Positions 1 to 17,595 of a stretch of 17,595 nucleotides of DNA are shown piece by piece. The stretch is from a virus: positions 1-17,595 of IMG/VR virus record IMGVR_UViG_3300045988_025712; one strand, given 5' to 3'. Position 1 is the stretch's first letter. Each line of letters opens with the position of its first letter. The position numbers were made by a program, and so were the translations under genes. The notes under the pieces are model-generated. The model saw nothing but the letters and a program-made list of their open reading frames with translations. It searched no databases and was not told the DNA's origin.

Positions 1-119
1 TTTTTGTATTGTTGTTGTTGTCTGTGTTTTTTGTTTCTGTTCTTTGTGTGCTTGTTTCTTTGTTTTGTTTTGTTCTTGGTTTTTTTGTGGTTGGTGGGTG
101 TGTTGTTTTTTGTGGTGTG
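1..119. repeat. Left inverted terminal repeat, 119 bp, perfect match to the reverse complement of 17477-17595
   Basis: I reverse-complemented the last 135 nt by hand. The identity runs from nt 1 through nt 119 and breaks at nt 120 (g on the left, t on the right). The composition is 1 A, 6 C and 112 G/T by my count. The 5' end is TTTTT. Confidence 0.97.
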
Positions 120-126
120 GTATGAT
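98..126 (+). promoter_or_regulatory. Candidate left-end early promoter straddling the ITR boundary: TTGTTT (98-103), 17-nt spacer, extended -10 TGgTATGAT (118-126)
   Basis: A sigma-70-like extended -10 lies 38 nt upstream of the first ATG (164). The -35-like hexamer lies inside the ITR. This is motif-based only. Confidence 0.35.
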
Positions 127-163
127 GTGATTGTTAGTCGATAAGGAAGGAAGGAATGGTAAA

Positions 164-520
164 ATGAATATAATAGGGGTTGACGTTCATACCGGTGAAG
201 AAATACCGGCCGAGTTGGTTGCTGTTAGGGGTGATGATGGCTGGACTTCGTTGATATTTGCTGATGATGTTACTGGTTTGGGCATGTGGCGACAGACTGG
301 TGATGATGCTTGGTATTTTGACCCTTGGGTTGGCGATGATTACGATTTATGTCGTGATGTTGATGCTGAGAGGGTTACTGGTATTTGCGGGGCTGTTTGT
401 GGTCTTGATTGGGAGTTTTCCGCTAATGATTTTCTTGCGGATTACGGTTTTAAGCTTGGTCGGTTTGACGTGGTTAAGGGTGATAGGTATGAGTTGGTTG
501 AACTTGGAGAGGAGTGTTGA
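164..520 (+). CDS. Hypothetical early protein, 118 aa, strongly acidic (D/E-rich, very few K/R)
   Basis: ATG at 164 is in frame with track ORF 131-520. The purine box AAGGAAGGAAGG (143-154) lies 9 nt upstream. It is the first gene inside the left ITR. The stop at 518-520 abuts the next start at 522. Confidence 0.7.
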   Translation: MNIIGVDVHTGEEIPAELVAVRGDDGWTSLIFADDVTGLGMWRQTGDDAWYFDPWVGDDYDLCRDVDAERVTGICGAVCGLDWEFSANDFLADYGFKLGRFDVVKGDRYELVELGEEC

Positions 521-521
521 T

Positions 522-752
522 ATGTGGTATTTTATTGTTACTGATGATGGTTTTCAGGTGTTTGAGATTTTGCCTGATTGTGTGAAGCCTAGTTGCGTGT
601 TTCATGCAATGTCATTGAAGGCGTCGCTGGATGGCGTATTGTCTCATATTCGTGCCGCCTATTCCGATATGGATGTGTGTGTGGATGTTGATAATGCAAC
701 ATTCGATTTGGATGGCTCTATGGTTGGCGTGGTGAAGGTGGTGTTGGCGTGA
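522..752 (+). CDS. Hypothetical early protein, 76 aa
   Basis: This is the internal ATG (522) of track ORF 258-752. GGAGAGGAG (505-513) lies 8 nt upstream. The upstream part of that ORF overlaps gene 1 in another frame and looks non-protein-like. Confidence 0.6.
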   Translation: MWYFIVTDDGFQVFEILPDCVKPSCVFHAMSLKASLDGVLSHIRAAYSDMDVCVDVDNATFDLDGSMVGVVKVVLA

Positions 753-916
753 TGATGCTTGTGAGTATTGTTGTTCTGTGTGTGATTCTGCTTATTGCGT
801 CATGTGCTGCAGCGTTTTCCGAGGCTCCTCGTGATGTGGGTGACGTGTGTTGTTTTTTGGCTATGCTTGTTGTGTGCGTGGCTCTTGTGTTGGTTTTCGT
901 AGTGAAAGGATTCTGA
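752..916 (+). CDS. Small hydrophobic protein, 54 aa, two predicted transmembrane segments (MMLVSIVVLCVILLIASCAAAF...CCFLAMLVVCVALVLVFVVKGF)
   Basis: I translated it by hand; it is below the size cut-off of the ORF track. The start overlaps the previous stop (TGATG). The stop TGA at 914-916 lies 2 nt before the next start. It fills an otherwise unexplained gap in a tightly packed operon. Confidence 0.5.
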   Translation: MMLVSIVVLCVILLIASCAAAFSEAPRDVGDVCCFLAMLVVCVALVLVFVVKGF

Positions 917-918
917 AA

Positions 919-1167
919 ATGTGTAGGGACGATATGAATGTTGCCGTGTTTGCGTCGCCGTTTGCAGGCGGTGGCGTGCGTCTGTGGTATTGTCCTTGCG
1001 GCCACCGGTATGAACTTCGGTATGCTGTTCGGTTTCGTACGCCGTCTGGTGGTGTGTGTGGCGCATTGGCTTTATGCGCGTATGATGCTGGGGATAGTAG
1101 GCAAGTGGCTGATCTTATGCTTGACGCTATCGATATTGCCCGCACGCCACTCTTGGAGAGGGATTAG
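919..1167 (+). CDS. Hypothetical early protein, 82 aa (contains CPCGH plus further Cys)
   Basis: This is the internal ATG (919) of track ORF 847-1167, with AAAGGA 8 nt upstream. Its amino-acid composition is more protein-like than the overlapping frame 938-1372. Confidence 0.55.
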   Translation: MCRDDMNVAVFASPFAGGGVRLWYCPCGHRYELRYAVRFRTPSGGVCGALALCAYDAGDSRQVADLMLDAIDIARTPLLERD

Positions 1168-1336
1168 CACGTATTTTCGTTGTTGGATTCATTCATGGAC
1201 GTGCGGCGATTGTGTTGACGCCGATAGTTATTGGCGTTTGCGCGCGTTTCGTGCGGGCGTGAGTGGCAAGCATGGTTCTTATAGTCCGCCGAAACGTTGT
1301 CCGAACGGTTGTCTGTGGATGGTGTTGTGGATGGAC

Positions 1337-1345
1337 GGATATAAT
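1337..1345 (+). promoter_or_regulatory. Candidate -10 element GGATATAAT (TATAAT at 1340-1345) upstream of the gene at 1375
   Basis: A perfect TATAAT hexamer lies 30 nt before the ATG, with the SD GGAG (1363-1366) in between. It resembles the other TGATATnAT motifs in this genome. Confidence 0.3.
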
Positions 1346-1374
1346 AGTGTTGGGGATGTATTGGAGTTTTGATT

Positions 1375-1905
1375 ATGGAATCGAAGAATTTGACTTTTGA
1401 TGAGGGCGGAAGACGTACGAACTGGTTTGACGATGGTGTGTTGGATGATGATCGTGTGCGCCGGGTTGTTCGTGGGCGTCGCCGTAATCTGCATTTGCGT
1501 GAATATAATCGAGGTGAGGGTGATTGGGAGACATTATGCCGTAGTGTGGGGCTGCTTAAGGATTTTTATGAGCCTCAAGGGGCGCAGATGGCGTTCGCTG
1601 ACGGCGTGGAACATGCGGCAAACGTTTGCTTATCATTGTCTTCCTGCTCATCGCGTATCTCCGCGTTGGCGCGAACTCAGGATATTGAAATGTTGGGCGG
1701 CGTCATTTATGTACCGGCAATGGTGGCGTGGTGCGCCGTCTGTCATGTCAAGGGCGCGACATGCTATGAAATGTGCAAAGTTTGGGATGGAATTGAATTT
1801 GCCCAGACTGTCGTCAAAATCGCGTGTCGCTGTTTTGACAATCTGACGGATGTGCGGTATACTGATGAAGACATCGCAAGGATGTCGCAACAGCAGCAAC
1901 AATAA
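1375..1905 (+). CDS. Hypothetical early protein, 176 aa, ending in QQQQQ
   Basis: ATG 1375 of track ORF 1369-1905, with GGAG 8 nt upstream. I recognised no family motif. Confidence 0.7.
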   Translation: MESKNLTFDEGGRRTNWFDDGVLDDDRVRRVVRGRRRNLHLREYNRGEGDWETLCRSVGLLKDFYEPQGAQMAFADGVEHAANVCLSLSSCSSRISALARTQDIEMLGGVIYVPAMVAWCAVCHVKGATCYEMCKVWDGIEFAQTVVKIACRCFDNLTDVRYTDEDIARMSQQQQQ

Positions 1906-1922
1906 GATAAGGCGGTATGATT

Positions 1923-2237
1923 ATGGCATACATTAAGAGATCTAAGCATTACAGTATTGTGCACGGCATCACGCGCAGTAAGAACGGTGAACTCGTTGAT
2001 ACTGAGGTGATCGTGGATGGCGCGTGCCGTACGGCTGACATGGCTATGAAGAAAGCTCGCAAGATCAATAAGGACATGCTTCCCATGTCCGCCGAATATC
2101 ATGAGCAGGCCACGCGCATGGATGAGGCGATCTACTGGGCTAATTGCGAATTTGGGGATGATGTCATTGTCGACTATTCGGGGCCGGTGAACGGCACTGT
2201 CGTCGAGGATGATATTATCTCCGAGGAAAATAATTAA
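1923..2237 (+). CDS. Hypothetical early protein, 104 aa, basic N-terminal half and acidic C-terminus. It occupies the position of the phi29 p6-type DNA-binding protein, by position only.
   Basis: Track ORF 1917-2237. The second ATG (1923) has better spacing to AAGGCGG (1908-1914). There is a double stop TAATAA. Confidence 0.65.
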   Translation: MAYIKRSKHYSIVHGITRSKNGELVDTEVIVDGACRTADMAMKKARKINKDMLPMSAEYHEQATRMDEAIYWANCEFGDDVIVDYSGPVNGTVVEDDIISEENN

Positions 2238-2263
2238 TAATCCCTATAAGGAAGGTAACACTA

Positions 2264-2701
2264 ATGGCTGACAACGAACTGACCGTAACGAACGGCAACA
2301 ACTTTTCTGCGAACGGCACCAACGCCGTATCCCACTTTTTCGATACTTCCTCTATGGACGGCAAAATGGCGTTGTATAACGCCATGCAGACCGCCGATAA
2401 GGTGGACGAACATCTTAATGAGCCGTTGCATGTCACTAACGTGCTGGCGCAGGCTATCGAAGTCGCCAATCAGGAGACTGGTGAAATCAATTCTTCTACT
2501 CGCGTCGTCATTCACGCGGAGGAAGGTGACTTTGCCGCCGCTTCTCCCACGCTGGCGCACTCGTTTGGCAATCTGTTCGCCATTTTCGGCACGCCGGACA
2601 CGTGGGGTCAGCCACTTGTCCTCAAGGTGGTGGAGAAGAAGAGTCGCCGTGGCTATAAGTTCTTTGACCTTGAACTGGTGTCGGAAAAAAAGCGTAAGTA
2701 G
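2264..2701 (+). CDS. Early protein, 145 aa; candidate ssDNA-binding or replication accessory protein
   Basis: A strong SD AAGGAAGG precedes the ATG. It lies two genes upstream of the polymerase, as the phi29 SSB (p5) does. Its sequence pattern (ALYNAMQ...ETGEI...VVIHAEEGDF...FGTPDTWG...) resembles phage-associated SSB families as I remember them. This was not verified. Confidence 0.75.
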   Translation: MADNELTVTNGNNFSANGTNAVSHFFDTSSMDGKMALYNAMQTADKVDEHLNEPLHVTNVLAQAIEVANQETGEINSSTRVVIHAEEGDFAAASPTLAHSFGNLFAIFGTPDTWGQPLVLKVVEKKSRRGYKFFDLELVSEKKRK

Positions 2702-2720
2702 CGCTATTGTCCGTACCGTA

Positions 2721-2729
2721 TGATATCAT
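2721..2729 (+). promoter_or_regulatory. Extended -10-like motif TGATATCAT followed by GGTAA
   Basis: It is a member of the recurrent TGnTATnAT family. It lies 20 nt after the stop of the preceding gene and upstream of a strong hairpin and the terminal-protein gene. Confidence 0.3.
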
Positions 2730-2763
2730 GGTAATGTCCCTATAGGGATGTTGCCGCCAGACT

Positions 2764-2802
2764 CACCCCCCGCCGTTTCCATCCTTGCGGCGGGGGGTGT
2801 TT
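2764..2802 (+). terminator. Strong GC hairpin: perfect 12-bp stem CACCCCCCGCCG/CGGCGGGGGGTG, 12-nt loop, followed by TTT
   Basis: I paired it by hand: 2764-2775 with 2788-2799. The U-tract is short (3 nt), so it may be a leaky terminator or attenuator between the early genes and the TP/polymerase genes. Confidence 0.6.
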
Positions 2803-2823
2803 CATACTTACAGGGGAGATACC

Positions 2824-3768
2824 GTGGCAAAACGCAACAATAACCGGCGAACCAATGTCTTGAAACGTAATGCCGCTATCAGGTCGGCGCAGGTCCGCGG
2901 GGAGCGGGCGGTTAGGGATTACAGTACTGGACGACTTCCCAAGCGAATCACTGAAACGTTTTTGGGAAATCTTAGTGCTCGGCAACTTGAACAGGTCGCA
3001 CGCCGCATCGGGCAGGAGTTCGGAGAGCGACAGCAGGCGTTGAGGGTGCGGGATGACGAGCTGTATCAGGTTGTTCCGGATTTCCATGTTTCGAAACTTG
3101 ACCGTGAGATGGCTGCACGTTCACTGATTTCCGATGCGGAAATTGCCGCAGCCCCGCCGAAACGTCGGAAAACATTGCGGCAGCAACAGCGCCGTCGAGT
3201 TGAGGCACGACGGAAAATCGAGCGTGCTCAACAATTCGAAGCCTTGAGTATGGCTCGCTATACCGTAGGTGAAGTACGTGAAATGGAACGTGCCGGTGAA
3301 TCTCCGTTTGACGTGTTGGGCACTCATACGGTCGGCGGTTCGGCACGTGACGAACTTGTGCGAAGCCGTGCGAATGTGTTTGGATCGGATCGTGGAATAA
3401 GCCGTGCACGCGTGATGATGCGAGAGGGGAGCCGTGGGCAACTTGAGCGAGAGATGCTTGAATATGCCGGACTTATAGAACGTGCGCCGTTACGTGCGGG
3501 AACTGGGAGGATTTCCGAAGGCGAGGGTGTTTCGGATTTTGGTAAGGTTGAGCAGCAACTTGAAGCGTTCGACTCTGGCGTCGCCCAAAGATTCGCCGCT
3601 TTGTCGAGCCGACAAAAACGATGGCTGGTAAACAACACGAATTTCAGTCTCGTAGTACGCGAAGCGGTATGGTATAATGATAAGGCGCATAAATGGGAAA
3701 CTAAATCGGATGCGGGGGATGTGGAGACACGAATCGATGAATGGATGACCAGTACGGCAAGACACTAA
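2824..3768 (+). CDS. Candidate terminal protein (protein primer), 314 aa, Arg/Lys-rich N-terminal third
   Basis: GTG 2824 is in frame with track ORF 2785-3768, 5 nt after AGGGGAG. The track start lies inside the hairpin. The gene is immediately upstream of the protein-primed polymerase, as in phi29 (gene 3 then gene 2). I recognised no sequence motif, so the assignment rests on position and charge. Confidence 0.55.
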   Translation: MAKRNNNRRTNVLKRNAAIRSAQVRGERAVRDYSTGRLPKRITETFLGNLSARQLEQVARRIGQEFGERQQALRVRDDELYQVVPDFHVSKLDREMAARSLISDAEIAAAPPKRRKTLRQQQRRRVEARRKIERAQQFEALSMARYTVGEVREMERAGESPFDVLGTHTVGGSARDELVRSRANVFGSDRGISRARVMMREGSRGQLEREMLEYAGLIERAPLRAGTGRISEGEGVSDFGKVEQQLEAFDSGVAQRFAALSSRQKRWLVNNTNFSLVVREAVWYNDKAHKWETKSDAGDVETRIDEWMTSTARH

Positions 3769-3783
3769 AAAAAGGATGGAATC

Positions 3784-5244
3784 ATGAGAGAGCGTCGGAC
3801 GGCGGTAACAGACGGCGCAACATTATTGACGAACGACGGCATGGAGCCATTGACGACGAACGCCGTCATTCGACTGACCATGCTCGACCATCATACGCGC
3901 GTATGGTGCGCACATGGATGGCAGGACATCAAGCCCATAGCCGCAGAACTGTTGAAACGGCTGCCATTGCAATCGAATCCGGTAAAGGATGGAGTCTGGG
4001 GTACGTTTAACATTCGCGGCCATTTCTACGGTTTTCGCGTGCGCATGGGCGGCGTCACCGTGGATTTTCTGGATGTGCGCAACATCACACGCGACGACGG
4101 ACTGAATGTCTCACGCGAAACGTTCGGCGGTGCGGACGACTTGGAAACCACATGGAATATCGCGCAAGAATGCGACGCACTGAATCTCAGGGGCACGACC
4201 ATAGCGTCCATGGCGATGTCCGACTACGTCGACGGAGATTACGCAGGATTCAAACATCATTTCCCGCCATTGGACAAAGCGGAATATCGTCGGATGCGCC
4301 CCGCATACTATGGGGCGATAGTGTATAGCAGGCCGGGTGAATATCGGGATTGTAAGAGTTGGGATGTGAATAGCCTCTATCCGAGTATCATGCGCGATTC
4401 TGCTATGCCGGTAGGCTCTCCCGTCTGGTATGAGAGGGAATATCGTCATGATGACGATTATCCGCTGCATATCGATGTCATCTCGTTCGATGCGCGGCTG
4501 AAAACGGGAAAGACGGCGACACTCACCAACATCCTGCCTGTATGGGGATACGAGGGCGAACGTATGGATAGTACGCTGGGTGTCGTCACCATGCCCGTGA
4601 CCGACGTGGATTGGCGAACCTTGACGGAAAACTATGACGTCCATGTGTGGGATCATATCGGCGGCTGGAAGTTCCGTAAATCGCATGGACTCTACTATGA
4701 GTATGTGGATAAATGGTTTCGCGTGAAGCAAACCGAAACCGGCGAGCGTCGGCAAATGGCGAAACTATTGCTGAACTCGTTGGTGGGAAAATTCGGGGCC
4801 TCGCTTTACCGACCTATGCTGCACCCGAAACCTTCCGGCGATGGCGGCGTGGATTTTACCGTGGACAAACCTGAGTCGGCCAACTCGCTCGCATGGCTAC
4901 CGACCGCCGCCTATGTTAACGCCTACGGGAGGCGGATACTGTCCCGCGCGATGAATGCGAACGCCGACCGCGTGCTCTACGCCGATACGGATGGCATGAT
5001 ATTGGAGGGGTTGGATGCGCCCGCAGGCATCGAGACGGACGACAGGAAACTAGGCATGTGGAAAAACGACCACACTTATGGAAAACTTCGCATTCTCGGC
5101 AATCGCAAATACTGCGGCGTGGAAACGGACGGTGGCACGGTGATGCGGTTGAGCGGCGTGCATCGGGCAGCCCCCATACCTTACGACGACTTCCTGCCGA
5201 GGTCACGCCATGTCAATGATGACGGCTGTTTTTTTATGTTATAA
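3784..5244 (+). CDS. Protein-primed family-B DNA polymerase, phi29 type, 486 aa
   Basis: The protein carries motif A DVNSLYPS and the YPLHI block. It has motif B KLLLNSLVGKFG, motif C YADTDG and the KxY motif RKY. A TPR2-like insertion sits between motifs B and C. Colinearity with phi29 p2 is clear from TIASMAMSDY onward. The SD is AAGGATGG. Confidence 0.95.
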   Translation: MRERRTAVTDGATLLTNDGMEPLTTNAVIRLTMLDHHTRVWCAHGWQDIKPIAAELLKRLPLQSNPVKDGVWGTFNIRGHFYGFRVRMGGVTVDFLDVRNITRDDGLNVSRETFGGADDLETTWNIAQECDALNLRGTTIASMAMSDYVDGDYAGFKHHFPPLDKAEYRRMRPAYYGAIVYSRPGEYRDCKSWDVNSLYPSIMRDSAMPVGSPVWYEREYRHDDDYPLHIDVISFDARLKTGKTATLTNILPVWGYEGERMDSTLGVVTMPVTDVDWRTLTENYDVHVWDHIGGWKFRKSHGLYYEYVDKWFRVKQTETGERRQMAKLLLNSLVGKFGASLYRPMLHPKPSGDGGVDFTVDKPESANSLAWLPTAAYVNAYGRRILSRAMNANADRVLYADTDGMILEGLDAPAGIETDDRKLGMWKNDHTYGKLRILGNRKYCGVETDGGTVMRLSGVHRAAPIPYDDFLPRSRHVNDDGCFFML

Positions 5245-5245
5245 T
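5237..5245 (+). promoter_or_regulatory. Perfect extended -10 TGTTATAAT overlapping the polymerase stop codon
   Basis: TG at 5237-5238 and TATAAT at 5240-5245. There is no convincing -35. GGTAG follows at 5250-5254. Confidence 0.45.
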
Positions 5246-5251
5246 GACTGG

Positions 5252-5415
5252 TAGCGGGATGTGCGTCCCAAGCTGATTCAATGGCCCGACCGGTAGGCGA
5301 TCGGTAAGGCGATTCGGTCGGATGTAGACGTGCGTGGCCAGCGCCCATTGACGGCGAGGGAACCCGCACAGCCTAGCAATTCCGGCACGGCAGCGTGATT
5401 GCTGCCGTGCCATTT
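5252..5415 (+). ncRNA. Candidate structured RNA (~165 nt): a packaging-RNA-like ncRNA or a long structured leader of the late operon
   Basis: The intergenic stretch is 187 nt with no credible ORF. Several nested helices can be drawn: AGCGGGA/TCCC..GCT, TGGCC/GGCCA (5282-5286 with 5336-5340) and CGACCG/CGGTCG (5287-5292 with 5315-5320). It ends in a perfect 11-bp hairpin, 5384-5394 with 5401-5411, followed by ATTT. The start and end coordinates are inferred, not observed. Confidence 0.3.
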
Positions 5416-5431
5416 ACCTTAGGGGGTAATT

Positions 5432-5776
5432 ATGGACGACACTGAAAACGACGATAAGCCGGACACCACGCCCGACACTGAACCGGACGCGACCGCCGAC
5501 GACGATACGCCGAACCCGGAATCTGGAACGCGGGACGACGCCGAGCCTGAAGATGCGGGCGACGACAAGAACGCCGACATGGCCGACCGGTTGAGCGCAT
5601 TGGAGGCGACTGTGGCGGAATTGTCCAAAACCATCGAAGCAATGCGCGACGCCGCCGCCGACGATGTGCTGAACGATGGCCTCGACGACGATGCGACGCC
5701 GGAATCGACTGAAATGACCGACGACGACTATAACGGCACCTACGGCACTTTCGACGACTTGTACGAAGACCGATGA
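5432..5776 (+). CDS. Scaffolding protein candidate, 114 aa, extremely acidic with a helical central segment
   Basis: It lies immediately upstream of the major capsid gene, as phi29 gp7 does. The SD is AGGGGG. Its D/E/T-rich composition is typical of small scaffolds. Confidence 0.6.
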   Translation: MDDTENDDKPDTTPDTEPDATADDDTPNPESGTRDDAEPEDAGDDKNADMADRLSALEATVAELSKTIEAMRDAAADDVLNDGLDDDATPESTEMTDDDYNGTYGTFDDLYEDR

Positions 5777-5795
5777 TCAGAAAGGAAAAAACATC

Positions 5796-7529
5796 ATGGG
5801 AACCACTCCAGTGGTGACACCGAAGCAGCAGCTCCGCCCGCTCACCGAATTCAATAACGCTCAGATCTTGAACATGATTCGCAACGAGGCGTCACCGGAG
5901 TACCAGCGGCGAATGCCATCGGCTACTCAGATGAACATGGACAGGCAGATGGCTACGCTCATGTCGTCCACCCAGCTGAAGAACGAATTTTACTCGGCGC
6001 TGGTGAACCGCATTGGCGGCACCTACGTGAACACGTGGCGTTGGAACAATCCTCTCAGCGTTTTCCAGCGAGCATCGCAGGCGTATGGCGATACGTGGCA
6101 GGAAATCGCCGTCGGAATGCCGCTCGCGCAGGTCTATGACCCTAATGCGGAATATCTCGGCGCGGATAACTTCCGCAAGTGGAAGATCGACGTGGATTCG
6201 CTCTATCACCGTCTGGATTTCGCCCACTGGTATCCTGCGACCACGGATGACAGGACGCTTCAGCGTGCCTTCACTTCCGAAAACGGTCTGGCCTCACTCA
6301 CTTCGCAGATCCTCACATCCTGCTACAATGCGGCTGAAGTCGACCTTTTCGAAGCCTTATGCCACCAGTTCACCGAATATGCGAAGCTCGGCGGATATTG
6401 GCGCGTCCACATGAACAAAGACCTGAACAACATGGGCAGTTCGGAAACCGACGCCCGCGACATGTTGCGTCAGATCCGCGCGTGGGCCGACACGCTTAAA
6501 TTCGTGTCCACCAAGTACAACGCCCGACACATGCCGACCTTCGCTCGTCCGGACGAACTCGTACTGTTCTGTTCGCCGGAAGTCAAGTCGGCGCTTGACG
6601 TGCAAGGTCTCGCCACGGTGTTCCAGCGTACGGACGCCGAGCCGACTATCGACCGGATCATCGTCATTCCGCAGGACAGGTTCGGCATGGATGGTGTGCA
6701 GGCCATCCTGACGACCGATAAATTCCTGATTGATATTCCGGTCATCAATGAGATGACCCAGCAGATCAATCCGGTCAACATCAATTCGGTGAACCATTAT
6801 CTGCATGTCCAGCACATCATTTCAGTGTCCGGTTTCGCTCCGGCCGTGTTGTTCTGGACTGGAGCGGGTTCTACCGCCAACGTGGTGGCTCCCGCTGGCA
6901 CTCGGGCTCAGACGCCGGCATTCCAGCTTAAGCTTGGCATGTATGGCGGTGGCTCGCAAACCCCGGCCGATGTGGCGCGTGGCGGCGCGGTGCAGGTCGT
7001 TGCCGACACGACCGTCGCCAATGATGGTAACGCCACGTTCCGTTCCAACGCGGTCGAGTATCGCATTGGCGACACCGCCAAGCCGAAAAGCGATTACACT
7101 TACATTTCGCCTACCGGCGTGCTGGTGGTCGGCCTTGACGAACCGAACGTCACCATCCCGGTTACCGCAACCGCCTTGTATGCGGACCCGGCGACGCCGG
7201 AGGTGCCGGGCACCGTGTCCGCGGCTTTGGACGTGCCGGTGGTCGGAGACGGTGTTATCGGATTCAATCCGTCGATCATCGCGTCGATTGCCGTGACCGT
7301 TCCGACCGTGGCCGTAGGACATACGGCGCAGGCTACCGCCGTGGCGACCATGATTGACGGACGTACCGCCGACGTGACCGCACAGGCCGCATGGACGTCC
7401 GGCACTCCGGCGAGCGCCACCGTGTCCGAGTCGGGCGTGGTGACTGGCGTCGCGGCGGGCAGTTCCGACATTGCCGCCACGTTGTTCGGCGTGTCTGGAA
7501 AGAAGGGCGTGACCGTGACCAAAGAGTGA
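5796..7529 (+). CDS. Major capsid protein, phi29 gp8-like, with a C-terminal Big_2-type Ig-like domain
   Basis: The N-terminal blocks N.IRN...Y...P.AT and N.F..LVNRIG....NNPL..F match remembered phi29 gp8. The last ~78 aa (AQATAVATMIDGRTADVTAQAAWTSG...VTGVAAGSSDIAATL) have the Big_2 pattern. A second Ig-like segment probably precedes it. Confidence 0.9.
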   Translation: MGTTPVVTPKQQLRPLTEFNNAQILNMIRNEASPEYQRRMPSATQMNMDRQMATLMSSTQLKNEFYSALVNRIGGTYVNTWRWNNPLSVFQRASQAYGDTWQEIAVGMPLAQVYDPNAEYLGADNFRKWKIDVDSLYHRLDFAHWYPATTDDRTLQRAFTSENGLASLTSQILTSCYNAAEVDLFEALCHQFTEYAKLGGYWRVHMNKDLNNMGSSETDARDMLRQIRAWADTLKFVSTKYNARHMPTFARPDELVLFCSPEVKSALDVQGLATVFQRTDAEPTIDRIIVIPQDRFGMDGVQAILTTDKFLIDIPVINEMTQQINPVNINSVNHYLHVQHIISVSGFAPAVLFWTGAGSTANVVAPAGTRAQTPAFQLKLGMYGGGSQTPADVARGGAVQVVADTTVANDGNATFRSNAVEYRIGDTAKPKSDYTYISPTGVLVVGLDEPNVTIPVTATALYADPATPEVPGTVSAALDVPVVGDGVIGFNPSIIASIAVTVPTVAVGHTAQATAVATMIDGRTADVTAQAAWTSGTPASATVSESGVVTGVAAGSSDIAATLFGVSGKKGVTVTKE

Positions 7530-7535
7530 TATGAT
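7527..7535 (+). promoter_or_regulatory. Extended -10-like motif TGATATGAT overlapping the capsid stop codon
   Basis: The 14-mer GAGTGATATGATGG (7524-7537) differs at one position from GAGTGATATAATGG (9934-9947). GGGTAG follows at 7540-7545. Confidence 0.35.
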
Positions 7536-7580
7536 GGGAGGGTAGCCGGTTGGCTACTCTCTCTCACGGTGTGATGCAGG

Positions 7581-7623
7581 ACAAGGCCCGGAGCGCACTT
7601 CACGTGATTGCTCCGGGTCTTGT
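7581..7623 (+). terminator. Long hairpin (14-bp stem with one G-U, 15-nt loop) after the capsid gene; no U-tract
   Basis: I paired it by hand: 7581-7594 with 7610-7623. A second 9-bp hairpin lies at 7538-7559. It could be a partial terminator or an RNA stability or processing element downstream of the abundantly needed capsid message. Confidence 0.4.
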
Positions 7624-7635
7624 TCATACCGGAGG

Positions 7636-9939
7636 ATGATGATGATTGACGACGTTAACCCTTACGTGGAATCCAATTTTTCGTGGGCGGAATGGACACC
7701 CAACACCACATTGAAACTCTGCCGCGTCCCGTGGGACGCCTCGTATAGGGATGTAGTGCGGTTTGTTTCACGTGAGACGCAACAGGAATGGTTTAGCAAG
7801 GTGGATGGCGTGGAATGCAGGCCTGCCACTATGCATATTTTCGGCGCTCCCGTGCGGATCGACATGCCATTCAGCCAAGCGTCGAACTACAATTACCTCG
7901 TTGCGGTCAACGATTACCCCGAACTGGAATCGCCACGCGCATGGTATTACTTCATCGAATCTGTGGAATACGTCAACGCGCACACTACACAGCTCACGCT
8001 TATGTTGGACGTATGGCAGAGTTTTCAACATGACGTGACGTTTGGGAGCTGTTACGTGATGCGCGGGCATATCGGAGTCGCCAACGAACGCCAGTGGGAT
8101 GATTACGGGCGTACCACGCTTGCGCTCCCGGAGGGACTGGATACGGGCGCGGAAACCGTCATTGCCTCACAATCATATACGGCGCTGATGTCCAGCAAGC
8201 CCGCACGACCCGGCTTTAACTCACCGACCTTGGATTATGGTGTCATTGTCGTTGCCACGACCGACCTTGTGGCGTCGGGCGGCAGTGTTGAAAAACCGTC
8301 GCTGAAAACCGCGCAGGGATCACAATTCGAGAATCAATCCAATGGTGCGGGAATTTATTATTTTGATACCGCCGACGATTTTACGCGCGTCATGCAGGCG
8401 GGCAGTTCGTTCCCGTGGGTTACTCAGGGTATTACGGCGATTTACGCGATCCCGAAAATCAGCGCTGACTATCTAGCCGACGCGGGGCGTGAGGTAACGC
8501 AATTCTTTGGCGTCAGCGCGGTGGGTGTGATTGAGGGCCACGTATACACGTTCCTATGGGAGGCTAAGAGCGATAACCGGTATGATGATATTGTTTCCGT
8601 TAAGAATTTCCGCGATAATTTCAATATCCCGAGCCGGTACCGCAATCTGAAAAAATTGCGATGCTACCCGTATAGTGTTGTGGAATGCTCGTGTCTGAAT
8701 GGATCGAACGTCATCTATAGGCCCGAGGACATCCAGTCTCATGATTTGGTAATCCGTGAGACATGGAACTACGCGCCGCCATCCCCTCGTCTGAACTTCT
8801 ACCCAGTGGACTATAATGCTGGCGGCGCGGCCACGGTTTCCTCCCCGTCCGGGAATGGCGCCGGCCTGCCGATCGATGGCGGGGAAATGCTGAATGTCAG
8901 TTTCGGGATTACGAACTTTCCCCAGTTCATGGTGGTGAACAACGGGGCTTCGCTTGCTATGGCGAACGGCGCGTACGGTCGCGCTTACGCGGAGCAGTCG
9001 GCTGGGTGGGCGCAGCAAAAAGCGACCATGAGTGCCGCCAACACACTGTCTCAAGCCGGTACGGCAATTCGTACCCAGCAAGAGATGACCCAACTCGGTA
9101 TCACCAACCGTAATGCATTGAACGCCATTACGGCCAACTCGTTGAATCAGTCGTTGGCTATCGGACAGGCGAACACCAACGCCATGACCGACCTGAATAT
9201 ATCCCAGAACAACGCGCAGTCGGCGTTGGGGTTGATATCCAATGCCGGAACTTCGCTGATGAAGGGGGACGTGGCCGGACTGGTCGGCGGCACTGTCGGC
9301 GGCGTGGTGCAGAACGGCATTGTCAATACGGGGTTGCGCGCCGGTCGTGATATAGCCAACAACACGGCTGCGGCCAACACGGCCAACAGTGTGGCGACCA
9401 ATGCGGCGCAAACCTCGCAGGCGAACGCCTACGCGCAACGTGCCCAGCAGATTCAAGGCACGTCCAGCGCTTTGATGGCCGGGCAGAACTACCGGTTGGC
9501 TACGCGCGTTGCCGAGGGTGATTATGAAAACGCGATTGCGGGGATCAATGCGCAAGTGCAGCAGATGCAGATGACGCCGCCGACCACAAGCGGCTCGGCG
9601 GGCGGCGATTCGTTCAACCTCGCCAATGGTATCATGGGCGTGTTGGTACGTTTCCGCACGTGCGCCCCCAGCGCGTTGCGTTCGGTGGGCGAGTTCATGT
9701 TACGGTTCGGGTATTTTGTCCAGCGGTTCATTACCCCACCTGCGAGCCTGCAATGTATGGAGAAATTCACCTACTGGCAGATGCAGGAATGTTATGTTCG
9801 GGGCTCGTTGCCCGAGCAGGCGCGATTGACGATCAAGGGCATGTTTGAACGTGGCGTGACCGTGTGGGATAAGCCTGAGTATATTGGTGTGACCGATTGG
9901 GCGGATAACGAGCCGCTGCCGGGCATCGGCTACGAGTGA
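7636..9939 (+). CDS. Tail knob / distal tube protein, phi29 gp9-like, 767 aa, with a ~220-aa low-complexity insert
   Basis: The N-terminus LKLCRVPWDASYRDVVRFVSRETQQEWFSK parallels phi29 gp9 [30 protein letters not shown]. The position after the capsid gene matches. GGAGG is at 7631-7635, so the true start may be ATG 7639 or 7642. Confidence 0.8.
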   Translation: MMMIDDVNPYVESNFSWAEWTPNTTLKLCRVPWDASYRDVVRFVSRETQQEWFSKVDGVECRPATMHIFGAPVRIDMPFSQASNYNYLVAVNDYPELESPRAWYYFIESVEYVNAHTTQLTLMLDVWQSFQHDVTFGSCYVMRGHIGVANERQWDDYGRTTLALPEGLDTGAETVIASQSYTALMSSKPARPGFNSPTLDYGVIVVATTDLVASGGSVEKPSLKTAQGSQFENQSNGAGIYYFDTADDFTRVMQAGSSFPWVTQGITAIYAIPKISADYLADAGREVTQFFGVSAVGVIEGHVYTFLWEAKSDNRYDDIVSVKNFRDNFNIPSRYRNLKKLRCYPYSVVECSCLNGSNVIYRPEDIQSHDLVIRETWNYAPPSPRLNFYPVDYNAGGAATVSSPSGNGAGLPIDGGEMLNVSFGITNFPQFMVVNNGASLAMANGAYGRAYAEQSAGWAQQKATMSAANTLSQAGTAIRTQQEMTQLGITNRNALNAITANSLNQSLAIGQANTNAMTDLNISQNNAQSALGLISNAGTSLMKGDVAGLVGGTVGGVVQNGIVNTGLRAGRDIANNTAAANTANSVATNAAQTSQANAYAQRAQQIQGTSSALMAGQNYRLATRVAEGDYENAIAGINAQVQQMQMTPPTTSGSAGGDSFNLANGIMGVLVRFRTCAPSALRSVGEFMLRFGYFVQRFITPPASLQCMEKFTYWQMQECYVRGSLPEQARLTIKGMFERGVTVWDKPEYIGVTDWADNEPLPGIGYE

Positions 9940-9945
9940 TATAAT
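9937..9945 (+). promoter_or_regulatory. Perfect extended -10 TGATATAAT overlapping the tail-knob stop codon and positioned for a leaderless portal mRNA
   Basis: TATAAT is at 9940-9945 and the portal ATG is at 9952, a 6-nt gap. No SD lies in between. Confidence 0.4.
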
Positions 9946-9951
9946 GGCGAT

Positions 9952-10902
9952 ATGAGTAGGTCTAAGAGGAATCGGGTTGGCGGCGCGTTGCATCCGCGAG
10001 GGAATTACGCGAAGGCACGTGCCGCCAGTCTCGACTGGATGTATTATCGTCTGTTGGAAGAATTGGCGTTGAACCGGTTCAGTTGGCGCGGATTGCCGCC
10101 CACTGTGGACGAACGATGGCTCGAAATGTGTCTGTGCGAATACGGGTGCGCCCTATTCTTCGAGGACAAGCGTATTGGCAGGTTCCTCGTGACACAGGCC
10201 GGTTATCAGGGGCGGTTGAACGTCTATAATAATCCAACACGTTTTGAGCCGGTAGGCGTCAACTATCATTACAAACAGCTCAAGGCGGGCCGTGAGTGCA
10301 TTCCTGTTTGGGACAATCGTATGCGCATGAGTTTCAAGGATGTTCTATGGCAGTATGCGAGACGCCTCGCGGATATCGATAAGGCGTATGATGTGAATTT
10401 GGAGAGCCTGAAACTGCCGACCATTATCACCGCCGACCCGCGTACCAAGTTGACGGTGCAGAACATGTTGCAACAGCGGCAGGACGGTCAGGACTATATC
10501 ATCGGATACGACTCATTGGACCCCGGTAGCATGTTTCAGCCGTGGCCCAACACTACGCCCTACTTGTTGGATAAGTTCATCCAGCAGAAAGCGCAGGTGA
10601 CCAACGAGGTGCTGGGATATTTGGGTATCCAGTCGAGTGGTACGGAGAAGAAGGAGAGGCTGATCTCCGATGAAGTGGCGCAAGCCAATGAGAAGGTGGA
10701 CGTATTCCGTTTGGGTTTCCTTAAGGCACGGCAGGCGGCGGCGACTGAGATCAATCGACTGTGGCCGCAACTTGATGTCTGGGTGGAGTATGCCGACTCG
10801 CAATCGAGCGGTGTGCCCAACGCGCTGGATTCGAGCGCGTTGGGCACGACTGATATTGATATGCCCGCTTCATACGACGCGGGTATCGGAGGTGTGCTAT
10901 AA
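9952..10902 (+). CDS. Portal / upper collar connector protein, phi29 gp10-like, 316 aa
   Basis: The basic N-terminus (SRSKRNR) and L..L...F.W.GLPPT match. The block LGIQSSGTEKKERLISDEV matches phi29 gp10 LGIKNANLEKKERMVTDEV. The size and position also match. Confidence 0.9.
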   Translation: MSRSKRNRVGGALHPRGNYAKARAASLDWMYYRLLEELALNRFSWRGLPPTVDERWLEMCLCEYGCALFFEDKRIGRFLVTQAGYQGRLNVYNNPTRFEPVGVNYHYKQLKAGRECIPVWDNRMRMSFKDVLWQYARRLADIDKAYDVNLESLKLPTIITADPRTKLTVQNMLQQRQDGQDYIIGYDSLDPGSMFQPWPNTTPYLLDKFIQQKAQVTNEVLGYLGIQSSGTEKKERLISDEVAQANEKVDVFRLGFLKARQAAATEINRLWPQLDVWVEYADSQSSGVPNALDSSALGTTDIDMPASYDAGIGGVL

Positions 10903-11693
10903 TGCAGGATTTTAGCGCCTACGCTATGATGACACCCGGCGAGTGCACCGAAACCCTCGGTAATCTCGTTGCCATGGGATACGAGACGGACGATAAACTA
11001 CATCTTAGCGCTGACTATTATCCGATTTACGACGAAAGCCATCGCGCGGAGTTGAATGAGAAAATCGTCCGCCATTACGCGCTGCGGGAGATCGGGCAGG
11101 AAACCGCGCAACAATTCGTCTTCTATCTGGGGATGACGATGGCGGAAATCATGCCCTATTTCAATGAACGCTATCGGACGCTGGACATGGCATATAATCC
11201 ATTGGATTCCATGGATATGACGACGGACAGCGAGAGCGGCAGTGAATCCCAGTCCTCGGGTAAAGCGTCAAGTACGCAGGATTCGAACAGCTCCAGCACC
11301 AGCAAGTCGGATAATTCCAGCACCACCACATCGAAGAGCTTCGATAGTGACGTGCCGCAAACCGGCATACAAGGCGACTTTGCTCGATACGCGAGCCACG
11401 CGAACGAGTCACAGGCGGACAGCGCGGGCACGGCGTCCAGTTCGCAGGATTCAACCAGTCACACCACCGCGCAAAGCGCCACCGACTACCAGCATGATTC
11501 GAGCAATTCCAAGGGTAAGAGTCATGTGACAGGGCGTAGCCAGAGCGCTATGAGCCTGATTCAGGAATACCGGCAGGCGATTATCAATGTGGACATGGAA
11601 ATCGTGCGGAGTCTTGAGCCGTGTTTCATGCAGGTGTGGGGTTCGTATGATACCATTTTTAGCGACTGCCATAACTATGGAGAATGGGAGTGA
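10902..11693 (+). CDS. Lower collar protein candidate (phi29 gp11 position), 263 aa, with a Ser/Thr-rich central stretch
   Basis: There is a TAATG start-stop overlap with the portal gene, and GGAGG lies upstream. Size and synteny support the call. I recognised no diagnostic motif. Confidence 0.55.
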   Translation: MQDFSAYAMMTPGECTETLGNLVAMGYETDDKLHLSADYYPIYDESHRAELNEKIVRHYALREIGQETAQQFVFYLGMTMAEIMPYFNERYRTLDMAYNPLDSMDMTTDSESGSESQSSGKASSTQDSNSSSTSKSDNSSTTTSKSFDSDVPQTGIQGDFARYASHANESQADSAGTASSSQDSTSHTTAQSATDYQHDSSNSKGKSHVTGRSQSAMSLIQEYRQAIINVDMEIVRSLEPCFMQVWGSYDTIFSDCHNYGEWE

Positions 11694-11698
11694 ATATT

Positions 11699-13291
11699 AT
11701 GAGCGTCAATAATCCGACAATTCCGGGACTTATCCGGCCTATTGTGCCCACGTCGGTGCCGTTCGTGTATCGTGACGGCTTGACCATGCTTCAGTTGATT
11801 GAGTGCATCAAGCATGATCTGGACATGCTGCAAGAGTATGTGAACGGCGTCATGGATGACGTTAACAAGGCATTGGAGGATCAGACAACACAGAATCAGG
11901 ATACGTTGGACAAGGCGCAGCAGGCTGCGCAGGACGCCGCGGACGCCATCCGGCAAGCACAGGACGCGCTAAAGCAGTATCAGCAGATCGTAGCCAACGT
12001 CAATACCGCACTGAACACCGCCAACGTGGCTATTGACCGTCTGGGGGCGTTGGGCGTGACCGACTCCGAGGCGGCGACGAAACTTAAAAACACTATCGAG
12101 CGGACCGCAAACGATCTGACTGCACTTGAGGGGCGCGTTACCACCGCTGAGGGGCGCGTTACCACCGCTGAGGGCACGTTGTCCGACGTGCAATCGTTGG
12201 CGCAGACCAACAAATCGGATATTGCCGGAATTGAAGCGAATCTTACCGCATTACATGCCAATAGCGTCAGCGATGCAACCGGTCTGTACCATAAGATCGA
12301 CAAGAATTCCACCGGCATAGAACAGAACAGAGCGGCAATAGTGGAGGTAAATAACAATTTTAGTAATTTTATTCCTTTGCGAAGAACATATGAAAATATC
12401 GTAATTGTAGGAGATTCTATAACATACGGTACCGGAGCGTCATCAACGGCTAAGGCGTGGGGCAATCTTTTCAAGGATTATATCGGTGCGGAGTCGGTGC
12501 AGAATCTCGCGCAAAACAATGCGGGTTTCGTCAACGCTCCCACGTTCCTGTCGCAGCTTCAGGGCGCGTCCAATAAAGAGGCGGTTACGCACGTGATTAT
12601 CGCGGGCGGAGCCAACGACAAGCGAACCACCGACGCTCAGGTGACTGCCGCCGTGATCGATACGCTCAAGTACGCTCTGAAGAATTTCCCTAACGCCACT
12701 ATTCATGTGGCGCCGGTCGTGCTGGGCCTTCAGGGTATTTTCCGATACGACCGCGGCAATAGCGACGTGTGGAGTACCCTTAATGCGATTGAGGCCGGGA
12801 TCGCGCAGGTTTCCAACGTCCATGAAATCCGGTACGCATGGGAATGGCTCAATGGCCGTCAGGATTGGGCATCCATCTTCAACGGGACGCTCGACCTGAT
12901 TCACCCCAATGACAGCGGACAGCAGCAGCTTTTGAGGTTGATGGCTGAATCGCTGTTTACCGGAAACAGTATCCACAATAATTGGTCGGTCGGAGTGTCG
13001 GGCGCGGACAATCACGGGAACATCTCGCATGCGTCATCAACTTGCTCGAACGGTGTGTATGATTTTTCCGCACAGGTCACCGTGGTCAACAACCATCAGG
13101 CATATCAGGGCATTGTGAAAACTTGTTATGGACTGAGCATGGCCGATAATTTCCATGTCAACGCCTCGTATACCGGCGGGAACGTCTATGCGTCCACGGA
13201 TTTGGCGAATATGGGACTCATCTCATGTACGACCAACGTTCCCAATGATACTGAAATCTACATGACGGCACACCATTATATCGGAGCCTGA
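11699..13291 (+). CDS. Tail appendage / receptor-binding protein: N-terminal anchor, coiled-coil stalk, SGNH (GDSL) hydrolase domain and a C-terminal beta-rich domain
   Basis: It occupies the phi29 gp12 position. The SGNH blocks are IVIVGDSITYGTG (block I), IIAGGAND (block III) and LDLIHPND (block V, DxxH). Heptad-like A/Q/N/T-rich repeats lie upstream. ATG 11699 sits 8 nt after GGGAG; track ORF 11684 is the alternative start. Confidence 0.75.
   Translation: MSVNNPTIPGLIRPIVPTSVPFVYRDGLTMLQLIECIKHDLDMLQEYVNGVMDDVNKALEDQTTQNQDTLDKAQQAAQDAADAIRQAQDALKQYQQIVANVNTALNTANVAIDRLGALGVTDSEAATKLKNTIERTANDLTALEGRVTTAEGRVTTAEGTLSDVQSLAQTNKSDIAGIEANLTALHANSVSDATGLYHKIDKNSTGIEQNRAAIVEVNNNFSNFIPLRRTYENIVIVGDSITYGTGASSTAKAWGNLFKDYIGAESVQNLAQNNAGFVNAPTFLSQLQGASNKEAVTHVIIAGGANDKRTTDAQVTAAVIDTLKYALKNFPNATIHVAPVVLGLQGIFRYDRGNSDVWSTLNAIEAGIAQVSNVHEIRYAWEWLNGRQDWASIFNGTLDLIHPNDSGQQQLLRLMAESLFTGNSIHNNWSVGVSGADNHGNISHASSTCSNGVYDFSAQVTVVNNHQAYQGIVKTCYGLSMADNFHVNASYTGGNVYASTDLANMGLISCTTNVPNDTEIYMTAHHYIGA
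12128..12169 (+). repeat. Perfect tandem duplication of a 21-bp unit (GAGGGGCGCGTTACCACCGCT x2, plus a degenerate third start) encoding EGRVTTA EGRVTTA EG
   Basis: Direct reading shows 12128-12148 is identical to 12149-12169. One unit equals one coiled-coil heptad. Confidence 0.95.
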
Positions 13292-13302
13292 ACCGTAAGC
13301 CC

Positions 13303-13332
13303 ATACCCCGTCCGGTACGCCGGGCGGGGTAT
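13303..13332 (+). terminator. Hairpin (13-bp stem with one G-U, loop TACG) after the appendage gene; no U-tract; its 3' arm overlaps a TATACT -10-like hexamer
   Basis: I paired it by hand: 13303-13315 with 13320-13332. Confidence 0.4.
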
Positions 13333-13341
13333 ACTAATATC

Positions 13342-14556
13342 ATGGTAGACGTACAGGCATGGCTAGAACGAACCCAAAACCAATTTTGGGACATGGACGG
13401 CAGCTATGGCGCCCAATGCTGGGATTTATGGGCAAAATACTGCATGGATAATTACAATCTGTCATTAGGCGATTGCATCACCCCAACAGGATACGCGGAG
13501 GGCAATTACACTAGGTTCCCCACCACGTCCGCGGTGGGGCGCGTGTTTGAGAAAAAGGGCGCCGACTATACGCCCCGCATGGGCGACGTCGTGTTTTGGA
13601 CGTTCGGCAGTCAGATCTACACCGGCAGTCACGTGGCCATCGTATGGGGCGGTATCCAAGGGGATAGCATCGATGTTCTGACCCAGAACCCGACGCCCGC
13701 CGTGCATCAGGCCCTGCCGCTTATGAAAGGTTCGCAGCTACTCGGCTACTTGCATCCCACGGCACTGCCGGAACCACCGGAATCCGGGGATAATCCTACG
13801 GGTGGCAATAATCCGGGTGTGAACGTGGATGGCAATATCTCCGCGTGGATTCAATTGCAGGGCGATAACCTCATCTATCACAATGGCTCGGGCGCGACGT
13901 CATCGCAAGCCATTTTCTACAAGTCGAGCGCCCAAACGTGGATATATCGTGGCGGCAAAGGTCAGCCGGACGCCGATCAAGGGCAGGGTACGCCGAGCGT
14001 GGGCGACGGGGAAAGCTCGTACGCGCTTTACGTGATCGGTACCGTTGAATCATCATTGCGCTGGGATGCGGTCGAGTCCAACAATCAGGGCATCGGCATC
14101 GCACAATGGTCATTCGGCAGACGCTTGCAGGTGTTGAACGCGATGAAAGCGGTGGACGCCGCAGGGTATGAGGCGTTTGCCGCCGCCGCACCGGGCATCG
14201 CCGCGCTTATGAAATCGGGTGGCACGTTCGATAGGGCGATGACCGGCGGCGAGGTTGCCGCATTCCAGACGTGGGCGCGGCGTACGGAATCCCGGCAGGG
14301 GCAGCGGAATCAGTTCGCGGAGGATTACGAGGGATACCCGCAGAAGTATGATGATCCGAAAATGCAGATACTGTGGACGTGCGCCTATCATCAAAGCCCG
14401 GCAGGCGCGTTGAACGTACCCCATGCTTCATCGATTACCCAACTGTATGGCAATATCCTCGCCACGTCCCCGTTCCGGTCGTACGGGACGCGCTATAATA
14501 CCGCGTACAGCTTGCTTAACGTTTGGGACGGTTCGAGTGCGCCGCCGAACTTTTAG
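13342..14556 (+). CDS. Tail-associated peptidoglycan hydrolase (phi29 gp13 position): N-terminal CHAP domain, Pro/Gly linker, C-terminal lysozyme/transglycosylase-like domain
   Basis: The CHAP signature is the Cys in YGAQCWDLWAKY and the His in GSHVAIVWG. The C-terminal half has VESSLRWDAV...GIGIAQWS...CAYHQSP, which resembles the E-S / G-x-x-Q / A-Y pattern of lytic transglycosylase or phage tail lysozyme folds. There is no SD, so the mRNA may be leaderless. Confidence 0.8.
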   Translation: MVDVQAWLERTQNQFWDMDGSYGAQCWDLWAKYCMDNYNLSLGDCITPTGYAEGNYTRFPTTSAVGRVFEKKGADYTPRMGDVVFWTFGSQIYTGSHVAIVWGGIQGDSIDVLTQNPTPAVHQALPLMKGSQLLGYLHPTALPEPPESGDNPTGGNNPGVNVDGNISAWIQLQGDNLIYHNGSGATSSQAIFYKSSAQTWIYRGGKGQPDADQGQGTPSVGDGESSYALYVIGTVESSLRWDAVESNNQGIGIAQWSFGRRLQVLNAMKAVDAAGYEAFAAAAPGIAALMKSGGTFDRAMTGGEVAAFQTWARRTESRQGQRNQFAEDYEGYPQKYDDPKMQILWTCAYHQSPAGALNVPHASSITQLYGNILATSPFRSYGTRYNTAYSLLNVWDGSSAPPNF

Positions 14557-14560
14557 CATG

Positions 14561-14594
14561 ACGATGGACCGGTAGGTATCTACCGGTTCGTCGT
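14561..14594 (+). terminator. Hairpin (15-bp stem with two G-U pairs, loop GTAT) followed by TATTGT
   Basis: I paired it by hand: 14561-14575 with 14580-14594. It starts 5 nt after the stop codon of the hydrolase gene. Confidence 0.5.
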
Positions 14595-14617
14595 TATTGT
14601 ATGGTAGGGTAGGTATT

Positions 14618-15715
14618 ATGGAGAAGTTGTTGGGCGAGGATGATTACTATGATTATGGGCGCGTGTTATCCTATCACGCGCCTTGGATGTTCGTAATCGG
14701 CGCGCGCGGCCTCGGCAAGACGTATGGCGCTAAAAAACTGGTCATCGGAGACTGGATTAAAAAACGCTGGCAATTCATTTATCTACGCCGTACAGCGGAG
14801 GAACAGAAGAATAAGGGCACGTGGTTCGCGGACATCGCGGAACAATACCCGGATCTAGAGTTTAGAGTGTCCGGCAATCAGGCCGAGTGCCATTGGTTGG
14901 ACGATAGGGACGCCACCACAGACAAGCACGGTAAAACCCGCCCGACATGGCATATCATGGGGTACTTCATCGCCCTCAGTCAGGCTGGACAGGTGAAATC
15001 AGTCGCCTACCCAAGGGTGCGAACCGTAATTTTTGATGAGATTTTCCCCGATAATATGCGCTACCTTGGTGGCGAGGTTACGGCGCTTGAGGAATTCTAT
15101 AATACCATTGATAGGTGGAACGATCGCGTTAGGGTCATCATGTGCAGCAACGCTGTCACGTTGGCTAACCCGTATTTTAGCGCGTTTAATATCAATCTGA
15201 AACCGCAGCTTGACAATCACACGCAATACCAACGGTATTGCGACGGGTTTATTATGATAGAATTGGCTGATTACGGCGGGTTCAGCGCTAAGGTGGCCAC
15301 GTCAAGATTCGGCACGTTTTTACGGAAATATGATGAGAATTATGCGAACTATGCAATCAATAATGATTTTCGGGATCGCGCCAATACTCTCATTAGTGAT
15401 TTCAATAACGCCGGTTATGCGTTCACATTAAGAACCACGGAATACGGTATTTTCAATGTATATCAGCAATTGAGCGATACCGATGAAGTATTGTATGTCA
15501 TTACCAAAAAACAGCCTAAAATTACCCGTGATTTTACATTCGATTATCGACTGGTCGATAATGATTGCATCATGCTCAAACGTTCGGATGATATGACACA
15601 GAAAATATTAAACGCCTACCGCGTCGGACGTTTACGTTTTGAAACCCCTCAGATTAAAGCGGAATTTAGCATGATTCTTGGCGGCTTATTACAACAATCA
15701 GGCATAAGAAAGTGA
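14618..15715 (+). CDS. DNA encapsidation (packaging) ATPase, phi29 gp16-like, 365 aa
   Basis: Walker A is VIGARGLGKTYGAKK and Walker B is RTVIFDEIF. Size and context fit. ATG 14618 is preferred over the TTG at 14597 used by the track. Confidence 0.9.
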   Translation: MEKLLGEDDYYDYGRVLSYHAPWMFVIGARGLGKTYGAKKLVIGDWIKKRWQFIYLRRTAEEQKNKGTWFADIAEQYPDLEFRVSGNQAECHWLDDRDATTDKHGKTRPTWHIMGYFIALSQAGQVKSVAYPRVRTVIFDEIFPDNMRYLGGEVTALEEFYNTIDRWNDRVRVIMCSNAVTLANPYFSAFNINLKPQLDNHTQYQRYCDGFIMIELADYGGFSAKVATSRFGTFLRKYDENYANYAINNDFRDRANTLISDFNNAGYAFTLRTTEYGIFNVYQQLSDTDEVLYVITKKQPKITRDFTFDYRLVDNDCIMLKRSDDMTQKILNAYRVGRLRFETPQIKAEFSMILGGLLQQSGIRK

Positions 15716-15724
15716 GGAACATGC

Positions 15725-16090
15725 ATGCCAATACATGAATTAATCGTTATCGGTATCGTATTTTTATTGGTGCTGATTGACTATATTACCGGCGTAGTAA
15801 ATGCGATTATGCACGGCGAACTATCCAGCGAGAGAATGCGGGAGGGGCTCGGGCATAAATTCGCCTACTTTGCGGTAATTGGCGCGGCGTTGATTATAGA
15901 GTACGGCTCGGATTACATCAATCTCGGCATCGAACTGCCGGTGTTTATTCCGACTTGCGTAAGTATCTGCCTGATTGAGATTACCTCGATCATGGAGAAC
16001 TGTGTGAAAATCAATCCGGAATTAAGTAGCTCGAATATTCTCAACATTTTCAACATTGACAGAAAGGCAGACAATGAAGAACAGGATTAA
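15725..16090 (+). CDS. Holin, 121 aa, three predicted TM segments, Phage_holin_4_1-like (DYITGVVNAI...SSE....G..HK)
   Basis: The SD is GAGGA. It lies immediately upstream of the endolysin gene and overlaps it. Its hydrophobic profile fits a holin, and its acidic C-terminal tail (...RKADNEEQD) is hydrophilic. Confidence 0.8.
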   Translation: MPIHELIVIGIVFLLVLIDYITGVVNAIMHGELSSERMREGLGHKFAYFAVIGAALIIEYGSDYINLGIELPVFIPTCVSICLIEITSIMENCVKINPELSSSNILNIFNIDRKADNEEQD

Positions 16091-17129
16091 AGCAATTGCG
16101 TACAGCATGATCGCGGCAATCGCCGCACTACTATTGGCGTTCGTACCATACGCGAGCGCAGCGGACATGATTGACGTATCCAGTTGGCAAACCGGCATCA
16201 ACGTCACCACATCCGGCGCACAGATCGTGGTAGCCAAAGCGACCGAAGGCGTCAACTACACTAACCCCGATTGCGACCGCGTCGTACAGGACGCCTTGAA
16301 CGCAGGTCAGGGCGTCGGCGTCTACCACTTCGCACACACCGAAAACGACGCACGACGCGAAGCCCAACACTTCATCGACAATACGCGCGGATACATCGGA
16401 AAAAAAATAGTACCAATACTAGACTGGGAACCATCCGCCCCATGGAACACCAGTTGGGCGCTCACATGGCTCCAAACCGTAAAAGCAGCATGGGACACCA
16501 AGCCAATCATCTACATGAACCAATCCACGGAAAACGCTTACGACTGGTCGACGGTCGTCGCCGGAGATTATGGACTATGGATCGCCGCATACACGCTCGG
16601 ATACACACCAATATACGGATTCAATCCGCCATCGGCCCAGCCCACCCTCCACCATTGGCCATTCGCCGTCGCATGGCAGTACACGTCAACCGGCTATGTC
16701 GGCGACTGGAACGGCGCACTCGACCTAAGCGTAGTATACGGCGACCTCAACACATGGAACGCATACGCGAACAGCAGACAAGCAGCACCCACGCCCGCCC
16801 CGAAACCAACACCACAACCCAACAAGCCAGACACCACATGCAACACCAATTGCGTCATCATCCAATCAGGCCAATACGTTTCGATGTTCTGGTCCGACTG
16901 GTGGAACGTAACCGTTCCCAGCGGCAACCCATCCATCGTATACCCCGGAGACAAGATCTGCCACAACAACGGCAGCAACACCGCAACAACGTCACGCACA
17001 TACGTGGTGCAATCAGGCGACACACTCAGCGGCATCGCCTCTCGGCTCGGAGTCAACATGTACAATATCACAGGATATAGTTCAGGAAACATGAACCTCA
17101 TCTACCCCGGCGAAACCCTATACTACTAA
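16074..17129 (+). CDS. Endolysin: Sec-type signal peptide, GH25 muramidase, Pro/Thr linker, two LysM-like repeats
   Basis: ATG 16074 lies within track ORF 16056-17129, with AAAGG upstream. The signal peptide is MKNRIKAIAYSMIAAIAALLLAFVPYASA|AD. The GH25 blocks are DVSSWQ, VAKATEG.NY.NP, GVYHFA and LDWE. The C-terminal YVVQSGDTLSGIASRLGV...IYPGETL is a canonical LysM, preceded by a degenerate copy. Confidence 0.9.
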   Translation: MKNRIKAIAYSMIAAIAALLLAFVPYASAADMIDVSSWQTGINVTTSGAQIVVAKATEGVNYTNPDCDRVVQDALNAGQGVGVYHFAHTENDARREAQHFIDNTRGYIGKKIVPILDWEPSAPWNTSWALTWLQTVKAAWDTKPIIYMNQSTENAYDWSTVVAGDYGLWIAAYTLGYTPIYGFNPPSAQPTLHHWPFAVAWQYTSTGYVGDWNGALDLSVVYGDLNTWNAYANSRQAAPTPAPKPTPQPNKPDTTCNTNCVIIQSGQYVSMFWSDWWNVTVPSGNPSIVYPGDKICHNNGSNTATTSRTYVVQSGDTLSGIASRLGVNMYNITGYSSGNMNLIYPGETLYY

Positions 17130-17144
17130 CATCCCCACATAAAA

Positions 17145-17171
17145 GCCCTGCACATTGCAGGGCTTTTTTTT
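17145..17171. terminator. Rho-independent terminator, probably bidirectional: GCCCTGCA-CAT-TGCAGGGC flanked by AAAA (5') and T8 (3')
   Basis: The stem pairs 17145-17152 with 17156-17163, and the T-run is 17164-17171. It sits between the convergent endolysin gene and the - strand ORF. Confidence 0.85.
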
Positions 17172-17190
17172 CATATGCCAACCACCGACA

Positions 17191-17433
17191 TCAATCAAAA
17201 CAAAACACCCACGACAAGACCCCCCACAAGACAATCCCCCGAACAATCCTAACACAGTCATAATCGCAACCCAACAAACACCCGACAACCACAGCAAACA
17301 CCGACCCGAACAAGACAACACCACCACCAACCAAACCATCATCGAAGACAACCCCAACACACACGCCCTCGACAACAACCCTACAAGAAACGTCAAACCC
17401 AAACCAAACAACATAAACATCAATGCCAATCAT
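17191..17433 (-). CDS. Right-end inward-facing hypothetical protein, 80 aa, Val/Gly/Cys-rich; apparent diverged paralog of the left-end gene 164-520
   Basis: This is the internal ATG (17433) of track ORF 17191-17592. GGAGGGGG (17447-17440 on the - strand) places GGAGG 9 nt upstream. The stop lies just before the shared terminator. The ATG lies 43 nt inside the ITR boundary, against 44 nt on the left. The sequence is strongly compositionally biased, so coding is not certain. Confidence 0.45.
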   Translation of the reverse strand: MIGIDVYVVWFGFDVSCRVVVEGVCVGVVFDDGLVGGGVVLFGSVFAVVVGCLLGCDYDCVRIVRGIVLWGVLSWVFCFD

Positions 17434-17476
17434 TTCCATCCCCCTCCATTGAAAACGGATAACTACAGTACAACAA

Positions 17477-17595
17477 CACACCACAAAAAACAACACACCC
17501 ACCAACCACAAAAAAACCAAGAACAAAACAAAACAAAGAAACAAGCACACAAAGAACAGAAACAAAAAACACAGACAACAACAACAATACAAAAA
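17477..17595. repeat. Right inverted terminal repeat, 119 bp
   Basis: It is the reverse complement of 1-119 with no mismatch by hand comparison. Confidence 0.97.

Follow-up and report, generated by a model that had tools for sequence, protein, structure and literature searches.

The gap between the polymerase gene and the putative scaffold gene of a phi29-like phage genome probably encodes a divergent prohead (packaging) RNA, the counterpart of the pRNA of phi29, although no transcript, prohead or packaging data are available for it. The window, i.e. the whole stretch of 17,595 nucleotides that was analysed, corresponds to a complete phi29-like genome of 17.6 kb, is bounded by inverted terminal repeats of 119 nt, and encodes PolB, a phi29-type capsid protein, a gp9 tail knob, a gp10 connector and a gp16 ATPase. 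It is part of a large set of phi29-like phages, the closest isolates of which infect Bifidobacterium; a host assignment by searching the genome contigs returned Ig-domain matches only.

Genomic setting of the candidate RNA

Between the end of the polymerase ORF at 5244 and the start of the next ORF at 5432 lies a gap of 187 nt (5245–5431), as the original prediction had stated; no reading frame in it stays open across other lineages. Two details of that prediction have to be corrected: the + strand mini-ORF in the gap was given as 10 codons, whereas the ATG mini-ORFs are 8 and 5 codons long (5281–5307 and 5259–5276), and the spacing of all other genes was given as 0–40 nt, whereas further gaps of 106 nt (7530–7635) and 83 nt (2702–2784) are present. 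An extended −10 promoter, TGTTATAAT (5237–5245, + strand), overlaps the polymerase stop codon (5242–5244). In 78 close relatives its TG-N-TATAAT core is near invariant and the flanks are variable, and in all divergent lineages TGnTAT(A/G)(A/G)T is placed at a constant distance from P1, the first helix of the RNA. From this spacing, transcription is predicted to start at about 5252–5254, within a conserved GUAG. The element had been described as the best promoter in the genome; it is present, but it is not unique in this respect, since TGNTATAAT is found four times (3670, 5237, 9937 and 10895, with 0.47 expected), in each case on the + strand and at a gene junction. At the other end of the gap, the Shine-Dalgarno sequence AGGGGG (5421–5426) and the ATG at 5432 of the putative scaffold gene (5432–5776) occupy 5421–5434 of the + strand and follow 10 nt past the last hairpin of the element, P4.

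The order of SSB, putative terminal protein, polymerase and RNA corresponds to phi29 genes 5, 3, 2 and pRNA; with the phi29 early module flipped, the location of the RNA 3′ of the polymerase gene is the syntenic one. The genome ends, where phi29 encodes its pRNA, were considered as alternative sites and were ruled out by their poor conservation: the right end is CA-only and poorly conserved, and the left kilobase is poorly conserved too. In lineages L162–L190 the module is located directly 3′ of a small ORF and the best promoter match lies downstream of the module, an arrangement from which the module appears not to be tied to a leader position.

Both presumed protein partners of a packaging RNA are encoded on the + strand of the window. 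The gp10-type connector (9952–10902; PF05352, E = 5e-42), presumed to be the RNA-binding partner, has a basic N-terminus in translation (MSRSKRNRVGG). In phi29, a basic connector N-terminus is reported to bind pRNA (PMC1636484). The gp16-type packaging ATPase (14597–15715; PF05894, E = 8e-42), presumed to be the partner of P1, aligns with phi29 gp16 (7JQQ) over residues 6–318 including the C-terminal domain (E = 3e-32), whereas the alignment with the asccphi28 ATPase is limited to the N-terminal domain (E = 8e-12).

Fold and conservation of the element

The predicted RNA of ~165 nt (5252–5416, + strand; the 3′ end is uncertain) consists of domain I, a linker and domain II, and is matched by our covariance model R1. 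The predicted folding energy of the + strand is −86.9 kcal/mol (z = −3.65), a value matched by 0 of 200 shuffles, and the − strand also folds better than its shuffles (z = −3.09). The stems show many compensatory changes, and because the changes to G-U pairs, which would be C-A mismatches on the other strand, fit the + strand only, the RNA was assigned to this strand. The region is better kept than the flanking genes in about 100 relatives: among 79 close relatives, domain I has a mean column identity of 96% with 63% invariant columns, compared with 87% and 36% for the polymerase 3′ end and 89% and 22% for the scaffold 5′ end. Across 94 distinct sequences, 94.6% of the cells are paired, versus 28–41% when the partners are slid, and 27 pairs are changed on both sides, versus 3–7 with slid partners. 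The element has therefore passed the check for covariation-supported helices in relatives that the original prediction had named.

The shape is also reached independently of sequence likeness. Clade B has almost no sequence likeness to the window (21–32 bits by nhmmer) and, when folded alone, adopts the shape of the window RNA; L250, L252 and others likewise fold independently into the domain I consensus. R1 yields one match per genome, at the gap site, at 97 loci. With default filters it found nothing on 80 distant phi29-like loci, while with the filters off the same site was recovered in lineages D, E, G and J and in phage BadAargau2. The clusters L162–L190 and L201–L221 were recognised by eye only, and the core of BadAztec1 rests on two sequences only, with which several structures are compatible. 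IMG/VR scans for clades D and P0081 returned only contigs of clade A, the clade of the window.

Domain I (5254–5377) is a long helix of 5′ and 3′ strands that closes a three-way junction with two arms. The 5′ strand of this helix, P1, which is the counterpart of helix A, spans 5254–5284 (+ strand; segments 5254–5258, 5260–5269, 5272–5275 and 5278–5284), and its 3′ strand spans 5345–5377 (+ strand) and includes a 3-nt bulge, ACC (5362–5364). Between clades A and B, compensatory changes are found at 10 pairs of P1; the bulge is ACC in clade A, ACC or AAC in clade D, and clade B has UCUC. The first arm, P2 (5286–5321, + strand), is the counterpart of helices C and E, and is formed by an outer stem (5286–5293/5314–5321) and an inner 4-bp stem (5300–5303/5310–5313), with a 3′ strand that is nearly free of bulges. 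Two-sided changes affect six of the eight outer and two of the four inner pairs, and the same build is seen in at least 10 lineages. On the 5′ side the stems are separated by the internal loop UAGGCG (5294–5299, + strand), the counterpart of the CE (right-hand) loop, the GGC of which (5296–5298) is present in 93 of 94 distinct sequences. The inner stem carries the hexaloop GUAAGG (5304–5309, + strand), the counterpart of the E loop, which is near invariant in clades A and B and is retained while the stem beneath it switches from AUCG/CGAU to CGCG/CGCG between clades; in other relatives the loop reads UUGAAU, UUGAUU, UUGACU, UUAAGU or UUAGGU, with UUGAGU in phi29. A direct repeat AGGCGAT had been noticed here. 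It is indeed present at 5295–5301 and 5307–5313, but is not a unit of its own and is not supported as a meaningful feature: the first copy lies in the P2 internal loop and varies in relatives (AGGCAAT, AGGCAAG), while the second spans the hexaloop and the inner stem.

The two arms are connected by the junction J2/3, AUGUAGACGU (5322–5331, + strand), of which clades A and B and L259 retain the motif GAUGUA(G/A)A. This motif has no counterpart in phi29 pRNA, where UUU stands at the position of J2/3. The second arm, P3 (5332–5344, + strand), is the counterpart of helix D and has a 4-bp stem (5332–5335/5341–5344) with a 5-nt loop, GGCCA (5336–5340), in which GCC (5337–5339) is invariant and GCCA is kept. 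All cells of the P3 stem are paired, and three of the four pairs change on both sides (GCGU/RCGC versus GGUA/UACC).

Via a 6-nt linker (5378–5383), domain I is followed by P4 (5384–5411, + strand), the counterpart of domain II, which has an 11-bp stem and the hexaloop GUGAUU (5395–5400). The perfect 11-bp hairpin that had been reported, GGCACGGCAGC-GTGATT-GCTGCCGTGCC followed by ATTTACCTT, is thus present, but is not supported as a clean terminator. A scan flagged P4 as terminator-like in the window only, and a conserved U run 3′ of P4 was not found: the run is weak in the window (AUUUACCUU) and absent in most relatives, which have ACUUACUUU, CUUAAAC, ACCUACAC or ACUAACCG there. P4 alone consequently does not meet the criterion of a directly following conserved U run for a Rho-independent terminator or attenuator. 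Since the scaffold Shine-Dalgarno sequence follows so closely and no U tract is conserved, the element is inferred to be, at least initially, part of the scaffold/capsid mRNA. Six pairs of the P4 stem change on both sides, and the arms change freely while domain I shows no linked change; by contrast, the loop is kept as GUGAUU, GUUAUU or AUUAUU on unrelated stems in lineages A, B, D, E, G, J, K and L149–L154. The conserved GUGAUU hairpin is a new element without a known role. Pairing of GUGAUU with the 3′ end of 16S rRNA (GAUCAC) was rejected, since it is broken by the GUUAUU and AUUAUU variants. A 10-mer, CGTGATTGCT, that P4 has in common with the hairpin at 7579–7627 was discarded as a signal: relatives do not conserve it, with L057 having GUGAGC there, and the frequency of CGTGATTG in the window does not exceed chance.

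Loop complementarity and competing explanations

In the window, the GGC of the P2 internal loop is complementary to the GCC of the P3 loop, and the loops were compared across lineages using the loop-pairing criteria for pRNA of a recent search (PMC12670572). The pairs are GGC/GCC in clade A, UGGCA/UGCCA in clade B, GACUA/UAGUC in clade D, GACUG/UGGUC in L274, CACA/UGUG in L256, ACC/GGU in L258 and BadAztec1, ACC(R)/UGGU in L162–L190 and UACCA/UGGUA in L201–L221, while in L255 and L250, two lineages with a single sequence each, the loops are not clearly complementary. In permutation tests, matched loops gave better pairing than mismatched loops (p = 0.002 and p = 0.005), but the loops were delineated by hand and the p-values are not free of choice. 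In clade A the pairing comprises only 3 bp and is invariant, and covariation therefore cannot be tested within the window's own clade. It is inferred that the pairing most likely occurs between molecules; an intramolecular pseudoknot is possible.

A packaging RNA would operate as follows. Host RNA polymerase would initiate from the conserved extended −10, some 8 nt ahead of P1, and the first ~125 nt would fold into domain I, with the helix A-like P1 closing the three-way junction from which P2 (helices C/E-like) and P3 (helix D-like) branch. The GGC of the P2 loop would pair with the GCC of the P3 loop, most likely on a neighbouring molecule, and via these contacts an RNA ring would form on the prohead connector; P1, projecting outward, would dock the gp16-type ATPase, which drives the protein-primed genome into the head, and P4 would serve as the counterpart of domain II. 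The original proposal of a structured non-coding RNA of ~165 nt, possibly a pRNA of the phi29 type, is thus supported by fold, loop covariation and synteny, while the production of a discrete RNA, its binding to the prohead and its requirement for packaging are inferred.

The main rival, which seems unlikely to us but had been raised as an alternative from the outset and is not excluded, is a cis-acting 5′ leader of the scaffold/capsid transcript. The GGC/GCC contact would then be an intramolecular pseudoknot within a compact domain I, which would bind a phage or host factor or, like HK022 put RNA, RNA polymerase, and would control either transcriptional read-through at P4 and at the hairpins that follow the capsid gene, or translation of the scaffold, with P4 acting as an attenuator or operator. 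The main argument for this is the position of the element, directly behind a promoter and with the scaffold Shine-Dalgarno sequence 10 nt past P4, such that there is no space for a separate promoter 3′ of P4. P4 is terminator-like in the window, strong hairpins are also found 3′ of the capsid gene, and protein operators typically combine a conserved loop with a stem that varies freely. However, the P4 stems covary while domain I shows no linked change, which makes an alternative pairing of the riboswitch type with P4 unlikely, and no Rfam cis-regulatory family matches, so that the criterion for this type is not met either. In L162–L190, where the best promoter match lies downstream, the module would be outside the late leader altogether. 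Furthermore, a leader leaves unexplained both the element-by-element likeness to pRNA and the synteny with phi29.

Structure and conservation by themselves establish no more than selection on a folded + strand RNA, and RF00044 finds no match, so that a trans-acting small RNA with another job, e.g. in replication, host takeover or timing, could have come to resemble pRNA by convergence; three-way junctions with loop-loop contacts do occur in unrelated RNAs, such as purine riboswitches. We give this little credence, as convergence would have to account for the same element order, several sizes and the same kind of covarying loop pair, as well as for E-like and D-like loops in some lineages, the position after the polymerase gene and the presence of gp10 and gp16 homologues. 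Hardly tenable is an element acting at the DNA level with an incidental RNA fold, be it a set of regulator sites or a hairpin signal on the strand displaced in protein-primed replication. Possible binding sites are the motifs CGGT and GGCGAT, which are repeated, together with the palindromic CGATCG and TGGCCA, and the better-than-shuffled fold of the − strand would fit such a signal, but these repeats and palindromes are not conserved; what persists is the pairing, with many G-U pairs that are C-A mismatches on the other strand, and a conserved promoter stands at a fixed distance upstream.

A divergent packaging RNA thus remains the preferred reading. It may be extended, with considerable hesitation, to the proposal that pRNA is ancestral to the phi29-type motor and that, in these actinobacterial phages, it constitutes the 5′ end of the scaffold/capsid mRNA, with the GUGAUU hairpin marking a cut or recognition site. 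If so, head proteins and motor RNA would both come from one transcript.

Relation to phi29 pRNA and other known systems

The Rfam consensus of phi29 pRNA runs through helix A, a 1-nt junction, helix C, a loop on the 5′ side, the 4-bp helix E with a 6-nt loop, a continuous 3′ strand, and helix D with a 5-nt loop. The candidate RNA has the same order, namely P1, a 1-nt junction, the P2 outer stem, a 6–8-nt loop on the 5′ side, a 4-bp helix with a 6-nt loop, a near-continuous 3′ strand, and P3 with a 5-nt loop, followed by the hairpin resembling domain II. Equal in size are the 1-nt A/C junction, the 4-bp helix E, the 6-nt E loop and the 5-nt D loop. Both RNAs have a domain I of ~120 nt, and for the candidate RNA, as in phi29, a sigma-A-type promoter of its own and a 3′ hairpin of the domain II kind are predicted; in both, 3–5 bp with a G/C core can form between the bulge loop and the 5-nt loop, which covary by lineage, and both are encoded in the replication module, 3′ of the polymerase gene, in protein-primed phages that have the gp10 connector along with the gp16 ATPase. 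In some lineages even the loop sequences are similar, with GAAACC in the CE-like loop, UUGACU or UUGAAU in the E-like loop and UGGUU in the D-like loop, where phi29 has GAUUAAACC, UUGAGU and UGGUU, respectively.

On the other hand, the candidate RNA has a G+C content of 62%, compared with 41% for phi29 pRNA, connects its arms by 8–10 conserved nucleotides rather than UUU, and has a helix D that is 4 bp long, against 6 bp in phi29. In the long helix, the 3-nt bulge is ACC on the 3′ strand, opposite to the strand with the ATPase-contacting CCA bulge of phi29 helix A, of which it is no more than a possible analogue, the linker to domain II comprises 6 nt instead of 13, and a clear terminator is lacking. 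It is encoded between the polymerase and scaffold genes, directly before the late genes, and not at the genome end, and in phages of Actinobacteria rather than Bacillus. RF00044 did not match the window at the gathering threshold or at E <= 10, nor nine relatives or the L258 gap alone, while phi29 as a positive control scores 145.4 bits; known pRNAs share only about 12% sequence identity (PMC5066667). A hand-written descriptor of the pRNA core matches phi29 only at the pRNA and recovers 5286–5344 of the window, but was not used as evidence, because it yields 2–5 false matches per G+C-rich genome.

Antitermination leaders such as HK022 put RNA are similar in that a promoter is directly followed by a structured RNA, which opens a long operon with strong internal hairpins. 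The put RNAs, however, are two simple stem-loops of about 70 nt without a closing helix or loop-loop pairing, and the module appears upstream of the late promoter in some relatives. Purine riboswitches likewise have a closing helix, a three-way junction and loop-joined arms, followed by a hairpin and a ribosome-binding site, but in the candidate RNA one partner of the contact is an internal loop and not a terminal one, no Rfam riboswitch matches, and the downstream hairpin varies independently of domain I without any sign of a switching platform.

If the assignment holds, more than ten divergent lineages become available for covariation analysis of the ring-forming loops, as well as G+C-rich natural three-way-junction scaffolds for RNA nanotechnology, and the homologous RNA in the cultured phages BadAztec1, which is grown on Bifidobacterium asteroides, and BadAargau2 offers a testable system. 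According to a 2024 review, pRNA is an inherent feature of phi29 and its Bacillus relatives (PMC11476376), and a structure-based search in 2025 added only pRNAs of Bacillus phages (PMC12670572). For the Lactococcus phage asccphi28, its authors report "no evidence for a pRNA", hence its use as a model (PMC7823558), and a phi29-like phage can on this report apparently do without one, a point against the packaging-RNA reading. Like asccphi28, the phage of the window is a small podophage that uses protein priming, and its portal and ATPase are both short, but the ATPase is of the full-length gp16 type including the C-terminal domain, and a pRNA-like RNA is present. Motor RNAs of the pRNA type may thus not be confined to Bacillus phages, and finding a counterpart in phages that infect a different bacterial phylum would inform the question of whether the motor had this RNA ancestrally.

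Fold and conservation of the predicted gap RNA

The 187 nt between the polymerase stop and the scaffold start (5245-5431) fold on the + strand with an energy of -86.9 kcal/mol (z = -3.65). Domain I (5254-5377) is closed by P1, in which 5254-5284 pairs with 5345-5377 on the + strand; this helix is interrupted by internal loops and, at 5362-5364, by the 3-nt bulge ACC. A single nucleotide, C5285, leads into P2 (5286-5321), which consists of an 8-bp outer stem, a 5'-side internal loop UAGGCG, a 4-bp inner stem AUCG/CGAU and a hexaloop GUAAGG. The junction J2/3 (5322-5331) is followed by P3 (5332-5344), whose 4-bp stem carries the loop GGCCA, and a linker (5378-5383) lies between P1 and the P4 hairpin (5384-5411, loop GUGAUU). 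The scaffold Shine-Dalgarno sequence occupies 5421-5426, ahead of the ATG at 5432. The features that the original prediction described in the gap were all recovered in place, except that its 10-codon mini-ORF proved to be mini-ORFs of 8 and 5 codons; the AGGCGAT direct repeat is present, but is a by-product of the fold.

Relatives were drawn from 80 IMG/VR contigs found in capsid-protein scans, with additional clades taken from other collections. Among close relatives, mean column identity in domain I is 96% with 63% invariant columns, the respective values being 87% and 36% for the polymerase 3' end, and 89% and 22% for the scaffold 5' end. The RNAalifold consensus fold equals the single-sequence minimum-energy structure. 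In the more distant clade B the capsid protein is 76-82% identical, yet the gap has almost no sequence in common with the window (nhmmer 21-32 bits); folded alone, it takes the window's shape, keeping the loops while the stems differ. When 94 distinct sequences were aligned to R1, the covariance model of this RNA family, 94.6% of cells were paired, compared with 28-41% with partners slid, and 27 of the 57 pairs change on both sides, compared with 3-7. Many stem changes pass through G-U, an intermediate workable only on the + strand, so that the RNA fold is assigned to this strand.

Eleven further lineages were sampled via capsid-protein homologues (41-69% identity), together with the isolates BadAztec1 and BadAargau2. 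In all of them the polymerase-scaffold gap measures 170-210 nt and contains a promoter, a long closing helix, a like-built P2, a short P3 and a 3' hairpin. With filters off, R1 matches the RNA at the same site in L255 (53 bits), clade D (33-39), L259 (30), L258 (26) and BadAargau2 (20), and these therefore form one family. The GUGAUU hexaloop hairpin recurs on unrelated stems in very distant lineages: it is P4 in L252, L255, L258, L259 and L260, and in L149, L151, L153 and L154 it sits ~130 nt ahead of the scaffold start instead of adjoining it.

Complementarity of the P2 and P3 loops

In the window's clade, GGC in the P2 internal loop and GCC in the P3 loop are invariant. Across lineages both loop sequences vary and their complementarity is retained, as UGGCA/UGCCA (P2 internal/P3) in clade B, GACUA/UAGUC in clade D, CACA/UGUG in L256, ACC/GGU in L258 and BadAztec1, ACC(R)/UGGU in the 29 sequences of L162-L190 and UACCA/UGGUA in L201-L221; in L274 (GACUG/UGGUC) the pairing survives both substitutions via G-U. 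In L162-L190 covariation extends to the outer P2 stem and P3. Loops of the same lineage pair better than swapped loops (permutation p = 0.002 with eight lineages, p = 0.005 with nine), the loops having been delineated by hand. No clear P2/P3 loop pairing was found in L255 and L250, each represented by one sequence. The pairing could be intramolecular; in pRNA it is intermolecular, joining the CE loop of one molecule to the D loop of another through 3-4 nt that include a G/C core, and the two loops covary (PMC5066667; PMC12670572).

Genomic setting

The genome is linear and complete (17,595 bp), with perfect 119-nt inverted terminal repeats, and all clear genes lie on the + strand. A phi29-type SSB gene is followed by a 327-aa ORF (2785-3768) and a family B DNA polymerase gene (3784-5244), whose product is short (486 aa), with a PolB profile match limited to residues 135-341. 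The 327-aa ORF has no Pfam or PHROG matches; it occupies the position of the phi29 terminal protein gene, between SSB and polymerase, and by this analogy probably encodes the terminal protein. Beyond the gap lie genes for a putative scaffold protein, small and acidic (5432-5776), a phi29-type capsid protein with a C-terminal Big_2 Ig-like domain (5796-7529), the gp9 tail knob, gp10 connector and lower collar, a structural-module protein with a GDSL esterase/lipase domain (11684-13291), a CHAP lysin and the gp16 packaging ATPase. No phage record matches the window at the DNA level; by capsid protein, the nearest isolates are the Bifidobacterium asteroides phages BadAztec1 and BadAargau2 (~45% identity), and Curtobacterium and Arthrobacter phages rank next.

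The extended -10 motif TGNTATAAT before the RNA, singled out originally as the best promoter match, is present at 5237-5245 (+ strand) but is not unique. The window has four copies versus 0.47 expected by chance, all on the + strand and at gene junctions; the others precede the polymerase gene (3670-3678), lie at the tail-knob stop ahead of the connector gene (9937-9945) and where the connector gene stops and the lower-collar gene starts (10895-10903). These four perfect motifs suggest that the genome may contain several internal promoters. The motif ahead of the RNA is kept across all lineages at a fixed distance from P1. The more remote phi29-like phages L158, L162, L192, L201, L223 and their relatives have, after the polymerase gene and ahead of the RNA module, a ~55-70-aa ORF which looks like a ribbon-helix-helix (RHH) regulator, and an extended -10-like motif inside the 5' arm of the last pre-scaffold hairpin.

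The 0-40 nt spacing reported for genes elsewhere is not universal, there being two other gaps, of 83 and 106 nt. The latter (7530-7635), 3' of the capsid gene, contains two strong G+C-rich hairpins (~7532-7566 and 7579-7627) without a U tract, which could be an attenuator or mRNA stabiliser; in close relatives, too, two strong hairpins stand there, partly different in sequence. Base skew at the genome ends (1-900, 17100-17595) is extreme and mirrored (GC skew +0.59 in the first 300 nt, -0.62 over 17101-17400), and the left-end early region is weakly conserved even within close relatives. At the right end, a bidirectional terminator-like hairpin (17141-17167) is followed by ~300 nt of CA-rich, almost G-free sequence reaching the inverted terminal repeat, and two - strand ORFs span 17118-17429 and 17191-17592. 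Taken with the left end, which is GT-rich in mirror image, these features hint at a leftward right-end early unit analogous to that of phi29.

Proposed relationship to phi29 pRNA

The observation is real and, within the limits of sequence analysis, the original idea of a structured non-coding RNA and pRNA candidate finds support: the gap RNA is probably a divergent pRNA, which shares the architecture and most likely would share the role. Against this stand the absence of an RF00044 match in the window or the searched relatives, even with a 206-nt search space, and asccphi28, a phi29-like phage suggesting that pRNA can be absent from such phages (PMC7823558). That the RNA is instead a cis-acting leader of the scaffold/capsid mRNA is rather unlikely. 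P4 is without a conserved U tract, and 10 nt past it the scaffold ribosome-binding site begins; therefore the element is also the 5' end of this mRNA, which leaves a cis-regulatory role possible. However, a pure leader is disfavoured by the variation of the P4 stem independently of domain I, and by L162-L190, where the module follows the small RHH-like ORF and the best promoter match lies downstream of the module. Another trans-acting RNA is less probable still, and an element acting at the DNA level is very improbable. No alternative RNA site was found in the window, the right end being CA-only and poorly conserved and the left kilobase poorly conserved.

In the Rfam consensus for phi29 pRNA and in a phi29 fold from the tool used for the window, a 1-nt junction separates helix A from helix C; the 5'-side CE loop has 9 nt, helix E has 4 bp and carries the 6-nt E loop UUGAGU, and the 3' strand is continuous. 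UUU then leads to helix D, capped by a 5-nt loop, UGGUU, and the domain II hairpin comes after a linker. Each of these elements recurs in the window's RNA, in unchanged order and in several cases at equal size. Some lineages approach phi29 in the loops themselves, with GAAACC for GAUUAAACC in the CE-like loop, UUGACU or UUGAAU for UUGAGU in the E-like loop, and an identical UGGUU in the D-like loop. The window's ATPase aligns to residues 6-318 of phi29 gp16, including the C-terminal domain, whereas its alignment to the asccphi28 ATPase is confined to the N-terminal domain. The connector begins with MSRSKRNRVGG, which recalls the basic, pRNA-binding N-terminus of the phi29 connector.

Compared with known pRNA, the gap RNA differs in lacking detectable sequence similarity, in its host phylum, in an additional conserved hairpin loop of unexplained role, and in its location, at the start of the late genes. 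The position seems new only because the window's early and late modules are collinear: the leftward early operon of phi29 runs from SSB (5), terminal protein (3) and polymerase (2) through small genes and promoter A1 to the pRNA, the window's rightward module runs from SSB, the 327-aa protein and polymerase through the promoter to the RNA, and once the phi29 module is flipped the two RNAs occupy equal positions.
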